DNA from: Candidatus Thorarchaeota archaeon
GTDB taxonomy: Archaea > Asgardarchaeota > Thorarchaeia > Thorarchaeales > Thorarchaeaceae
Direction: 5' to 3'
Length of the DNA: 64,000 nt
NCBI GenBank assembly: GCA_011364905.1
Contig: RDNZ01000006.1
Location: 34,865 to 98,864 of the forward strand
Under the pieces are notes generated by a model, which ran no database searches, was not told the origin of the DNA, and saw only the letters and a program-made list of their open reading frames with translations. Each line of letters begins with the position of its first letter. Position 1 is the first letter of the stretch. The translations under genes were made by a program, and so were the position numbers. Positions 1-64,000 of the stretch are shown piece by piece.

Positions 1-98
1 TGAGCGACTATATTGAGATGAGTTCACCTCCAAAGAAGAATAGGAAGAAATCCAAGAAACCTTCGAAGCAAAAGAAGAGGAGGGCTCGAAAGAAGTGA
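1..98 (+). CDS. 3' end of a gene truncated by the window edge; very basic C-terminal tail (SDYIEMSSPPKKNRKKSKKPSKQKKRRARKK*)
   Basis: Open frame from nt 3 to TGA at 96-98, overlapping the GTG start of the next gene (GTGA coupling). Confidence 0.65.
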   Translation, partial: SDYIEMSSPPKKNRKKSKKPSKQKKRRARKK

Positions 99-1600
99 GC
101 AAGAAGAAAGGCGTCTTGGATTTGAACATCTATGAAACTAAAGCAATGAGAGAACTGAAGAAGATTGCATATGACATAGACTCGCCTGATTTGGGTGTGA
201 TGTATGATGCTGTTGGTAGATTAGCAGCTCACAATACAGGTAGATCACTTCTTCCTAAAACAATGGAGCTTCTTAGCTCCACAGATCAGAATGTGAAGCA
301 GGCTGCATTCACAGTCGCCGGAAAATATGCCTTTGGAGCCTACATCGGAGAGTTCTTCACTGAGCTAAAGAATCTGAATCCTGTCGAAAGGGAGCAGGTT
401 CTTCAAGGGATTCAGGAAATGTTCTATCAAACAGGAGGGCCTGAATCAGTTTCTGAGCAGAAGAATTGGATAACAGCACTGGAAGGTCTCGGCAAAGAGC
501 ATCAAAGCGCTGTTTTTGTTTTAATGAGGTTCCTCGGAGACCATGGTAGAAGGTGGGTAACTCGTCAGATTCGCAATAATATTGAAAACATGTCGTTGGG
601 AGCTGTCCCGACTCTCAATGGATTTCCTAAAGGTACCCGGAAAAGACTAATCAAACTCTTGGCAAAAACGGCATCCAGCAAGAGGAGAGATATGCTACCC
701 TACATATGTGGGATTGTTGACCACTCTACATTCAGCAATCTCTCAGTGTTTCTTAAGGGAAGTAAGTGGCAAGAAAGAGTTGAGATTGCGTCAGCTATCT
801 CAGGTATTGGAATCAACTCAGCATCGGGGTTGATAATGGAACTAGTTGGGGATTCTAATTGGCAAGTGAAGCAAGCCCTACTTGAACATCTGAACATACA
901 TAGCTCTAAGTTTTCTGCAGTCACAAAAATTCTGAGTTTCCTCGTGAAGGAAACTCATAGTAGAGTAAGAGGGCAAGCTGAGCGGACTCTATTGATGCTA
1001 GGTTCAATAGCTTGTTCGAACTCCAACTTAGGTGATCAGCGAAGAAAACTGGAAAAACAATATCGCACACAATTGCTTAAAGCGGCTCAAGCCAACAAAG
1101 ATGTGGATACTGGTTGGTTGGGTATTGAGGTTGAGAAAGCAGATCCTATGTATGAGATTATGAAGAAGGTGACCATTGAAGACAGCGAATCACCAGAATC
1201 AATACCTGAACCGGAGGGGGTTTCGCTTTCTGATTTGGAAACTCCTGCTTCCAAAGGAGAAACGCCAGGTCTAGAACAGGAAGATAAGTCAATACTCCTA
1301 AGTGCTCTATTAGGAGCCCAAAAGAAATCTGTGGAAGAATCAGCTGAGGTAGAAGAAATCAGTCCACAGGATCTCCCTCTTGATCCAACAATCCCAGCTC
1401 CAAGCAAGTTCTTGTTGCTTCTGCAGCGATTAACAGAAAAAGTTGGCAAAGATGTTCCAGTGAATGATTTATTGATCAAAGCTGAGGAATCAGGCATGAC
1501 CGAGGATGAGTTCACAAATGCAATGCAGGACCTAGAGAAACAAGGAATCATCTATCGATCAAAAAAGGGAACTGTTAGCTATGTTGACATTGAACTCTAG
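95..1600 (+). CDS. HEAT/ARM-repeat protein with acidic linker and C-terminal winged-helix domain
   Basis: HEAT-like units (LLSSTDQNVKQAAF, LVGDSNWQVKQALL, LVKETHSRVRGQAE); E/P/S-rich linker; C-terminal GMTEDEFTNAMQDLEKQGIIYRSKKGTV wH pattern. Confidence 0.7.
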   Translation: MSKKKGVLDLNIYETKAMRELKKIAYDIDSPDLGVMYDAVGRLAAHNTGRSLLPKTMELLSSTDQNVKQAAFTVAGKYAFGAYIGEFFTELKNLNPVEREQVLQGIQEMFYQTGGPESVSEQKNWITALEGLGKEHQSAVFVLMRFLGDHGRRWVTRQIRNNIENMSLGAVPTLNGFPKGTRKRLIKLLAKTASSKRRDMLPYICGIVDHSTFSNLSVFLKGSKWQERVEIASAISGIGINSASGLIMELVGDSNWQVKQALLEHLNIHSSKFSAVTKILSFLVKETHSRVRGQAERTLLMLGSIACSNSNLGDQRRKLEKQYRTQLLKAAQANKDVDTGWLGIEVEKADPMYEIMKKVTIEDSESPESIPEPEGVSLSDLETPASKGETPGLEQEDKSILLSALLGAQKKSVEESAEVEEISPQDLPLDPTIPAPSKFLLLLQRLTEKVGKDVPVNDLLIKAEESGMTEDEFTNAMQDLEKQGIIYRSKKGTVSYVDIEL

Positions 1601-1668
1601 TTGACTGAAGTCAACACAAAGACTAATCTTGCAGCCTGCAGATACATCAAACTCGGCGGAGCATAGCA

Positions 1669-3000
1669 ATGAGTGAAGATCTCCTAATCAAGAATGGTAT
1701 GATTGTCACTGGCGACAAGAGAGGAACTGTGATCTCAAAGGGCTTTATCAGGGTAAGTGGCGCTAGAATCGCAGAAATAAGTGAAGGCAATCCGAACTTC
1801 ACTGCTGACAAAGTAATCGATGCAACAGGTTGCTTAGTCATTCCGGGACTGGTCACCGCACACACTCATCTCTATGGAATTTTATTGCGCGGTGCGAGCC
1901 TGAATATTAGTCCGCCTACAGATTTTGCACAGGTCCTGCAACGAGTATGGTGGCCAGTTGATGAGGCCCTGACACTTCAGGATGCCTATGCAAGCGCTCT
2001 TTCTGCCAGTGCAGATATGCTTAGGAATGGTTCAACCCTCTTTGCCGACACTTATTCTGGTCCCAACTCCATAGAAGGAAGCCTTCAGGAAATCGCTCGA
2101 GGTACGAAGGAGGTAGGAATGCGCGGTGTCTTGGCATTTGAAATGACTGAGAGAAACAATCCAGAAGAGGCGCATAGAGGCTTCCAAGAGGGTGTGAAAT
2201 TCATTCAATCCTGCAAGAAAGATGACCTTGTTTCTGGCATGGTTAGCCTTCATGCATCATTTACGGTGGGTGACAAAACAGTCGAAGAGGCAGCGAATGA
2301 GGCAAAGAAACTCGATGTTCCAATCACAGTTCATACTTCTGAGGGACTTGTTGACCTTTACCATAATCTTGAGGCCACAGGAGAGCGCACCGTCGAGAGG
2401 CTAGATAGATTGGGTGTATTGGGCCCAAAGACAGTCTTGGCTCACTGCGTCCATGTGAATGACCACGAGATAGAACTGATTGCCAAAAGGCGGGCTTCAG
2501 TTGCGCATAATCCAATGAGCAACATGCTGAATGCAGTGGGAGTAGCCCCAGTAACAAAGATGCTTGAGAAGGGAATCACGGTCGGTCTCGGAAATGACGG
2601 TTGGATTTACGATCCATTTGAGAATATGAGATGTGCGCTTACTGTTCATCGATTAGCTAGTGGCAATCCCAGTGCAATAGGTCCTGAAGAGGTTTTCAGA
2701 ATGGCAACAATCGAAGGTGCGCACTGCTATGGTTTTGGAAACGATCTTGGAAGTCTTGAAAAACGGAAACTCGCAGACATTGCAATTCTTGAAGGCTCTC
2801 GAGTACCAACGCCTCTTACTTCCGAATCTGTAATCGGACATCTAGTCAATACATTTAGTGGACGAGATGTGAGAGATGTAGTCGTAAATGGAGATATTGT
2901 TGTCCAGAATAGACTTCTCACAAAAACAACAGATACTCACGTTTCGAAGGTTTCAAGGGAATCAGCCATGGGCCTTTGGTCAAGAATTAACTTAAAATGA
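1669..3000 (+). CDS. Metal-dependent amidohydrolase, SsnA/MtaD (MTA/SAH deaminase) family
   Basis: PGLVTAHTH metal motif, VHTSEG, AHCVH, HNPMSN, GLGNDG. Confidence 0.85.
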   Translation: MSEDLLIKNGMIVTGDKRGTVISKGFIRVSGARIAEISEGNPNFTADKVIDATGCLVIPGLVTAHTHLYGILLRGASLNISPPTDFAQVLQRVWWPVDEALTLQDAYASALSASADMLRNGSTLFADTYSGPNSIEGSLQEIARGTKEVGMRGVLAFEMTERNNPEEAHRGFQEGVKFIQSCKKDDLVSGMVSLHASFTVGDKTVEEAANEAKKLDVPITVHTSEGLVDLYHNLEATGERTVERLDRLGVLGPKTVLAHCVHVNDHEIELIAKRRASVAHNPMSNMLNAVGVAPVTKMLEKGITVGLGNDGWIYDPFENMRCALTVHRLASGNPSAIGPEEVFRMATIEGAHCYGFGNDLGSLEKRKLADIAILEGSRVPTPLTSESVIGHLVNTFSGRDVRDVVVNGDIVVQNRLLTKTTDTHVSKVSRESAMGLWSRINLK

Positions 3001-3030
3001 AAAAGAAAGAGGAGTGGGGCAAAACCCCAC
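3001..3030 (-). terminator. Hairpin GTGGGG-CAAAA-CCCCAC with T-rich tail on the minus strand, between convergent genes
   Basis: Perfect 6-bp stem 3014-3019/3025-3030 adjacent to an A-rich run at 3001-3010. Confidence 0.55.
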
Positions 3031-3035
3031 ATCAA

Positions 3036-3728
3036 TTACCTACGGCGAATGCAGACTACTGCACCCAAAATGACGATTACTCCAACTCCAATTCCCACAT
3101 ATAGGATGTTATCTTGAAGAAGCTGCACTATGTCAAGTCCAAGCCCATCACGAACCAGCGAAAATGAGCTCTTCTTGTGTGATGTGCTGTTAGTTGATTC
3201 AATGTTGAACCTTGCGCAAACACCATTGGATTTGGAATACTGCACATAAATCTGGGAGGGAGAGTCGTCATCCATGTAGCTGAGCCTAATTCCCCAAAAC
3301 GCTGAATCAGAGACTATCGTATGATTCACTGTCCACCATGGAGCAGCTGCAGCCAAATCAGCAAGAAGTGAAAAATTCCCTATTGGAACAATGAAGACTC
3401 CTCCCACAAGAATCGACGCGAAACCAATAACCACGGCTTCAGCAATTGCAGGCGTTCCGTTGGTATACACCATATTTGCAAGGACGACGGGGATGCTGAG
3501 CCAAGTCGTTAATGGATCAGAAAGGGCAGGTGTGCTACCAGTTACAGTTATGTTCATACCTTCATCATAAGTCTGTACTCCTTCATCCACCATTCTCAAG
3601 CGGTAGGTGAACTCATCATTCTGCGCTACACCCCACTCCAATCCCTGAGTTGTTGCTGCTGCAACTGGGGAGATGAGGATCATAGCTAAGAATGACATTA
3701 CTAGCACTGTCTGTAGCGTGCGTTTCAA
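3036..3728 (-). CDS. Secreted, C-terminally membrane-anchored hypothetical protein
   Basis: Signal peptide ending ISPVAA, N-glycosylation sequons, C-terminal TM followed by RRR. Confidence 0.75.
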   Translation of the reverse strand: MKRTLQTVLVMSFLAMILISPVAAATTQGLEWGVAQNDEFTYRLRMVDEGVQTYDEGMNITVTGSTPALSDPLTTWLSIPVVLANMVYTNGTPAIAEAVVIGFASILVGGVFIVPIGNFSLLADLAAAAPWWTVNHTIVSDSAFWGIRLSYMDDDSPSQIYVQYSKSNGVCARFNIESTNSTSHKKSSFSLVRDGLGLDIVQLLQDNILYVGIGVGVIVILGAVVCIRRR

Positions 3729-3854
3729 TTTCTTTTCTCCTAAACCCGCGTATGCGGTTCACATCGATGAAAAAAAGTAGATAGAAAAAGGCTTTGTGCA
3801 CGTACTGGTGCTAGAGGGACAGAGTTTTCAATGAGAAGTATATTGCCGCAATAG

Positions 3855-4805
3855 GTGCGACCACTGAACCCTGAATTAACATTTAACGAACCAATTTTCG
3901 ATGCTCATGTTCACCTAGTTGATACTGATGCTTTGGATACGTTAGTTCAGGTGGGCAAAGACTTCGGAGTAAAAGAGTGGCTTCTTATCTGCCACAGTCT
4001 CGGTGCAAAGAAATATGCTAAAGAAGAATATCCAGGTTGCTTCACCTTCGCTAAGTATCTCCCAGGGGTAATGCGTTTCGTCGATGGCATAGAGCCAATT
4101 CTCAAAGAGATTGCCACTCTACATGAAGAGGGCTATCAAGTGGCAAAGATGCAGTCAGCTCCTGTAATGAGAGGAAGAGCTTCGGCCGATCCGGAAGCGT
4201 TGCGAATGGATGACGATGAGATGGCGAGAATGTTCGATGCACTGAAAGACGAGGAAATTCCATTCTTACTTCACCTATCTGACCCAGACACATATTATGC
4301 AACAAAATACACGGACTCCTCAATTTATACATCTAAAGAGAGAGATCTTGAAGAAATGGAAGGAGTGCTCAAAAGACATAGTTCTTTGAATATTCAATTA
4401 GCACACTTCGCAGCTCAACCAGAAATTCCCAGACTGGATAATCTTGCACGATGGTTCGACACGTATTCCAACTTCATCATCGATACTAGCTCTGCAAGAT
4501 GGGTGTCAAGAGAACTTAGTAAGAATCCGAAGAAGGCTAGGGAGTTCCTTGTCAAGTACCAAGACAGAATCGTCTTTGGTACTGACTGTGTCGCATGGAG
4601 ACCTCAGAGAGACTACTACGCTGGAAGATACCTTGCCCTCAGACTATTGCTTGAATCCTCAGTTGAAAATCGTCCATTGCCATTTCCAGATGCAGACACG
4701 GTCGATTCTGGAGGTACCTTCATCAATGGCCTACACCTCCCAATAGGTGTCCTTGAGAAAATCTATTGGAAGAATGCCAAAGATTTCTACGCAGAATTCA
4801 TCTAA
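3855..4805 (+). CDS. Amidohydrolase-2 family (TIM-barrel metallohydrolase)
   Basis: IFDAHVH, LLHLSDP, LAHF, DTSS, IVFGTD, KIYWKNA motifs. Confidence 0.85.
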   Translation: MRPLNPELTFNEPIFDAHVHLVDTDALDTLVQVGKDFGVKEWLLICHSLGAKKYAKEEYPGCFTFAKYLPGVMRFVDGIEPILKEIATLHEEGYQVAKMQSAPVMRGRASADPEALRMDDDEMARMFDALKDEEIPFLLHLSDPDTYYATKYTDSSIYTSKERDLEEMEGVLKRHSSLNIQLAHFAAQPEIPRLDNLARWFDTYSNFIIDTSSARWVSRELSKNPKKAREFLVKYQDRIVFGTDCVAWRPQRDYYAGRYLALRLLLESSVENRPLPFPDADTVDSGGTFINGLHLPIGVLEKIYWKNAKDFYAEFI

Positions 4806-4808
4806 ATT

Positions 4809-5561
4809 CTAAAGCATGATAGATAAACAAGTAAGTGCACCATCGCATTTCTCAAACTCGCTCATGTCAAGCTGGACTGTATCGAAGCCAGCTTCTTTGA
4901 CAAGTTGCGCTGTTTTATTGTGACGCTTTGACAGAATGACACATCCCTCTATCGTAAGTGTGTTTGCGGAATGCGATTCATTCGCAGGAAGTATGATTTT
5001 GGTAAAGGGTTTTAGAACAGGTTCACCCGCATACTTTTCATTCACGAGCACGATGTTCCTATCTAGATATGTGACATGGCTCTTGATATGCATGATTCTT
5101 GGATCCTCAATGATTCTGACTGGAACCTCTAGCCATTGTTCCATCTGAGAAGCGCCTTCAGGATTGGTTCGCTGAGTTATGCCACATATTAGCTGGCCAG
5201 GCACGTGGACTACATCACCTCCTTCTAATGTTCCAGGTGTGGTCACCGAGGAAACCTGTAGAAACTCAGAGAGAACCTCCTCAACTCTGGTGCTTTCACC
5301 TCTCCGGCTTTCTTTCGCCATCCGTCCGATTATTGCACGTGAACCATGTACCACAACAGTGTCTTCAACAAAACAAGCATCAGGGTGTTCGTCATCAGGC
5401 GTCAGTTCCACGAGTTCTATTCCCAAATCCTGAAGAGTCTTGCAGTAACGTCTATGCTGATCCAGCGCTAATTCGAGGTTCAAAGTGTGATGAAAGGGGT
5501 GACGGGACAGACACTTTTTGAATTCCCGCCCTGGCGGACGGACAATTGCTCGTTTTAGCAT
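4809..5561 (-). CDS. Dimethylarginine dimethylaminohydrolase (amidinotransferase superfamily)
   Basis: PDACFVEDT, LEGGDV, HIKS, SEFEKCDGALTCLS with Asp/His/Cys triad; start placed at MLKRAIVRPP. Confidence 0.9.
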   Translation of the reverse strand: MLKRAIVRPPGREFKKCLSRHPFHHTLNLELALDQHRRYCKTLQDLGIELVELTPDDEHPDACFVEDTVVVHGSRAIIGRMAKESRRGESTRVEEVLSEFLQVSSVTTPGTLEGGDVVHVPGQLICGITQRTNPEGASQMEQWLEVPVRIIEDPRIMHIKSHVTYLDRNIVLVNEKYAGEPVLKPFTKIILPANESHSANTLTIEGCVILSKRHNKTAQLVKEAGFDTVQLDMSEFEKCDGALTCLSIML

Positions 5562-5633
5562 CTCAGACACACACTGCAAGACGAGCGTGCCTTTGATATA
5601 TCTGGTTTTTCGTGACTATAGCATGGCGTACTG

Positions 5634-5936
5634 CTAGTTCTTTGACCTCTTTTTTTTCTTTGAAGAAAGGAATTGCGTCAAGTCACTCTGTTGAACAGGA
5701 CCAAATCTCCATGCCAGACTTTGGGGATCACGCTCTATGATTTCCTCTCGTAACAGGTGCTTCAAATGGTAAAGAACAGTATTGTATGTAACATTCACTT
5801 GCTGAGCTATTTCCGTCGTGGTGATCCAAGATTCATTATCAAGAAGCCTGATTATTTCAGTACGCGTGAGAAGACCTCTCCTAACATTCCGAATCATGCT
5901 TAGATACGCAAGCCGGTCGATGCTCAAAGTCCTCAC
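5634..5936 (-). CDS. Winged-helix DNA-binding protein (ArsR/Lrp-like HTH)
   Basis: TTTEIAQQVNVTYNTVLYHLKHLLREEIIER; basic C-terminal tail. Confidence 0.8.
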   Translation of the reverse strand: MRTLSIDRLAYLSMIRNVRRGLLTRTEIIRLLDNESWITTTEIAQQVNVTYNTVLYHLKHLLREEIIERDPQSLAWRFGPVQQSDLTQFLSSKKKKRSKN

Positions 5937-5986
5937 CAGATAAAAGCAATACTCAACCGACTAAGTGTCTTCTGGTTAGCAAGATA

Positions 5987-6307
5987 TCAGTCAAGTTTGG
6001 TGCCAAGTAGGTGTTTGAAGGCTGCAGGCTCATTATCCTCAGAGATAGGACGAATCCGATAATCGGGATATCTATGACTCAACTGCGCGGCTGCCCGAGT
6101 GCCCATGAGTTTCTTAAAGATGTCAGCCCCCTTTCCTCTCCATAAATAGACGGTCTTGTTTTCATGAACTATAAAGACAAGTACCTGGTTTGTGTCGACT
6201 TCTACAACAGTGGCTTGTGATTTAGTCATCTTGGCCTCTGAATCGATTTCGAACGCTTCAACCATTTCTTTAGCCTCAAGCTGCATCATCAATTCATGCA
6301 GACCCAC
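5987..6307 (-). CDS. Single-domain gelsolin-like protein (Asgard eukaryotic signature protein)
   Basis: Gelsolin repeat pattern VLVFIV..KTVYLWRGKGA...K..G...A..L......I..ISEDNEPAAFKHLL. Confidence 0.8.
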   Translation of the reverse strand: MGLHELMMQLEAKEMVEAFEIDSEAKMTKSQATVVEVDTNQVLVFIVHENKTVYLWRGKGADIFKKLMGTRAAAQLSHRYPDYRIRPISEDNEPAAFKHLLGTKLD

Positions 6308-6439
6308 TTATGAGGGTTTTTCAGTGAAAATCAAAGGTCCGACATATCGTTAAATATGCACTCTGAGATTGGAAGTTGCTCAAAAGGATGAAATTTGTTC
6401 CCTTAAAGAGAAGAGATCACACAAAGAGTACATCGCGAT

Positions 6440-7180
6440 GTGAGTCTGTTGCCAGAAAAGAGACAATCAACAATCAAGTTTATTGATCGTCATATGCGTA
6501 AGATTGACATTAACCTAGGCGGACTCGATATTTCTTTTCCATTGAATGCAATCCCAGATATTCTCTATGAAGCATTGGTGAACACTCTTGAGGGAGCCAG
6601 AGATACAGAAGAAAAGGTTCGTAGGTTGTACGAATCCACTCTTATGAAACCCACAATCTCCACGCAGAATGCAATGGGGATTTTCCCAATAAACGCAGCC
6701 AAAAAGATTGTTCGACTGACGCTAACAGATGAGGCACTCGAGGAAAAAATTCTAGAACTTGAGGGAGCTGAGCTATCATTCCAAGGCAGACCTTTCTCTG
6801 AAACTGTAGATGAACGCATTGAGCTCTATCAAGATGTTATGTTAGACGACAAGAAAATAGACAGATACCGTTTTGGTTGTGCCGAGATGTACGGAGACGT
6901 GACCTACCAAAATATACTTCGCGATCCCAGAGTCAGTCTAAGCTTCTTCTGGGTACAATCCGATGAACCTCAGAACCAGAGCTATCAAATCAATTGCATT
7001 GCAGAAGTAGTGCCTCCTGGAGACCCCTTCTTCAGATATATGCGAATCATGAGGCGTCTTTTTAGCTCCAAGCTTCTTGATCTTCGAGGAACGGAGGATT
7101 ATGTCTGTGCGTACAAGTTCTGGGTGTGTGAAACAAAGGAAAAGTCTCTGACAGAGAAAGCAGGGTATTCCCGACTTTGA
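6440..7180 (+). CDS. Hypothetical protein with pyridoxamine-5'-phosphate-oxidase-like (FMN split barrel) C-terminal region
   Basis: TYQNILRDPRVSLSF...SYQINCIAEVV pattern. Confidence 0.55.
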   Translation: MSLLPEKRQSTIKFIDRHMRKIDINLGGLDISFPLNAIPDILYEALVNTLEGARDTEEKVRRLYESTLMKPTISTQNAMGIFPINAAKKIVRLTLTDEALEEKILELEGAELSFQGRPFSETVDERIELYQDVMLDDKKIDRYRFGCAEMYGDVTYQNILRDPRVSLSFFWVQSDEPQNQSYQINCIAEVVPPGDPFFRYMRIMRRLFSSKLLDLRGTEDYVCAYKFWVCETKEKSLTEKAGYSRL

Positions 7181-9733
7181 TCAGTAGTTTGTGACCCTCA
7201 ATAGTTTCTCCGGTAGTTCCTCAATGGAAGCGATATCTAAGACCACTCCATGAGCATGCTTGGCTAGGGCATCGGCGGCTTGAGGATTATAGGAAGATTT
7301 TGGAACGATTATAATCATCTTAATCCCTAATGGCTTCATTCGCTCAGCAAGTTGTTCGCATATAGCTTGATCACTCAAATACATGTCAGTTGAGAAGATG
7401 AAGACTTTTTCTTTCGCACGAGTGTCCTCAAAATTCTGAAGAGCCAGTTTCATTGACTCTGCGCCACCCGTTCCACCTCCAGCTCTCGCTTCCAGGAGAT
7501 CAGCGGCAACCTTGTCTACTGAAACATTCTTTTCCGACATGGTCTTGACAACATGAGTGACGCTGTCGAAGAGAACAACCCCAAAATCGTCACGTTTGAT
7601 TCCATAGAGTCCGGCCATCACCGAAATTGCTAACATACCCAGTTTCTCAGCTGAGTTCATGGAGCCACTCTTGTCCAATGCCCAGTAGAAAGCACGGTGT
7701 CCTTGATATGTTTCAGTCACCAAGAAGTCGGAGTCCTCGATCATCTTGAAGTTTGTCTGCCCTTGAGACATCAAAGACTCAATGGTCTCTTCGAGGTCTA
7801 TAAGATCAAAGTCATCCCCTATCCTGAAAGGCCTGACTGTTGTCGACTCTAAGAGACCGCCCAGCATGCTACTGCCCATTGTTTGTCTGGCATATCTCAT
7901 CCCCAAGTCTATCAAAAGACGCCTTGCGATCTCTCTGAGTTTCTTTTTGAGCTCATCTGGCAACTGGTCTCTGTATGCATACCAAATGCGGATGATGTTG
8001 GTTGCAGGACCGCCTAAAAGTCCCCCAAATGCCATTTCGGCACGATTCTTATCATAGGGCTGAGACCCCGTTCCTCCCCCAGGTCCAGTGCCAGATCCAT
8101 ATCTTTGGGCACCATAACCTCGACTTCCAGTTCCCAATGCCGCATGAAGGTCTTCGTGAGCAATTGCACCAAGTGCGCTTTGATTTCCCTTCTCTGCGGC
8201 TATATCAGCAAGTTGCCGCAATTGCTGACCAGAAAGACCAGCTGCAGAAACAAGATTGTGAAGACGATCAAAATCTGACACGCCCGCCTCAATCAGTTTC
8301 TTGATGACATCATATGAGGGATTCAGGAGTTCAAGGATTTCTGCCTCTGACATCCCAAGACGATCTCCTGCTTTTCTAATCGATTCTTTTGAGGGCACTT
8401 GACCCATTCGAGAGAGTTGCTTGACAGTGTTTCGAAGATGCGTCTTAGTAGGAGATGTGTCGCATGCGGCATCAGCAAGCTTTTGCATGGCTTTGCCCCA
8501 TTCCTTTTTTGTATGGTTGGTTGAAAGCTCAGAACTCATTCCCATCCCTTGAGATACTGACGATCTCAAGAAATCAGAAGGGGAGGATCTTGCTTTGGCG
8601 TCCTGAATCGTTGACTCAGTTTGTTTCTCAAGAAGACTGTCCCAACTCTGATTGTCACGAGCAGAGTCCGCCAATTGTCGCATGTCTACATTGTTGTGTC
8701 CGCCGTTGTCATATTCCGCATCGTAGGCCTTGAGAAGGTCCTCCATTATGTCTTGACCTGTATGCTTCTTGATTTTCTCAGCAAAAGCAGCAGAGTCACT
8801 GAGAGAGTATCTAGTTGCTGCGTCCTGAATATGCTTTTCCAGATTATCAGGCACACGTCCCAGCTCAGCTGCGTAGTCTGTAACCTCGCTAAGGTCAGAG
8901 AGATTATCTTGTAGAGTTTGGTCCAAAGATTCCCTAGTCTTCTCATCAAGAGTTCCCATTTCTTCCATATGTTTCAGAGCTCGCGCGGCAGTGCTCGGAT
9001 CTCTACGTGCTAAGTCCGAAAATGATTGCTCAATGTCTTTGTCGCCGCGAAGAGCTTTTCCTGCCAACTGCTCTGCGGCGTTTGGCAACTCGCAGACTTC
9101 ATCCAACACCTGAAGGGTCTGAGAATTCTTCAGGTCTTGGGAAGTGAGCGCACCAGCTTTATCAAGAAGTTTAGAGCTAGCATTATCCATAAGCTCCTGG
9201 TTGCTCGTGATACCGCGAAGCACGATATCCCCATCTGTCAAGTAATCTGTCGCAGCCTCGTATAACTGCTGGTCTCCATTCTTGTGAAGTTCTTGTAAGT
9301 AGTCGTAACCAGCTTTCACCTTCTCTTTCTTTATGACCTTCGCGAGCTCTTGTTCTCGTCGAATCTGGTCCATCACCTTCTCTAAGGCGTCTTTCTGTTT
9401 CTTTGAGGCGTCAGCTGCAGCAGCTGCTTGTTCCTTTTCACTGGGTTTTGGCCGTTCTACTTTTTCTCGTCCAAGAAGAATGTCCTCTGCAATCTCCCTA
9501 GCAATATCCTGATCTGGCGGATATGTTGTGAAGACAGCCGCTTCGAGGAAGTCTTCAAGGGTCAGTTGTCCATTCCTGAAATATCTGGCAGAAAGGAGTT
9601 GTGGGATCGACTGTGTCTGCCGGACACTTGGCTTTTTGGCCACATCCCTTCTATTTCGCATCCGCTTGGTAAACTCGTAAGCAAAGGGAGGTGCATTACT
9701 AGGCACAGGAGTGACTCGAGGCTCAGTAGCCAT
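7181..9733 (-). CDS. Large vWA-domain protein, partner of the MoxR ATPase
   Basis: MIDAS DKSGSM, GGGT, FSTD; IDLEETIE pre-vWA motif; long helical middle and Gly-rich linker. Confidence 0.9.
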   Translation of the reverse strand: MATEPRVTPVPSNAPPFAYEFTKRMRNRRDVAKKPSVRQTQSIPQLLSARYFRNGQLTLEDFLEAAVFTTYPPDQDIAREIAEDILLGREKVERPKPSEKEQAAAAADASKKQKDALEKVMDQIRREQELAKVIKKEKVKAGYDYLQELHKNGDQQLYEAATDYLTDGDIVLRGITSNQELMDNASSKLLDKAGALTSQDLKNSQTLQVLDEVCELPNAAEQLAGKALRGDKDIEQSFSDLARRDPSTAARALKHMEEMGTLDEKTRESLDQTLQDNLSDLSEVTDYAAELGRVPDNLEKHIQDAATRYSLSDSAAFAEKIKKHTGQDIMEDLLKAYDAEYDNGGHNNVDMRQLADSARDNQSWDSLLEKQTESTIQDAKARSSPSDFLRSSVSQGMGMSSELSTNHTKKEWGKAMQKLADAACDTSPTKTHLRNTVKQLSRMGQVPSKESIRKAGDRLGMSEAEILELLNPSYDVIKKLIEAGVSDFDRLHNLVSAAGLSGQQLRQLADIAAEKGNQSALGAIAHEDLHAALGTGSRGYGAQRYGSGTGPGGGTGSQPYDKNRAEMAFGGLLGGPATNIIRIWYAYRDQLPDELKKKLREIARRLLIDLGMRYARQTMGSSMLGGLLESTTVRPFRIGDDFDLIDLEETIESLMSQGQTNFKMIEDSDFLVTETYQGHRAFYWALDKSGSMNSAEKLGMLAISVMAGLYGIKRDDFGVVLFDSVTHVVKTMSEKNVSVDKVAADLLEARAGGGTGGAESMKLALQNFEDTRAKEKVFIFSTDMYLSDQAICEQLAERMKPLGIKMIIIVPKSSYNPQAADALAKHAHGVVLDIASIEELPEKLLRVTNY

Positions 9734-9738
9734 TTCAG

Positions 9739-10644
9739 CTAGCTCCCCAGATTTCGTCGTACAATTGAGTTAACAGCTGGCTCGGGTTCTATCCCAGGTC
9801 TGAAGCGCAGTGCGCCAACCAACACATATGTTGCTGCTTTCGAGAGAGTGGAATGTGATATCGATGACTCCTTCATCCTTTTCGTCATTTGTGCCGCAAG
9901 CCTTGAGATTGATATCCCTGCCCGAATGCTAGCGGGGATCTCGATGTCGGTGTTGGCCCTAGTAGATGACACTAGACCATAGACCTTCTCGAGCACAGCA
10001 TCACTTAACTTGTACTCAGGACAGTTCATCTTCACGATTTCTATCTCGGTCTCCTTTCTCGGGTACCCGAGACGTATCCACACTCTAACACGGTCTCTCA
10101 GTGCCTCGCTTAGTCTGTGAGCTCCTGACATCTCCTCCGGGTTCATCGTCAAAACAGGATAGAATCCCTCGTTAGCTCGTATCCGACCCAGCCTCTGCAC
10201 GCTGATGGAACGCTCTTCGAACGGGTCCAGTAAGGAGTTTTGCACAAACTCACTGAGACGATTCCCTTCATTGAGACCAAAGACTCCTCCGAAGACCATG
10301 CTTTTGAGCAGTGGTCCAGGTTCGAACGCCTCCAGCGTGAATCCTTTGTTAAGAACTATACTCGGATTGAACGCACCTACCAGATGTGAGGGTCGCACTC
10401 CTTCGTCCCCAGTGATCCAGTAGAGTTCCCTCTTGCTTCTCTCCGCATAGGCTCGCAAAAGAAGCGTTTTTCCGACGCCTGGAGGTCCTATTATGCCAGG
10501 TATCAGATTCGCGTTCTCACAGTCGGTGAGTACCCCAAACGCATCAGCGTATTGCTCTTTGATGACGATCCGGACCTTCTCCGAAGTGGCGGCCTTCAGT
10601 CGTTCATCAAAAGCCTCCTTGAAAAGAGTGTTCTCGTTCTGCAT
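9739..10644 (-). CDS. MoxR-family AAA+ ATPase (CbbQ/NirQ/GvpN-like)
   Basis: Walker A GPPGVGKT, PGPL, Walker B variant LNEGNR, TMNP, LSEALRDR; start placed at MQNENT. Confidence 0.9.
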   Translation of the reverse strand: MQNENTLFKEAFDERLKAATSEKVRIVIKEQYADAFGVLTDCENANLIPGIIGPPGVGKTLLLRAYAERSKRELYWITGDEGVRPSHLVGAFNPSIVLNKGFTLEAFEPGPLLKSMVFGGVFGLNEGNRLSEFVQNSLLDPFEERSISVQRLGRIRANEGFYPVLTMNPEEMSGAHRLSEALRDRVRVWIRLGYPRKETEIEIVKMNCPEYKLSDAVLEKVYGLVSSTRANTDIEIPASIRAGISISRLAAQMTKRMKESSISHSTLSKAATYVLVGALRFRPGIEPEPAVNSIVRRNLGS

Positions 10645-10830
10645 ACAACGCCCCCATTGTAACTGATAGGGAGTATGGATGTAGGGTATATAACCTGCTC
10701 CATTTTCTACTTTATGGAGAGATGAGTAGACCAAAATTAGCGTGGTACGCTTCATTGTGAAGTCATTGATTCGAATATCTTATTAGAAACAGAGGATAGT
10801 AATGATTAGAGGTTAGCGGGAGTATACGTC

Positions 10831-10986
10831 ATGAGCGAAAGAAAAATCACACAGACAGCACATATTGAATTCACCGCTCCACGAGGATCCCTCTTCAATA
10901 ATTCATTCTGTATATTATGCAGACTAGTTGGAGTGGTGCTTTTCATAATAGGGTGGGTCTATATCACATTGTTCCCAGTCACATGA
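10831..10986 (+). CDS. Small single-TM membrane protein (51 aa), below the ORF-track cutoff
   Basis: MSERKITQTAHIEFTAPRGSLFNNSFCILCRLVGVVLFIIGWVYITLFPVT*; GGGAG upstream; fills the gap between two genes. Confidence 0.55.
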   Translation: MSERKITQTAHIEFTAPRGSLFNNSFCILCRLVGVVLFIIGWVYITLFPVT

Positions 10987-10993
10987 CCCGCTT

Positions 10994-11977
10994 CTACTTC
11001 TTGCCAAGTTCAGAATAAGTGAAGAGAGCTGGTTCTCCGCCAGTATGGTAAAACAGAGTTGGAGAGTCTGAAGCAATGTCGCCGGCAAGAGCCATCCTAA
11101 TGAGAGCAAGTCCCGCTTTTCCCGTATACACTGGATCGAGGAAGACACCATCCATCTTGGCAAACATCTCGATTGCACTTACCACGCCATCCTCAAGGAC
11201 GCCGTACCCTTTGCCAATGAAGCTGTCATCCACATGAATCTTGGGTTCGAATGGCTCAATCTCGGGATAGGTCTCAGTTGTTCGCGTAATGAGATCTTGG
11301 ACTTCATCCTTCATCTCATCAGCAGGTTTACTCACTGAAATGCCAATCACATCTATGCCGAGATTCAGCATATGTTCTCCTAGGATCAATCCTGCCAGAG
11401 TTCCTCCTGTGCCGACCGCAACGAGTATCCGGTCTGGAAAGAAATCATTAGCTTGAAACTGAGTGTTTAGCTCCTCCATTGCCAACGCATAGGGAACGAT
11501 ACCTACCGGCATAGCAGCTCCAGCTGGGATTGCATATGGGGACAGACCGAAGTCAACAAGTGTCTCCATGATGGCATCAAGGCGTTTGCTCAAAGTGAAG
11601 ACCGATTCATCTGGGAAAAACTTAATCTCTGCTCCAAGCATCTTATCAAGCAGGAGGTTACCAGTGTATTCCTCAGGCTCATCGCCCCCGAGGAGAAGGA
11701 TGCACCTCATTCCTGCTACAGCTGCTGCTCCCGCTGTTTGTCGACAATGGTTGCTTTGAATCCCGCCAACAGTCACAAGTGTGTCACATTTGTTTGCCTT
11801 TGCATCTCCCAAGACGAATTCGAGTTTCCGTGTCTTATTCCCTCCAAAGGAGAGTCCCGTTTGGTCATCACGCTTGATCCAAAGCTGATCAATCCCAATC
11901 GATTCTCCAAGATTCCTCAATTGGTGAAGTGGCGTTGGAAGAAATGCGATTCGCTCTCGAGGAAGGCTTTCAAACAT
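10994..11977 (-). CDS. D-cysteine desulfhydrase / ACC deaminase family PLP enzyme
   Basis: PTPL, IKRDD, GGNKTRKLE, QSNHCR, GTGGT, LDPVYTGKA, HTGG; start at MFESLPRE. Confidence 0.92.
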   Translation of the reverse strand: MFESLPRERIAFLPTPLHQLRNLGESIGIDQLWIKRDDQTGLSFGGNKTRKLEFVLGDAKANKCDTLVTVGGIQSNHCRQTAGAAAVAGMRCILLLGGDEPEEYTGNLLLDKMLGAEIKFFPDESVFTLSKRLDAIMETLVDFGLSPYAIPAGAAMPVGIVPYALAMEELNTQFQANDFFPDRILVAVGTGGTLAGLILGEHMLNLGIDVIGISVSKPADEMKDEVQDLITRTTETYPEIEPFEPKIHVDDSFIGKGYGVLEDGVVSAIEMFAKMDGVFLDPVYTGKAGLALIRMALAGDIASDSPTLFYHTGGEPALFTYSELGKK

Positions 11978-11979
11978 CG

Positions 11980-12648
11980 CTACCCGACTGCTCCTGTAAT
12001 ATATGAAACGATAACCATTAGAATCGCAGTCATAATGCCAGCGAATAGGGTCTTGGCTCCATAAGACCAGATGTTCTTCTTTGATACGGAACCTAAGAAA
12101 AGACCAAGCGCAAAAAGCAGGGCAAGACAAATACCAATGGCAAAGTAAAATGCCATTCGATATCCAAGAATTCCACTTGGCACAAAAAAGAGCGGAATGA
12201 TGATGATAAATGCGGCAATTGCGGGAGATGAGCCATCAATGAGGGCAACAACAACCGATGTCGTTTTCGAAGCTTTTGCATACATGGAATCACTCATGTC
12301 GCTCAGCATAGCTTTTCCAATTTCTTCGACCTCACGGTCACGTTCCGCACTCTCAGTTAAATACGATCCACTAAATCCTGAGATGGCCATGGCAATACTC
12401 GTCCCTGCTGCTGCCAGAAGTATTGCATCGAACTGAAGATGTGCCTGATCTGGTATGGCAGGGTTTATTGTTAAGAGGCCACCAAGAATGAGCCCCATCA
12501 TTGTTAGAGCTCCATCAAACGCATTCATTGCAAGGTACCTTCGAGCTATCTCAACACCCTGAGTTAGCTCAAGAGCTCTCATAATTCGCTGAACACGCCC
12601 ACCTTCAAGGGTGGGGTATGTATGGTTGTCTTCGTCAGAATTGGACAC
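11980..12648 (-). CDS. VIT1/CCC1-family membrane transporter
   Basis: RRYLAMNAFDG, AMAISGFSGSYLTE, several TM helices. Confidence 0.8.
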   Translation of the reverse strand: MSNSDEDNHTYPTLEGGRVQRIMRALELTQGVEIARRYLAMNAFDGALTMMGLILGGLLTINPAIPDQAHLQFDAILLAAAGTSIAMAISGFSGSYLTESAERDREVEEIGKAMLSDMSDSMYAKASKTTSVVVALIDGSSPAIAAFIIIIPLFFVPSGILGYRMAFYFAIGICLALLFALGLFLGSVSKKNIWSYGAKTLFAGIMTAILMVIVSYITGAVG

Positions 12649-12724
12649 CGAGTTCGTTGCTCCAGGAGTCAGATGTTTGGACTACTGATTGAGGCGTGTT
12701 ATAAATCAATGCATTTGAGATTTT

Positions 12725-12913
12725 CTATGGAAATAGCCCAAAGAGTGCGAATCCGGGTAACATTAAGGCAAGTACAATCAATAACACGAACAGAAGAATC
12801 ACGGCCAAAAGAATCCACATCCAGCATTCGCAACATCGAGTACAACAACCTTTTTCCTTTGGTGGCGGTGGTTGCTGATAACCATAGTCTCCAGGCATCG
12901 GTATCTCAGTCAT
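12725..12913 (-). CDS. Small tail-anchored Pro/Gln/Tyr-rich, Cys-cluster membrane protein (62 aa)
   Basis: MTEIPMPGDYGYQQPPPPKEKGCCTRCCECWMW followed by a long hydrophobic TM. Confidence 0.7.
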   Translation of the reverse strand: MTEIPMPGDYGYQQPPPPKEKGCCTRCCECWMWILLAVILLFVLLIVLALMLPGFALFGLFP

Positions 12914-13068
12914 ATTAATCACAACGGGGATAGTCAAGTGCTGGCAGACTGGAAATTTCCCCCTATGAATCTTACCTGCTTGTAGCCGTAGAGGTTTTAA
13001 GGGCTCAAACAGAAGGGGTGACGTGAATTGAGCCAGACTCATGGTCGCGCTTATAGGGGTCAGATGTT

Positions 13069-14550
13069 TTGACTGGAGAAAACAGAATCTACACCATTTT
13101 GGACAGGCCTTGGGGACTTCGCATGATTGGTGTTACCCAGATGACTTTTGGAGTATTTGGTCTGTTTGCATCTATTGGAATTTTCCTTGGAACTTTCTTT
13201 GGTGCCTTGGGCTCAATAGGATACGTCTATGGTATGCTCCTTTTTGGAGGGGTAGCATTTCCATGCCTTGTTATTGGTAATTATGTGGATGACTTAAGAA
13301 GAAGAGCGGTAGCTGCGCAAATAGTCTATAGTCTTATTGCTGTAGTCCTAAGTGGCTATTTTCTGTACGTCCAGGGAATTTCCTATTATTGGGGTTTTCC
13401 GATTTTCGGCAATCCTGACTTTGGGATTGCCATAGGTAACATTGCCGCTTTCATAGTTGCATCACAGTCATTAATCATTCTCTATCTACTTGCCCGTTGG
13501 AAGGCAGTAGCGCCTCCGCCTGGAGCATCGGTTGAAAGAGATAAAACACGAGCCAGGTTGCTGAGATCGACTCATGTACCATCACCCCTAGAGCCAGCTC
13601 TTTTGGCACCTGATGGCAGCACATTGTCTCCAGATGAGGAGCAGAAGATCCTCGGCGTGACAAAAGTGGTCACGGAGGAAGGAATGGCTATCCTCTGCTC
13701 TAACTGCAATGGCGCAACTCCTCTCTCAAAGGTTGGAGAGGATAATACACTGCATTGTGATTTTTGTGGAGTTCTCCTTGGCGTGAGTAGTGTATTCGTT
13801 CCCTGTGAGAATCACAAGGAGTATTTGGCTGCGACAACCTGCAATGTGTGCGGGAAACACTTTTGCAGACAGTGCCTAACTGTGCAAGAGCCTCCAGTCG
13901 ATGAAAGATGGGAGGGCTCCGCGGTCTATCTCTGCAAGAAATGCTTTGAAGGTCGTTATCGTCCAGCTGTCACCACTGCATCACTTGTGATACCGATTGA
14001 CCAACTATTCTCAACCGCAGGCAGTAGATTCTCAAGAGTCGGACAGCTGTACCGTAGCTTCTTGGGAGCTTACGCAAGTGGCATGAAGTATCTCTGGAGA
14101 GTCCCCCTCGAACTACTCGCAAGTATTGGGAAGTCGGGTGGCGGAAACAACGATAACTGCGCAGGGGCTTTGATTTTGATGGTCATCGTCATCATCGCGA
14201 TACCTATCCTTGCAGGGATACTGATGATTTTGGGTGCCATTATTATTATCCCGATCCTCTTCTATGCTGGTCTAATTGCGGTGACAGTCGAAGCGGCAAA
14301 GATAGTCAGTGGCACGGACTTTCAGTCTGTTGACAATGCTCGTGTTAGAGCAATTCATGATCACCGTCATCCGAAGGTCACTGAGTCGAAGCTACGACCC
14401 TCTGTACGAGTATGGGAGGATGAATACAGAAGAGCCTCTAGTGAACATCGGCGGCTAATAAGAGGAATCGAGGCTGAAAAACGCGAACATGAGAGAAGAA
14501 GGCGCTCACGGGAGCCATCTGCATCTTTCTGGAGAGATGAGTATGACTGA
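13069..14550 (+). CDS. Multi-TM membrane protein with Zn-ribbon and B-box-type zinc finger
   Basis: 4 N-terminal TMs; CSNC..CDFC; CENH..CNVC..CRQC..CKKC; further TM hairpin; charged tail. Confidence 0.8.
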   Translation: MTGENRIYTILDRPWGLRMIGVTQMTFGVFGLFASIGIFLGTFFGALGSIGYVYGMLLFGGVAFPCLVIGNYVDDLRRRAVAAQIVYSLIAVVLSGYFLYVQGISYYWGFPIFGNPDFGIAIGNIAAFIVASQSLIILYLLARWKAVAPPPGASVERDKTRARLLRSTHVPSPLEPALLAPDGSTLSPDEEQKILGVTKVVTEEGMAILCSNCNGATPLSKVGEDNTLHCDFCGVLLGVSSVFVPCENHKEYLAATTCNVCGKHFCRQCLTVQEPPVDERWEGSAVYLCKKCFEGRYRPAVTTASLVIPIDQLFSTAGSRFSRVGQLYRSFLGAYASGMKYLWRVPLELLASIGKSGGGNNDNCAGALILMVIVIIAIPILAGILMILGAIIIIPILFYAGLIAVTVEAAKIVSGTDFQSVDNARVRAIHDHRHPKVTESKLRPSVRVWEDEYRRASSEHRRLIRGIEAEKREHERRRRSREPSASFWRDEYD

Positions 14551-15406
14551 AGCTGGGCAAGAACAGATTATGTGTCCAGTCTGCGGCGGTCCGGTCATTA
14601 TTGACAATAAAGACAAGGTCAATCGTTGCCAGTACTGTGCAAGCCCTGTCCTTGGTCCCAGTCAGAGTCGAGACTGCGTTAATCATCCAGGAGTATTGGC
14701 AAAAGAGGTCTGTCATGTCTGTGGAGACCTTGTCTGCGAGAAATGCATGCAAAAACGTGTGGGAGAGTACGGCGGTAAGCTCTTGACCATTGTCAACTGC
14801 CAAAAACCGTCCTGCATCGCTGAGAGTGAGTGGGCCAAACCACTCAATGAAGAGTATCAGAAACTTGCCAATATGGATTGGGCGGACAGGATTGACAATA
14901 TCATCCTTCGAATCACAGGCTTCGGTGCGATAGTCATGATGGTCTTTGAGCTGCTGTTCTTTCTAGGGGTCTTGTACTTTCAATACTTCACACCCTGGAG
15001 CATGCCAGAAGTCAGACTTGTTCTCGGCTCATCTTTTGTAGTTGGACCATTCCTCATGATTCCTGTGTCGATTTTGGTGTTCTGTATTTTCGGAAACCTA
15101 CTCGCAGCTATATTACTTCAATCAGCTTTGCAGGTGTATGTCCCTGATCGCCAGCTTGGTGCAGGTGTAACGCTCCTGGTGATTCTCATAATCGAGGTCG
15201 CTCACCTTCTCTTCCGAGGGCTATTCTTTGGTTTATTGACCCTTCCCAATCCCTACTTCTTGCCCCTCATGATTGGCGCATTCCTATTTGGCACCGTTCT
15301 GGTCTTCATAGGTTCACTCATGGCTATCTATGTGGGCAATAAGAAACGAATACAGCTGAAGAAAGCCAGAATCCAGTTGAATCTAACTCTCAAGAAAGGT
15401 ACCTAG
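14543..15406 (+). CDS. Zn-ribbon + B-box-type zinc finger membrane protein
   Basis: CPVC..CQYC; CVNH..CHVC..CEKC..CQKPSC; 4 C-terminal TMs; GGAG upstream of ATG 14543; overlaps the upstream stop. Confidence 0.8.
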   Translation: MTEAGQEQIMCPVCGGPVIIDNKDKVNRCQYCASPVLGPSQSRDCVNHPGVLAKEVCHVCGDLVCEKCMQKRVGEYGGKLLTIVNCQKPSCIAESEWAKPLNEEYQKLANMDWADRIDNIILRITGFGAIVMMVFELLFFLGVLYFQYFTPWSMPEVRLVLGSSFVVGPFLMIPVSILVFCIFGNLLAAILLQSALQVYVPDRQLGAGVTLLVILIIEVAHLLFRGLFFGLLTLPNPYFLPLMIGAFLFGTVLVFIGSLMAIYVGNKKRIQLKKARIQLNLTLKKGT

Positions 15407-15433
15407 TTCCGTCATATGGATACTTGCGTTAAA

Positions 15434-17179
15434 TCACGCTGGCACCTCAAAAAGGTCGATAAGTCTGAACCGATCTACATCTACAAGACCCAAGTCAGTT
15501 ATCTTGAGTTTTGGAATTACGGGTAATGAAAGGAACGCCATTGCCATGAAAGGCTCATCCAGAGGTGTGCCAAGTTTATGCGCTGCAACCTTCAAATCAT
15601 TAATTCTTTCACTCACATGTTCAATTGGTTGATCAGACATCAAACCAGCAATTGGAAGAGGCAAGGATTCAATCACATTCCCGTCTTTCGCAACTGCAAT
15701 CCCTCCTTGCATTCTAACAATTTGAACGGCAGCCTGAATGAGGTCTCTGTCATTTGTTGCTACAGCTACTATGTTATGTGAATCATGAGCAATAGAAGAA
15801 ACCAACGCGCCTTCTTTGATTCCAATTCCTTTTACAAAACCTACAGCTCTTGGTTCAGACGCGTTGTGGCGCTCAATTATCGCAACCTTTGCAATATCTC
15901 GATCAATATCAGGAACAACAAGTCCATCTTTCACCTTTGGTTCTTCGATAAGATGTTCAGTAATGATTTGATTGGGAATCATTCCTATAACGTTCATCCG
16001 ATTACCACGCGCCTTGACTTGGAAGTCTTCAGGTTCGAGGTAATGTATATTCACAGAGCGCCTAAGACGAGGCTGTTTTTCAACTCCGAATTTCTCCGTC
16101 ATCTTTCCATCTTTTGCCACTAGTACACCTTGTTTGAAGACCATTTCCACATGGATCTTTTCAAGAGAATCAAGGACCACAATGTCAGCATGGTAGCCAG
16201 GTGCTACAGCGCCTAGATACTGGAGACCATAGTGTCTGGCAGTAGATAGTGATGCCACCTTTATTGCCAGGATTGGGTCAACACCATAGCCTATAGCCTC
16301 TCGAACCATGAAATCGATGTGCCCTTTTGTTATCAAATCCAGAGTGTTCCTATCGTCTGTGACAAAGGAGCAGAAATCTGCCGTATTCGGCTTGATTAAA
16401 GGAGCCAAGGCTTCCAGATTCTTTGCAGTTGAACCCTCACGAATATGAATGTGCATTCCGCAAGCAAGCTTTCTTCGAGCTTCTTCGATATCCACGCTTT
16501 CGTGATCGGATGTAATTCTGGCGGCTGCATACGCATTCAGGTCAAGACCTTTCAGCTCTGGAGCATGACCATCAATTCTCTTGCCCATACTAAGCGCGAC
16601 TCGTATCTTCTCAAGGATTGATGGGTCTCTGTAGATTACTCCTGGATAATTCATCGCTTCAGCCAACCCAAGCACATAGTGCTCAGTCATGAGCGGTTTG
16701 ATATCCAGGAAGTCAAGGGATACACCATTTGTTTCCAGATCTGTGGAAGGAACGCATGAGGGGAGCATCATATAGAACTCAAGAGCACCTCCACGCATGC
16801 TCTTACTCATATAGAGTATGCCCTCCATGCCTAGCACATTAGCAATCTCATGAGGGTCTGCGATCACAGCTCCGGTGCCATGAGGAACAACTGCACGAGC
16901 ATATTCTATGGGCATTACCATTGAGGACTCTACATGAACGTGGCCATCGATAAATGAGGGAGAAACATACTTCCCCTTCAGATCAATGATTTCGTTACCT
17001 ACATATTCGCCAATTCCAGCTATATAGGCTCCATGAATGGCAATATCACCGGGAGTCACATCGCCGGTGAAGACATTGACAACATTTGCGTTTTTCAGAA
17101 CGAGGTCAGCGCGGGTCCTTCCTGCGGCCACATCAATCATATGATCAAGTGGATAGTCCTCGGAACGTGACAGAAACAT
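15434..17179 (-). CDS. ade: Adenine deaminase
   Basis: IDGHVHVESSM, DPHEIANV, LAEAMNYPGV, IDGHAP, SDHE, REGS, TDD, SIAHDSHN, FLSLPVIP. Confidence 0.95.
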   Translation of the reverse strand: MFLSRSEDYPLDHMIDVAAGRTRADLVLKNANVVNVFTGDVTPGDIAIHGAYIAGIGEYVGNEIIDLKGKYVSPSFIDGHVHVESSMVMPIEYARAVVPHGTGAVIADPHEIANVLGMEGILYMSKSMRGGALEFYMMLPSCVPSTDLETNGVSLDFLDIKPLMTEHYVLGLAEAMNYPGVIYRDPSILEKIRVALSMGKRIDGHAPELKGLDLNAYAAARITSDHESVDIEEARRKLACGMHIHIREGSTAKNLEALAPLIKPNTADFCSFVTDDRNTLDLITKGHIDFMVREAIGYGVDPILAIKVASLSTARHYGLQYLGAVAPGYHADIVVLDSLEKIHVEMVFKQGVLVAKDGKMTEKFGVEKQPRLRRSVNIHYLEPEDFQVKARGNRMNVIGMIPNQIITEHLIEEPKVKDGLVVPDIDRDIAKVAIIERHNASEPRAVGFVKGIGIKEGALVSSIAHDSHNIVAVATNDRDLIQAAVQIVRMQGGIAVAKDGNVIESLPLPIAGLMSDQPIEHVSERINDLKVAAHKLGTPLDEPFMAMAFLSLPVIPKLKITDLGLVDVDRFRLIDLFEVPA

Positions 17180-17246
17180 CTCTTCTCACTCGCAAAGCAC
17201 TGTGCGGCTATCATGAAAAGGGTTTCTCATGACACTACTAGTGAAT

Positions 17247-18005
17247 CTATTTCGTAGCTACAACAACCAATCGTTCAGCTTCGTTGTCGTAGGCGCGTCC
17301 ATCCAATCCGCCATAGATCTTTACATCAGAGAATCCTACGCTCTCAAGCATAGAACGAATCTCGGCTCCTGAGTAAATCCAATGAATCACATCCCATCTA
17401 TGCACCGTACCATCTCTTTCAATGAAAATCCATTTGTTATACATTCGACTCCAGTTATCGATGGCTTCTCTCTCCTCAAGCATGAATCCTTGAGGCCACT
17501 CAGACCAACTATGACGGGTGAAAATCCTCGCTAGAACCTCTTTGCCCATTGATTCAAAAATGAACCTGCCGCCAGCCCTAAGAGAAGTATAGATGTTGCG
17601 AAGAACAAGTATTTGCTCCTCATGGTCCTCAAAATAGCTGAATGATGTGAACATACTAAGTACAAGATCAAAGGAATTCTTTCTGTAAAACGTTCTCATA
17701 TCGTCGAGAACAAACTCAATATTGAGATCTTCATCCGCCGCACTCTTTCTTGCCTTTTCGAGATACTTGATTGTCCTATCTACTCCCACAACCTTGTGAC
17801 CTCTTCTCGCAAACTCCAATGAATGACGGCCAATACCGCAACAAAGATCCAATACGCTCTCATGAGGAGTGACATGACAGAGGGACTTGATTGCGTCTAC
17901 TTCGTTTGTTGTAAAAGCGATTCTTGCTTCTGTGAACATTACAGGCTCCATAATCTCCCACATTTCATCATCCTCAAACCAATTCGTCGAAGTTTTTTCT
18001 GACAT
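17247..18005 (-). CDS. Class I SAM-dependent methyltransferase
   Basis: VLDLCCGIGRH, VGVD, DDMR, FTSFSYF. Confidence 0.9.
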   Translation of the reverse strand: MSEKTSTNWFEDDEMWEIMEPVMFTEARIAFTTNEVDAIKSLCHVTPHESVLDLCCGIGRHSLEFARRGHKVVGVDRTIKYLEKARKSAADEDLNIEFVLDDMRTFYRKNSFDLVLSMFTSFSYFEDHEEQILVLRNIYTSLRAGGRFIFESMGKEVLARIFTRHSWSEWPQGFMLEEREAIDNWSRMYNKWIFIERDGTVHRWDVIHWIYSGAEIRSMLESVGFSDVKIYGGLDGRAYDNEAERLVVVATK

Positions 18006-18069
18006 TGATCAAGCCACCATCTACTAGTACTCAAACTTAGACTGGAAGCCAAAAGAGAAAAGGATTTGG

Positions 18070-18117
18070 AAAAAAAAAGAGAGAAAAACATCGGTCTCAA
18101 AAAACAAGACCGATGTT
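18070..18117 (-). terminator. 11-bp hairpin with long poly-T tail on the minus strand
   Basis: AACATCGGTCT (18087-18097) / AGACCGATGTT (18107-18117) next to an A-run, just after the stop of 18124..20442. Confidence 0.75.
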
Positions 18118-18123
18118 GTATTT

Positions 18124-20442
18124 CTATTGCTTGAATTTCTTGACATACACTATATAGACGATAACTACAACCCCGACAATAACAGCTGCTGGAAGTGCTA
18201 CACCGCCTAGCATTGCAAGGACATTGGGACCAACAGGAGTTATCTTCTCAACCGATAGTTGAGGTGTCGGTAGTGGCGTGAGTTGAACCCACAAGAAACC
18301 ATCTACACCTAGATTTCTAGAGATTGCCATACTCAAGAGCGAGTTATCAGAGATTGCGCCGAATTGGAACGAGAAATCAGCAATATTTCCGACATACTCA
18401 TCGTTGAGATCACCCCATGGGGTTGAGTGAGCCCTGCCATCGTATGCGCTTAGAAGTGTACTACTGAAACCAGTGACATCTCCAGTCTTAACCGACACAT
18501 TATACCAGGTTCCTGGAGTTGTGTTTAGTAGCAATCCATAGGTTCCACTCCCACTTCCAGGTAGTGGCAATGAGAAGTTAGTCCATGCAGAGGCCGCACC
18601 AACATCAAGAGTCTCAATGTCGGCGTAGATGTCATTCATTCGATTCTGCCAATCGATTGTGAGACTCACTGGGTAGTTCATGTAGACGTTTGTTGCACCT
18701 TGTGTGTTATTGCTAACTTGGTATGTACAGATACCAACAAAGGCAAACCCCTCATAGTAACCCTGACCTCCGTAGTTAATGGTCCGGTTATTCGGTATAG
18801 TAGGATGCGCTTGTATCTGAGATCCATCCCATCTGTTTGCAACGGTCGTTGAACCTGATACCCGTACAGCACCAGATGCATCATAGATCGAATACTCGAA
18901 GTTTACTGTGACATTATCTTGGTTGTTCAGGTACAAAGTCATGTTGTACATCTGGAAAAGGTGTGCATCAACAAAGAAACCACCCACATTAACGATGTCA
19001 GTGGTAGTCTCGTCAACAATGGAGCCAACATTGAAGCGGACCCATTCATTCACGTTGTTCGAAACGTACAGCTCAACATGGTACTTTCCAACTGGGAGAT
19101 AGTATTCATTTGCAGCCTGGATGGTAGCAGGATGATTAGGTGATCGAACACTGCGATAGCCGTCCTCAGAAGATCCAGTCAAAGCAATTGACAGTTCCCC
19201 AGCAGTTGCAGTTGAGTTTACTCTCAGTATTGAGGGTTGATCAATATCCAGCGTGTAACTCTGAGCAGCCGTTGAACCAATGTAGTTCTCTAAGTGCATT
19301 TTCTGATTAAGAGGAAGTGCACCTTGGGAGCTAGATTGATGATAGAGTGTATACTGTGTTCCATCTCCACCATAGACTGTCACATAGTAAGGCCCACCTC
19401 TGAAGAAGTACTGACCGTTGCTTGGAAAGCCTGAACCTTCGTCATAACGTGTTCCCCCATTATGTCCATAATTGAACTCATTGCTTGTGAATTCTATGGC
19501 AACTGGTTGTGTAGTGGGGAGGATGCCATTGGGATAGTTGAATGTGTATGCTAAAGATGCAACATCATTTCTGGAGTTGACCTTGTAAGTTCGGACAGTT
19601 GGTGCCATTTCTTTGTACACCCAACTTCCTGTATCCTCTACAACTATTTCACCCGTATTTAGTTCGTCTGTGATGACACCACCAGCGGGGATCAGCTGGG
19701 GCGAAACCGCAACAGGAAATAGGTCAAAGAGGGCAAAAGTTCCCGAAGTTGGTGTTGCTTGGAGAAAGATGTAGTATGTCCCTGATATTGAAGGTTTGAA
19801 AGGAATGGTAATGATGTCTCCTTCTGAACCAGAATCTCCATTCATGTAACGTCCTTGTGGATCCACTATAGCGACACTCCACGAAACGCCGTCCTGTCTG
19901 CTAGCAATGGTCAGGTGGACAAACTCCTGCCCACTGATTCCGAGAGTTCCATAGTATGTGTAACCTCTATCCACTGATACTGGAGTGTGTTGACCAAAAG
20001 TAAGTCCAAATGTTCTGGTTTCGATTGTTGTATTGACAACAAAGTCACTGCCATCAGATGCAGTCCAGTCATAGAACTCTGGAAGGTATGCAGGATTCGC
20101 GAATGGCCCCGTGTTCCAAGTACTGAATGATGTCCAATCATAGGGAACATTCATATCTTCCGCAAAGGACGAAGTTTGTCTGGTCCATCCAGTGGTGTCA
20201 TAACGATAGATCCAATAGTCAAGATCTTCGTTCACATTCATTGTACTTCTAGACTGAAAGTCTAGTGGGTTAGGCTCCACATACATGTATGTATGATTAT
20301 TGGCGCCTGAAGCATAACCCTGATTATATGTTTTAATTTTGATATTTGTCTGAAGTGCGGATACTGGGGCGGCAATAGCTCCGAGTAGGAAAATCATCGA
20401 AATCGTAATGCCTAGTACCGTCTTCATATTGACGTGCTTCAT
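18124..20442 (-). CDS. Large secreted cell-surface protein with beta-sandwich (PPC-like) domains and C-terminal TM anchor
   Basis: Signal peptide (AAPVSA), many N-x-S/T sequons, SGTYYI and GKYHVE beta-sandwich motifs, C-terminal TM + KK. Confidence 0.75.
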   Translation of the reverse strand: MKHVNMKTVLGITISMIFLLGAIAAPVSALQTNIKIKTYNQGYASGANNHTYMYVEPNPLDFQSRSTMNVNEDLDYWIYRYDTTGWTRQTSSFAEDMNVPYDWTSFSTWNTGPFANPAYLPEFYDWTASDGSDFVVNTTIETRTFGLTFGQHTPVSVDRGYTYYGTLGISGQEFVHLTIASRQDGVSWSVAIVDPQGRYMNGDSGSEGDIITIPFKPSISGTYYIFLQATPTSGTFALFDLFPVAVSPQLIPAGGVITDELNTGEIVVEDTGSWVYKEMAPTVRTYKVNSRNDVASLAYTFNYPNGILPTTQPVAIEFTSNEFNYGHNGGTRYDEGSGFPSNGQYFFRGGPYYVTVYGGDGTQYTLYHQSSSQGALPLNQKMHLENYIGSTAAQSYTLDIDQPSILRVNSTATAGELSIALTGSSEDGYRSVRSPNHPATIQAANEYYLPVGKYHVELYVSNNVNEWVRFNVGSIVDETTTDIVNVGGFFVDAHLFQMYNMTLYLNNQDNVTVNFEYSIYDASGAVRVSGSTTVANRWDGSQIQAHPTIPNNRTINYGGQGYYEGFAFVGICTYQVSNNTQGATNVYMNYPVSLTIDWQNRMNDIYADIETLDVGAASAWTNFSLPLPGSGSGTYGLLLNTTPGTWYNVSVKTGDVTGFSSTLLSAYDGRAHSTPWGDLNDEYVGNIADFSFQFGAISDNSLLSMAISRNLGVDGFLWVQLTPLPTPQLSVEKITPVGPNVLAMLGGVALPAAVIVGVVVIVYIVYVKKFKQ

Positions 20443-20589
20443 GGCACATCGTCACCTCAATGAATTCATGTCTACAATCTTTTATGAACTCATTTCGTTC
20501 AAAGGTAATCTTATTTTTCGAAAATTCGAAAACTTAAGGCAATCACCTTTTATCTTGGTTATGAACACGGCGTCACTAATGGTGAGAAT

Positions 20590-21420
20590 ATGAGCCTTCA
20601 GCAGTCCTACCAAAAAAGCATTGTAGTAGCCGTCATTGCCTATATTGCTGCAATTGGCTTTTTATTGCTGAGTTTAGAAGCGGACATTCCTGAAGCCAGT
20701 CAACAAAACTACACACTCTTTGCCTATTTTCTACCAGCGGTAGGGACATTATTTCTCTATCTAGCGTTCTACCTATGGAAAGGAGGAAAGCGAATAAGAA
20801 CAGACTCTAGGAGCATAGCAATTCTTGCCATATTTGCCGCTATGGTTTTAGCTCTCGAGATTTTTCCAATTCCCTTTCTGACTGACATACCACTGTTTGG
20901 AGGCTTTACACTTGATCCGACTGGTATTCCAATATGCTTTGTTTTTCTTGCATACGGTAATGTGTTCTCATTCCTCCTTTTGCCAATAATGTGGATTGCG
21001 ATTGGATATCGAAATATCATCGGCTCTGTTTTCAAGTTGTTCGCAGAATTCTTCACCTTGTTGGGACTCGTTGTGGCAAAATTCGTCCTAAGGGGTCGAT
21101 CCTACGATTGGAAGGTAGCAACTCCAATCTATCTTATCTTTGGTGTAGTCTTTAGAGCAATCGGCATGTATATTGCGAACATCTACCTGATTCAATGGCT
21201 TTATGGACTCCCATTGGATGTTGCAATCGCATTATCTGTTAGCTTTGTAATTCCCAATATCATTCAAGCAGCCATCAATGTCTTGGCCGGAATACTTCTA
21301 TTTGTCATTATTCCAGAGAATTTGGCAATCGAAGCACGCTTCGGCAAATATGGAACAGATGAGTATAGCGAATATCAAGAAATCCCACCAGACGAGTTAG
21401 AGTCGATCAATGATGAGTAA
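20590..21420 (+). CDS. ECF transporter S-component-like membrane protein with two extra N-terminal TMs
   Basis: SRSIAILAIFAAM (AxxxA), LDPTGIP, FRAIGM..AN, PNIIQAAIN typical of RibU-like S components. Confidence 0.7.
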   Translation: MSLQQSYQKSIVVAVIAYIAAIGFLLLSLEADIPEASQQNYTLFAYFLPAVGTLFLYLAFYLWKGGKRIRTDSRSIAILAIFAAMVLALEIFPIPFLTDIPLFGGFTLDPTGIPICFVFLAYGNVFSFLLLPIMWIAIGYRNIIGSVFKLFAEFFTLLGLVVAKFVLRGRSYDWKVATPIYLIFGVVFRAIGMYIANIYLIQWLYGLPLDVAIALSVSFVIPNIIQAAINVLAGILLFVIIPENLAIEARFGKYGTDEYSEYQEIPPDELESINDE

Positions 21421-22168
21421 TAGAGAGGTCCAATTGATTCCAATTCAAGGATTTCCGATTGTTCAGAAGGGAGACGAAATTTCCTCGCTCATTCAGACTG
21501 CAATTGAGAGGAGTCGAATCACTCTTACCAAAGGTGATATCATCGTTGTGACTCACTCTATTATTTCAATTACAGAAGGTAGTCTCTATCAATTGGATAA
21601 AGTGGAGGTTTCAGAGAAAGCAAAAGCTCTCGCAGAAGGATCGGGACACGCTCCAGAAATAGTTGAGGCCGCGTTGAGTGAAGCAAGTGAGGTTCTACGA
21701 GAAGGCCCGGTTCTAATAACAAAGACAAAACAAGGAGTGATAACGGACTATTCAGGCGTTGATGAGAGCAATGCTCCTTTGGGAAACTTGATTGCACTCC
21801 CTGAAAATCCTGATGAATCAGCAAAGAAAATCAATGTTTCATTATCTGAATCCAGTGGATTCAATGTGCCAGTGATAATCACAGATACTCAGGGCAGACC
21901 CTGGAGGAAAGGCGCTATCAATCTGGCAATAGGAATAGCAGGGATGTCACCTTTTACCAGCAACGCTGGGAAAGAGGACATTTTTGGTCATCGGCTTCGA
22001 GGATCTGTTGTGTGCTTGGCGGACCAGATTGCAGCTGCTGCGGAGCTTGTAATGGGTCAGGCTGATGAAGGAATTCCGCTAGTTGTCGTACGTGGAATCA
22101 ATTTCACAGAGGACGTTGGAGCGGCCTCTCAAATCATCCGCTCTCGGTCAGAGAGCCTCTATGGCTAA
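21410..22168 (+). CDS. cofE: Coenzyme F420-0:L-glutamate ligase
   Basis: GDIIVVT, SGVDESNA, LPENPDESA, ITDTQGRPWRKG, ADQIAAAAELVMGQADEGIPLVVVRG. Confidence 0.92.
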   Translation: MMSNREVQLIPIQGFPIVQKGDEISSLIQTAIERSRITLTKGDIIVVTHSIISITEGSLYQLDKVEVSEKAKALAEGSGHAPEIVEAALSEASEVLREGPVLITKTKQGVITDYSGVDESNAPLGNLIALPENPDESAKKINVSLSESSGFNVPVIITDTQGRPWRKGAINLAIGIAGMSPFTSNAGKEDIFGHRLRGSVVCLADQIAAAAELVMGQADEGIPLVVVRGINFTEDVGAASQIIRSRSESLYG

Positions 22169-24438
22169 TCAACAGACATACCAGGTTTCTTTTCACTTCT
22201 CACGAGTATGAGAGCAATGAGTCCCATAACTGCTCCAGCTGCAATAACTAGACCTGCTGGGAACGTTGGCATCGAATGATCTATAGTTAATGCAGTACTA
22301 GTCGTTTCGTTCCAATTGGGATAATTGTCTTGATCATTCACATTTATGATGTATGGACCTGTGCCAGTATAATCAGACCACCAATTCCCGGTATCGACTT
22401 GATTATCCCAATGATTGGAGGAACCCTCACAAATCGCATTAGGCGCATTGTATGCAAACGCATTTTCATAAATGTCATTACGATTGGATGAGAAGTCAAG
22501 AGAGATTCCGGCTCTTGTGTTGTTGTATATATTGTTCCCGGTTATTAGGCAGTCAGATGAACTATTCAACTGAATCCCTCTTGAGTTGAAGTAGATGATG
22601 TTGTTATGGATATAGCACCCGTCAGAGTCCTCGAGAAAAATGGAGTCATTGTTTTGAAAGATGGTATTCCGTAACAGCGTCATGTTAGTGCTGCTGACAA
22701 AGCTAATGGCTTCGTCATTTTCCCAAATTAAGCAATTATGAATGACACAAACCCAAGACCAGCTGGCATCTATTCCCTTGAGATTTGCTCTGACATAAAC
22801 ATCCAAAATGACGATATCTTCTGAATGCGAGAGAACTATTCCAGTCCGAGAATGGTAGGAACTGATACTCTGTCTGAATACACAACTCGAGGAGTATTGA
22901 AAACTGACTCCAATCGTATTGTTGTGAAGAAACACATTCGTGAGTTCACAATCACTGCAATTCACGAGAGTAATCGCTGTTGCTTCACCGAAATCTGGGT
23001 ATGCATCGTCCTTGAAGGAAGAACTGATTCCATAGAAACTGCCTCCACTGATCGTGACGCCAATGCAGCTCACAAGATATAGTTGGCCGTACTCATCCCC
23101 ATTGATGCTTTCAGTTTGCAGATTCGCAAAAAGCCCAATCTTTCGTCCACTCACCGTATTGTTCAGAAATCGGATTGTATCAAAGTTCCAAAGATCAAAG
23201 TTCGGAATTTGTGGATAGAGTCCGCCACCATCAAAAGAGTTCCCAATGATGTCACAATCATCTGATGCACCATCAGGAACATTGTACCAGTTGGAATAGT
23301 AGCCAAAACCAAATCCGTATCTATCATCCGTGACTGAATTAGATGATATATTGTGGGCTTGTCCCCCCTGTAGAATTACTCCGTATCCAACATCAGAAAT
23401 AGAATTCGCATAGATGTCCGATGCGGATCCGCCGTGAATAGAGATGCCAGTTCCATAACTGGTGTATTTCCCTTTAATGATGTTTTCGTATACCTGTGTA
23501 TTATTTGTGTTGACAAGGTCTATACCTTCCGAATTGTTGATGAGGTTATTTCGTCTTAAAATGCAGTCATTTGCCGAAATAATGATACCTGATTGACTTG
23601 AACTAACATTATTGCCCTCGATTACACAATTAGCACCATAAAGTATCTCCATGCCGCTCCAGATGAAACTGGCAACTTCATTCCTACTCACATTACTATT
23701 GAGGATGCCCAAAATCTCTATTCCAGCGAATGGGTGGCTATCAGGATTTTTTATTCCAGTGATCAGATTATCATGTATACTGGAATCATTGATTGTCCAT
23801 GCAGTAATGCCATAGCCCAAGATAATACCAAACTTGTTTTCATAGATGTCGTAGTTGCTTCCCCCATAGACCTCGATTCCACTATAGCATTCGTCAAACT
23901 CCTGCGTATTGTTGAATATTGTTGTGTGGTTGCTCCACAGAATCATTATTCCTTCATTAGTAGCATTTAGGACGTTGCTCGAGATTTTGCAAGCATCGAG
24001 GGCATATCCTGAAATCCCACTTGTGCTGTTTCTCCAATGGTTTCCGTACAAGATGCAATTGCTTACGTTCGTGAGTGTGACTGAAAACACAGGTTGAATT
24101 CCTTGATAGTACAGAACATCAGACTTGAATAGACAATTTCTAATAACGAAATAACTTGTCGTGTTGATTATCCAAATGCAGGTTGAATTCTTGGCTGTGA
24201 TGTTTAGATTCTCTATGATGTAGGGAGTTGTTGCAGAACCGTTCCCAGGCCATGATTGTATTTCGAAGTCTGCATCTGAAGTGATATTGAAAGGTTCATG
24301 CGAAACATATGCGGGTTCATGCTTGTTGGGTGTAAGAGCCGCTTCTTGAACAACAGCGTAATTTATGATGGAGGTCTGAACTAAAAACGCAAGACCAAGC
24401 ACAGCAACAAAGCAGAGAGCCAGCCCACGATTAATCAT
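22165..24438 (-). CDS. NosD/CASH right-handed parallel beta-helix surface protein, TM-anchored
   Basis: WPGNGSATTPYIIENLNI, repeated GI.L..S....I.NN, GNWWSDY..D.YP, C-terminal TM. Confidence 0.88.
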   Translation of the reverse strand: MINRGLALCFVAVLGLAFLVQTSIINYAVVQEAALTPNKHEPAYVSHEPFNITSDADFEIQSWPGNGSATTPYIIENLNITAKNSTCIWIINTTSYFVIRNCLFKSDVLYYQGIQPVFSVTLTNVSNCILYGNHWRNSTSGISGYALDACKISSNVLNATNEGIMILWSNHTTIFNNTQEFDECYSGIEVYGGSNYDIYENKFGIILGYGITAWTINDSSIHDNLITGIKNPDSHPFAGIEILGILNSNVSRNEVASFIWSGMEILYGANCVIEGNNVSSSQSGIIISANDCILRRNNLINNSEGIDLVNTNNTQVYENIIKGKYTSYGTGISIHGGSASDIYANSISDVGYGVILQGGQAHNISSNSVTDDRYGFGFGYYSNWYNVPDGASDDCDIIGNSFDGGGLYPQIPNFDLWNFDTIRFLNNTVSGRKIGLFANLQTESINGDEYGQLYLVSCIGVTISGGSFYGISSSFKDDAYPDFGEATAITLVNCSDCELTNVFLHNNTIGVSFQYSSSCVFRQSISSYHSRTGIVLSHSEDIVILDVYVRANLKGIDASWSWVCVIHNCLIWENDEAISFVSSTNMTLLRNTIFQNNDSIFLEDSDGCYIHNNIIYFNSRGIQLNSSSDCLITGNNIYNNTRAGISLDFSSNRNDIYENAFAYNAPNAICEGSSNHWDNQVDTGNWWSDYTGTGPYIINVNDQDNYPNWNETTSTALTIDHSMPTFPAGLVIAAGAVMGLIALILVRSEKKPGMSVD

Positions 24439-24504
24439 ATTCTAAACCCCGGTCCAATACTGATAAGATAAGCTTTGCTCGAAACAAAATGAACCTTGAC
24501 TCCT

Positions 24505-26352
24505 CTAGAGAGATTCTTCAAAGAACTCAGCAAGACGACCTAGAAGAATCTTAACATTCTTCTCACGAACGATACCATGACCTTCATCGTCAAACACAAG
24601 CTTCTCATATCTAATCTTATTAGCCTCCAATCGCTTCTCTACTTCCAACATGTTTGCTTTTGTCACATTGGGGTCTCTGAGACCCTGAACAATCAAGAGT
24701 CTGCCACGAATGTTTTGTACGTAGTTGATGGGAGACCGCTCTCGATATATCTCAGGCACATCATTTGGAGAACCTCCAAGCATCTCCTCCGAGTATGTTC
24801 GTAGGTCAGGACGAGTTGTTTCATAATCAACAACTAGATCTGTCATTCCGCATATCGGTGCGGCTGCTGCGATGATGCCTGGCGGAAACTGCGTGATAGC
24901 CAACCAACTCATATAGCCACCATAGCTCGTTCCAGTGATACCGACTTTATACGAGAGGGCAATCCCATTTTCTATCAAATGCTCTATTCCAGAACGAATA
25001 TCTTCCTTATCCAGACCTCCCCATCCATCTTGTTTGATGAGCTCACGAAAACGCACACCATAACCTGTAGAGCCTCGATAGTTGGGTTCCAGGATGTTGA
25101 AACCTAGAGAACACAGATACTGAATCCCATAACCAAACTCGTCCTCTGAGTGGGCAGTAGGACCTCCATGAACTCTCACAATCGTTTTACCATTAGGGTT
25201 TCGAGCTGGATATAGCCAGCCGTGAATTGGTGTGTCATCCGCTGAAATCCATCTGACATCCTGAGCTGGGACAAGATCTTCACGTTGAATCGTTGTGCGG
25301 CCAAGGAGGTCAGTGATCAAAGTGAACCTTGATGGGCTTAACTCATTGAGGTTGAAACGCACAATTTCTCCAGGATGAGTTGAGCTATAATAGACACCCA
25401 ACCAGTCCCCATTTGCCAAGTTGGTAATTAGTGAGAGGGTTCCTCGATGTGGAGTCGCGTTCTGCAAAACATCGGTATCCAGATCAAGAATGAAGGTTTT
25501 CTTTCTCGCATTTTGCTCCTCCACAAACACAACATGGTTGGAGTACCTAGGGACCTCCGAAGAACTATAGACTCCCCTCTCAGTTGGATTGGATAGCCAA
25601 TGGATCTCACCTGAGGAGATATCATAGAGTCCAATGCCAACGGAGTCATGACGGACACCATCAATGGTATCAGTATCAAACAGCACTCTACCATCATGGG
25701 TCCAATCTGCGTTGACCTTTGCTTTTGGACCAAAATTCAATATCTCTCGATCTTCATTTCCGTCTATCGATGCAATCCACCACTGAGTACCTGAAGGGTC
25801 CTCATCTGCTCGATTATATAGAACATATCTACCATTGGGGTCCACAAATGGAGTTAGGTCAGTCGCTTTGTCGGGTCGTGCAATAACAATCCTAGTAGAT
25901 GACTCTAAGTCATGAACAACGACCCTGAAGGTCTCAGTTTCTTTCTTGGTGTCATAATCATAGTTCACCGAGTATGCAATGAAATCGCCTCGAGGACCAA
26001 AACTGCCCCCGCGCAGGAAAAAGTTGGGCTTTGCTTCAGTCACAGGAATCATGTTTCCGGGATCATCGAGGAAAACCCTATAGAGTGTAACTCGCTCATC
26101 TCTCGCTGTATCCTCACCAACAAGAACTGATTTCGAGTCTGGAGCCCAATCCTCCACAGAGGTGAGTTCTGGAGTGTTAGTGAGAGGTGTAAGAACTCTG
26201 GGCTCATCGATGGATAGCAGGAAGATGTCATAGTTCTCCTGGATTCTGTCTATCGATAGTGCCAGGTGTGTCTTTTGGGGAGAAATTTCATACGAGTCGA
26301 TAGATGGGATGCTCATCAATGAATCCAAGTCAAGGGCTCTGTAGGAAGGCAT
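24505..26352 (-). CDS. S9 family peptidase (acylaminoacyl/dipeptidyl aminopeptidase)
   Basis: HGGP, NYRGSTGYG, GTSYGG nucleophile, D.NV, DEGHG; N-terminal beta-propeller. Confidence 0.93.
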   Translation of the reverse strand: MPSYRALDLDSLMSIPSIDSYEISPQKTHLALSIDRIQENYDIFLLSIDEPRVLTPLTNTPELTSVEDWAPDSKSVLVGEDTARDERVTLYRVFLDDPGNMIPVTEAKPNFFLRGGSFGPRGDFIAYSVNYDYDTKKETETFRVVVHDLESSTRIVIARPDKATDLTPFVDPNGRYVLYNRADEDPSGTQWWIASIDGNEDREILNFGPKAKVNADWTHDGRVLFDTDTIDGVRHDSVGIGLYDISSGEIHWLSNPTERGVYSSSEVPRYSNHVVFVEEQNARKKTFILDLDTDVLQNATPHRGTLSLITNLANGDWLGVYYSSTHPGEIVRFNLNELSPSRFTLITDLLGRTTIQREDLVPAQDVRWISADDTPIHGWLYPARNPNGKTIVRVHGGPTAHSEDEFGYGIQYLCSLGFNILEPNYRGSTGYGVRFRELIKQDGWGGLDKEDIRSGIEHLIENGIALSYKVGITGTSYGGYMSWLAITQFPPGIIAAAAPICGMTDLVVDYETTRPDLRTYSEEMLGGSPNDVPEIYRERSPINYVQNIRGRLLIVQGLRDPNVTKANMLEVEKRLEANKIRYEKLVFDDEGHGIVREKNVKILLGRLAEFFEESL

Positions 26353-26386
26353 ACCAGAACAGAGTAGAACGAGGTTTTACATCTTT

Positions 26387-27088
26387 TTACAAGAGGTAGA
26401 ACCGAAACCCGAATAGCTGAATAAAGAGTAGCAGACCGATGAAAGCAAGAACTATCCCAACAATGAGTTCGATTTTCCGAGCTTGCTGAGAGATTGTTGA
26501 TGCCATTCGCATCCTAGCCTCACCCGTCACTGCTGCAATCAGGAAATACGGAATCGAAATTGCGATTGATAGGACTAAGAAAAGGAGAGCAATGATGAGG
26601 AAGTCGCTCTCCGCTCCAAAAAGAGCAATCGTACCAAGAATAGCGGGACCTGAACAAGGAGCTGCCAACAACGAATACCCTAGTCCAACTAGGAAAACAC
26701 TCAGGAGGTTGGTTGGAGCTGTTGGTTGCGATCGAAGATTTAGTGAGGTGAATCCAAGTTTCTCTTGCAGGGTAGTAGAAATCATTACAAAACCGAGAAA
26801 GAGAATTATGAGCCCCATTATGGCTTGAAACTCGATATAATACTCAATTAGAAAGCTACCGATAAAGCCAGCAATCAGAACGAAGAATCCAACAGAACTC
26901 AGAATGCCTAAAACAAGGACCGCAGTGACCAGCGCGCTTCTGCCTCGACTATCAGCTGATTGAAGACTATTTATCAAAAACAATGGAAGAAGAGGAAACA
27001 GACATGGGGATACTGCAATATACAAACCAGCTCCAAAGACTCCAGTTAGTTTTGCCAAAAGGAGTCCAAGTTCAACGAAACCCTGCAC
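26387..27088 (-). CDS. ccdA: CcdA/DsbD-type transmembrane disulfide reductase
   Basis: SPCLFPLLP and APCSGP motifs, 6 TMs. Confidence 0.88.
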   Translation of the reverse strand: MQGFVELGLLLAKLTGVFGAGLYIAVSPCLFPLLPLFLINSLQSADSRGRSALVTAVLVLGILSSVGFFVLIAGFIGSFLIEYYIEFQAIMGLIILFLGFVMISTTLQEKLGFTSLNLRSQPTAPTNLLSVFLVGLGYSLLAAPCSGPAILGTIALFGAESDFLIIALLFLVLSIAISIPYFLIAAVTGEARMRMASTISQQARKIELIVGIVLAFIGLLLFIQLFGFRFYLL

Positions 27089-27103
27089 TCCATTAGTCTC
27101 CTT

Positions 27104-27655
27104 CTAAAGAATTGATGTCACCCTTGTGGATATGCTCGCATCTGACCACAAACCAACATGGAAGTACCTGAAGATTCCATTGCTATCAATCAGAACCATT
27201 GATGGAATTGATGTGATAACGAAGTAGTTCATGAACTGCGTATCATCCACACCGTGTGCCCATGATAGACCTCGTGAAGATTTGTAAAGGGCCATCATAG
27301 AGGGCGATTCAGATGTATCAACAGTGAGCGAAACTACAACTACTGTCCCAGCCATATCGTCGGCTATTGTCTGAAGATATCCATTCTCCGTGGAACATGT
27401 TGAGCACCAAGTAGCCATAAGGTCCACAAGAACGACTTGCCCTCTCAGACTACTTAATGAGAGTGTAGAATTGTCAGACATCTCAAACTCCCAGTTACTC
27501 GGAACTTCTAGTCCAAGCTCCAATAGGTCTCTGTCTGTGGTGGTTTTTGTTAGCGGACTAGCTTCAGGGAATGTGAGAAATGATGCGCCAACAACTATTC
27601 CAACAACAACAATCACCATGGTTGCTCCAACAAGTGCAAGTTTCCCAGATTCCAT
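27104..27655 (-). CDS. Membrane-anchored TlpA/ResA-like thioredoxin
   Basis: N-terminal TM, GQVVLVDLMATWCSTC, SIPSMVLID; start at MESGKL. Confidence 0.88.
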   Translation of the reverse strand: MESGKLALVGATMVIVVVGIVVGASFLTFPEASPLTKTTTDRDLLELGLEVPSNWEFEMSDNSTLSLSSLRGQVVLVDLMATWCSTCSTENGYLQTIADDMAGTVVVVSLTVDTSESPSMMALYKSSRGLSWAHGVDDTQFMNYFVITSIPSMVLIDSNGIFRYFHVGLWSDASISTRVTSIL

Positions 27656-27758
27656 AGTAGATGGCCCTCTCACAATAGGGTATATCATGTTTGGTCTTCA
27701 GGCAACTTAAATCAGTTGTGTAAGTAGCATGCACAACCGAAGGGATCTCCCAAGGGAT

Positions 27759-28115
27759 CTACAACTCTTTCCTATTAGTTCTCTGTTTCTTGATTATGCT
27801 ACCACACCAGGAGCGGATAATGTAGGTCCATGGAATTTTCATTTTGTAGTTTGGATAATATCGGTTCAAACGACTGATTCCACTAAATTTCCTGCGTGGA
27901 CGGATGACTGCAAGGCTCGCATAGCTAAGACCCCTGACGACGTCACTAGACGAAGGTTCGGTCGTCCAGCATGAAAGATTCGACTGACTTCTACACCAGT
28001 TTCCAGTCATGCAATGAGCTGCTACAGACCTGCCTCTATTCGTACATTCGCAATACAGTATTCCTGCAAATTCGATTAAATCACTGCAATAGTAGCAATT
28101 CAGGCAGGTTTTCGT
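27759..28115 (-). CDS. Cys-rich hypothetical protein (possible Zn/Fe binder) lacking a canonical start; may be a pseudogene or use a non-AUG start
   Basis: Open frame TKTCLNCYYCSDLIEFAGILYCECTNRGRSVAAHCMTGNWCRSQSNLSCW... continuous with track ORF 27759..28010; GGAGG 7 nt before ACG at 28115. Confidence 0.4.
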   Translation of the reverse strand, partial: TKTCLNCYYCSDLIEFAGILYCECTNRGRSVAAHCMTGNWCRSQSNLSCWTTEPSSSDVVRGLSYASLAVIRPRRKFSGISRLNRYYPNYKMKIPWTYIIRSWCGSIIKKQRTNRKEL

Positions 28116-28232
28116 AAGACTCCCTCCGTTTCAAGTTTATTGGGACACAACTTCATATAGATTTCGAACATGATGAAATTCAAACACACATCAAGAAAAA
28201 ACTGCGACGTCGCTTTTAGGATTAAATGATCA

Positions 28233-28436
28233 CTATGCTTCTTGAGTATCTTCTTTCTGCATCTCTTCAATCTTCTCATCAATATGTTTGATGTGATCCT
28301 CAAGTCTTGATTTAAAGGCCTCTAGACTCTTGATTTTAGTTTCCTTGCTTTGTTCGAATGGTGCGCATCCCATTGAGTACATGAAAGGACCCATGAAGTA
28401 GCCAAGATTTCCATGACCTCTGTGTTCTCTACACAA
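28233..28436 (-). CDS. Small coiled-coil protein (DUF5320-like) co-transcribed with padR
   Basis: Gly/aromatic N-terminus then SKETKIKSLEAFKSRLEDHIKHIDEKIEEM; GGAGGTGA upstream. Confidence 0.7.
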   Translation of the reverse strand: MCREHRGHGNLGYFMGPFMYSMGCAPFEQSKETKIKSLEAFKSRLEDHIKHIDEKIEEMQKEDTQEA

Positions 28437-28439
28437 CTC

Positions 28440-29018
28440 CTATTTCTCACCTCCATCCTCGCTATTGGAGCTCTTCATATCACTCAGTTGTTTGTTGACC
28501 CAATTGAGTTCATGCTGCAGGTAAGAACGATACTGTTTTAGGAACTCGAGGTGTTTCTGAGAGCAACTGCCAGTTTCGCATCTGGCCTTCATGGCTGCAA
28601 ATCCAATTGGGCTACGTTCACGAACGGTCCAGTCCAATAGAGGCGCAGCCGCCCTCTCACCAGCCTGACTCACAAGAAAACGCCAGATTTTTCCCTGAGC
28701 GCCCCACTCAACATCGAGGTTTTGTAGAGCAGCGGAAAGCACTTGTTTTCCCTTTTGGGTCAGTTGATATTCAACAGTGTCCGGCCCTTCTTCTTGAAGG
28801 ACATGAGTGCCTTGGATCAACTCCTTTTCGACCAGTCGATGAAGCGCAGGATAGATAGTCCCGCTCTTTACCCTCCTTGGCCCAAGGCGTTCTCCAAGTT
28901 TCTGGATTACGATGTATCCATGAGCTGGATTGTTCTTTAGAATTGCGAGAATGAGCAGTTCAACTGGACTGAGTCTTGTCCCTTGAGATGTGTGCCTGCT
29001 CATACCATGGAAAGCCAT
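28440..29018 (-). CDS. PadR-family transcriptional regulator
   Basis: ILAILKNNPAHGY, SGTIYPALHRL, YQLTQKG. Confidence 0.92.
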   Translation of the reverse strand: MAFHGMSRHTSQGTRLSPVELLILAILKNNPAHGYIVIQKLGERLGPRRVKSGTIYPALHRLVEKELIQGTHVLQEEGPDTVEYQLTQKGKQVLSAALQNLDVEWGAQGKIWRFLVSQAGERAAAPLLDWTVRERSPIGFAAMKARCETGSCSQKHLEFLKQYRSYLQHELNWVNKQLSDMKSSNSEDGGEK

Positions 29019-29071
29019 ATGTAGACACCAACTTATGTAGAGCTCTACTTATGCTATGTAGACATCTACAT
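29019..29071. promoter_or_regulatory. Three copies of a 16-bp palindromic operator ATGTAGA-NN-TCTACAT upstream of padR
   Basis: ATGTAGACACCAACTT 29019-34, ATGTAGAGCTCTACTT 29035-50, ATGTAGACATCTACAT 29056-71; abuts minus-strand CTTATAT. Confidence 0.7.
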
Positions 29072-29262
29072 ATAAGTCTTGAGCAATGTTGTGAGTATTA
29101 TAGACGTGCCATTGACATTGGGATCGGCCACGACAAGTCTTGGATGGAAAGTCGGATTACCATTCATGGTAATGGCATTTATCCTTCCAATTATCATGCT
29201 CAATGAGTTAACTGTCAAATGAACAAGTCCGATACTGCAAAGAATAACAAAAGCTCTAGGAG

Positions 29263-29949
29263 CTAACGAGGTTCAATTTGAACGTGTTGAAAAGACTCCT
29301 GCGGATGGTCATGAAGAACCACCGAACTCTGGGTTTGTTTGAGGTTCCACGGAGCAGTAAGAAATATGATTGCATGAGGACGAGACTTCTTATCAACATT
29401 GACGTAACCCTTCTTCATAAGCTCCTTCACAAGTTTCCTGATAACGCTCTTTTTATCGCCAGTGACTTGAGCAAGCTGTTTGTAGTCAGTACGGTGATAT
29501 CTTTGGATGACTTTGAGAAGATTGAACTCCGGAATTGAATCGATCGCCGCGTGAAGAGATTCGTTCTCTCGTCTGATTGCGTTCTCATCACCCTCCAGAA
29601 GTCTGCCTATCTCCGCTCGGAGGTCTTGGATTTCCTCGTTGAATGATAGACGTTCAGCTTCATAACGTGCAATGACACCATTCGACGAATGGACCAGCTC
29701 AGCACTTAGATCATTTCCCAATCCATCTAGTGCCTCGCGTGAGGCCATTCGGGACTCTTTGATGATTCCAATAATGTCTTCAGTTTCCAACCACTGGCCC
29801 TCAATCAAGTCCTCCATCTGTGAAAAATACGTGTCCAGCCTTTTAACCCATAAATCACGGACCTCCTGCAATACCCCAGCAACACGAAGAGTCATTCTTG
29901 CCGCATTGTCATCGGTGGTTGTCATCAGTGTCACAATCACAAAATGCAT
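29263..29949 (-). CDS. Hypothetical coiled-coil protein with C-terminal winged helix
   Basis: Heptads LSFNEEIQDLRAEI; YKQLAQVTGDKKSVIRKLVKELMKKGYV. Confidence 0.7.
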   Translation of the reverse strand: MHFVIVTLMTTTDDNAARMTLRVAGVLQEVRDLWVKRLDTYFSQMEDLIEGQWLETEDIIGIIKESRMASREALDGLGNDLSAELVHSSNGVIARYEAERLSFNEEIQDLRAEIGRLLEGDENAIRRENESLHAAIDSIPEFNLLKVIQRYHRTDYKQLAQVTGDKKSVIRKLVKELMKKGYVNVDKKSRPHAIIFLTAPWNLKQTQSSVVLHDHPQESFQHVQIEPR

Positions 29950-30001
29950 CTTGGCAAAATTAGAGCTAGTGTCACGTGGGTATGACCTGCGTTGCCTTTG
30001 G

Positions 30002-30838
30002 TCATGCTTCTACCCAAAAAACCCTATCTTTAATGCTCTCAATTGTACTTGGCCAAAGATTGTATGATAGTCCAACATTTGCCATAAGAGGAACTGTGTC
30101 ATCCACCATAAATACCTCAAGACCTGTACAGTAGTACAATGGTGTGATATCAACCGTCTTCATCTGATTCTCACTTATGTCAAGCCACAGGAGATTCGGA
30201 CACTCACGCAAGGTGTCCAAGTCGATTTGGAGAAACCCTGCAGACCTCAACCAAAGACCTTCTAGAGCTTTGCAGTTCTTCAGTGGAGATATGTCCAATT
30301 GCTCCAGTTGATTGCCCTCAAGAAACAGCTCCTGAAGATTCAAACAACCTGACAGGGGTTCCAAACCAATATCATAAAGCTCATTGTTATCAAGTCTTAG
30401 AAATCGAAGTACTGCACTCTTTCTCAGGGGTGAAAGATCAATCTCGTGGAAGTCATTAGACTGAAGATTCAACTCCTGAAGTTTCAAACAGGACATTAAT
30501 GGAGATAAATCAATACGCTGAAGTTTGTTGATCTCAAGAGACAGCGCATCAAGATTGGCACAACTCTCGATTCCAGTGAGATCGATTGAAGATATCAGAT
30601 TAGAACTTAGATTCAGTCTCTCAAGACTTGGACAATCCCTCAACGGCTCAAGATCTATTTTTCTGATTAGATTGGCTGAAAGATTGATTTCTCTCAGTGT
30701 TTTGCACTGAGTTAATTGTGACAAATCAATTTCAACGATTTTTCGTCCAGAGAGGTCAACCACCTTGACATCATCTTGTGTCTGGAAGTAGAGCTCGACA
30801 CCATTTTCGATTCTGAACGAGATATTGATTTCAACCAT
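30002..30838 (-). CDS. Leucine-rich repeat protein
   Basis: 23-aa repeats LxxLxLxxNxLxxIDLxPLxxC. Confidence 0.92.
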   Translation of the reverse strand: MVEINISFRIENGVELYFQTQDDVKVVDLSGRKIVEIDLSQLTQCKTLREINLSANLIRKIDLEPLRDCPSLERLNLSSNLISSIDLTGIESCANLDALSLEINKLQRIDLSPLMSCLKLQELNLQSNDFHEIDLSPLRKSAVLRFLRLDNNELYDIGLEPLSGCLNLQELFLEGNQLEQLDISPLKNCKALEGLWLRSAGFLQIDLDTLRECPNLLWLDISENQMKTVDITPLYYCTGLEVFMVDDTVPLMANVGLSYNLWPSTIESIKDRVFWVEA

Positions 30839-30908
30839 ATAATAGACTCCAGCCTATCTTTCACGTGTGTTTGCTACGTTCTTCTCATAAATCGTTAGGT
30901 GTTATAAT

Positions 30909-31643
30909 TCAAACTCGTGTTGAGTGTTCCGGTACCTCGTGGGACCATTGTATTTCTTCTAACCTTTCATTGATCGGGTCAGGAAAGTAAGGAAGATGTT
31001 TGAGCTTGTGATTGGCGGTCAACTCAACAATGTCATCCACAACAAATGACTCCAAATTATCGAAGTGAAACAGCACCGAAATGTCAAGAGTATGCATCTG
31101 GTTTTCGTTGAGGTGAAGATATCTCATGTCCGTGGAGCGCTCCAAGGGGCTAAGATCAATTTTCCGAAGGCGGTTACCCGAAAGTACCAGATATTGTAGT
31201 TTTGATAGCTGTTTGAGAGGACTAAGGTCCAATTCCGTAAGCTCGTTGTCAGCCATATAGAGCCATCTCAATTCTTTGCACGACTGTAGCGGCGATATAT
31301 CCGCATCAATGAGCTGGTTATCAGAGATCTCAAGTGCTTGAAGCTCGAAGCACCTAGATAATGGTTGCAGATTTATGTGAGTCAGCTCATTAGAAGTAAT
31401 ACTGAGAATCTTCAGATTCCTACAGCCTGCCAAGGGCGAGAGATCAATCTCAGTGAGGAGATTCGAGTCAAGATTGAGTTTCTCCAGTTTTCCACATTGA
31501 TTCAAAGGCTCTAAGCTCACTGATTTTATACTAGTGTCTGAAAGATCAATCTCAGTGAAGTAGTCATCTTTAACGACCTGATACTTCTCTCCGTCTGATG
31601 CAACATACCTAATGGTGAACCGTGTCACCTCGTTCCTCTCCAT
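30909..31643 (-). CDS. Leucine-rich repeat protein (paralogue of neighbour)
   Basis: Same IDLSPL 23-aa LRR and VDD.V.L.AN cap. Confidence 0.92.
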   Translation of the reverse strand: MERNEVTRFTIRYVASDGEKYQVVKDDYFTEIDLSDTSIKSVSLEPLNQCGKLEKLNLDSNLLTEIDLSPLAGCRNLKILSITSNELTHINLQPLSRCFELQALEISDNQLIDADISPLQSCKELRWLYMADNELTELDLSPLKQLSKLQYLVLSGNRLRKIDLSPLERSTDMRYLHLNENQMHTLDISVLFHFDNLESFVVDDIVELTANHKLKHLPYFPDPINERLEEIQWSHEVPEHSTRV

Positions 31644-31745
31644 TTTTTATTTGTAGTTTCCCTTGATTTCTTTTGCGTTTATGTCATGAACCATAATAAA
31701 GGTCACTCGTCAAAGAAAAAATGTCGCGAAATGTGTCAATATGCT

Positions 31746-32297
31746 TCAACTTCGGTCTAAATGAGCCCATGGCAGAGGGTCTGGTATAGTTTGCGCAAAC
31801 CTGTTGATGATTTCTCGAACGCCATCTGGGTTGTGAACTCCATCGAACACAAGAGCGGGTTTTTCGTCGTCCACTGATGTGTATATCTCAACGTCACCCA
31901 TCCCCACTTTCCGTTCATCAGGAGGCCCAGAGCAATGAAGCATTGCAATTTCATCATAAAAGACTCTCTTGGTCTTTCGTGAAAAGACTCCTGTTCGTAC
32001 TCTCACATTCCAGGTGGTTATAATGTATAGTGTAAACCATCGCCTGCTTTCAGCCCAGGCAACCAATATAATACCAAAAATCATTGCCCCAGCACTTAAT
32101 GACCAAGATACCAAATCACGAGGAAGCCCGCCATAAGAAGTAACGGTCATAAAACCCATCCCGACAATAAAGACAACAGTCCCAAATACATAGTAAAAGA
32201 TGAATGAGGCTCGCTTGGGATAGAATATACTCACCAATCGTTCCCTCGATTCTGCGGGGAAAGGTTCTTCGGGACTTGTTTCAGTCATAAGGTCCAC
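31746..32297 (-). CDS. Membrane-flanked bacterial PH domain (bPH_2) protein
   Basis: 2 TMs then YIITTWNVRVRTGVFSRK...GMGDVEI...FDGVHNP. Confidence 0.8.
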   Translation of the reverse strand: MDLMTETSPEEPFPAESRERLVSIFYPKRASFIFYYVFGTVVFIVGMGFMTVTSYGGLPRDLVSWSLSAGAMIFGIILVAWAESRRWFTLYIITTWNVRVRTGVFSRKTKRVFYDEIAMLHCSGPPDERKVGMGDVEIYTSVDDEKPALVFDGVHNPDGVREIINRFAQTIPDPLPWAHLDRS

Positions 32298-32372
32298 TCG
32301 GGAGGTTCGTTGTAATCAACTTATGAAGATGTCGACAAATCTATCCAGTATTTTTGCCATATATTTTCTTTT

Positions 32373-32933
32373 CTAGAGTTTCGCCCCACACTCTGAACAC
32401 TTTGTCAAACCTTGCTCATTCTTTGCACCACAATTGGGACAACTGATTAGTACTACTTTTTCCCGTTCTATGGTATGTCTCACTTCTGGCGTTGGAGTTA
32501 CTTGATCTCCTGAGGTTGGAGTTTCATGTTCTACTGCTTCATCGGTAGGATAAATCTCCCATAATCTATCACACGCATGCACAACATGACCAACTAGAGT
32601 CTTAACTTCGTCACCAGTAAGGTCCGTGTCGTTGCTTTCTGCAAGGACAATGATGTCATCTTCGTTATCAATAGCAAACTTCACACCATTTGCTTTCCAA
32701 GATTCTTTTAGCATATCATACGCAAGTTTCATCCTATTTGCTTCTGCAACTTCATAGAAATTAGTGAATGGTGCGATGATGTAAACCCACGTTTCCTCTT
32801 CATTTGATTCAATCCTAATTTTTAGGTCTTCAAAGTGGTTCGTCTTCCACCTCATCATCAAGACGCGGTCTTCTCGTGTATACTTAATTTCGAGAGAATC
32901 AAGCAATGAAGCAATATGGTCTATAACACTCAA
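32373..32933 (-). CDS. YbjN-like domain protein with C-terminal zinc ribbon
   Basis: VKFAIDNEDDI YbjN-like motif; CPNCG..CSECGAKL; TTG start after GAGGTG. Confidence 0.7.
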   Translation of the reverse strand: MSVIDHIASLLDSLEIKYTREDRVLMMRWKTNHFEDLKIRIESNEEETWVYIIAPFTNFYEVAEANRMKLAYDMLKESWKANGVKFAIDNEDDIIVLAESNDTDLTGDEVKTLVGHVVHACDRLWEIYPTDEAVEHETPTSGDQVTPTPEVRHTIEREKVVLISCPNCGAKNEQGLTKCSECGAKL

Positions 32934-33122
32934 TGCGAGCACCTCTTTGGTGCATGCCATTGGTTACATATTAAGGTGTTTGGGGCCGGTTGGAGCGGAT
33001 TCCAAGTGAACCTGTAGTACATCAGAAGAATCACTGGCTCAGGTTTATTTACCTTCAAACGTATAGCTAAACAAGTAGCCAGCAGCAGGGTAAAACTCGT
33101 CAGTAGGAGATGCGCGACAGAT

Positions 33123-34091
33123 ATGCAGAGCTTAATTGCAATGGCGGCACTGTTGAGAGAGATATCATTTGGAATACTGATAGCTGGATTAGTCTACACG
33201 TTTGGATTGTTCGCGCTAGGAAGACTCTTTGCCGCTATTTCTGACCATGGCTCATTTGACCATGATGTTGATCATGACATAGATCATGATGTTGACCACG
33301 ATATCGATCATGGCGTAGACCATGATATTGGACATGAAGTCGACCACGACTATGACCATGATATCGGACATGAGGTCGATCATGACTATGATCATGATGT
33401 TGGACACGGATACGATGTTGAACACATAGAGGTCGATCATGACCTTGACCATGATGTTGACCACGGAGAGGTTGACCATGACCTTGACCATGATGTTGAC
33501 CACGATATCGATCATGGCGTAGACCACGATGTAGATCATGGTGTAGACCATCACATTGAACATGATCATGACATTGATGTCCATCATGAAGTCCCAGTTG
33601 ACAAATCAGGATACTTTGAAACTGAACGCGGTGCACCAATGGGTGTTACGATAGGAACCTCACTTGTCACCTTTGGTTTTTTGGGCTCTATTCTTTATTA
33701 TGAGGGAATCATGTTCCCACTTGTTGGAAAACTGGCTGTTCATTTCATTAGCGTTGCAGTATTGGTCTATGCAGTGCGAAGTGTTCTCGGAAAAGTATTC
33801 GTTGAAGCTGGTTTCATGATTGAACCCAGACATTTGGTTGGCAAACAAGTAGAAGCAGTTTCGACAATAAATGATGGATTTGGCGAAATTCGAATAGAAA
33901 CTGAAATGGGGCTTCGGCGTTTCCACGCAAGGCCATTTCAGAAAGGCGTTGTGTTTCAAAAAGGAACAGAATTGTATATTGTATCAGCAGATGACAAGTT
34001 CGCCTATGTTGACCCGAGAAAAGATGTCGTCAAATGGCTTCAAAAGCAAAGCCAGAAACCTCGGGAAGAAAAGCTGACCAAGAAAGACTAG
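33123..34091 (+). CDS. NfeD/YqiJ-like membrane protein with long His/Asp-rich repeat
   Basis: N-terminal TM, DHDV repeats, 2 TMs, OB-fold LVGKQVEAVSTI..GFGEI; directly upstream of flotillin. Confidence 0.8.
   Translation: MQSLIAMAALLREISFGILIAGLVYTFGLFALGRLFAAISDHGSFDHDVDHDIDHDVDHDIDHGVDHDIGHEVDHDYDHDIGHEVDHDYDHDVGHGYDVEHIEVDHDLDHDVDHGEVDHDLDHDVDHDIDHGVDHDVDHGVDHHIEHDHDIDVHHEVPVDKSGYFETERGAPMGVTIGTSLVTFGFLGSILYYEGIMFPLVGKLAVHFISVAVLVYAVRSVLGKVFVEAGFMIEPRHLVGKQVEAVSTINDGFGEIRIETEMGLRRFHARPFQKGVVFQKGTELYIVSADDKFAYVDPRKDVVKWLQKQSQKPREEKLTKKD
33243..33590 (+). repeat. Coding 12-bp degenerate tandem repeat (D-H-D/G/E-V/I/Y/L) with an exact 38-bp internal duplication
   Basis: ~30 His in ~115 aa; CATGATGTTGACCACGATATCGATCATGGCGTAGACCA at 33285 and 33489. 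Confidence 0.9.
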
Positions 34092-34288
34092 TTCTCTGCG
34101 CAGATTTATATCCCCTCAAAACAAAGAGTAAACAAGTGCGTTCGTAGGATGGCTACCAACTGCTCTGAGAGAGACACGTTGAGAGTGGAGTTCACTGTCA
34201 CTCTATTCAGTGATACGAAGCAAAAGGTGTCGGACGGACAGGGGGTAAAATGGACGAGGGCACAGAGATAAAGTAAGAAGGAAAACAA

Positions 34289-35611
34289 ATGCAAGCAAGT
34301 ATAATGGACTGGTTCGCAAACAACATTGCGCTCTCCATCGCTTTATTGATTATAATGGTTATACTTCTGTCTTTCATCTACGTTAGAAAGTATGTTAGGA
34401 TATTCGATCCAAACATCTTCTATGTCCATTTGAGACGGGGCAAAGCGATCAAACAGGGTGAAGGAGGCATGGTAATCCGAATTCCCTTCTTCGATCGCAT
34501 CCTGGCAGTGGATAGGACCGTTCAACAGCTGAATATATCAGCTGAATCAGTCCTCTCAAAGGAAAAGCAGAAGATTCGACTAAGTGCTGTTCTTCAATGG
34601 CAGGCAGAGAATGCTATTGCCACCATAAACAATGTGATGTGGAAAGAAATTCCAAGTAGACTAACAGCAATTATTGAGTCAGTTATTCGTACAGCATGCG
34701 CTCAGTTATCAGTCGAAATGATTCTTGAAGAACGGCAGTTGATCATTGAAGCAATCAAGAAGGAACTAATCGACATTGTTTCGGAATGGGGCCTAAAGGT
34801 TGTTACTGTAGAACTGGTCGATGTCACAGTGGTCAACGAATCATTCTTGAGAGATATGTCTAAACCTCGTGAAGCTGAGATGCATCGCCTTGCGCAAATC
34901 GCTCTTATCGAGGCTGATCAGTCAACAGGCACCCGAGATATTGAGAGAAGCAAAGTCCTTCGCGAGCAGGAAATTGCGCGTGACAAGGTCATTGGTGTAC
35001 AGGAACAATCTCAGTTGAGGGACATCCAAGAGGCCGAGAAGCAGCGTGAGCAGAGTGTCCTTGAGATTGCACTTCAGAAAGACCTGATGCAGAAGAAATA
35101 CGAGAAGCAACAAGCTGAGGTTGAAGCCTCAAAAGACCTTGAAGTTGCAAAACTTGCAGCTGAAGCACAAAAACAAAGAAAGATCAAGGAAGAGGTCGAA
35201 GTCCAAGCGCAGAGGATAGTTCAAGAAGCTCAGGCTGAAGCTAACAAAATCAGCATGGTCGCTGAGGCTGAAGCAGGCCAAATCCTGAAAGTCACAAGTG
35301 CGCAAGCTGAAGGTATCAAGAAAACGCTCGAGGCAGCACGAGACTACTCTCCACAAGCCTTTGCCAGAGACTTTCTACAGATACTACCTGAGATCTACAA
35401 GCAGATAGACATTGGCGATGTCACACTGTTTGGTGGTGGAGCAGGTACAGGCGGCGTTGAAGGTGAAGAGGGCGGAGGAGGAGCTCAAGCATTCCAGGTG
35501 TTTGGCAATGTATTGATCCCGATGATGCTCATGGCACGAATGATGGGTTTTGACTTCAAGAGTCTCATGAAAGATGCACTGGGCGAGATGGCCACAAAGG
35601 ACGAGAAATAA
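34289..35611 (+). CDS. SPFH/Band-7 flotillin-like protein
   Basis: N-terminal TM, SPFH domain (IPFFD..., WGLKVVTVEL), AE-rich coiled coil (EAQAEA, AEAEA). Confidence 0.92.
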   Translation: MQASIMDWFANNIALSIALLIIMVILLSFIYVRKYVRIFDPNIFYVHLRRGKAIKQGEGGMVIRIPFFDRILAVDRTVQQLNISAESVLSKEKQKIRLSAVLQWQAENAIATINNVMWKEIPSRLTAIIESVIRTACAQLSVEMILEERQLIIEAIKKELIDIVSEWGLKVVTVELVDVTVVNESFLRDMSKPREAEMHRLAQIALIEADQSTGTRDIERSKVLREQEIARDKVIGVQEQSQLRDIQEAEKQREQSVLEIALQKDLMQKKYEKQQAEVEASKDLEVAKLAAEAQKQRKIKEEVEVQAQRIVQEAQAEANKISMVAEAEAGQILKVTSAQAEGIKKTLEAARDYSPQAFARDFLQILPEIYKQIDIGDVTLFGGGAGTGGVEGEEGGGGAQAFQVFGNVLIPMMLMARMMGFDFKSLMKDALGEMATKDEK

Positions 35612-35632
35612 CGAAAACAGAAAAAGTAGAGA

Positions 35633-35665
35633 AAGTCGGCGAGGGAATTATATCTTCGCCGGCTT
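35633..35665. terminator. GC-rich hairpin between convergent flotillin and tusA
   Basis: AAGTCGGCGAGG / TCTTCGCCGGCTT inverted repeat preceded by an A-rich tract. Confidence 0.55.
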
Positions 35666-35713
35666 GAATTCTAAGGAGCGTCCTACCTGAAGCTCACTGC
35701 GTAATTCTGTTTC

Positions 35714-35953
35714 TCACTTTACACGCTTGATGTACCAGATGAGTTTATCGCCTTCTTCAACAACCTCGAGGATTTCATTTCCAGTCCTGGAAGACCAGGC
35801 TGGAAAGTCCTTCTTGGTCCCAACGTCTGTGGCGATGACCTTCAAGATCTCGCCGACAGCAACTTCCTGAATCTCTTTCTTCGTCTTCAAAATAGGCATT
35901 GGACACCTTAGTCCGCTGGCATCAAACTCTCTTGCTACTTGATGTTCTGTCAT
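35714..35953 (-). CDS. tusA: Sulfurtransferase TusA/SirA family
   Basis: DASGLRCPMPIL, GEILKVIATD, DFPAW. Confidence 0.92.
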   Translation of the reverse strand: MTEHQVAREFDASGLRCPMPILKTKKEIQEVAVGEILKVIATDVGTKKDFPAWSSRTGNEILEVVEEGDKLIWYIKRVK

Positions 35954-36100
35954 AGTCTATCGCCTTCCGTTCGACTTTTACGGGGTTTTATGCATTCCTA
36001 TACCGCAACGATGAGATGTAGCTCAAACCGGTGGTTACAACGAAGTTCGTCGGATTAGACATATTTATTAATTATTATCTGAAGCATCGGCAAAATAAAG

Positions 36101-36502
36101 GTGTACGAAATGGCACTGTTCCAATTAATTCTGTTCGTTCTACTAGCCCTGAATGTGAGCACGATGTTCTCAGGATTCATGTTGGCTAGGAGGATGGGCT
36201 ACTATCTTATGACTCAAGTCATGTTGTTGATGATAGCGATGTTTGTTAGCATTGGTGTACTGCTAGTTGGAGTTTTCTTCCCGCCAGTTCCAACAATGTT
36301 TGACTTGCTTCATATCCTACTTATTGTAGACTTCGTATTGATACTATTGGCCACACTGATGCAATTTGTAACAGTTGTTCCAATTCTTATGAAGACAATG
36401 CAGGGCGGTCCCTTCCATAGCTCTCACAACACCAACCTATTGGTGACTCTGTTCTTGCTACTTGGACTTGTCCTCTATTATGTTGAACTCGCAGTACTTT
36501 AG
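36101..36502 (+). CDS. Hypothetical 4-TM membrane protein upstream of dsrE
   Basis: Four hydrophobic helices; 13-bp gap to dsrE. Confidence 0.7.
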   Translation: MYEMALFQLILFVLLALNVSTMFSGFMLARRMGYYLMTQVMLLMIAMFVSIGVLLVGVFFPPVPTMFDLLHILLIVDFVLILLATLMQFVTVVPILMKTMQGGPFHSSHNTNLLVTLFLLLGLVLYYVELAVL

Positions 36503-36515
36503 GAGATGATATAGA

Positions 36516-36878
36516 ATGCCTAGTATTTACATAATTTCCCAGTGGGGTCCCGAAGCGGCTGAGCGATGTTTTGGTCCTTTCGTTACCGGTACCACTGCAC
36601 AAGCTCAGGATGTTGATGCTAACATCTTTTTGATGATGGATGCAGTTATGTTGGTGAAGAAGGGGGTTGCAGGAAAGGTAAAAGCGCCTGGGTTCCCTCC
36701 ACTTCCTGATTTAATCGACGCTTTCCTTGAAGCAGGTGGAAGTATTCAGGTTTGCTCCAATTCAGCAGAATTTAGAGGCATTACTGAGAAAGACTTTTGT
36801 GACCCGCGAATCGAGATTGCTGGCGCTGCCACAATGATCGATGAAACCCTCAAGCACGACAAAACAATGTTCTTCTAG
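36516..36878 (+). CDS. DsrE/DsrF-family sulfur relay protein
   Basis: IFLMMDAV, GGSIQVCSNSAEFRGI, IAGAA; GGAG upstream. Confidence 0.88.
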   Translation: MPSIYIISQWGPEAAERCFGPFVTGTTAQAQDVDANIFLMMDAVMLVKKGVAGKVKAPGFPPLPDLIDAFLEAGGSIQVCSNSAEFRGITEKDFCDPRIEIAGAATMIDETLKHDKTMFF

Positions 36879-36889
36879 AACTTCAAATC

Positions 36890-36921
36890 AGAGGGGTTCG
36901 CCCCTCTCACTTCTTATTTTT
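36890..36921 (+). terminator. AGAGGGG-TTCG-CCCCTCT hairpin with T-rich tail
   Basis: Perfect 7-bp stem, UUCG loop, TTCTTATTTTT downstream; lies between convergent genes. Confidence 0.75.
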
Positions 36922-36936
36922 GTGACTAATTTCATT

Positions 36937-38709
36937 CTAGGTCATGTAGGGATAACACTGTGTCATGAGTAGGTTCAAGACGGAACTACGGACGGAACTC
37001 TCAGAAATGAAACCGGTCAGTTCGTTTTCGCATATCTTGATGTAAGGAAGCATGGGAAGTTCTTCAACTGGAATGTCGACATCTGGATCATCAACATTGA
37101 TTGTTTCAACCATGCTTAGAGGTACCCCCAATGAGTCTAGAACTGCAGTCAGTATCTCCATTGCAGGTTCGCAGAAGACACAATGATTCGATTTGTAGAA
37201 AGTGATACAGGTTTGTCTTCCGCAGTGTAGTTCCGGAGTTTCAATCCAGAGCGGCAGCATCAGAATGAATCTTGCACCTTGGGAGTGATTTCCTTTCACC
37301 CGGTCCTCAACCCGAATCTTACCGCCTATGTTCCTAACAATCCTATCGACAAGTGTTAGTCCAAGCCCTCTCCCGACTATCTGCTCATCCGGACTTCCTG
37401 TCCTTCGAAAGATGAACTCCTTTGCATTGTCGGGGACCCCCGGTCCATGGTCTATGAACTCAATTCGGACCATCTTCACTTCTTTGACTATCTCTGCAAG
37501 AACCTCCATGTGTACGACATCTTTCTCATCAAACGTCATGGCATTGTGAAGTAGATTGAAACACACCTGTTCGAGATACTGGTGACCAGCTACCTCAAAC
37601 AGTCCTTTCTCGACATTTGTAGTCAACTCAAGTGTCTTCCACGGAAAGTCTCTCTCAACTGAATCCTTGGCAGTTTCAAGATAATCGTAAAAGTCAACCT
37701 TTGTTCTTGTTGGCGGTTCATTTGCCAACCTAAAGAGAGACCTTAGATTCGCAATCATTCTCGCAGCTCTTCTGACATTCCAGCTTGATTCATGCAGCAA
37801 TGGTCGATATTGCTCAGGAATGTCTTGGGAACTCTCCATTAGCCCTGTCGAGAACAGAAGGCTCTGGTTGACATTATTCAGATCGTGAGTCATGACTTCT
37901 AGGTATAAGTTGGCACGTTCACGCTCAACTTGCTCCCTCATTTCAGCATTCTTTCTTCTGTCAATATCAAGTGCCATTAACGCGATTGTAGATGATTGGT
38001 CGGGAACCTCCAAAAGATTCGCCGTTACACTTACCCACGTTGTTCTTCCGTCAGCAGTTTTCAACTGCAGTTCGAAGTCTTCAACACTTTTGCCATTAGC
38101 CGCTTCTGAAATCATTTGTCCAACGATTTCTTTACCGTTACCATTAGGAAGGAACGATGAGAAATTCCTTCGAAGTAAATCCTCTTCTTTGTACCCTAGC
38201 AACCTGGCTGCGGCTTTATTGACTTGCAGGACATTGCCCATTAAACTCAAGGAGAAGTAAGCTATTGGAGATGAGTCATATAATGCTCTATATTTACTCT
38301 CTGAAACATCAATCGCGGCCTCAAGCTCAACTTGATGGGATACATTGCGGACTATAGCCATAACAGCCGGCTTTCGAGAGAGAGCGAAGTCAGAGGTACT
38401 AATTTCGACATGGATAATGCTTCCATCCTTTTTCAAAAATCGGGCTCTGAAAGAGGGACGCTGAGTTTGACCCCAATTAAACGCATCCTGAACCTCACTG
38501 AATTGATGGGCTGTGGTTGGTTCCAGAAGATCAGTAACTTGCTTTCCCTCAAGACTAGCAAAATCATACCCCATCATTTCTAGAAACGCAGGATTTGCCA
38601 TGACAATCCTATCATCCTGTAATATGATGATTCCATCATTTGCCAACATCATCATGCCAAAGTATTCATCTTCGACATTGGTGGTGTTCTTGTTGGATTG
38701 ATCCTGCAA
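36937..38709 (-). CDS. PAS-PAS histidine kinase with C-terminal CxxC thioredoxin-fold domain
   Basis: Two PAS; H-box VMTHDLNN; N-box NLLHNA; G1 DHGPG; G2 GRGLGL; then FYKSNHCVFC...INVDD...LPMLP...GFIS. Confidence 0.9.
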   Translation of the reverse strand: MQDQSNKNTTNVEDEYFGMMMLANDGIIILQDDRIVMANPAFLEMMGYDFASLEGKQVTDLLEPTTAHQFSEVQDAFNWGQTQRPSFRARFLKKDGSIIHVEISTSDFALSRKPAVMAIVRNVSHQVELEAAIDVSESKYRALYDSSPIAYFSLSLMGNVLQVNKAAARLLGYKEEDLLRRNFSSFLPNGNGKEIVGQMISEAANGKSVEDFELQLKTADGRTTWVSVTANLLEVPDQSSTIALMALDIDRRKNAEMREQVERERANLYLEVMTHDLNNVNQSLLFSTGLMESSQDIPEQYRPLLHESSWNVRRAARMIANLRSLFRLANEPPTRTKVDFYDYLETAKDSVERDFPWKTLELTTNVEKGLFEVAGHQYLEQVCFNLLHNAMTFDEKDVVHMEVLAEIVKEVKMVRIEFIDHGPGVPDNAKEFIFRRTGSPDEQIVGRGLGLTLVDRIVRNIGGKIRVEDRVKGNHSQGARFILMLPLWIETPELHCGRQTCITFYKSNHCVFCEPAMEILTAVLDSLGVPLSMVETINVDDPDVDIPVEELPMLPYIKICENELTGFISESSVRSSVLNLLMTQCYPYMT

Positions 38710-38856
38710 ATCGTTTTCCGCCTAGATGCATCCAAAGTCGCCGCATCTGCTCTTGCGCTATTCATGTGTCAAGTATAATCTACATATAGATTGCTTGTGT
38801 AAATCAAGAGCAACTCCGTATTCCGCAAGGGAATTGCTTTTAAGGCCATTTTCTAT

Positions 38857-38886
38857 CATTTCAACACTTGTATAATCGTTGAAATG
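38857..38886. promoter_or_regulatory. Putative ArsR operator: inverted repeat CATTTCAAC-N12-GTTGAAATG
   Basis: Perfect 9-bp arms between TTTTAAGG (TATA-like, ~38838) and the arsR start. Confidence 0.65.
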
Positions 38887-38898
38887 TTGTGTGGGAAA

Positions 38899-39225
38899 AT
38901 GACAGCCACAAAAAAGGCATCTGAAAATCAGATTGAGTTCAAAGGCGATGAATTGAACAATGTGATAGCAATTTTCAGAGCACTCTCTGATCATTCACGT
39001 GTTCGAATCATATCGGCTCTCTCGAATAATGAGAATCTTTGCGTATCTGACATCGCCGAATTACTTGAGATGCCGATCAGTAGGGTGAGTCATCATCTCA
39101 GCACATTGAGGATGCTGGGATTTGTGAAGTCGCATCAAGATGGAAAGCAGGTCTTTTACACTATTGACGACGATTGCATTACTGACATCATGAAGAGGGC
39201 AAGAGACCATGTCGCAGGAAACTGA
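38899..39225 (+). CDS. ArsR/SmtB (CadC-like) metalloregulator
   Basis: FRALSDHSRVRII, ELCV-like NLCVSDIA, SHHLSTLR, GKQVFYT. Confidence 0.92.
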   Translation: MTATKKASENQIEFKGDELNNVIAIFRALSDHSRVRIISALSNNENLCVSDIAELLEMPISRVSHHLSTLRMLGFVKSHQDGKQVFYTIDDDCITDIMKRARDHVAGN

Positions 39226-41122
39226 AACTGCGTGTACAACCTGCGCCGCTACTGCAGGAACTGAAACCCACAAGTCAAGACAATACAAGTACAGAATGGC
39301 AGTCTTGTCAGCATCCATGCTAGTTCTTGGTATCGCTCTTGGATTCTTGAGCGCAAATATCATCCTCATTTACTGTGTATTTCTTGCCTCTATGCTATCA
39401 GCTGGACAGTTCATTCTTCCAAGAGGGGCTCGAGGATTAATGAAACTTCGACTTGACATGCACTTTCTAATGTCAACAGCGTCCATAGGAGCATTCATCA
39501 TTGGCGCTCCGGCTGAAGGCGCAGCAGTCATGTTTCTCTTCTTCATATCGATGCTACTTGAAGAAAGAGCAGAAGATCAGGTGAGGCACGAGCTAGAACA
39601 ACTCATACAATTAGAACCTCCATCAGCCACTATCAAGATGAAAGATTCTGAAGCTTGCATACCGACATCAGAGGTCATGCGGGGAGATGTTTTGATTGTG
39701 CGACCTGGAGGAAAAATAGGCCTGGATGGAGTTGTCGTATATGGCGAAACCTCAGTAAATCAAGCTCCGATAACAGGAGAGTCGATTCCTGTCACAAAGA
39801 TAATTGGGGACAAGGTGTATGCAGGGACAATAAACCAAGAGGGATACATCGAGGTCGAGGTAACCTCGAAATCAAATGAAACCGTTCTTTCAAAAATAGT
39901 AGAATTGGTAGCAGATGCAAAGAACAAGAAGGCACCGACGGAGAAGCTAATAGATAGATTCTCCCAAAAATATACTCCTGTTATGGTCACTCTAACAATC
40001 TTGCTTGGATTGGTAACATGGATCCTTGGTGCATCACCTGTCGACGCCACTTATCGTGCATTGACACTACTGGTCATCAGTTGCCCTTGCGCTTTTGTTG
40101 TATCAATCCCAGTTAGTATTGTGTCATCCATAGCAGGCTCAGCAAGAGATGGAGTCTTGGTAAAAGGCGGAATCTACATAGAGCAAGTAAGCAAGACGAA
40201 GACTGTTGCATTCGATAAAACGGGCACTCTCACGGATGGCGAGTTGTCAGTGAAAGAGGTCTGTCTACATAACAATTTCAGCAGAGAGGAAGTTCTCATA
40301 ACAGCCGCCACTTTAGAACAGATGTCTGAGCACCCGATAGCACGAGCATTGGTCGATGTAACTAAGAACGAAGACATGGAGCTAAGAGAGACTTTCGGAT
40401 TCTCTGCAATTCCAGGACTCGGCATTGAGGGTAAAATCGGAGATGCAACCTATCTCGTGGGAAACCGGAGACTCTTGATGGAACAAAGTATCATGCTGGA
40501 TGAACCTTCTAAGCATAGTTGTGGAGTAGGTACTCTAGTCTATGTTGCACAAGGCAACATGCACCTCGGGACTATTGTTTTGGCAGACTCACTTCGGGCT
40601 GGAGCAGTTGAAGCTGTGCGTGAACTAAAGAGCATGGGCATACGTACCATTATGCTCACCGGGGATAGTGAAACAGTAGCGAAAGACATAGCGCAAGAGG
40701 TTGGTGTTGATGAATACATGGCAGAGCTTCTTCCAGAAGAGAAGGTGGCTGCAATAGAGGAGATTTCAACAAACGGCTCATCGATAATGGTTGGCGATGG
40801 CATTAATGATGCACCGGCTCTCGCTACCGCAGATGTGGGAATTGCTATGGGCGCAGTTTCTTCGGATGCCGCACTTGAAACATCAGACATCGCCTTGATG
40901 CAGCAGGATCTGAGGAATGTGCCTGGTATTATCAAGAAGGCAAAAAAGACAATGAGAATAGTACGCCAAAATATTACTCTCTCAATATCTGTAAAGCTCT
41001 TCATCGGTATTTTTGCTGCCTTCGGTCTCGTGAGTCTGTGGATGGCCATTGGAATAGGGGATATGGGACTAACTTTTGCAGTAATTGCCAATGCTCTAAG
41101 ATTGGTAAGGAAAAACACCTAG
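39209..41122 (+). CDS. cadA: P1B-type heavy-metal (Zn/Cd/Pb) translocating ATPase
   Basis: TGES, CPC, DKTGT, SEHP, GDGINDAPALA; short N-terminal CTTC. Confidence 0.92.
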   Translation: MSQETETACTTCAATAGTETHKSRQYKYRMAVLSASMLVLGIALGFLSANIILIYCVFLASMLSAGQFILPRGARGLMKLRLDMHFLMSTASIGAFIIGAPAEGAAVMFLFFISMLLEERAEDQVRHELEQLIQLEPPSATIKMKDSEACIPTSEVMRGDVLIVRPGGKIGLDGVVVYGETSVNQAPITGESIPVTKIIGDKVYAGTINQEGYIEVEVTSKSNETVLSKIVELVADAKNKKAPTEKLIDRFSQKYTPVMVTLTILLGLVTWILGASPVDATYRALTLLVISCPCAFVVSIPVSIVSSIAGSARDGVLVKGGIYIEQVSKTKTVAFDKTGTLTDGELSVKEVCLHNNFSREEVLITAATLEQMSEHPIARALVDVTKNEDMELRETFGFSAIPGLGIEGKIGDATYLVGNRRLLMEQSIMLDEPSKHSCGVGTLVYVAQGNMHLGTIVLADSLRAGAVEAVRELKSMGIRTIMLTGDSETVAKDIAQEVGVDEYMAELLPEEKVAAIEEISTNGSSIMVGDGINDAPALATADVGIAMGAVSSDAALETSDIALMQQDLRNVPGIIKKAKKTMRIVRQNITLSISVKLFIGIFAAFGLVSLWMAIGIGDMGLTFAVIANALRLVRKNT

Positions 41123-41125
41123 AGA

Positions 41126-42703
41126 TTATTTGTAGGTATCAAGAGCATGCACAGATGCTGCGAGAAAGCAATAGACAAGTGACAGGGTATAAAGAGGAAG
41201 AATGACCAAGACTAAGACACTGTCAGAGTAGAATGCAACAAGAAGCACCAATAGAGCTCCAAGTCCAAGGTTTATGATTGGAAATGAGAATGCAAGTGGG
41301 ACTGGTAGTGTTTTTGGATCATTAGTAAAAACGGGGACATATGCGCCTACAGCAGTACCAGTAGCTGTAAATAGAATTGTTAAGGGAATTGCTAGGGTAA
41401 CCACAGAGAGATATCCCCCGACCTGAATGAAATAAATAAGGAATCCGCACGCAGGAATGACTGCTATAGCAACCTCAATAAGACTAAGCAGATATTTCGA
41501 AAGAACAATGTCACTTGTACGGAAAGGTGACGCCTTAAGCATATACACGTTTTCACGTTCATCAACAAAGCTAAGCATTGATGTTACACTAGCCATTTGA
41601 ATGAAGAGTATCAACATAAGAATGAAAGCTGGTACGACTGCAAACGCAAGGCGTGGTGGAATAGTCACTGAGGGAAACCATGCGGGACGAATAGTATTCA
41701 GGTAAATGACAAAGGCAGTGCCAAAAACTGCATAGATGTACTTCCAAATCTGCATAGGTGATCGAAGGCGGCTCCAGAAATCCTTTAACATTATCCACAA
41801 CATAGGGTCATTTAGTCGAGATCGGGAAAAGTCAACCTCACCATGAATTATTCTACTGAATCTGCCTTCTGTCTCTTCCCTTCCTCTAGTAGCTGAATAG
41901 ATCTCATAATGCTCGTAGCCAGTGATGTTGGCTGTAAGGAGAAGACAAATGGTGAATCCAATCACTAGAAGGATGACACCATATAATGGACTTTCTCCCT
42001 GAGCGAAAATGCCTGTGGATTCGATCAGGAACAAAGCGAAAGCATTTGATGGAGCAACATAGAGTGCTGTAAATCTTGATAGAAGATATGGATGGGCAGG
42101 CAAAAGCACGAGGACCCCTAAAACGACAACCATCAGATGGCGGATCCTTCGTTTTGTCCTTTGTGAAATCCAAAGCCGAACATATGAACTCAATGCACCA
42201 AGGAAGTAATTCGTTTCAAGGAAGATGATTATGACTATAACCAGAAAGACGGTTGAGTAGAACAGCAAACTGGCTGAAACAAGAAGGGGAAGAATAGCCA
42301 GGATACCAAGAGTCAGGAAGGATATCTTTCTGACAATTCTGCGAATATAGCGACTCAAAAAAATCTGGTGAGGTTTGACTGGAGCAGACATCATGAGGTT
42401 TTCATCATCGATGGTGAGCACAGCAGCTGGACCAAGACCAAAGTATCCACTTACCACTGAGGAGGCACTGAAAACAGCAGTGGCAGCATAAATCATCGGC
42501 GCACTAATTGTATCCTCGAGCAGGTCACCGAAATTGAAAAGAATGGGGGAAAATGATACAAGACCTGTTATGACAGAACTAACAAAGAAAACCCCGAAGA
42601 AACTGACACCGTAAAAGAGGAGCATGGACGGGGTTGTGATTGTTTGTTTGAATTGATTGTACAACATGCGAATCTCATTCTTCATGAGTTTGTATGTTGA
42701 CAA
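41126..42703 (-). CDS. ABC-2 type exporter permease (duplicated membrane domain)
   Basis: ~12 TMs in two halves, LMMSAPVKP and MLKASPFRT motifs; downstream of the ABC ATPase. Confidence 0.8.
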   Translation of the reverse strand: MSTYKLMKNEIRMLYNQFKQTITTPSMLLFYGVSFFGVFFVSSVITGLVSFSPILFNFGDLLEDTISAPMIYAATAVFSASSVVSGYFGLGPAAVLTIDDENLMMSAPVKPHQIFLSRYIRRIVRKISFLTLGILAILPLLVSASLLFYSTVFLVIVIIIFLETNYFLGALSSYVRLWISQRTKRRIRHLMVVVLGVLVLLPAHPYLLSRFTALYVAPSNAFALFLIESTGIFAQGESPLYGVILLVIGFTICLLLTANITGYEHYEIYSATRGREETEGRFSRIIHGEVDFSRSRLNDPMLWIMLKDFWSRLRSPMQIWKYIYAVFGTAFVIYLNTIRPAWFPSVTIPPRLAFAVVPAFILMLILFIQMASVTSMLSFVDERENVYMLKASPFRTSDIVLSKYLLSLIEVAIAVIPACGFLIYFIQVGGYLSVVTLAIPLTILFTATGTAVGAYVPVFTNDPKTLPVPLAFSFPIINLGLGALLVLLVAFYSDSVLVLVILPLYTLSLVYCFLAASVHALDTYK

Positions 42704-42717
42704 AAACCAAGCACCTC

Positions 42718-43641
42718 CTATTCAGGAATTCCTCCGGTCAGGTTGAGAAAGATTTCCTCAAGGTTTGCAGCTTCAGGATGCTGCTTTCTAAGTTGGTCAT
42801 AAGAACCTCGTCCAACAATGTCACCTTCATTCATTATCACGAATCTATCACACAGGTCAGCTGCAACCTCAAGGATATGTGTGGAGATGAGAATCGCCGA
42901 TCCAGTATCTCGTAGTTGCCGTAGTAGTTTCTTGAGATTCCAAGCCCCTCTTGGATCTAGTCCGTAGATTGGCTCATCGAGCGCAAGAACAAAGGGAGGT
43001 TCTCGGGAGAAGATGCCGATCAGGAGGGCACGCTGCAAATTGCCTTTGGAAAGAGTTCCAACGTATGAATCAATGAACTCGTCGAACTGAAACAAATCGA
43101 CAAACTCTCTCATCCTGATTAAGGCGGTTTCCTGGGGGACACCATATATGCGTGCTGTAAACATGACATATTCTCGAGCAGTCAGACTGGGATAACATGT
43201 TGGTTTCTCGGGGATATATCCAACTCGCTGCTTTGCAAGAATAGGCTCTTTCTTTAGATCGTGTCCATTAACTTGAATGAACCCACTAGTCGTGCGGATT
43301 ATTCCTGTCAGCATTCTCAGTGTCGTTGTTTTCCCTGCTCCGTTTGGTCCAACAAGTCCTACGATTTCGCCGGGATTGACTTCAAGATCAAGACTACGAA
43401 CTGCAGTCTTCTTTCCAAATCGTTTAGAGACCTTTTTGAGTATGATTGCAGGAGATTCCAAGATTACAGGAGGAACAGAGAGCTCATCTCGTTTTTCCAA
43501 CTCCTTCATGAGCTCATCAATAAGCCAACTCCGCTTTATCGTTCGTTTGAAAATGGGGATGTTTAGAACACGAGCAAGACGTATTAGCTCCTCGCCACGC
43601 ATTCTTTCAACATCGGTTCTAGCTGTCACAGACGGTTTCAC
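42718..43641 (-). CDS. ABC transporter ATP-binding protein with extra N-terminal helical domain
   Basis: GPNGAGKTT, LSKGN, LDEP, STH. Confidence 0.92.
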   Translation of the reverse strand: MKPSVTARTDVERMRGEELIRLARVLNIPIFKRTIKRSWLIDELMKELEKRDELSVPPVILESPAIILKKVSKRFGKKTAVRSLDLEVNPGEIVGLVGPNGAGKTTTLRMLTGIIRTTSGFIQVNGHDLKKEPILAKQRVGYIPEKPTCYPSLTAREYVMFTARIYGVPQETALIRMREFVDLFQFDEFIDSYVGTLSKGNLQRALLIGIFSREPPFVLALDEPIYGLDPRGAWNLKKLLRQLRDTGSAILISTHILEVAADLCDRFVIMNEGDIVGRGSYDQLRKQHPEAANLEEIFLNLTGGIPE

Positions 43642-43722
43642 CCCATCAACATGTCAGGGTTTCTACATGTGCGCTTTTAACTCTCGCCAATAATAAGGCA
43701 GTGGTTTAAGTAGAGTACAAAA

Positions 43723-44439
43723 TTATGTCTTGACCACGAAGTAGTCGAGCTCGAATGGTATGATCTCCTTCAACTGTAAGTCCCAGTCAATGACTTGCGT
43801 CACAAGGGGAAACACTTCAACGCCCTTTCTGTGAGCATAACGAAGCGCATCGGCAAAAACGGGGTCTGTCTTGTCGTTCGGAGAAAAGACAGAGGCATCC
43901 GGACGCTGAATAACGAAGATTACAGCAGCACGGTCAACGCACTTGATATTCAATGCTTCAGCAAGATTTCGAAGATGGCGCGAACCTCTTTTTGTGGGTG
44001 CATCGGGAAAGATTGCCCGATTGTTCTCGACAAGTGTGCAAGACTTAACCTCGATGAATGCAGACATTTCAGGTCCTATTAATTTGAAATCGAACCGTCC
44101 ATCAAATGCGCGAGGCTCAGGAATAACTGTATCATAGTTGTCGAAAAAAGAAAGACGATGTTCTAAAAACAATCTTTTTACAAACCGATTTGGCAGATAG
44201 GAATCGATTGAGACCAGAACCCCGTTGTATTCCAAGCCTATCATGTTATAGTTGGTCTTCCTTTTTGCACTCCGTTTTTCCCTGACAAACACTTCAGTTC
44301 CTGGAATCATGAGCTCGAGCATCCTTCCAGGATTAGGAATGAAGACTTCAGTTGTCCTTCCATCAATGAGCACTCTACCTAGGAATCTGTTTGGCCGATC
44401 AATGAAAACTGCCTTGCTGATTCCTCTGACTGAATTCAT
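43723..44439 (-). CDS. sfsA: SfsA DNA/RNA nuclease
   Basis: RPNRF, PNPGRMLEL, RFDF, EVKSCTL, FPDAPTKRG. Confidence 0.93.
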   Translation of the reverse strand: MNSVRGISKAVFIDRPNRFLGRVLIDGRTTEVFIPNPGRMLELMIPGTEVFVREKRSAKRKTNYNMIGLEYNGVLVSIDSYLPNRFVKRLFLEHRLSFFDNYDTVIPEPRAFDGRFDFKLIGPEMSAFIEVKSCTLVENNRAIFPDAPTKRGSRHLRNLAEALNIKCVDRAAVIFVIQRPDASVFSPNDKTDPVFADALRYAHRKGVEVFPLVTQVIDWDLQLKEIIPFELDYFVVKT

Positions 44440-44563
44440 TGTAGCACCATTCCTTGTAGGATTACGTATTGAAACTACTTCTTACGCGAAAACCTATTAT
44501 CCTAGATGCGATAAGAGTACTACTAAAGCACAACTTTGTGTGTTTTGGGGCGTGGTTAGGTCG

Positions 44564-45172
44564 GTGACACGTGTTCTACTGGTTGATGACGATATTGAGC
44601 TCCTTGATATAGCGAGGATACTATTTGACCAAAAAGACCCTGATTTAGAACTGGTTGTTTCCTCATCGGTCAAGGATGCACTACAGAAATTAGAAAGAGA
44701 AAATTTTGACATTGTTATTTCTGACTACTTGATGCCAGATGCCTCAGGGTTGGACTTGCTAGAAGCGCTTCGTGAAGGCGGAGACGACATTGGATTCGTA
44801 ATGTGGACCGGACACTCGAACGAAGAAATCGCCATCAAATCGTTAAACCTTGGTGCGGATTACTACATTCTCAAAGGCCAGGATTACCGAAACCAGTTCT
44901 CCATTATTCAGGAGAAAATCAAGAGTGTCTTAAGCAGGAAATCACATGCGGAACTTCCTGTCATAAAACAGGAAAAAGCGAGCAAGTTCATACACAAATT
45001 ATCGCATGACATTATCGGGGTCGCTCAAAATATTATGGGGTATGCAACGCTTCTGGAAGAAGAGAGCAATCCGAAGTATATTGAGGGAATTAGCAGGCTT
45101 TTAGCGAAGCTCGATGACAGAGTTAAAACTGCTGTCACACAAGTCGACGACGGTTTGCTAAATGAAAAATAG
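44564..45172 (+). CDS. Response regulator receiver fused to a HisKA-like (DHp) helix pair, no ATPase domain
   Basis: VLLVDDD, SDYLMP, TG, GADYYILK; then LSHDII..AQNIMGYA; ORF ends about 50 aa later. Confidence 0.85.
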   Translation: MTRVLLVDDDIELLDIARILFDQKDPDLELVVSSSVKDALQKLERENFDIVISDYLMPDASGLDLLEALREGGDDIGFVMWTGHSNEEIAIKSLNLGADYYILKGQDYRNQFSIIQEKIKSVLSRKSHAELPVIKQEKASKFIHKLSHDIIGVAQNIMGYATLLEEESNPKYIEGISRLLAKLDDRVKTAVTQVDDGLLNEK

Positions 45173-45178
45173 TCTATT

Positions 45179-46282
45179 CTATAGATACTCAGTCAAGCAG
45201 AGTTGTTCAGATGCTTCACTTAGGCCGGACACTTTAACACCAACAAGACGGATGGATTTTTCACGTTCCTCACGTTGGTCAAAGATTTCAACAGCGAGTC
45301 TGTGCAGAATATCTGAATTGTTTGTTTCAACGGGAATGCTCCTACTTCTCTGTATGGTTGAATAATCGCTAAATCTCATCTTGACTGTGACTGTCTTGAA
45401 TTTCAAAGCTTTCTTCTGAAGACGCGCTCCTATTTTTCCACACATTCCTCCTAGAACTTCGTGAATGTAATCAACTGCATCTGGTTCAACATCTTCGAGA
45501 AATGTTCTATCCTTTGACATAGACTTTCTTACCCTGGGTCCGTTGTCAATAAGGGGGCGTTCATCAATGCCTCGGGCGCGTTGAAAAAGCCACGGAGATC
45601 CACGACCTAAGGCGGGCCATAATTCGGAAATAGTCATCCGTTGAATTTGTCCGAGTGTAGTAATACCGAACTTCTCTAGCCTTTCGGCTGTCTTTCTACC
45701 AATTCCATTGAGAGCAGTAACAGGAAGCGGTTCGAGGAACTTCATTATGTCACTTGGTTCAGGACCCACAATAGTGATACCCCTTGGTTTGTTCATTCCC
45801 GTCGCGACCTTTGCAACCGACATATTAGGGGCCGCTCCAACTGAGCAGGGCAAGTTTGCTTCATGCCAGATTGAATCCTGAATCCACGCGGCAAGGTTTC
45901 TTGGTCCCCCAAAGACTTCAACACCCTCAGTCACTTCGATATATGCTTCATCGATACTTGCCCTTCGGACTCGACCTCCATCAGCGTACTCATGAAGGAT
46001 GTCCATAAACTCGTCAGAAGCAACACTGTAGCTCTCAAACTCACCGGGTATAAAAGCCGCATCAGGGCACAGATGGTAAGCCTGAGATACCGGCATCCCA
46101 GCATGAATTCCCTTGGCACGGGCTTCATACGAGGCAGCACGGACAACTCCTCTGCCTCTACCTCCCTTTGGGTCATGACCAACGCAGACCGGACGTCCTG
46201 CAAGTTCTGGATGATTCCTGTATTGCTCTACTGAGGCAAAGAAAGCATCCATATCAACATGCATAATCCAGCGTGATTTCAT
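45179..46282 (-). CDS. dinB: DNA polymerase IV (Y family)
   Basis: HVDMDAFFASVE, ASYEAR, SIDEAY, KPRG, GIG.KT, IRLVGV. Confidence 0.95.
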   Translation of the reverse strand: MKSRWIMHVDMDAFFASVEQYRNHPELAGRPVCVGHDPKGGRGRGVVRAASYEARAKGIHAGMPVSQAYHLCPDAAFIPGEFESYSVASDEFMDILHEYADGGRVRRASIDEAYIEVTEGVEVFGGPRNLAAWIQDSIWHEANLPCSVGAAPNMSVAKVATGMNKPRGITIVGPEPSDIMKFLEPLPVTALNGIGRKTAERLEKFGITTLGQIQRMTISELWPALGRGSPWLFQRARGIDERPLIDNGPRVRKSMSKDRTFLEDVEPDAVDYIHEVLGGMCGKIGARLQKKALKFKTVTVKMRFSDYSTIQRSRSIPVETNNSDILHRLAVEIFDQREEREKSIRLVGVKVSGLSEASEQLCLTEYL

Positions 46283-46482
46283 GACCCTGCTAGTAGTAAT
46301 GCTACTCCCATTAGCAATTACTCATTGGTCTTGTAGGCTATACTGTATCCCGGGGGCTCAGGGAGATAGCCGAAGGTAATTACGAAGAGAGGAATGCAGC
46401 GTACATCCTAGAGAGCTCTATATGCTTCTGAGAAGTATATCAATAACCACCTTCCATCCATTAACTAGCTACAGGGGATTGT

Positions 46483-48768
46483 ATGAAAGACCTAGAAGCT
46501 GTTACGAATAGTACGATAAGTCAGGAAGAGGAAGCAAGTCGCTATAGGGCACTCGTTGACTCGATGAATGATGGATTTGGTATTATAAACCGTGAGGGTG
46601 TATTCACCTATGTCAACTCACGATTCACTAAAATGCTTGGTTACTCAGAAGAGGAAATGGTAGGAAAAAAAATACTTGACTTTGTAGATGATAAGAACAA
46701 AAAAATAATACGCGATAACATCAGGCACCGACAAGAGGGTGAGTCAACCCAGTATGAGGTTGAGTGGAAAAAGAGCTCAGGCGATCCGCTGCCAGCAATC
46801 GTATCAGGAGCACCGATGTTTGATGAGGATGGCAATCATCGAGGTTCATTTGCTGTAATCACTGATATTAGCGAGCTTAGAGCATCTCAGATGGCTCTTG
46901 AAGAAAACGCAGAGATGATGCGTCAAATTTTCGATGAATCGCAAATCGGAATAGAACTATTCGACGCAAATGGAATTCTTGTTGCAGCGAATCGAGCAGC
47001 TCTAAAACAGGGCGGAATCAAAGAGCTCAAGGACCTTTTAGGCTTCAGCCTTTTTGATGATCCTAATGTACCAAACGAAATCAAAGCCAAATTAATCAGA
47101 GGCGAACCAGTCAAGTATGAGACAACTTTTGATTTCGAGAAAGTTAAAGCTGAAGGTCTCTATGAAACAACCAGGTCCGGGCAGATTATTCTAGATGCAT
47201 GGATAACACCGTTAGGGATAGAGAATGGCGGAGAAATCAAGGGATACTTGAGTCAACTTCTTGAGATAACAGAAGAGAAACAAACGGAAGCAGCACTAGA
47301 AGATTCCGAGAAACGATATCAGCTTGTAGCTGAAAATGTGACTGATGTAATCTTCACATCCGATCTTGAACTAAATGTCACCTATGTCAGTCCTTCAGCT
47401 GAGCATCTTTTGGGTTATATGGCCAAAGAACTTGAAGGAGTGTCGTTGATTGAGCTTATGGCCCCCGCTTCAGTCTGGACAGCCATTGAGGCTGTAAAAG
47501 AAGCACTTGAACTTGAGAAGGTATCAGATCAAACAAAGACAAGAGGTGATGCGCCACCTCTCGAAATCCAGCTCAAAAGAAAGGATGGATCAATGGTTTG
47601 GACTGAGGTGGCAAGGACTTTCACAAGAGATGAGAAAGGCAAACCCACTGGAGTTTTGGGAGTGGCTAGGAATATCGAGGAAAGAAGAGAAGCCCGAAAA
47701 GCTCTGGTTGAATCAGAAGCCAAATATCGAACCCTCATAGACCATTCACTTCAAGGATTCCTAATTATTCAGACAGCACCATTACAGATTAGGTTCTCAA
47801 ATCCAGCTTTTGCAACTTATTTGGAAAGGTCCGTTGACGAACTTCTTACTCTCACTCCAAAAGAGATTTTGGACCTAATTCATCCAGATGATCGGGACTT
47901 GATCCTAAATCGCCTGCAGGACCTAATGAAAGGAGCACCTCCTAACAGGATACCTACAATAATCCGGGTGTTTCAAAAAGATGGCGATATGCAATGGCTC
48001 GAAGTCTTCGGTAGACGAATAGAGTTCGAAGAAACCCCAGCCATTCAAGTTGTGGCTATGAACATCACAGACCGGTACGACGCAGAAAAACACATTGAAA
48101 CGCAGAAAGAGCGAGCGTTGCATCTAATCGATCTTATGGCGCACGACTTTCGGAATCAACTCCAGATAATCTTGGGCAGCACGATGGTAATGGAATTGAA
48201 ACTGCAGGATCCTGAAGCCCGCCGTCTTTTGGGGCAAATTGTCTCATCTGTTGAAAGATGTCAAAGTATGATATCCAAAGTAAAAGTAACTGAACCACTA
48301 ATGTCCGTGCCATTGCGAATCAGAAAGCTCGACACTGCTATTGATTCAGTCATTGAATCGCAGAAATCCCAACATAGGGATGTCAGTTTTGAGATTTCAC
48401 TGGATGCTGACAATTCACTGGTGGAAGCAGACCAATTCCTTGAGCAGTTGCTGGAGAACATTATAGAGAACGCAATTGAACACAATCATAGTGATGAAAG
48501 GATCGTCTGGATATCGCTCAAGGAATCTGGAGATGGGTATGAGATTTCAATCGGGGACAACGGGCAGGGAATTTCAAGCTCTCTGAAGACTGCAATCTTT
48601 GATGTTTCAAGGCGCTATGGTGGCGTTGGTCTCAATCAATCAAAACAGATCTGCGATAAATATAGCGGAAGAATAGATGTGAGAGACCGCATTGCGGGAC
48701 AACCAACAAAGGGTGCTGAGTTCATAGTGTGGTTACCCAAAGCACGAGAACAAAAGAACTCATCATAA
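46483..48768 (+). CDS. Multi-PAS (4 PAS) sensor histidine kinase
   Basis: PAS repeats; AHDFRNQL; NIIENAIEH; DNGQGI; GGVGL. Confidence 0.92.
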   Translation: MKDLEAVTNSTISQEEEASRYRALVDSMNDGFGIINREGVFTYVNSRFTKMLGYSEEEMVGKKILDFVDDKNKKIIRDNIRHRQEGESTQYEVEWKKSSGDPLPAIVSGAPMFDEDGNHRGSFAVITDISELRASQMALEENAEMMRQIFDESQIGIELFDANGILVAANRAALKQGGIKELKDLLGFSLFDDPNVPNEIKAKLIRGEPVKYETTFDFEKVKAEGLYETTRSGQIILDAWITPLGIENGGEIKGYLSQLLEITEEKQTEAALEDSEKRYQLVAENVTDVIFTSDLELNVTYVSPSAEHLLGYMAKELEGVSLIELMAPASVWTAIEAVKEALELEKVSDQTKTRGDAPPLEIQLKRKDGSMVWTEVARTFTRDEKGKPTGVLGVARNIEERREARKALVESEAKYRTLIDHSLQGFLIIQTAPLQIRFSNPAFATYLERSVDELLTLTPKEILDLIHPDDRDLILNRLQDLMKGAPPNRIPTIIRVFQKDGDMQWLEVFGRRIEFEETPAIQVVAMNITDRYDAEKHIETQKERALHLIDLMAHDFRNQLQIILGSTMVMELKLQDPEARRLLGQIVSSVERCQSMISKVKVTEPLMSVPLRIRKLDTAIDSVIESQKSQHRDVSFEISLDADNSLVEADQFLEQLLENIIENAIEHNHSDERIVWISLKESGDGYEISIGDNGQGISSSLKTAIFDVSRRYGGVGLNQSKQICDKYSGRIDVRDRIAGQPTKGAEFIVWLPKAREQKNSS

Positions 48769-49710
48769 CAGCTTTGAGAAGAATCCTGTCAAATCGATAT
48801 TCCCGCCACTGATGATTACGCCTACACGCCTGTCGTTTAGCTTATCGTTCATCTTAAGAAGTCCAGCCAATGATACGGCCCCGGATGGTTCAACAACCAG
48901 TTTCATGCGTTCCCACAAGAGTCTCATGGCGTCGACAATCTCTTTCTCTGACACTGTGACTATTGAATCGACGTACTCCCTGATGATTCGAAAAGTAATA
49001 TCACCAAGTTGTGTCCTAAGGCCATCAGCAATTGTATTTGGTTTGACACTTGGATAGATTACGCCGTCCCTAAACGATCTAAAGGCATCGTCCGCATTTT
49101 TTGGTTCAACTCCAATAACAGAGGCATCAGGACACAACCCCTTCGTGGCTATAGATGTTCCACTCAAGAGACCCCCACCCCCGACTGGAGCGAACACATA
49201 GTCTAGTTCCTCAGCCTCCTCAATAAGCTCCAAGGCAGCCGTCCCGGCTCCAGCTACTATCCTTTCATCATTGTAGGGATGGATCAAGACATAATTGTGC
49301 TCTTTGATCAACTCGTTAGCTACCTGAACTCGACTTTCAGTTGAGTTCTCACAAAAGACAACCTCAGCCCCATAGCCTCGGGTAGCGTTCACCTTGACCA
49401 TTGGGGAGTTCTTTGGCATCACTATAGTTGCTTTTATTCCCAAGATGGATGCAGCCAAAGCAAGTGCCTGAGCATGATTCCCTGAGGAGTGAGCAATCAC
49501 CCCTCGTTCCCGTTCTTCCTTTGTCAACTGCGACACAGTGTTGAAAGCCCCTCTGAACTTAAACGCACCAACTCGTTGGAAATTCTCGCACTTGAAGAAC
49601 ACCTGACAGTTGACCATTTTGTCTATGGTCGATGAAGTCATGACAGGAGTCCAGAGGGCATAATCTCGGATTCTCGTATGAGCGTCATAAATGTCCTGAA
49701 TATCAACCAT
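48763..49710 (-). CDS. Threonine/serine dehydratase or serine racemase family PLP enzyme
   Basis: KCENFQRVGAFKFRGA, SSGNHAQA, PVGGGGL, EPSGA, SGGN. Confidence 0.92.
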   Translation of the reverse strand: MVDIQDIYDAHTRIRDYALWTPVMTSSTIDKMVNCQVFFKCENFQRVGAFKFRGAFNTVSQLTKEERERGVIAHSSGNHAQALALAASILGIKATIVMPKNSPMVKVNATRGYGAEVVFCENSTESRVQVANELIKEHNYVLIHPYNDERIVAGAGTAALELIEEAEELDYVFAPVGGGGLLSGTSIATKGLCPDASVIGVEPKNADDAFRSFRDGVIYPSVKPNTIADGLRTQLGDITFRIIREYVDSIVTVSEKEIVDAMRLLWERMKLVVEPSGAVSLAGLLKMNDKLNDRRVGVIISGGNIDLTGFFSKLL

Positions 49711-49792
49711 ATTCGAAGATGGCTTCCTGTTGTACAAAAACATTACTCGAAATGTTTAACCACCCCTTTGGCACAACTCTCCTCGAAACCTA

Positions 49793-50284
49793 ATGAGAGG
49801 AATTCGAAGAAAAGAAAAAGCGATAGAGAGCATGGAAGAGATTATTTCCATCCTTAAGAAAGCGCGGTACATCACAATAGCGATGAGCCTTGAAGATGAG
49901 CCATATCTTGCGACATTGAGCCATGGCTATGATGAAGACGATTACTGCATCTACTTCCACTGTGCCCAGGAAGGTAAGAAGATAGATATTCTCAAGAAAA
50001 ACAACATCGTATGGGGACTGGCGCTTAACGATGAGGGCTATGTGGATGGCTCTTGTGATCATCTATATGCGACTGCTCAGTTCAGGGGACGGGTCGAGTT
50101 CATCACCAACGTTGAGCAGAAGAGGCATGCGCTTGAGGTCATGATTCATGCGCTTGAGTCGAATCCACAAAAAGTGATAGAGGAACAAATAACTGAGGAC
50201 TCTCTAAAACGGGTTAACATCGGGAGAATTGATATCGAATACATGAGTGGTAAGAAATCTAAGGACGTAATCATTTCACTATAG
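49793..50284 (+). CDS. Pyridoxamine-5'-phosphate-oxidase family (NimA-like) flavin-binding protein
   Basis: RRKEK, PYL..L.HG, IYFHCAQEGKK, SGK. Confidence 0.88.
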   Translation: MRGIRRKEKAIESMEEIISILKKARYITIAMSLEDEPYLATLSHGYDEDDYCIYFHCAQEGKKIDILKKNNIVWGLALNDEGYVDGSCDHLYATAQFRGRVEFITNVEQKRHALEVMIHALESNPQKVIEEQITEDSLKRVNIGRIDIEYMSGKKSKDVIISL

Positions 50285-50678
50285 ATTCTGGAATTTCCTC
50301 GAGAATTTGTAGAGCATCATGAACTTTTGAGTATGGAACGAATAGATGGTCATGATAGTATGCTGAAACTACATTGACACTTATTTCTGAGTCTGCGAGG
50401 GCATTGGTCACCGTAGCAAGTAGTCCAACTGCTTCAAGATCCGAATGAACTGATAAGGTTAGTAACCCCCATGTATTCTCAAAGGATAGCGAATGCTTCA
50501 AAGCGACTTCCTTAGGGACAACTACTGTTATTCCCTCAGATTCTCTGTACATTAAAAGAGGAGTGTTTCCGAGCGATTGAAGATCTCTTGAATCAATTGA
50601 ACAAAAAACGAACTCACCTGGAACCTCTTGAGGCTTCATTTCTCTGACTAGTACCTTTAGATTACTCTCTCCTGTCAT
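50271..50678 (-). CDS. ACT-domain protein (DUF2241 family)
   Basis: GESNL..L...M.P, ESEGIT, VHSDLEAVGL, SAYYHDHLFVP. Confidence 0.88.
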   Translation of the reverse strand: MTGESNLKVLVREMKPQEVPGEFVFCSIDSRDLQSLGNTPLLMYRESEGITVVVPKEVALKHSLSFENTWGLLTLSVHSDLEAVGLLATVTNALADSEISVNVVSAYYHDHLFVPYSKVHDALQILEEIPESIVK

Positions 50679-50694
50679 CCCAAAACCGACCGAC

Positions 50695-51210
50695 CTACTT
50701 CTTTCCGCCATATCTCTCCCAGGATATGATATCTTCAAGAGGAAATCTTGTGCTGGTTCGCTCTTGGTTTCCATACCCCACAGAAACTGAACATACAACA
50801 CGTAGCTCCTCTGGAACACCTAGTGCTTTTCGAAACTGTGGCTCATAGTCCGTGTCTCTTACGCCCATCCAGCAGGTTGCGAGACCAAGTGCGTGAGCTG
50901 CCAGCAACATGTTCTGCACAGCTTGATGAGGGTCTGCAAGATAGTATCTCGGATGTTTTGCGGGATCTGCAAGTACTACAATCACAACAGGAGACTCCTT
51001 CATGAACCTTCCATACGAATGTATCTCAGCAAGGTGCTTTCTCATCTCTTCATTCTTAATAATGATGAAATGCCACGGTTGCCTGTTTGATGCTGAAGGA
51101 GCCCATCTGCCAGCCTGCAGAATTGTGTCAAGGTCTTCTTCGGAAACAGCGTCTGGTTTGTACTTGCGAATACTTCTTCGATTTCTAATAGCCTGTATAG
51201 TATCTATCAC
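50695..51210 (-). CDS. Nitroreductase family protein
   Basis: RRSIRKY, APSASNRQPWHF, NMLLAAHALGLATCW. Confidence 0.92.
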   Translation of the reverse strand: MIDTIQAIRNRRSIRKYKPDAVSEEDLDTILQAGRWAPSASNRQPWHFIIIKNEEMRKHLAEIHSYGRFMKESPVVIVVLADPAKHPRYYLADPHQAVQNMLLAAHALGLATCWMGVRDTDYEPQFRKALGVPEELRVVCSVSVGYGNQERTSTRFPLEDIISWERYGGKK

Positions 51211-51320
51211 TCACACGCTCCTTATCTTACACATACACACGGGGTAAAATATTGCGCGCTATCATAAACCTAAAAGGAGGAACTCCTTCGCGCTCGATGC
51301 ATCTGATTGGTGAACACGAG

Positions 51321-52760
51321 ATGATTGTGAAAACAAGGCGCAAAGAACTGACCAGTGTCGGTATCGATATCGGATCTTCGACATCACATGTCGTGTTCAG
51401 TCAGATTGTTCTCGAGAAGAATGAGAATTTGCGAACTGAAAAGTTTGAAGTGGTAGAACGCAAAATACTGCATTCTGGCCCAATACATCTGACACCATTC
51501 AAAGATGCTAGGAATATCGACTTTGAAAAATTGACAGACCTTCTACTGCATGATTATGAAGCTGCAGGAATTGAGGTCTCACAGATAGATACTGGAGCCG
51601 TCATAATCACTGGAGAAACTGCAAAGAAAGAAAACGCAGAGTGGATTGTTAGTGCTCTTGCAGGAGAAGCTGGAAAATTCGTAGCTGCAACTGCCGGGCC
51701 AAATTTCGAGGCGGTTTTAGCCGCATATGGTTCTGGTGCAGTCGCAAAGTCCGCCGACACAGATGAGACTATAATGAATGTCGACGTGGGCGGAGGATCA
51801 TCTAATCTCGCAGTTTGCAGGAAGGGCAGAGTAGTTGCCACGACGGCGATAAATGTGGGAGGGAGGCTCGTAGCCATTGATGATGAACAACGGATTGTTC
51901 GATTGGAAGACACTGGCAAGAGAGTTGGAGAAGCTATTGAAGTCCATTTAGAACTTGGCCAAACCATCTCCGAGGAAGAAAAGGAGAAACTTGCGGATGC
52001 CTTGGCCGAATCTCTTCTTGAATGCATCAAACAGGAACGATCATCTAAAGTAACTTCGATGCTAATGATGGCACCACCACTACAGTATGACGGGAATATC
52101 GATCGCATCACATTTTCAGGTGGCGTTGCAGAGTACATCTATCATAATGAGAAGAGGGAGTTCAATGATCTCGGAGTAGTCCTAGCAGAGGCGATAAGGA
52201 AGAAAGTGGCAATGGCGGGCTTGCCAATTATTAAGCCTGAGCATAGAATTCGCGCAACTGTCATTGGCGCTGGTAGTTTCAGCCTTCAGGTAAGTGGCTC
52301 GACCACCTTCCTCTCATCAGGTCTCAAATATCCTCTCCGCAACCTGCCGGTTGTTGAACCTTTTATCAACACCCGGAAGCCTACATCGGATGATGTCAAA
52401 AGCTCTATTGAGAACGCACTATCAAGATTCGACTTGGCTGAGGGCGTAGATCCACTAATCCTTGCCTTCAACAATTCGGTTAGACCTTCTTATGAGAACC
52501 TCCGAGAGTTTGCAGTTGGTGTCGTCGAAGCACTCAAGAATTCTATCAGGAATCAGACCCCTATTTTCATGTGCTTTGATGCAGACATCGGAAACAGTGT
52601 CGGTAATGTCATGAAAAGAGAAACAGGAATTGCCAATGAGCTATTGTCTATCGACGAAATCAAATTGAAGGAAGGAGACTTCGTAGATATTGGAGAGCCA
52701 ATAATTGAGGATGTTGTGGTTCCAGTGGTGATCAAGACTTTAGTCTTCGGTTCAGTATAA
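51321..52760 (+). CDS. eutA: Ethanolamine ammonia-lyase reactivating factor EutA-like (ASKHA ATPase)
   Basis: SVGIDIGSSTS, TGAVIITGE, FVAATAGP, DVGGG, INVGGRL, FSGGVA, IRATVIGAG, VPVVIKTLVF. Confidence 0.88.
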   Translation: MIVKTRRKELTSVGIDIGSSTSHVVFSQIVLEKNENLRTEKFEVVERKILHSGPIHLTPFKDARNIDFEKLTDLLLHDYEAAGIEVSQIDTGAVIITGETAKKENAEWIVSALAGEAGKFVAATAGPNFEAVLAAYGSGAVAKSADTDETIMNVDVGGGSSNLAVCRKGRVVATTAINVGGRLVAIDDEQRIVRLEDTGKRVGEAIEVHLELGQTISEEEKEKLADALAESLLECIKQERSSKVTSMLMMAPPLQYDGNIDRITFSGGVAEYIYHNEKREFNDLGVVLAEAIRKKVAMAGLPIIKPEHRIRATVIGAGSFSLQVSGSTTFLSSGLKYPLRNLPVVEPFINTRKPTSDDVKSSIENALSRFDLAEGVDPLILAFNNSVRPSYENLREFAVGVVEALKNSIRNQTPIFMCFDADIGNSVGNVMKRETGIANELLSIDEIKLKEGDFVDIGEPIIEDVVVPVVIKTLVFGSV

Positions 52761-52761
52761 A

Positions 52762-53898
52762 TCAAGTTTTCTTGTGACGGAGCTTGCGGACTTTCGACAT
52801 CAGGAGATAGGTGAGAGGAACTTTTACCGATTCGTCACCAGATTCTGTTGCATGAGGTTTTTGCCTCTGGTCATACCACATCTTGGACTCGTAATCTGGC
52901 CAGAGCTCGTCTTTCAAAGGCGTGGTTCTGCTGAATTTAATGAGGGCAATGCCGGCAAATAGGAGAATAGGTGTCGGAAAAATGAGGAGAATTGCAGCAG
53001 GGGATATATCCCTGCTTAATGCCAACAATGTGATTATAGCAGATGGGAGTATCTCACCAAGAATTCCTGTAGATGCAACTCTACTTCTGTTGATAATATG
53101 TTGTTGGTACCGAAACAAATCCCGTACGAACACGAACCTTACTGAGGAGAGAAGAGCGGTTATTGGCAGAGAGATAAAATCAGTGCTTATCAATGTAAGA
53201 GAGCCCATGGCAGGTATGACTTGTGCAAGAAGAGAATAGGCAGAGTAGTTCATGATATAGAAAACAGACAAAGAGGATAACCGGAATGTCCACCATGTGG
53301 TATCCAAACCCAATAGGAATGGACAGAACAAGAGACAAAACCAAAAAAGCGTGGAAAGCACTTTCTCGCGTTTGAACCTCTTCTGAAGAAGGGAGTTTAT
53401 TACCTGATATCCCAATTGACGATGGTCCACTGAAACAAAACTCAGCGCAGACTGACGAAGAATCAATGGGAGAACCACAAAAAAGGAAATTCCTAGTATA
53501 GGTGCATAGAGAGTAGCCGCTTGGGCATAAGGCGCGCTGTTAAATGCCAAAAGAAGTATGTTGGGAGGAGGATTAACCAAGCGAGTGAGTTGAATTGCCA
53601 AAGCGATTCCACAACTCGAAGCACATGCAGCAGCTACCTGTTTCCGAACAGTTCTTGAGATTGAGCTGGAATATAGCAATCTTTCAAAAAAGATGCATGG
53701 TAACATCACGATCAAACCAATCAGAAGGGCAGGTATAGACGTAAAGAAGGGAAACTGATTGTTTTGAACGACTAAAAGAAGAGATGTCCAACGAAAGTTC
53801 GGTGGAGCTATAACCATTTGCAATGGAAAAATCAAGACAACTAGCATCTTGACAAGAAAGATTGGTATGCGTCTTCTTTTAGCAACAGTATCAGTCAT
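52762..53898 (-). CDS. Hypothetical multi-TM membrane protein (two similar halves)
   Basis: About 8-9 hydrophobic segments. Confidence 0.7.
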   Translation of the reverse strand: MTDTVAKRRRIPIFLVKMLVVLIFPLQMVIAPPNFRWTSLLLVVQNNQFPFFTSIPALLIGLIVMLPCIFFERLLYSSSISRTVRKQVAAACASSCGIALAIQLTRLVNPPPNILLLAFNSAPYAQAATLYAPILGISFFVVLPLILRQSALSFVSVDHRQLGYQVINSLLQKRFKREKVLSTLFWFCLLFCPFLLGLDTTWWTFRLSSLSVFYIMNYSAYSLLAQVIPAMGSLTLISTDFISLPITALLSSVRFVFVRDLFRYQQHIINRSRVASTGILGEILPSAIITLLALSRDISPAAILLIFPTPILLFAGIALIKFSRTTPLKDELWPDYESKMWYDQRQKPHATESGDESVKVPLTYLLMSKVRKLRHKKT

Positions 53899-54014
53899 AT
53901 TGGTCTTAGGATTGGCACATCCGCCTATTAATAATGCGTCGAGTCTTCCAATATAATTTCGAATTTAGGATATCATTCAAATAGATGAAATTCTAATCCT
54001 TTTGGGAGATTGAT

Positions 54015-54941
54015 ATGCAGACTACAACCACAATGTCACCTCCGCCTAATCCTGTAGCCGACCCCTGGGGATATATCGTCTATTACATCAACCTTTTCTT
54101 CCCATACATCATGGTGGTTGTATCACTCATCATTCTAATGCTTCTTTATTTCGTAATCACTCGTCTGGTTAAGAGGTCGCTCAGATCTATTGGGATGGGA
54201 ATCGAAGCGGCAACAGGGATAGTCTTGGTTCTCAGGCTCGTCTTCTTCATGGCGGGCATAATGATCGTGATTGGTGCTTTTGAGGCAAGCATTGCAACAT
54301 TGCTTTCACTGACGGCGATTTTTGGTACCGCACTAGGTCTCGCGTTCTCTCAGGCACTGGGCAACATTGTCAGCGGGTTATATGTCTTGGCTGCGAGACC
54401 TTTCAGAGTGGGAGACTATGTACGTGTCGGAACTGTCGAGGGAATAGTGAGAGAGATTACTCTTAACTACACAAGAATTCTTCTTGCTGATGAAACGAGG
54501 CAACTACTTCCAAATAGTAAGGTTGTAACGAGCGAGGTCACAAATTTCCGCGTTACAGTGTCTGATTTAATCAAGAACACGGAGGAAGAAGCAGAAACCA
54601 TTCACGAAGAGAAAAAGAGAAGGTCATATCTCCAATCCATTGATGCCGCAATAGGCAAGCTTCGAAACATGGCAAGCGATGCAGACGCATTCAAGTACAC
54701 ATTCGATATGAACATCCACATGAGCTACGACCAAAGAGCAATGCAACGACACTTTGACAAGGTTTGTAAGGATTATGAAAAGGTGTTTCTGGCTCGTCCA
54801 ACCTATCAGATTTGGGCAAAGCCTGTGGCCGCGGTCACTTATCGATTCACTTTCATCGTGGACGAGCCTATGATGATAATCACCAAAACTTCTGAGTTCA
54901 TGGAAGATCTCTTAGAGGTCTATATAGCAAACCAAAAATGA
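54015..54941 (+). CDS. mscS: Small-conductance mechanosensitive channel (MscS family)
   Basis: GLAFSQALGNIVSG, PFRVGDYV, EGIVREI, PNS. Confidence 0.88.
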   Translation: MQTTTTMSPPPNPVADPWGYIVYYINLFFPYIMVVVSLIILMLLYFVITRLVKRSLRSIGMGIEAATGIVLVLRLVFFMAGIMIVIGAFEASIATLLSLTAIFGTALGLAFSQALGNIVSGLYVLAARPFRVGDYVRVGTVEGIVREITLNYTRILLADETRQLLPNSKVVTSEVTNFRVTVSDLIKNTEEEAETIHEEKKRRSYLQSIDAAIGKLRNMASDADAFKYTFDMNIHMSYDQRAMQRHFDKVCKDYEKVFLARPTYQIWAKPVAAVTYRFTFIVDEPMMIITKTSEFMEDLLEVYIANQK

Positions 54942-54942
54942 C

Positions 54943-55380
54943 TCACTTAGTATATCGTGGTTCCAGACCCTCAAACCATGGTGCGACCTTTGTATCATCC
55001 ACTCTATCAGAAGAGGGGAGATATGGTTTGATATCGATAATCGGCGAACCATCTTTCGCATCCATGTGATCGATCTTAAGACGCTTGCTTTCAGTTTCTA
55101 CCGATTCAAGCATGACAATAGTGTGTCCTATAGGATTTGGTCTCAATGGTGTTCTACAAGAAAAGGCGCCTGAGGGTTCTTTCCCTTTTCCTCTTGGTGG
55201 ATTTGAAAGAAGAGTACTACGATCCTCTTTTGTATCACGTTCATGTATCCACCAGAGAACAATCAGATGAGAGAACAGTTCTACATGCACAGTCGCATCC
55301 CAGAATTCGGGATCAATAACAAGATAGATACCATCGTCGTTCTTCTCTACACGACCAATAGGATGGATATAGTAGTCCAA
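54943..55380 (-). CDS. tsaA: tRNA (N6-threonylcarbamoyladenosine(37)-N6)-methyltransferase TrmO/TsaA
   Basis: HPIG, FSHLIVLWW, GAFSCRTPLRPNPIG, DGSPIIDIKPY; TTG start after GAGGTGA. Confidence 0.88.
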   Translation of the reverse strand: MDYYIHPIGRVEKNDDGIYLVIDPEFWDATVHVELFSHLIVLWWIHERDTKEDRSTLLSNPPRGKGKEPSGAFSCRTPLRPNPIGHTIVMLESVETESKRLKIDHMDAKDGSPIIDIKPYLPSSDRVDDTKVAPWFEGLEPRYTK

Positions 55381-55481
55381 TAATGTCACCTCTACAAGAT
55401 AGGTGGGGAATTCATACTGATTAATACGACTATAGATTGCTACTATTCTCCGGCCACGTGGCAAAACCATAGAGTCCAAGT

Positions 55482-57221
55482 TCACCCTGACATCAATAGC
55501 ATTGACGTGATTTCAGCTCTCAGGTCATCTTCAGAAACATATCCAGCAATCTGTTTGCTGCCCATGTGAATAGTTGGAAGAGCAGGTAAATCTCCTTCAG
55601 CAACACCTGATGCAGGGTCATCAACATTGATGAGATTGATAGTTGATGGACTAATATTCATCTCTGCTAAGACTGCAGTTAGAGACTCCAAGACCGGACT
55701 ACAAAATACACAATGTTCAGATTTGTAAAACACAATCGGAGGAATCTTGAGCTCTTCCTTCCATACTGGCAATAGCAAAACGAACCTATTGCCTTTTGTC
55801 GGATCAGATGGGTTTCTATCTTCAACCCATACTCTCCCGCCCAGATTTTCGATATACCTGTCAACAACAATTAATCCAAGACCCTTCCCTGCTAATTGTG
55901 CCTCAGGATCTCCATCTCGCCTGAAAATCTGGTCCTTGAGATCATCAGGAATTCCAGGACTATGGTCTAGAAATTCGATTCGGACCATGTCGCCATCTTC
56001 AGTGCTAGCAGCCGTAATCTCAAGTTTTACAGTAGTATTCGGATCTTCACTCGCGCAGTAGTGTATAATATTGAAGAAGATATACCACATGAAAGCATGA
56101 CCCACAACATCAAACGACTGCTTGGGAATGTTCGATTCGATATCAAGAGTTTTCCACGAGAAGTCTCGTGTAGCCTCTCTAACAGCTTTATTGAAATGAG
56201 GCTGAAGGCGTGTTTCTACCTTTTCGGGAGGCGATTGGCCAAGTGAAATCAGCACGCCCATGTTGGCAATCATTCTGCCTGCACTTCGAACACTCCAAGC
56301 TGTTTCACCTAAGAGACCTCGGAGACGGTCCGGAAGGTCAAGCGAGATAGTCAGGTCCTCCAGAGCAAACAAAACATTCTGGTTAGTCATGTTCAAGTCG
56401 CTACTCATGACCTCCATGTACAAGTTTGCCCGTTGACTCTCGTGTCTGAGTCTAGCCTCCACAGCGCGCCTGGAGGTCACATCAAATGCAGTGAGTCCGA
56501 TTTCGCTTAACTTCTCGGTTCCTGATGAAAGAGGACTTGAGGAAATATTGGTCCAGATGATCTTTCCGTCCCCTCTCTTCATCTGAATCTCTAGACCTCT
56601 GACAGCTCTCCCTCGTAGGGCTTCTTTAACAATGTCTGCACCTGGGTCATACCGAGGTTCTGGATCCGGTAGAAATTCAGAGAGTGATTTGCCAATGAGC
56701 TGATCAGCTTCACAGCCAAGCAACTCCTCAGCCGCAGCATTCACTTGCTCAATGTTGCCATTCCGGTTCAGAGTGAAGTATGCAACAGGAGACATATCAT
56801 ACAAAGTAGCGAAGCGGTTCTCCAGCTCGGAAACTGCTGCTTCAAGCTCCATCTGAGTTGTGACATTTCGAATAGTAGCAATGACAGCAGGCGAGCCTTT
56901 CAGTTTGATCTCTATTGGAGTAATTTCAACATGAAGAATCTCATTATTGCTTGATACCAGACGAGTGTTGAATCGAGTCGAGTCTTGACCGGTAGTAAGT
57001 GCCTCAATCATATCTTGGTCGCGCCTTCGAGACATTGGCTCGACGAGTTCCACGAAAGGCATGTCAAGAAGGTCTTCTTTCTTGAATCCAAGCATATCAG
57101 TGAACGCACTATTTGAGAGAATAATGTCCTCATCCTGAATGACCACAAATCCATCTCGGACAACTTCCATGACCTTGTGTAACCAAGATGTTTCGTCATT
57201 CGTATCAGGCACTTGTGACAC
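55482..57221 (-). CDS. PAS-PAS pseudo-histidine kinase with C-terminal CxxC thioredoxin-fold domain
   Basis: Collinear paralogue of 36937..38709, but H-box VMSSDLNM (no His), N-box NIIHYC, G1 DHSPG; tail FYKSEHCVFC...INVDD...LPALPTI...GYVS. Confidence 0.88.
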   Translation of the reverse strand: MSQVPDTNDETSWLHKVMEVVRDGFVVIQDEDIILSNSAFTDMLGFKKEDLLDMPFVELVEPMSRRRDQDMIEALTTGQDSTRFNTRLVSSNNEILHVEITPIEIKLKGSPAVIATIRNVTTQMELEAAVSELENRFATLYDMSPVAYFTLNRNGNIEQVNAAAEELLGCEADQLIGKSLSEFLPDPEPRYDPGADIVKEALRGRAVRGLEIQMKRGDGKIIWTNISSSPLSSGTEKLSEIGLTAFDVTSRRAVEARLRHESQRANLYMEVMSSDLNMTNQNVLFALEDLTISLDLPDRLRGLLGETAWSVRSAGRMIANMGVLISLGQSPPEKVETRLQPHFNKAVREATRDFSWKTLDIESNIPKQSFDVVGHAFMWYIFFNIIHYCASEDPNTTVKLEITAASTEDGDMVRIEFLDHSPGIPDDLKDQIFRRDGDPEAQLAGKGLGLIVVDRYIENLGGRVWVEDRNPSDPTKGNRFVLLLPVWKEELKIPPIVFYKSEHCVFCSPVLESLTAVLAEMNISPSTINLINVDDPASGVAEGDLPALPTIHMGSKQIAGYVSEDDLRAEITSMLLMSG

Positions 57222-57372
57222 CAGTAACTATACCGTGCTACAAGGGTGTACATAAACAATCGTCGCCTAGATTCACTCGATTTTTAAGGCAAACTAAATA
57301 GTGCATCTCCTCTGCCATTGTCCAACCTTGAAGATATCCCGATGGGTCTTCGCCCAAGGCGTGGGATTCGTT

Positions 57373-58659
57373 ATGAGATATGAGTGTGTTAAAGCAAAGT
57401 CACTCCTTTCCAAGCCACATGTTGCAGAAGGGTGGTTCCACATGAACAGAAGCCTGAATGCATACAGAGGGTGTGAGCATGGATGTGTTTATTGTGATGG
57501 CAACTCAGAGTACTATCATGTAGATAACTTCTATTCCCGTATCCAAGTGAAGGAAAATGCAGCACAAGTTCTGCGTAAGGAACTCAAGAAAATTGGATTT
57601 ACTTCCAGGTCCGAGTTAGAAACTGAAACACTATGGAAATTCCTCGATGATGAAGATGCAAAGAGGATTGCGGAAAAGGTACCGCGAAAGATAGTGATTG
57701 GAGTTTGTGGAGGAGTGAGTGACGGCTTTCAACAAGCGGAACAAGTACACAAGGTGACCTATCGAATTCTGGAATCTCTTCTCGACTATGGCTTGCCAGT
57801 GTTCATTCTCACAAAATCCACCTTGGTATTAGAATACTTGGATCTCCTCAAGGAGATTAATGAACGAGCATTTGCGAATGTTGTGTTCACAATAACCTGT
57901 GCTGATGATAGTGTTCAAAGTGTTTTCGAGCCAAAAGCTGCTTCAACATCTGAACGGTTCGATGCACTGAAGGAGATACGAAAAGCGGGACTTTTTGGTG
58001 GAGTAATGGCGACACCTATCATTCCAACAATTGGGGACAATGTTGAGAATATGACCAGTCTCGTGAAGAAAACGAAAGCAACGGGCGGCGAGTTCATTCA
58101 GTTCGGAGGCATGACACTCAAGCCGGGTCGTCAAAAGGAATACTTCATGCGAGTGATAAAAAGACGGTATCAAGAAAACTATGACCTGATTGAAAGGATC
58201 TATGAGAATAACAATACCTATGGTCAACCAATCTGGAAACGATTGCCCGTCAATGTGATGGTCATGGGACACCATCTTTGCAAACAACACGGTGTGAGGG
58301 ATAGAAGCGTTCGACATAAGATACCTTACGAATATGAGTCCAATAACAGGGTCTTGGCGGTCTTGCTTGACATTGTCTTCAGAATGAACATGTTCTTTGG
58401 AATGTCCAGAAGTGCAACGAAACCATATTGGGAACTCGCTGCAAGAATCGAACGCGGTGTCGATGAGCTTGCGAAACTTCGGTCAGAGGGCGAGCTGGAA
58501 GAGCGTCTTATGATTAATGACACAATGGGTGAAACAGTGAATGAAATCTTGGATTCAGGAACCTGTAGAGTGTTGGAGAACCTTGAAACAAGAATAGATA
58601 CAATGGCAAACATGGAGATCGATTCAGATATCAGAACTTCGCCTGATGAGTTTGTTTAG
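57373..58659 (+). CDS. Radical SAM protein (SplB/Rv2578c-like) with C-terminal helical extension
   Basis: NAYRGCEHGCVYC, ILTKS, FEP.A.S..ERF, PIIP; C-terminal PolX-N-like helices. Confidence 0.88.
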   Translation: MRYECVKAKSLLSKPHVAEGWFHMNRSLNAYRGCEHGCVYCDGNSEYYHVDNFYSRIQVKENAAQVLRKELKKIGFTSRSELETETLWKFLDDEDAKRIAEKVPRKIVIGVCGGVSDGFQQAEQVHKVTYRILESLLDYGLPVFILTKSTLVLEYLDLLKEINERAFANVVFTITCADDSVQSVFEPKAASTSERFDALKEIRKAGLFGGVMATPIIPTIGDNVENMTSLVKKTKATGGEFIQFGGMTLKPGRQKEYFMRVIKRRYQENYDLIERIYENNNTYGQPIWKRLPVNVMVMGHHLCKQHGVRDRSVRHKIPYEYESNNRVLAVLLDIVFRMNMFFGMSRSATKPYWELAARIERGVDELAKLRSEGELEERLMINDTMGETVNEILDSGTCRVLENLETRIDTMANMEIDSDIRTSPDEFV

Positions 58660-58710
58660 CAAGGCCATGTTTCAAGGGCACTTTTTGAAGTGCTATCTAA
58701 TATGCAAGGT

Positions 58711-59790
58711 TCATTCAGCAGATTTGAATAATACTACTTCGTGAAGCGTCGAGCCTTCCTCTCTATAGGTTTGACCTTTGTGAGTCACCTCAAGATCAAA
58801 ATTAGAAAGCAGTCGGAAGTATCCTGGTTTCATTCGAAGCACATACTTTGCAAGGAAACGGAGAACAGGATTGAAATTCTCCAACATGTCCTGAGCCTCA
58901 AGCACCTTATCGACTTCCAATGTAGCCTTCATCTCATTAGGAACAATGATTGAAATCTTGTGGGGAAAACTGTGCTTTGCTTTTGGGCTAAACTCAAAGT
59001 CTTCCTTGATGAACTCATATTCACCTGAGCTGATAATAGGCTCTTCGCCCTTTGCAAGTAGGAGGACTTTCACCGGATGTCTGTTTACTTTTTCATTGCA
59101 TTGTATGAAAGCATATGCTACCGTGAAGTTCTTGGAATAGATTCTACCCCACATCCAATATTCAATGATGCTTTGGAATGCAAAATTCAACCAGTTGTGA
59201 TCGTGATATCCTACACCCTTCACTGACATTGTTTTTGTGCCATCTCTTACTATCCCTTCCACTGAAGCTCTAGGTAATGGGACGACCCATGCAAAATAAC
59301 CAAGGTCTGCAAAATGAGAATATCCATTACCAGGTTGCCAACCTTTAACCTCTGCCTTGTAGGTCAGGTCGAACATGAGATCCTCATCTTCAAGGAAGAT
59401 CTTGTAAACTGGAAGACCATCATCAGATAGTTCTGCTTCCAACGTGTTGTTTCCAATGGTAACATGAGGCGTTTCTCGTGAAGCATAGAATTGGGATTTG
59501 TTGTACTTGATGACCTTCTGGGTCTTACGACCATCAGGTCTCAGAAGGGTCAGTTCAACTGCTATTTTGCCCTGATCGAGCCCCGGGTTTGGATATGCGG
59601 CGTAAAAGAATGCAACTAGAGTGTAACCGCCCTCTAAATGAGCATCAAAATACCACCACTCAAACTGGTTCTTTGCTCCAACTTCAATATGTAGCGCATT
59701 TTCTTCATGTCTCATAGGAAGTATTGTCCCATCTCGCCTTCCAGGTCCAGTCCATCCTTCCTTGACTATAGAGTCTGTGTTTTCTTCCAC
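58711..59790 (-). CDS. Lipocalin-like CrtC/AttH (hydroxyneurosporene synthase-like) protein
   Basis: FEWWYFDA, GVGYHDHNW, W.WGR. Confidence 0.75.
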   Translation of the reverse strand: MEENTDSIVKEGWTGPGRRDGTILPMRHEENALHIEVGAKNQFEWWYFDAHLEGGYTLVAFFYAAYPNPGLDQGKIAVELTLLRPDGRKTQKVIKYNKSQFYASRETPHVTIGNNTLEAELSDDGLPVYKIFLEDEDLMFDLTYKAEVKGWQPGNGYSHFADLGYFAWVVPLPRASVEGIVRDGTKTMSVKGVGYHDHNWLNFAFQSIIEYWMWGRIYSKNFTVAYAFIQCNEKVNRHPVKVLLLAKGEEPIISSGEYEFIKEDFEFSPKAKHSFPHKISIIVPNEMKATLEVDKVLEAQDMLENFNPVLRFLAKYVLRMKPGYFRLLSNFDLEVTHKGQTYREEGSTLHEVVLFKSAE

Positions 59791-59796
59791 ATCTTA

Positions 59797-61377
59797 CTAC
59801 TCCTTTTTGCTTGCTGAAATGTAGTGACTTGAGTCTCCAACCCCTTTTGGATCGAATGTAGCCTTTATCTTCCGTAACCACTTGGGATAGTCCATGGTTC
59901 TAGGCCCATAGTAATCATGCACTTTGTCTCCAACGATAAAGAATGGCATACCAAGTGCATTTTGAAGATCAACTTCATTACATTCGTCCTGATACTCAGT
60001 GTATCCTTTACAAGACTCCACTGACGCTGCGTTATAGACGGTGGGAACTTCAAGGTGGGCTGTATGCCCGCCCTCGTAAGCCGTAGTCCACACGCCTTCG
60101 CCTCTGTCATCGCCTATCACACCTTTCTCGATGTATTTGGCTTTGATTGGCTGGTTGATTTCTGCAATCCTAACTGCAAGAGAGATTGAATCCATCCCTC
60201 CGTGAGTGCTCTGAAAACAGTTAGAAAATCGAAATGCATGACCACCTAACATGTTCCTGACTGACTCAGCATAATGAGAGTCCCTAGGAACGATTACTCC
60301 GTCTTCTATTAGGTCATTTCCGCCATGTTTCTCCATTATGGCTTTGATAAGTTTGGTTCGATAGTTAAACTCACGCTCAGTGTGCGCAGTCACGAGGACT
60401 ATGAAGTATCTCTTTGCGTGAAGAAGAACTCCTCCGAAAATTGCTTCAATTGCCTCCATCTTTGTATCTGTGAATAGACCTGCCAATCCCTCAGCAGAGG
60501 AGCAACTCGCCATCATGACTGCATCGTGATCATTCACTTCATAGAATGCTGGTTCAAACTGCTCCCATTCAGTGAAGTTCAGTACGAACATTTTCCAGTA
60601 AGGGGGTATTTTCCATTCATAGTGCGGGACTGTTCCGCTGATCTCCCATTTCCAGTCACTTGGGGCTGGCCAAGAGTAGAGCTTGATCGCAGCTTTAGTG
60701 AACACGCCAAGCCCGCCATAGGCACCCATCCAGCCTCGGATCACACCGCGCATGCTGAATCCAGGGCCATCACCACTGAACCATTTTCCACTGTGCTCAT
60801 ACGAGCCAATCTTCAGGAGTTCACCGTTCGGAAGTACCCATTCTGCGCCTAGAAGATTTCGACCGCTAAAACCCGTGTAAGGCGAAGTGAAACCTGGTCC
60901 GACAAACGACGTGTGACTCGCCAGTGGTGATGTCTGTGGACCTGCACCCTGAGCATGATGCATGAGACCATACTTGAAAAGCTCAGCTTGAAGCTCAGCA
61001 TTCGTCACATAGGGTTCAATGACCGCATACATGTTTTTGGCATCGATTTCGATGATCCTATTCATCCGTCTTAGATCAATTTGGATGGATCGGGTATGAG
61101 AAACACCGGCCCATGGCCCCATGCCAGTGCTGAGTGCCTTGAACTTAATGTCATGTTCGTTGCAGATTTTGACTATGGCTTGTACTTCATCGGTTGTTTC
61201 GGGAAGAACTACCGCAGCAGGCCTTGTACCGAATCGTGTAGGTTCCTTCCCCCTTTGTACGCTTTCGATTTCAGTGCCCCATTGGAATGCATATGTGTCC
61301 AGAATTGCTGGAGATTGCGTGATGAATTTCTCGCCCACAATAGCACTAAGCTTTCCGTAGACGTCAGGCTCTAACAT
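59797..61377 (-). CDS. FAD-binding oxidoreductase (VAO/GlcD family)
   Basis: PAAVVLPETTDEVQ, IDLRRMNRI, EWVLPNGE, LGVFTK, KIKATFDP. Confidence 0.88.
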   Translation of the reverse strand: MLEPDVYGKLSAIVGEKFITQSPAILDTYAFQWGTEIESVQRGKEPTRFGTRPAAVVLPETTDEVQAIVKICNEHDIKFKALSTGMGPWAGVSHTRSIQIDLRRMNRIIEIDAKNMYAVIEPYVTNAELQAELFKYGLMHHAQGAGPQTSPLASHTSFVGPGFTSPYTGFSGRNLLGAEWVLPNGELLKIGSYEHSGKWFSGDGPGFSMRGVIRGWMGAYGGLGVFTKAAIKLYSWPAPSDWKWEISGTVPHYEWKIPPYWKMFVLNFTEWEQFEPAFYEVNDHDAVMMASCSSAEGLAGLFTDTKMEAIEAIFGGVLLHAKRYFIVLVTAHTEREFNYRTKLIKAIMEKHGGNDLIEDGVIVPRDSHYAESVRNMLGGHAFRFSNCFQSTHGGMDSISLAVRIAEINQPIKAKYIEKGVIGDDRGEGVWTTAYEGGHTAHLEVPTVYNAASVESCKGYTEYQDECNEVDLQNALGMPFFIVGDKVHDYYGPRTMDYPKWLRKIKATFDPKGVGDSSHYISASKKE

Positions 61378-62649
61378 TCACTCATCACCCTCCAAACTTT
61401 TCGCTACAAGTTGCGTGAGGTCATAGAAGTCCATAGGGTCATCTCTGGTACTCAGTGCATCCTGAAGGTTTGTTTTGCAGAATGGGCATGCTGAAACCAA
61501 AGCGTTGGCACCAGTGGACTTAGCCTCTTCAACCCGCTCATTTGCGGCGAAGAGTGCGAAATCAGGATAGGCCGACTTACATCCAGCCCCAGCTCCGCAA
61601 CAGTAGGAGTACTCACGTATGCGTTCCATTTCAACTAGCTCCACGCCCGGAAGTTGCTTTAGCACATTACGTGGAGCATCATAGACTCCGTTTGTGCCCT
61701 GTCGCAATGGCTTCGGAGGATCCCAGATAAAGACCTGAGACAGGAGTTCCACTTTCTCTCCTTCATATGGTTCGTAAGGCTCAGACATCCTACCTAGATG
61801 GCAAGGGTCGTGATACGTGACCTTGAGAGGGATCTCCTTAGTAGGCTTTAATCGACCCTCCTTAAGGAGCTCATCAACAAGTTGCGATATGTGAATAACC
61901 TCAAAGTCATGCTCCACAAATCGCGGATACTCGGTTTTGAGCATGTTGAAACAGCCTGCACAAGAAGTGATGATCCGTTTGATCCCAAGCTTGGTGAAAT
62001 GCTTCACATTGCTTGACATGATTTCGATTGCGCTCTTCCTGTCACCCACTCGATAGACTGGACTGCCGCAACACATTTCGTCAGACCCGAGTATTCTGAA
62101 GGGCTCTTTGGCTGCATTGAGGATTTTTGCAGTGCTGCGAGCTATCTCTTCTCTCCTGAGAGAAGCAGTGCATCCAACGAAGTAGAGAGTGGTTGAGTTC
62201 TCATCTAATTCAACATCCTCGGGTAGCCAGTCAGATCTCTTCTCAATTGGTTCACCGTACGGATTCTGGTTTTTCTTGACAAGCTCAATGTACTTCTTAT
62301 GAGCCGGCATTGGGCCAACGCCTTCTTCGACAGCCAGAGTTCTGAGTTCATGGATCACTTCGTTTGGTTCAAAATCATACACCCATTTACAGGCAACGTC
62401 GCAACCACCACAATTTGTGCACTGATAGAGTACATCAAGCATTTCGGGAGTCCATTCAAGGCGACCTTTATGATAGGCATTGGCCATGATCATCCTCCCG
62501 CCGCCGGAATATGCATGAAAATTGTAATATTGTATCGATGGGCAGACATGAGAGAATCTTTTACTCTTGATGGCAATCTGTGGGATATACTTGCATTTCG
62601 AGCATCGGACACAGCTGTCCATCATCTCTTCGAACTGCTCAAGACTCAT
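61378..62649 (-). CDS. Fe-S oxidoreductase, GlcF/HdrD-like (4Fe-4S + two CCG domains)
   Basis: CVRCSKC, CTNCGGCDVAC, CCGSP, SCAGC, YHDPCHL, CCGAG, ACPFC; ATGA coupling. Confidence 0.9.
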   Translation of the reverse strand: MSLEQFEEMMDSCVRCSKCKYIPQIAIKSKRFSHVCPSIQYYNFHAYSGGGRMIMANAYHKGRLEWTPEMLDVLYQCTNCGGCDVACKWVYDFEPNEVIHELRTLAVEEGVGPMPAHKKYIELVKKNQNPYGEPIEKRSDWLPEDVELDENSTTLYFVGCTASLRREEIARSTAKILNAAKEPFRILGSDEMCCGSPVYRVGDRKSAIEIMSSNVKHFTKLGIKRIITSCAGCFNMLKTEYPRFVEHDFEVIHISQLVDELLKEGRLKPTKEIPLKVTYHDPCHLGRMSEPYEPYEGEKVELLSQVFIWDPPKPLRQGTNGVYDAPRNVLKQLPGVELVEMERIREYSYCCGAGAGCKSAYPDFALFAANERVEEAKSTGANALVSACPFCKTNLQDALSTRDDPMDFYDLTQLVAKSLEGDE

Positions 62650-64000
62650 TTGGGCACCTCCTTGAAACATAAAGTGCCAGGATTCAACACATTGTTTGGA
62701 TCAAAGATCTTCTTTACACTCCGAAGTGCCTCCACCATTTCAGGTGATGCCTTCTCAAACACAGAGTCAGTGATTACACCATATGGTCGACTGAAGAAAG
62801 CGCCTTCGTCTAGTAGTTGCTGCTGACCTTCATTCAACAATTGTCTTGCATTCTCTGTATCTTTTGCATCATCAGGATTGTAGTACAAGTCAAAACTGCA
62901 GTGGGTGTTCACCCCTTGGACTACTGGTTGTATATACACACCGATTTGATCAGATGGAAAGCCGATGTTGTTTGCGGCTCCTAAAAATGCAGAGTAGAGC
63001 TTTGGAACTTGGTCCAGCGTGGTGGAGAACAGTACTTCACTGCAGCTCCCCTTTGGAAAGAATTTCCAATAAGGCTCAGTACTTGGTCTGTTCAGAAGCG
63101 ACTTCACATCCTCAGCTTTGAGAGGTCCGAGGGTATCACCGAGGTCTACATCTTTCTCTTTGGCGATATCCATAGTGTCTCCAACGCGATACTCAATCTC
63201 ATTTTTCGCGAGAATGCCATGACCGGAGACCCCTATCACTAGTATCCATGGAGGGAGTTTCTCATTCCGCCCTAAAGCAGCGTTGAGGCAAGTCCGGTTC
63301 AGAATGAAGTGCTCATCAGCCAATCTTCTCCTAAGGAGCTGGTAGTTGAATGCTTCTAGGTCTTCCAAATCCCCAGCACCTGCGAAGAGAACATTGTGTT
63401 TCTCTGGGAGGAACTCACATTTCATTGAAATCCAAGTAGTAATCCCAATCGTACCTTGAGACCCTTGTATTATTCTGAAAGGATCAAACTGAGAGGGCCC
63501 TTGAGGATTCTTCTGAGCTTGTCCAGATGCCCACTGCTCCTCTAGGCTACCGGGCCCAGCTGCAGAGCCAGTCCTTAGAATTTCCCCAGAACCAAACACC
63601 GTTTCCGTGCAAAGTAGGGGGTCAGAAGAATCCCAATGAAAACGAGGAGTGGTGATAGGTTCTCTGTCCAGGCAACTGGCCAAGACTGATTTTGATGCTT
63701 TCGGGAGAAAGGGCATCAATGGGCGAAGACCATGTTCTCCCAGGGCGGGAATAAGCTCTGAAAATGTAACCCCAGGTTCGAGCATCACGACCTTGTTTTT
63801 CCTATCGATTCGTATGATTCTCTTCATCCGACTCAGATCAACGATTACTGCATCATTTCTCTTGGGCAGTGATGAACCTCGACGTCTTGGTCTGCCTGAA
63901 CTCACAGGAATGAGTGCTATTGAGTTTGCATTGGCCCACTTCACGATTTCAAGCACTTCATCAGGTGAGTCTGGCCAGACAACCAATTGAGGAGAGATCG
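62646..64000 (-). CDS. FAD-binding oxidoreductase (VAO/GlcD family), 5'-truncated by the window edge
   Basis: VVWPDSPDEV, VDLSRMKRI, EPGVT, GSQGTIGI, KKIFDPNNVLNPG; frame open to the edge. Confidence 0.88.
   Translation of the reverse strand, partial: ISPQLVVWPDSPDEVLEIVKWANANSIALIPVSSGRPRRRGSSLPKRNDAVIVDLSRMKRIIRIDRKNKVVMLEPGVTFSELIPALGEHGLRPLMPFLPKASKSVLASCLDREPITTPRFHWDSSDPLLCTETVFGSGEILRTGSAAGPGSLEEQWASGQAQKNPQGPSQFDPFRIIQGSQGTIGITTWISMKCEFLPEKHNVLFAGAGDLEDLEAFNYQLLRRRLADEHFILNRTCLNAALGRNEKLPPWILVIGVSGHGILAKNEIEYRVGDTMDIAKEKDVDLGDTLGPLKAEDVKSLLNRPSTEPYWKFFPKGSCSEVLFSTTLDQVPKLYSAFLGAANNIGFPSDQIGVYIQPVVQGVNTHCSFDLYYNPDDAKDTENARQLLNEGQQQLLDEGAFFSRPYGVITDSVFEKASPEMVEALRSVKKIFDPNNVLNPGTLCFKEVPK

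Follow-up and report, generated by a model that had tools for sequence, protein, structure and literature searches.

A histidine kinase fused to a C-terminal thioredoxin-type module is a core gene of an Asgard archaeal family and a possible thiol-gated kinase

The window (the whole 64,000-nucleotide stretch of archaeal DNA analysed here) carries on its minus strand a gene, HK1 (36937..38709), for a sensor histidine kinase that ends in a module of predicted thioredoxin fold, and this kinase-thioredoxin fusion is a core gene of the window's archaeal family, which is of Thorarchaeota type within the Asgard archaea. The fusion occurs in 71 of the family's 81 genomes, in every genus (16/16) and in 22 of 23 high-quality genomes, and 103 proteins of 324–1033 aa share the tail at 55–88% identity; as the genomes are related to one another, these genome and homologue counts cannot be taken as independent observations. 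Our best guess for the function of HK1, held tentatively, is that a thiol (possibly zinc-thiolate) switch acts on the kinase core. An assembly chimera is ruled out as the origin of the fusion by its presence across the family genomes and by two contigs that bridge the junction between HATPase and tail: one from X1, a sequencing run of a sediment study and perhaps of the source sample, covers 36583-37289 with 0 differences, and one from X3, a second run of the same study, covers 36874-37429 with 1 difference. A single 227-nt contig from an RNA library (X14) also matches HK1 at 37880-38106, though DNA carry-over is possible in that library; X14 has no contig cover outside this interval, which carries no weight in either direction.

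HK1 encodes 590 aa plus a stop codon and is open throughout, starting either from the TTG at 38709 or from an ATG that lies 18 codons further on (orthologues of 572 aa also occur). The two PAS domains (38338..38640, residues 24-124, Pfam PAS_9; and 37954..38295, residues 139-252, Pfam PAS / PAS_4; these and the following HK1 features are all on the minus strand) precede a DHp-like dimerisation/phosphotransfer helix region (37705..37947), which contains the H-box EVMTHDLNN with the phospho-acceptor His275 (codon at 37885-37887). The HATPase_c catalytic domain follows (37249..37575, residues 379-487), scoring 58 bits against a Pfam cut-off of 26.4 for PF02518, and the eight-residue linker WIETPELH (37225..37248) leads from it to the thioredoxin module. 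His275 is kept in 99% of 107 aligned full-length homologues and in all 14 additional HK1-type sequences compared, and the N (NLLHNA), G1 (DHGPG) and G2 (GRGLGL) boxes are conserved across the same 107 homologues. The kinase part of HK1 looks catalytically competent. Pfam gave no HisKA match in HK1 at E <= 1, and the DHp region was assigned from the H-box and its position only; Pfam also gave no Response_reg (REC) match, so HK1 is not classed as a hybrid kinase.

These results agree with a sequence-only reading of the same DNA, which had described an intact HATPase with the three boxes named above and a PAS-PAS-HK-Trx architecture: Pfam recovers both PAS domains and HATPase_c, and the tail is homologous to the MJ0307 and MTH895 thioredoxins. 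The author of that reading did not recognise the architecture as described, and full-text literature searches likewise gave no description of it; the main text of an archaeal two-component census (PMC5847659) makes no mention of a PAS-PAS-kinase-thioredoxin arrangement. HK1-type proteins are currently annotated as 'PAS domain S-box protein' only, and no thioredoxin-type family appears in the Pfam lists precomputed for any of the 103 homologues, so the tail module is invisible to routine pipelines. Two other sources of cysteine chemistry within HK1 were considered. LOV- or NreB-type chemistry in the PAS domains is ruled out, as no cysteine occurs before residue 383, and Cys383 itself is a weak candidate for a conserved mixed-disulfide partner, being conserved in only 72%.

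The predicted thioredoxin-fold module (36940..37224, minus strand; residues 496-590, 95 aa) is supported as a divergent, six-Cys sister branch of the MJ0307-type thioredoxins, as opposed to a curated member of that family, with a resemblance that appears at the level of family profiles. When compared with the PDB, A1 (the family profile and alignment of the tail) matched MTH895 (1nho) at 5.9e-7 and MJ0307 (1fo5) at 6.8e-6, and 59 of the best 60 of its 76 matches (E <= 10) were named as thioredoxins, glutaredoxins, related oxidoreductases or designed thioredoxins. Alignment of A1 to A2, a profile of classical Asgard small thioredoxins, with hhalign gave a probability of 99.4% and an E value of 3.4e-21 over 85 columns, A2 in turn matching 1fo5 at 2.3e-21, and the model TIGR00411 ('MJ0307 family thioredoxin') matched 22 of the 34 members of A1. 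This profile homology, both to the PDB structures and between A1 and A2, rules out a chance CxxC in a disordered tail. Taken alone, the window tail passed none of the curated cut-offs of TIGR00411, PF00085, PF13192 and PF00462: it had no TIGR00411 match at E <= 0.1, fell below the cut-off for Pfam Glutaredoxin (E 0.017-0.019; 15.6-15.8 bits vs 22.9) and reached 15.2-15.4 bits against a cut-off of 26 for Glrx-like.

In the tail, His509 precedes the active-site motif Cys510-Val-Phe-Cys513 (37171..37185, minus strand), an instance of the invariant pattern C-[VIL]-F-C, and the His before CxxC is found in 114 of 118 fused proteins vs 2 of 34 stand-alone relatives. Cys510 and Cys513, where helix 1 begins, and Pro555 (37045..37047, minus strand) align to their counterparts in 1nho and 1fo5; Pro555, which falls on the cis-proline of these solved thioredoxins, occupies an invariant column in A1. 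The sequence-only reading had anticipated a tail of about 95 aa after the HATPase with extra cysteines, and residues 496-590 do contain the motifs that it singled out (ITFYKSNHCVFC, ETINVDD, LPMLP and GFIS) together with six cysteines (496, 501, 510, 513, 560 and 585). It had likened the tail to MJ0307 and MTH807; the first likeness held, whereas MTH807 was not among the PDB matches listed, in which MTH895 appears instead. It had named a lack of CxxC conservation in orthologues as grounds for refuting its proposal, and the proposal passed this test: the motif proved to be present in 118/118 fused homologues, as well as in 20/20 additional fused copies retrieved.

Outside the active site, Cys496, Cys501, Cys560 and Cys585 behave as one unit that is retained or lost jointly. 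Cys496 and Cys501 (CGRQTC, 37207..37224, minus strand) lie at the boundary of the linker and strand 1, Cys560 (37030..37032, minus strand) terminates the strand that follows the cis-proline and is invariant in A1, and Cys585 (CYP, 36955..36957, minus strand) follows the last helix. All six cysteines are present in 148 of 171 aligned domains, and the nine domains with Gly or Ala at the position of Cys560 are also without Cys496, Cys501 and Cys585. Among 17 copies of the HK2 type (the paralogue described below), the four auxiliary cysteines are all retained in seven and all missing in ten. In the alignment of A1 to human Grx2 (2cq9), Cys501 and Cys585 fall on Cys28 and Cys113, two residues outside the Grx2 active site, which is a hint of proximity at most.

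The window also contains a paralogue of HK1, HK2 (55482..57221, minus strand; 579 aa), with the same PAS-PAS-kinase-thioredoxin layout. The phospho-His of its H-box is replaced (VMSSDLN), its N and G1 boxes read NIIHYC and DHSPG, and it is missing the four auxiliary cysteines while retaining CVFC. The equivalent of His275 is replaced in 17/17 HK2-type copies of one set and in 5/6 of another, and in family genomes a fused HK1 is usually accompanied by such a His-less, CxxC-bearing paralogue. Retention of CxxC even in copies where the phospho-His is gone indicates that the module's role is not solely to gate phosphorylation of the His on its own chain.

In the mechanism that we tentatively propose, HK1, a soluble sensor kinase of the cytoplasm that takes its input through two PAS domains, would use its redox-type MJ0307-family thioredoxin module, joined to the ATP-binding domain by just eight residues, as a thiol gate. 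Reasoning from the topology of the thioredoxin fold, the four auxiliary cysteines would cluster where the kinase linker enters, at the opposite pole from the active site, and could there either bind a metal as a Cys4 centre (zinc being the likeliest) or pair up in two disulfides. A change in the redox state of CxxC, coupled to the making or breaking of the Cys4 centre, may alter the seating of the module on the ATP-binding domain, and this altered seating might be the switch for autophosphorylation, or for trans-phosphorylation in a dimer of HK1 and its His-less paralogue. The C-terminus of kinases is the usual place of output or receiver domains and not of sensors, which counts against a thiol gate; an input-side precedent, Heimdall-labelled kinases with a thioredoxin upstream of the kinase core, counts for it. 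We regard as doubtful a broader proposal, in which MJ0307-type thioredoxins have been fitted repeatedly into Asgard signalling proteins and HK1 and HK2 form a heterodimeric switch whose CxxC and zinc-thiolate Cys4 set kinase output from thiol redox. If true, the archaea most closely related to eukaryotes would have a hard-wired layer of thiol-redox signalling.

Alternatively, the tail may be a docking module that recruits a partner (a KaiC-like ATPase or a stand-alone six-Cys thioredoxin-like protein from the same genome) in the manner of SasA, with CxxC possibly capturing that partner by a mixed disulfide. The window genome encodes five stand-alone relatives of the tail, and its contig carries, ~11-12 kb ahead of the window, a KaiC-like gene accompanied by receiver genes. 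In three Asgard families, moreover, a two-Cys stand-alone relative of the tail directly adjoins KaiC-like ATPase genes (loci L014, L055 and L057), and in L064 such a relative lies ~700 nt from a KaiC-like gene. Retention of the module in the His-less paralogue fits a binding role, and SasA offers a precedent in its N-terminal thioredoxin-like domain, which recruits KaiC. We nevertheless consider docking unlikely: CxxC is invariant in the tail, whereas SasA and KaiB are without it, the tail has no KaiB Pfam match at E <= 1, and no KaiB or SasA chain is among the PDB matches listed (best 60 of 76). Nor does a KaiC-like gene adjoin the kinase in any of 24 loci, which were searched with the window's own neighbours as queries and not with KaiC.

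It is distinctly unlikely, in our judgement, that the tail is an output enzyme whose disulfide-reductase activity on target proteins is controlled by PAS signals and phosphorylation state, in place of a response regulator. The module is C-terminal, as receivers are in hybrid kinases, its active-site CxxC and cis-proline are intact, and a search of 18 loci from other genera found a receiver gene beside the kinase in none (0/18; none adjoins HK1 either). However, nine receiver-domain matches in the window genome are available as ordinary partners, the His-less paralogue could not be controlled through phosphorylation of its own His, and the thioredoxin of the Heimdall type stands on the input side.

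Further readings of HK1 come from its gene neighbourhood. A locus search with the HK1 protein alone returned six close relatives and three unrelated bacterial PAS kinases; synteny of the six close relatives is too near to inform, and the 18 loci from other genera were used instead. The most conserved neighbour of HK1 is an operon of ArsR and a Cd/Zn-type P-ATPase, and not the TusA/DsrE genes, which are neighbours in some genera only. The gene for the ArsR/SmtB metalloregulator (38884-39225, plus strand) is divergent from HK1 and overlaps the gene downstream of it, which encodes a Cd/Zn-family P1B-type ATPase (39209-41122, plus strand). By model score, the regulator qualifies as an ArsR/SmtB metalloregulator, and the ATPase exceeds the cut-off of TIGR01512, the Cd-family model (484.6 bits vs 313.5), but falls short of that of the Cu model (385.3 vs 397). 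Both genes occur in the window and in each of the six close relatives. Among 15 HK1-type loci of other genera, ArsR divergently adjoins the kinase gene in 11, and the ATPase is there too in 10 of those. Inverted repeats occur in the spacer between HK1 and ArsR, including a palindrome at the ArsR start, ~150 nt from the kinase start.

This conserved adjacency, the model assignments of the two neighbours and the covariation of the Cys4 set would all suit a sensor of thiophilic metals, in which the Cys4 set, perhaps with His509 and CxxC, binds Zn, Cd or similar and the kinase reports metal stress in connection with the ArsR/P1B-ATPase operon. We find such a role quite improbable: synteny within one family may be mere inheritance, the efflux operon has its own sensor (and the palindrome is at the start of ArsR, at some distance from the kinase start), genes for stand-alone six-Cys proteins have other, unrelated neighbours (flavodoxin, a 159-aa gene), and the Cys4 set is missing from many HK2-type copies.

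Near the other end of HK1 lie genes for TusA (35714-35953, minus strand), a DUF5400-like membrane protein (36101-36502, plus strand) and DsrE (36516-36878, plus strand; convergent with HK1). This set is complete in the close relatives L001, L003 and L006 and is found in L004 without a membrane-protein match, while in L002 and L005 DsrE is followed by the contig end. Among loci from other genera, it adjoins the HK1-type gene in 4 of 15 (L044, L047, L051 and L053), lies 3.7 kb from it in L046, and is absent from loci where ArsR and the ATPase are kept (e.g. L037, L038, L041, L043 and L045). That HK1 senses persulfide or sulfane sulfur together with these TusA and DsrE sulfur carriers is highly improbable, for although the set flanks HK1 in the window, in four of six close relatives and in four loci of other genera, its adjacency is confined to that minority of HK1-type loci, and the convergent orientation of DsrE leaves no co-transcription with the kinase.

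A thiol gate in HK1 would be of interest beyond this family. Known thiol-sensing histidine kinases use isolated cysteines, and a full redox-type thioredoxin domain joined to the ATP-binding domain would couple redox state to phosphorylation in another, directly testable way. HK1 is a good target for such work, being soluble and of ~590 aa, with mutational handles in H275, C510/C513 and the Cys4 set. The fusion is conserved through a whole family of Asgard archaea, of which hardly any signalling proteins have been characterised, and the His-less paralogue, an independent Heimdall kinase-thioredoxin family and Heimdall GTPase-thioredoxin fusions together provide a comparative framework.

Among known proteins, the tail is closest to MJ0307 (1fo5) and MTH895 (1nho), with which it shares a predicted minimal thioredoxin fold of ~85 aa and aligned CxxC, cis-proline and Gly after strand 4. 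The tail differs from both in being fused to a kinase, in having C-V-F-C where they have C-P-x-C, and in its four extra covarying cysteines. SasA of Synechococcus, also a histidine kinase, has its thioredoxin-fold domain at the N-terminus; this domain is KaiB-like, binds KaiC and is without CxxC. HK1 resembles SasA as a histidine kinase bearing a thioredoxin-fold module used in signalling; in HK1, by contrast, the module is C-terminal, its CxxC is invariant and there is no KaiB-family match.

By its proposed function, HK1 would share the class of thiol-switch kinases with ArcB, RegB/PrrB and the archaeal MsmS/RdmS, in which oxidation of single cysteines in linker, DHp or sensor domains governs the activity of the kinase. 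To our knowledge, none of these kinases has a complete thioredoxin domain. Four cysteines that hold zinc and release it on oxidation are found in the zinc finger of E. coli Trx2, in Hsp33 and in RsrA, and Trx2 combines its zinc centre with a thioredoxin fold. The site in Trx2 is a separate N-terminal CxxC-CxxC finger, whereas the four candidate ligand cysteines of the HK1 tail are dispersed through the predicted fold, ahead of strand 1, past strand 3 and past the last helix.

Two-component signalling has been linked to the thioredoxin system in Asgard archaea before: the main text of PMC5847659 reports response regulators in Heimdallarchaeota and Mycobacterium that combine a receiver with a thioredoxin reductase. 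Those fusions, as that text presents them, share this link with HK1 but differ from it in lying on the response-regulator side and in employing the reductase and not thioredoxin.

MJ0307-type thioredoxin modules also occur in other Asgard settings, at the C-terminus of Ras-like GTPases in Heimdall-labelled archaea, in front of V4R domains, and in operons with KaiC-like ATPases. Kinase-thioredoxin fusions, too, are not unique to HK1, for Heimdall-labelled archaea carry a separate type with the layout PAS-Trx-PAS-kinase (L056, P0174-P0217; 44 protein clusters). Its thioredoxin has CVYC in 43 of the 44 and is recognised by Pfam as PF00085 (29.7 bits), and in a domain tree it falls in a different branch from the HK1 tail, the decisive fork being weakly supported (SH-aLRT 83). 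Both are Asgard PAS kinases with an MJ0307-like thioredoxin module; the module of the Heimdall type is internal, upstream of the kinase core and of the classical two-Cys form, whereas that of HK1 follows the ATP-binding domain and carries six cysteines.

The open frame at 36937..38709 on the minus strand has 590 open codons and encodes a kinase, HK1, in which Pfam recognizes two PAS domains (residues 24–124 and 139–252) and a HATPase_c domain (residues 379–487; 58 bits, cut-off 26.4). Eight residues (WIETPELH) link the last ATPase-domain strand to a C-terminal thioredoxin tail (residues 496–590), and all of the motifs quoted in the sequence-only reading were found in the translation. The H-box (EVMTHDLNN) His275 was 99% conserved among 107 aligned full-length homologues, in which the N box, G1 and G2 were likewise conserved; the Pfam HisKA model gave no match to HK1 at E ≤ 1. 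Judged by its sequence, the kinase looks competent. Two sequencing runs of a single sediment study yielded contigs that span the ATPase–tail junction. An exact match of 37880–38106 to one 227-nt contig in a mangrove RNA library offers only a weak hint of transcription.

The last 100 residues of HK1 gave only sub-threshold Pfam matches (Glutaredoxin and Glrx-like, E 0.02–0.3). A word-seeded search with residues 485–590 found 103 proteins (324–1033 aa) sharing the tail at 55–88% identity, and thioredoxin-type families were absent from the precomputed Pfam lists of all 103; those with names are labelled Thorarchaeota, Sifarchaeia, Lokiarchaeota or Promethearchaeota and annotated 'PAS domain S-box protein'. 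The tail family is narrow, since an exhaustive phmmer search of 1.84 billion cluster representatives returned just 63 matches at E ≤ 0.001: kinase-fused proteins of ~580 aa, stand-alone proteins of ~105–130 aa, and P0133, P0134 and P0144, three long proteins of repetitive sequence that were set aside as spurious.

A profile of the tail aligned with 33 short members (alignment A1, 34 sequences) matched MTH895 best among solved chains (1nho, 5.9e-7), with MJ0307 (1fo5) at 6.8e-6, the glutaredoxin 7c10 at 9.4e-6 and human Grx2 at ~5e-5. Among the best 60 of 76 chains at E ≤ 10, 59 carry names of thioredoxins, glutaredoxins, related oxidoreductases or designed thioredoxins, the sole other being eIF5A (E 0.58). 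The NCBIfam model TIGR00411 ('MJ0307 family thioredoxin') matched 22 of the 34 A1 members (best 1.6e-7) and gave no match to the window tail itself; at E ≤ 0.1, Pfam Glrx-like matched 20/34 and Glutaredoxin 16/34. Aligned by hhalign to 12 classical small thioredoxins from Asgard genomes (A2, whose own profile finds MJ0307 at 2.3e-21), A1 scored 99.4% probability (E 3.4e-21, 85 columns). Cys510-x-x-Cys513 aligns with the active-site CxxC of solved thioredoxins, and Pro555 with the proline ahead of strand 3. At the profile level, these matches place the tail in the MJ0307 branch of the thioredoxin fold, as a divergent member; the MJ0307-type assignment first made by eye is thus upheld by 1nho, 1fo5, A2 and TIGR00411.

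Seven copies of the domain occur in the organism's own genome (3.08 Mb, 81% complete), two fused to kinases, both within the window, and five stand-alone. Of 301 genomes sampled from the phylum, 217 contain a match to the A1 profile at E ≤ 1e-5, as do all 76 of the window's family (1–8 matches each). The whole of HK1 as query (E ≤ 1e-80) matched 71/81 family genomes, 16/16 genera and 22/23 high-quality genomes, with two copies in most family genomes and nearly all listed matches extending to residue 580–590. Named distant fused representatives are labelled Thorarchaeota, Hermodarchaeota or Promethearchaeota.

The sequence-only reading had proposed a thiol-gated kinase, and the CxxC at its centre proved conserved in every one of the 118 fused homologues compared (as C-V-F-C in 92, C-L-F-C in 12, C-I-F-C in 10, other forms in 4). 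A His directly precedes it in 114 of the 118, in 2/34 stand-alone relatives and in 8/44 Heimdall-type kinases. Four auxiliary cysteines (496, 501, 560 and 585) are 97–98% conserved in the fused set, and 148 of 171 aligned domains have all six. Cys560 is replaced by Gly/Ala in nine domains, and these nine also lack Cys496, Cys501 and Cys585, though the 171 domains are related sequences and not independent events. The all-or-none pattern recurs within the clade of the paralogue HK2 (all four present in 7, all absent in 10). In the standard thioredoxin topology, strand 3 is the antiparallel neighbour of strand 1. Cys501 is accordingly expected at the start of strand 1, Cys560 at the end of strand 3, Cys496 in the entering linker and Cys585 after the last helix, so all four would lie at one pole of the fold, with the active site at the other. 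In the alignment with human Grx2, Cys501 pairs with Cys28 and Cys585 with Cys113 (residues we take to form a disulfide in its crystal structure), which is consistent with a shared pole.

Some stand-alone members carry extra cysteines (CxxCxC before strand 1, CxC in a loop, CFC at the end) in what looks like a metal-binding pattern. Stand-alone six-Cys genes of this kind, L010:1471-1803 (+) and L012:1459-1815 (+) in the organism's own genome and L017–L035, suggest a putative second metal site; at 19/19 loci a conserved 159-aa gene runs towards the L010-type gene, which lies downstream of a flavodoxin-like gene at 10/19.

HK2 (55482..57221, minus strand) shares the PAS-PAS-kinase-thioredoxin layout. 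Its H-box (VMSSDLN), N box (NIIHYC) and G1 (DHSPG) show the phospho-His, the N-box Asn and one G1 Gly replaced; CVFC is kept and the four auxiliary cysteines are absent. The HK2 stop overlaps the start of a TrmO-like gene (54943–55485). Twenty further second copies from 11 genera comprised three HK1-like kinases with the His and 17 of HK2 type, all 17 with the His replaced (Ser in 10, Gln in 2, Asn in 2, and Thr, Arg and Lys); the N box is kept in most and G1 in many, and G2 is often changed. All 20 retain the CxxC, a pattern indicating that in this lineage the CxxC is more tightly constrained than the phospho-acceptor. The module's role must, on such sequences, exceed gating of the His in its own chain, and one obvious candidate arrangement would be a heterodimer of HK2 with the active kinase. 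In a quick domain tree, short and poorly resolved, every fused tail fell into a single cluster (SH-aLRT 83, weak) within the six-Cys family (93), with the two-Cys fused tails as one clade (99), which fits one fusion followed by duplication.

A kinase that looks competent, a redox-type thioredoxin tethered to it by just eight residues, a CxxC that never varies, auxiliary cysteines that covary at the tether and a His-less partner paralogue form the basis of our preferred, still tentative, reading, that the thiol state of the CxxC, perhaps with that of the auxiliary set, switches kinase output. The CxxC thiol state would set the module's position on the catalytic core and thereby output, and the zinc-thiolate or disulfide state of the four auxiliary cysteines might also set that position. 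We consider it unlikely that the tail is a partner-docking module. Somewhat less probable again is an output reductase.

The neighbourhood bears on two further alternatives. HK1 and an ArsR/SmtB regulator are transcribed divergently; the regulator passes the metalloregulator model and overlaps the gene for a P1B ATPase, itself above the Cd-family model cut-off (484.6 bits against 313.5) and not passing the Cu model. On the other side, a DUF5400-like membrane gene and DsrE run towards HK1, and TusA lies further out. ArsR, ATPase and DsrE hold identical places in six close relatives, and TusA is present in four, the remaining two loci running into the contig end. Eighteen loci from other genera (kinases 38–52% identical) comprised 15 of HK1 type, two of HK2 type (L042, L050) and one HK2-like (L049, equally similar to both and with no His in its H-box). 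At the 15 HK1-type loci, ArsR is a direct neighbour at 11, the ATPase at 10 and DsrE/TusA at four (3.7 kb off in one more); the link to sulfur carriers is therefore weaker than that to the metal-efflux operon, and either could be inherited synteny. A sensor of thiophilic metals, linked to the ArsR/ATPase operon, is doubtful as the role of the tail, and a persulfide sensor linked to TusA/DsrE is improbable. The nearest possible response regulator for HK1 is the receiver domain at 44573–44887 (+), inside a 306-aa open frame ~6 kb away, a spacing shared by only two close relatives; none of the 18 loci of other genera showed a receiver domain. The genome has nine receiver and 18 HATPase_c matches.

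Several other features accompany the locus. A perfect 9-nt inverted repeat with a 12-nt spacer (38857–38886) overlaps the ArsR start codon and a palindrome with 6-nt arms (38777–38792) lies in the ArsR–kinase spacer, both possible ArsR operators. A 525-aa multi-pass membrane protein with no family match and an ABC ATPase (41126–43641, minus strand) form, with the ArsR/ATPase pair and the kinase, a block kept across many family genera. Just upstream of an SPFH/Band 7 gene (34289–35611), a 322-aa protein with no Pfam match (33123–34091, plus strand) has an extended run of Asp/His-rich repeats (DHDVDHDIDHD...) between membrane segments and may bind metal.

Searching five genomes of other Asgard families with the A1 profile revealed thioredoxin modules in further signalling proteins. 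One kinase (L056:919-2922, plus strand; PF00085, 29.7 bits against 23.5) has a PAS-Trx-PAS-HATPase_c layout, with a classical thioredoxin (CVYC) between its PAS domains, upstream of the kinase core. Forty-four protein clusters (P0174–P0217) share this layout, the named ones mostly labelled Heimdallarchaeota, and 42 have PF00085 and/or PF13192 in their precomputed lists. An N-terminal thioredoxin precedes V4R-V4R in two other families (L060:1366-2964, plus; L061:220-1806, minus), a C-terminal one (CDFC) follows a Ras/Arf-like small GTPase in another (L063:525-1382, plus; seven related clusters, one labelled Heimdallarchaeota 'ADP-ribosylation factor-like protein'), and in L054 a thioredoxin precedes a domain without known identity. 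Two-Cys stand-alone thioredoxins adjoin KaiC-like ATPase genes in three Asgard families (L014, C57 of the organism's own genome, L055 and L057), and in a fourth family lie ~700 nt from one (L064); L014 and L055 additionally encode a small GTPase and a Roadblock protein. The domain tree groups these other fusions with classical two-Cys thioredoxins and sets the Thorarchaeota tails apart, so kinase–thioredoxin fusion probably arose at least twice. The input-side position of the Heimdall-type module favours a sensing role.

Full-text literature searches found no published description of the HK1 architecture, and the main text of a census of archaeal two-component systems mentions thioredoxin solely as receiver–thioredoxin-reductase fusions (PMC5847659). 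The fusion is open to direct testing of a function that we propose from sequence. SasA likewise combines a kinase with a thioredoxin fold, from which the HK1 module differs in position, CxxC and family. ArcB, RegB and MsmS are thiol-switch kinases; the switching proposed for HK1 would be of the same kind, with the difference that HK1 employs an entire thioredoxin domain.
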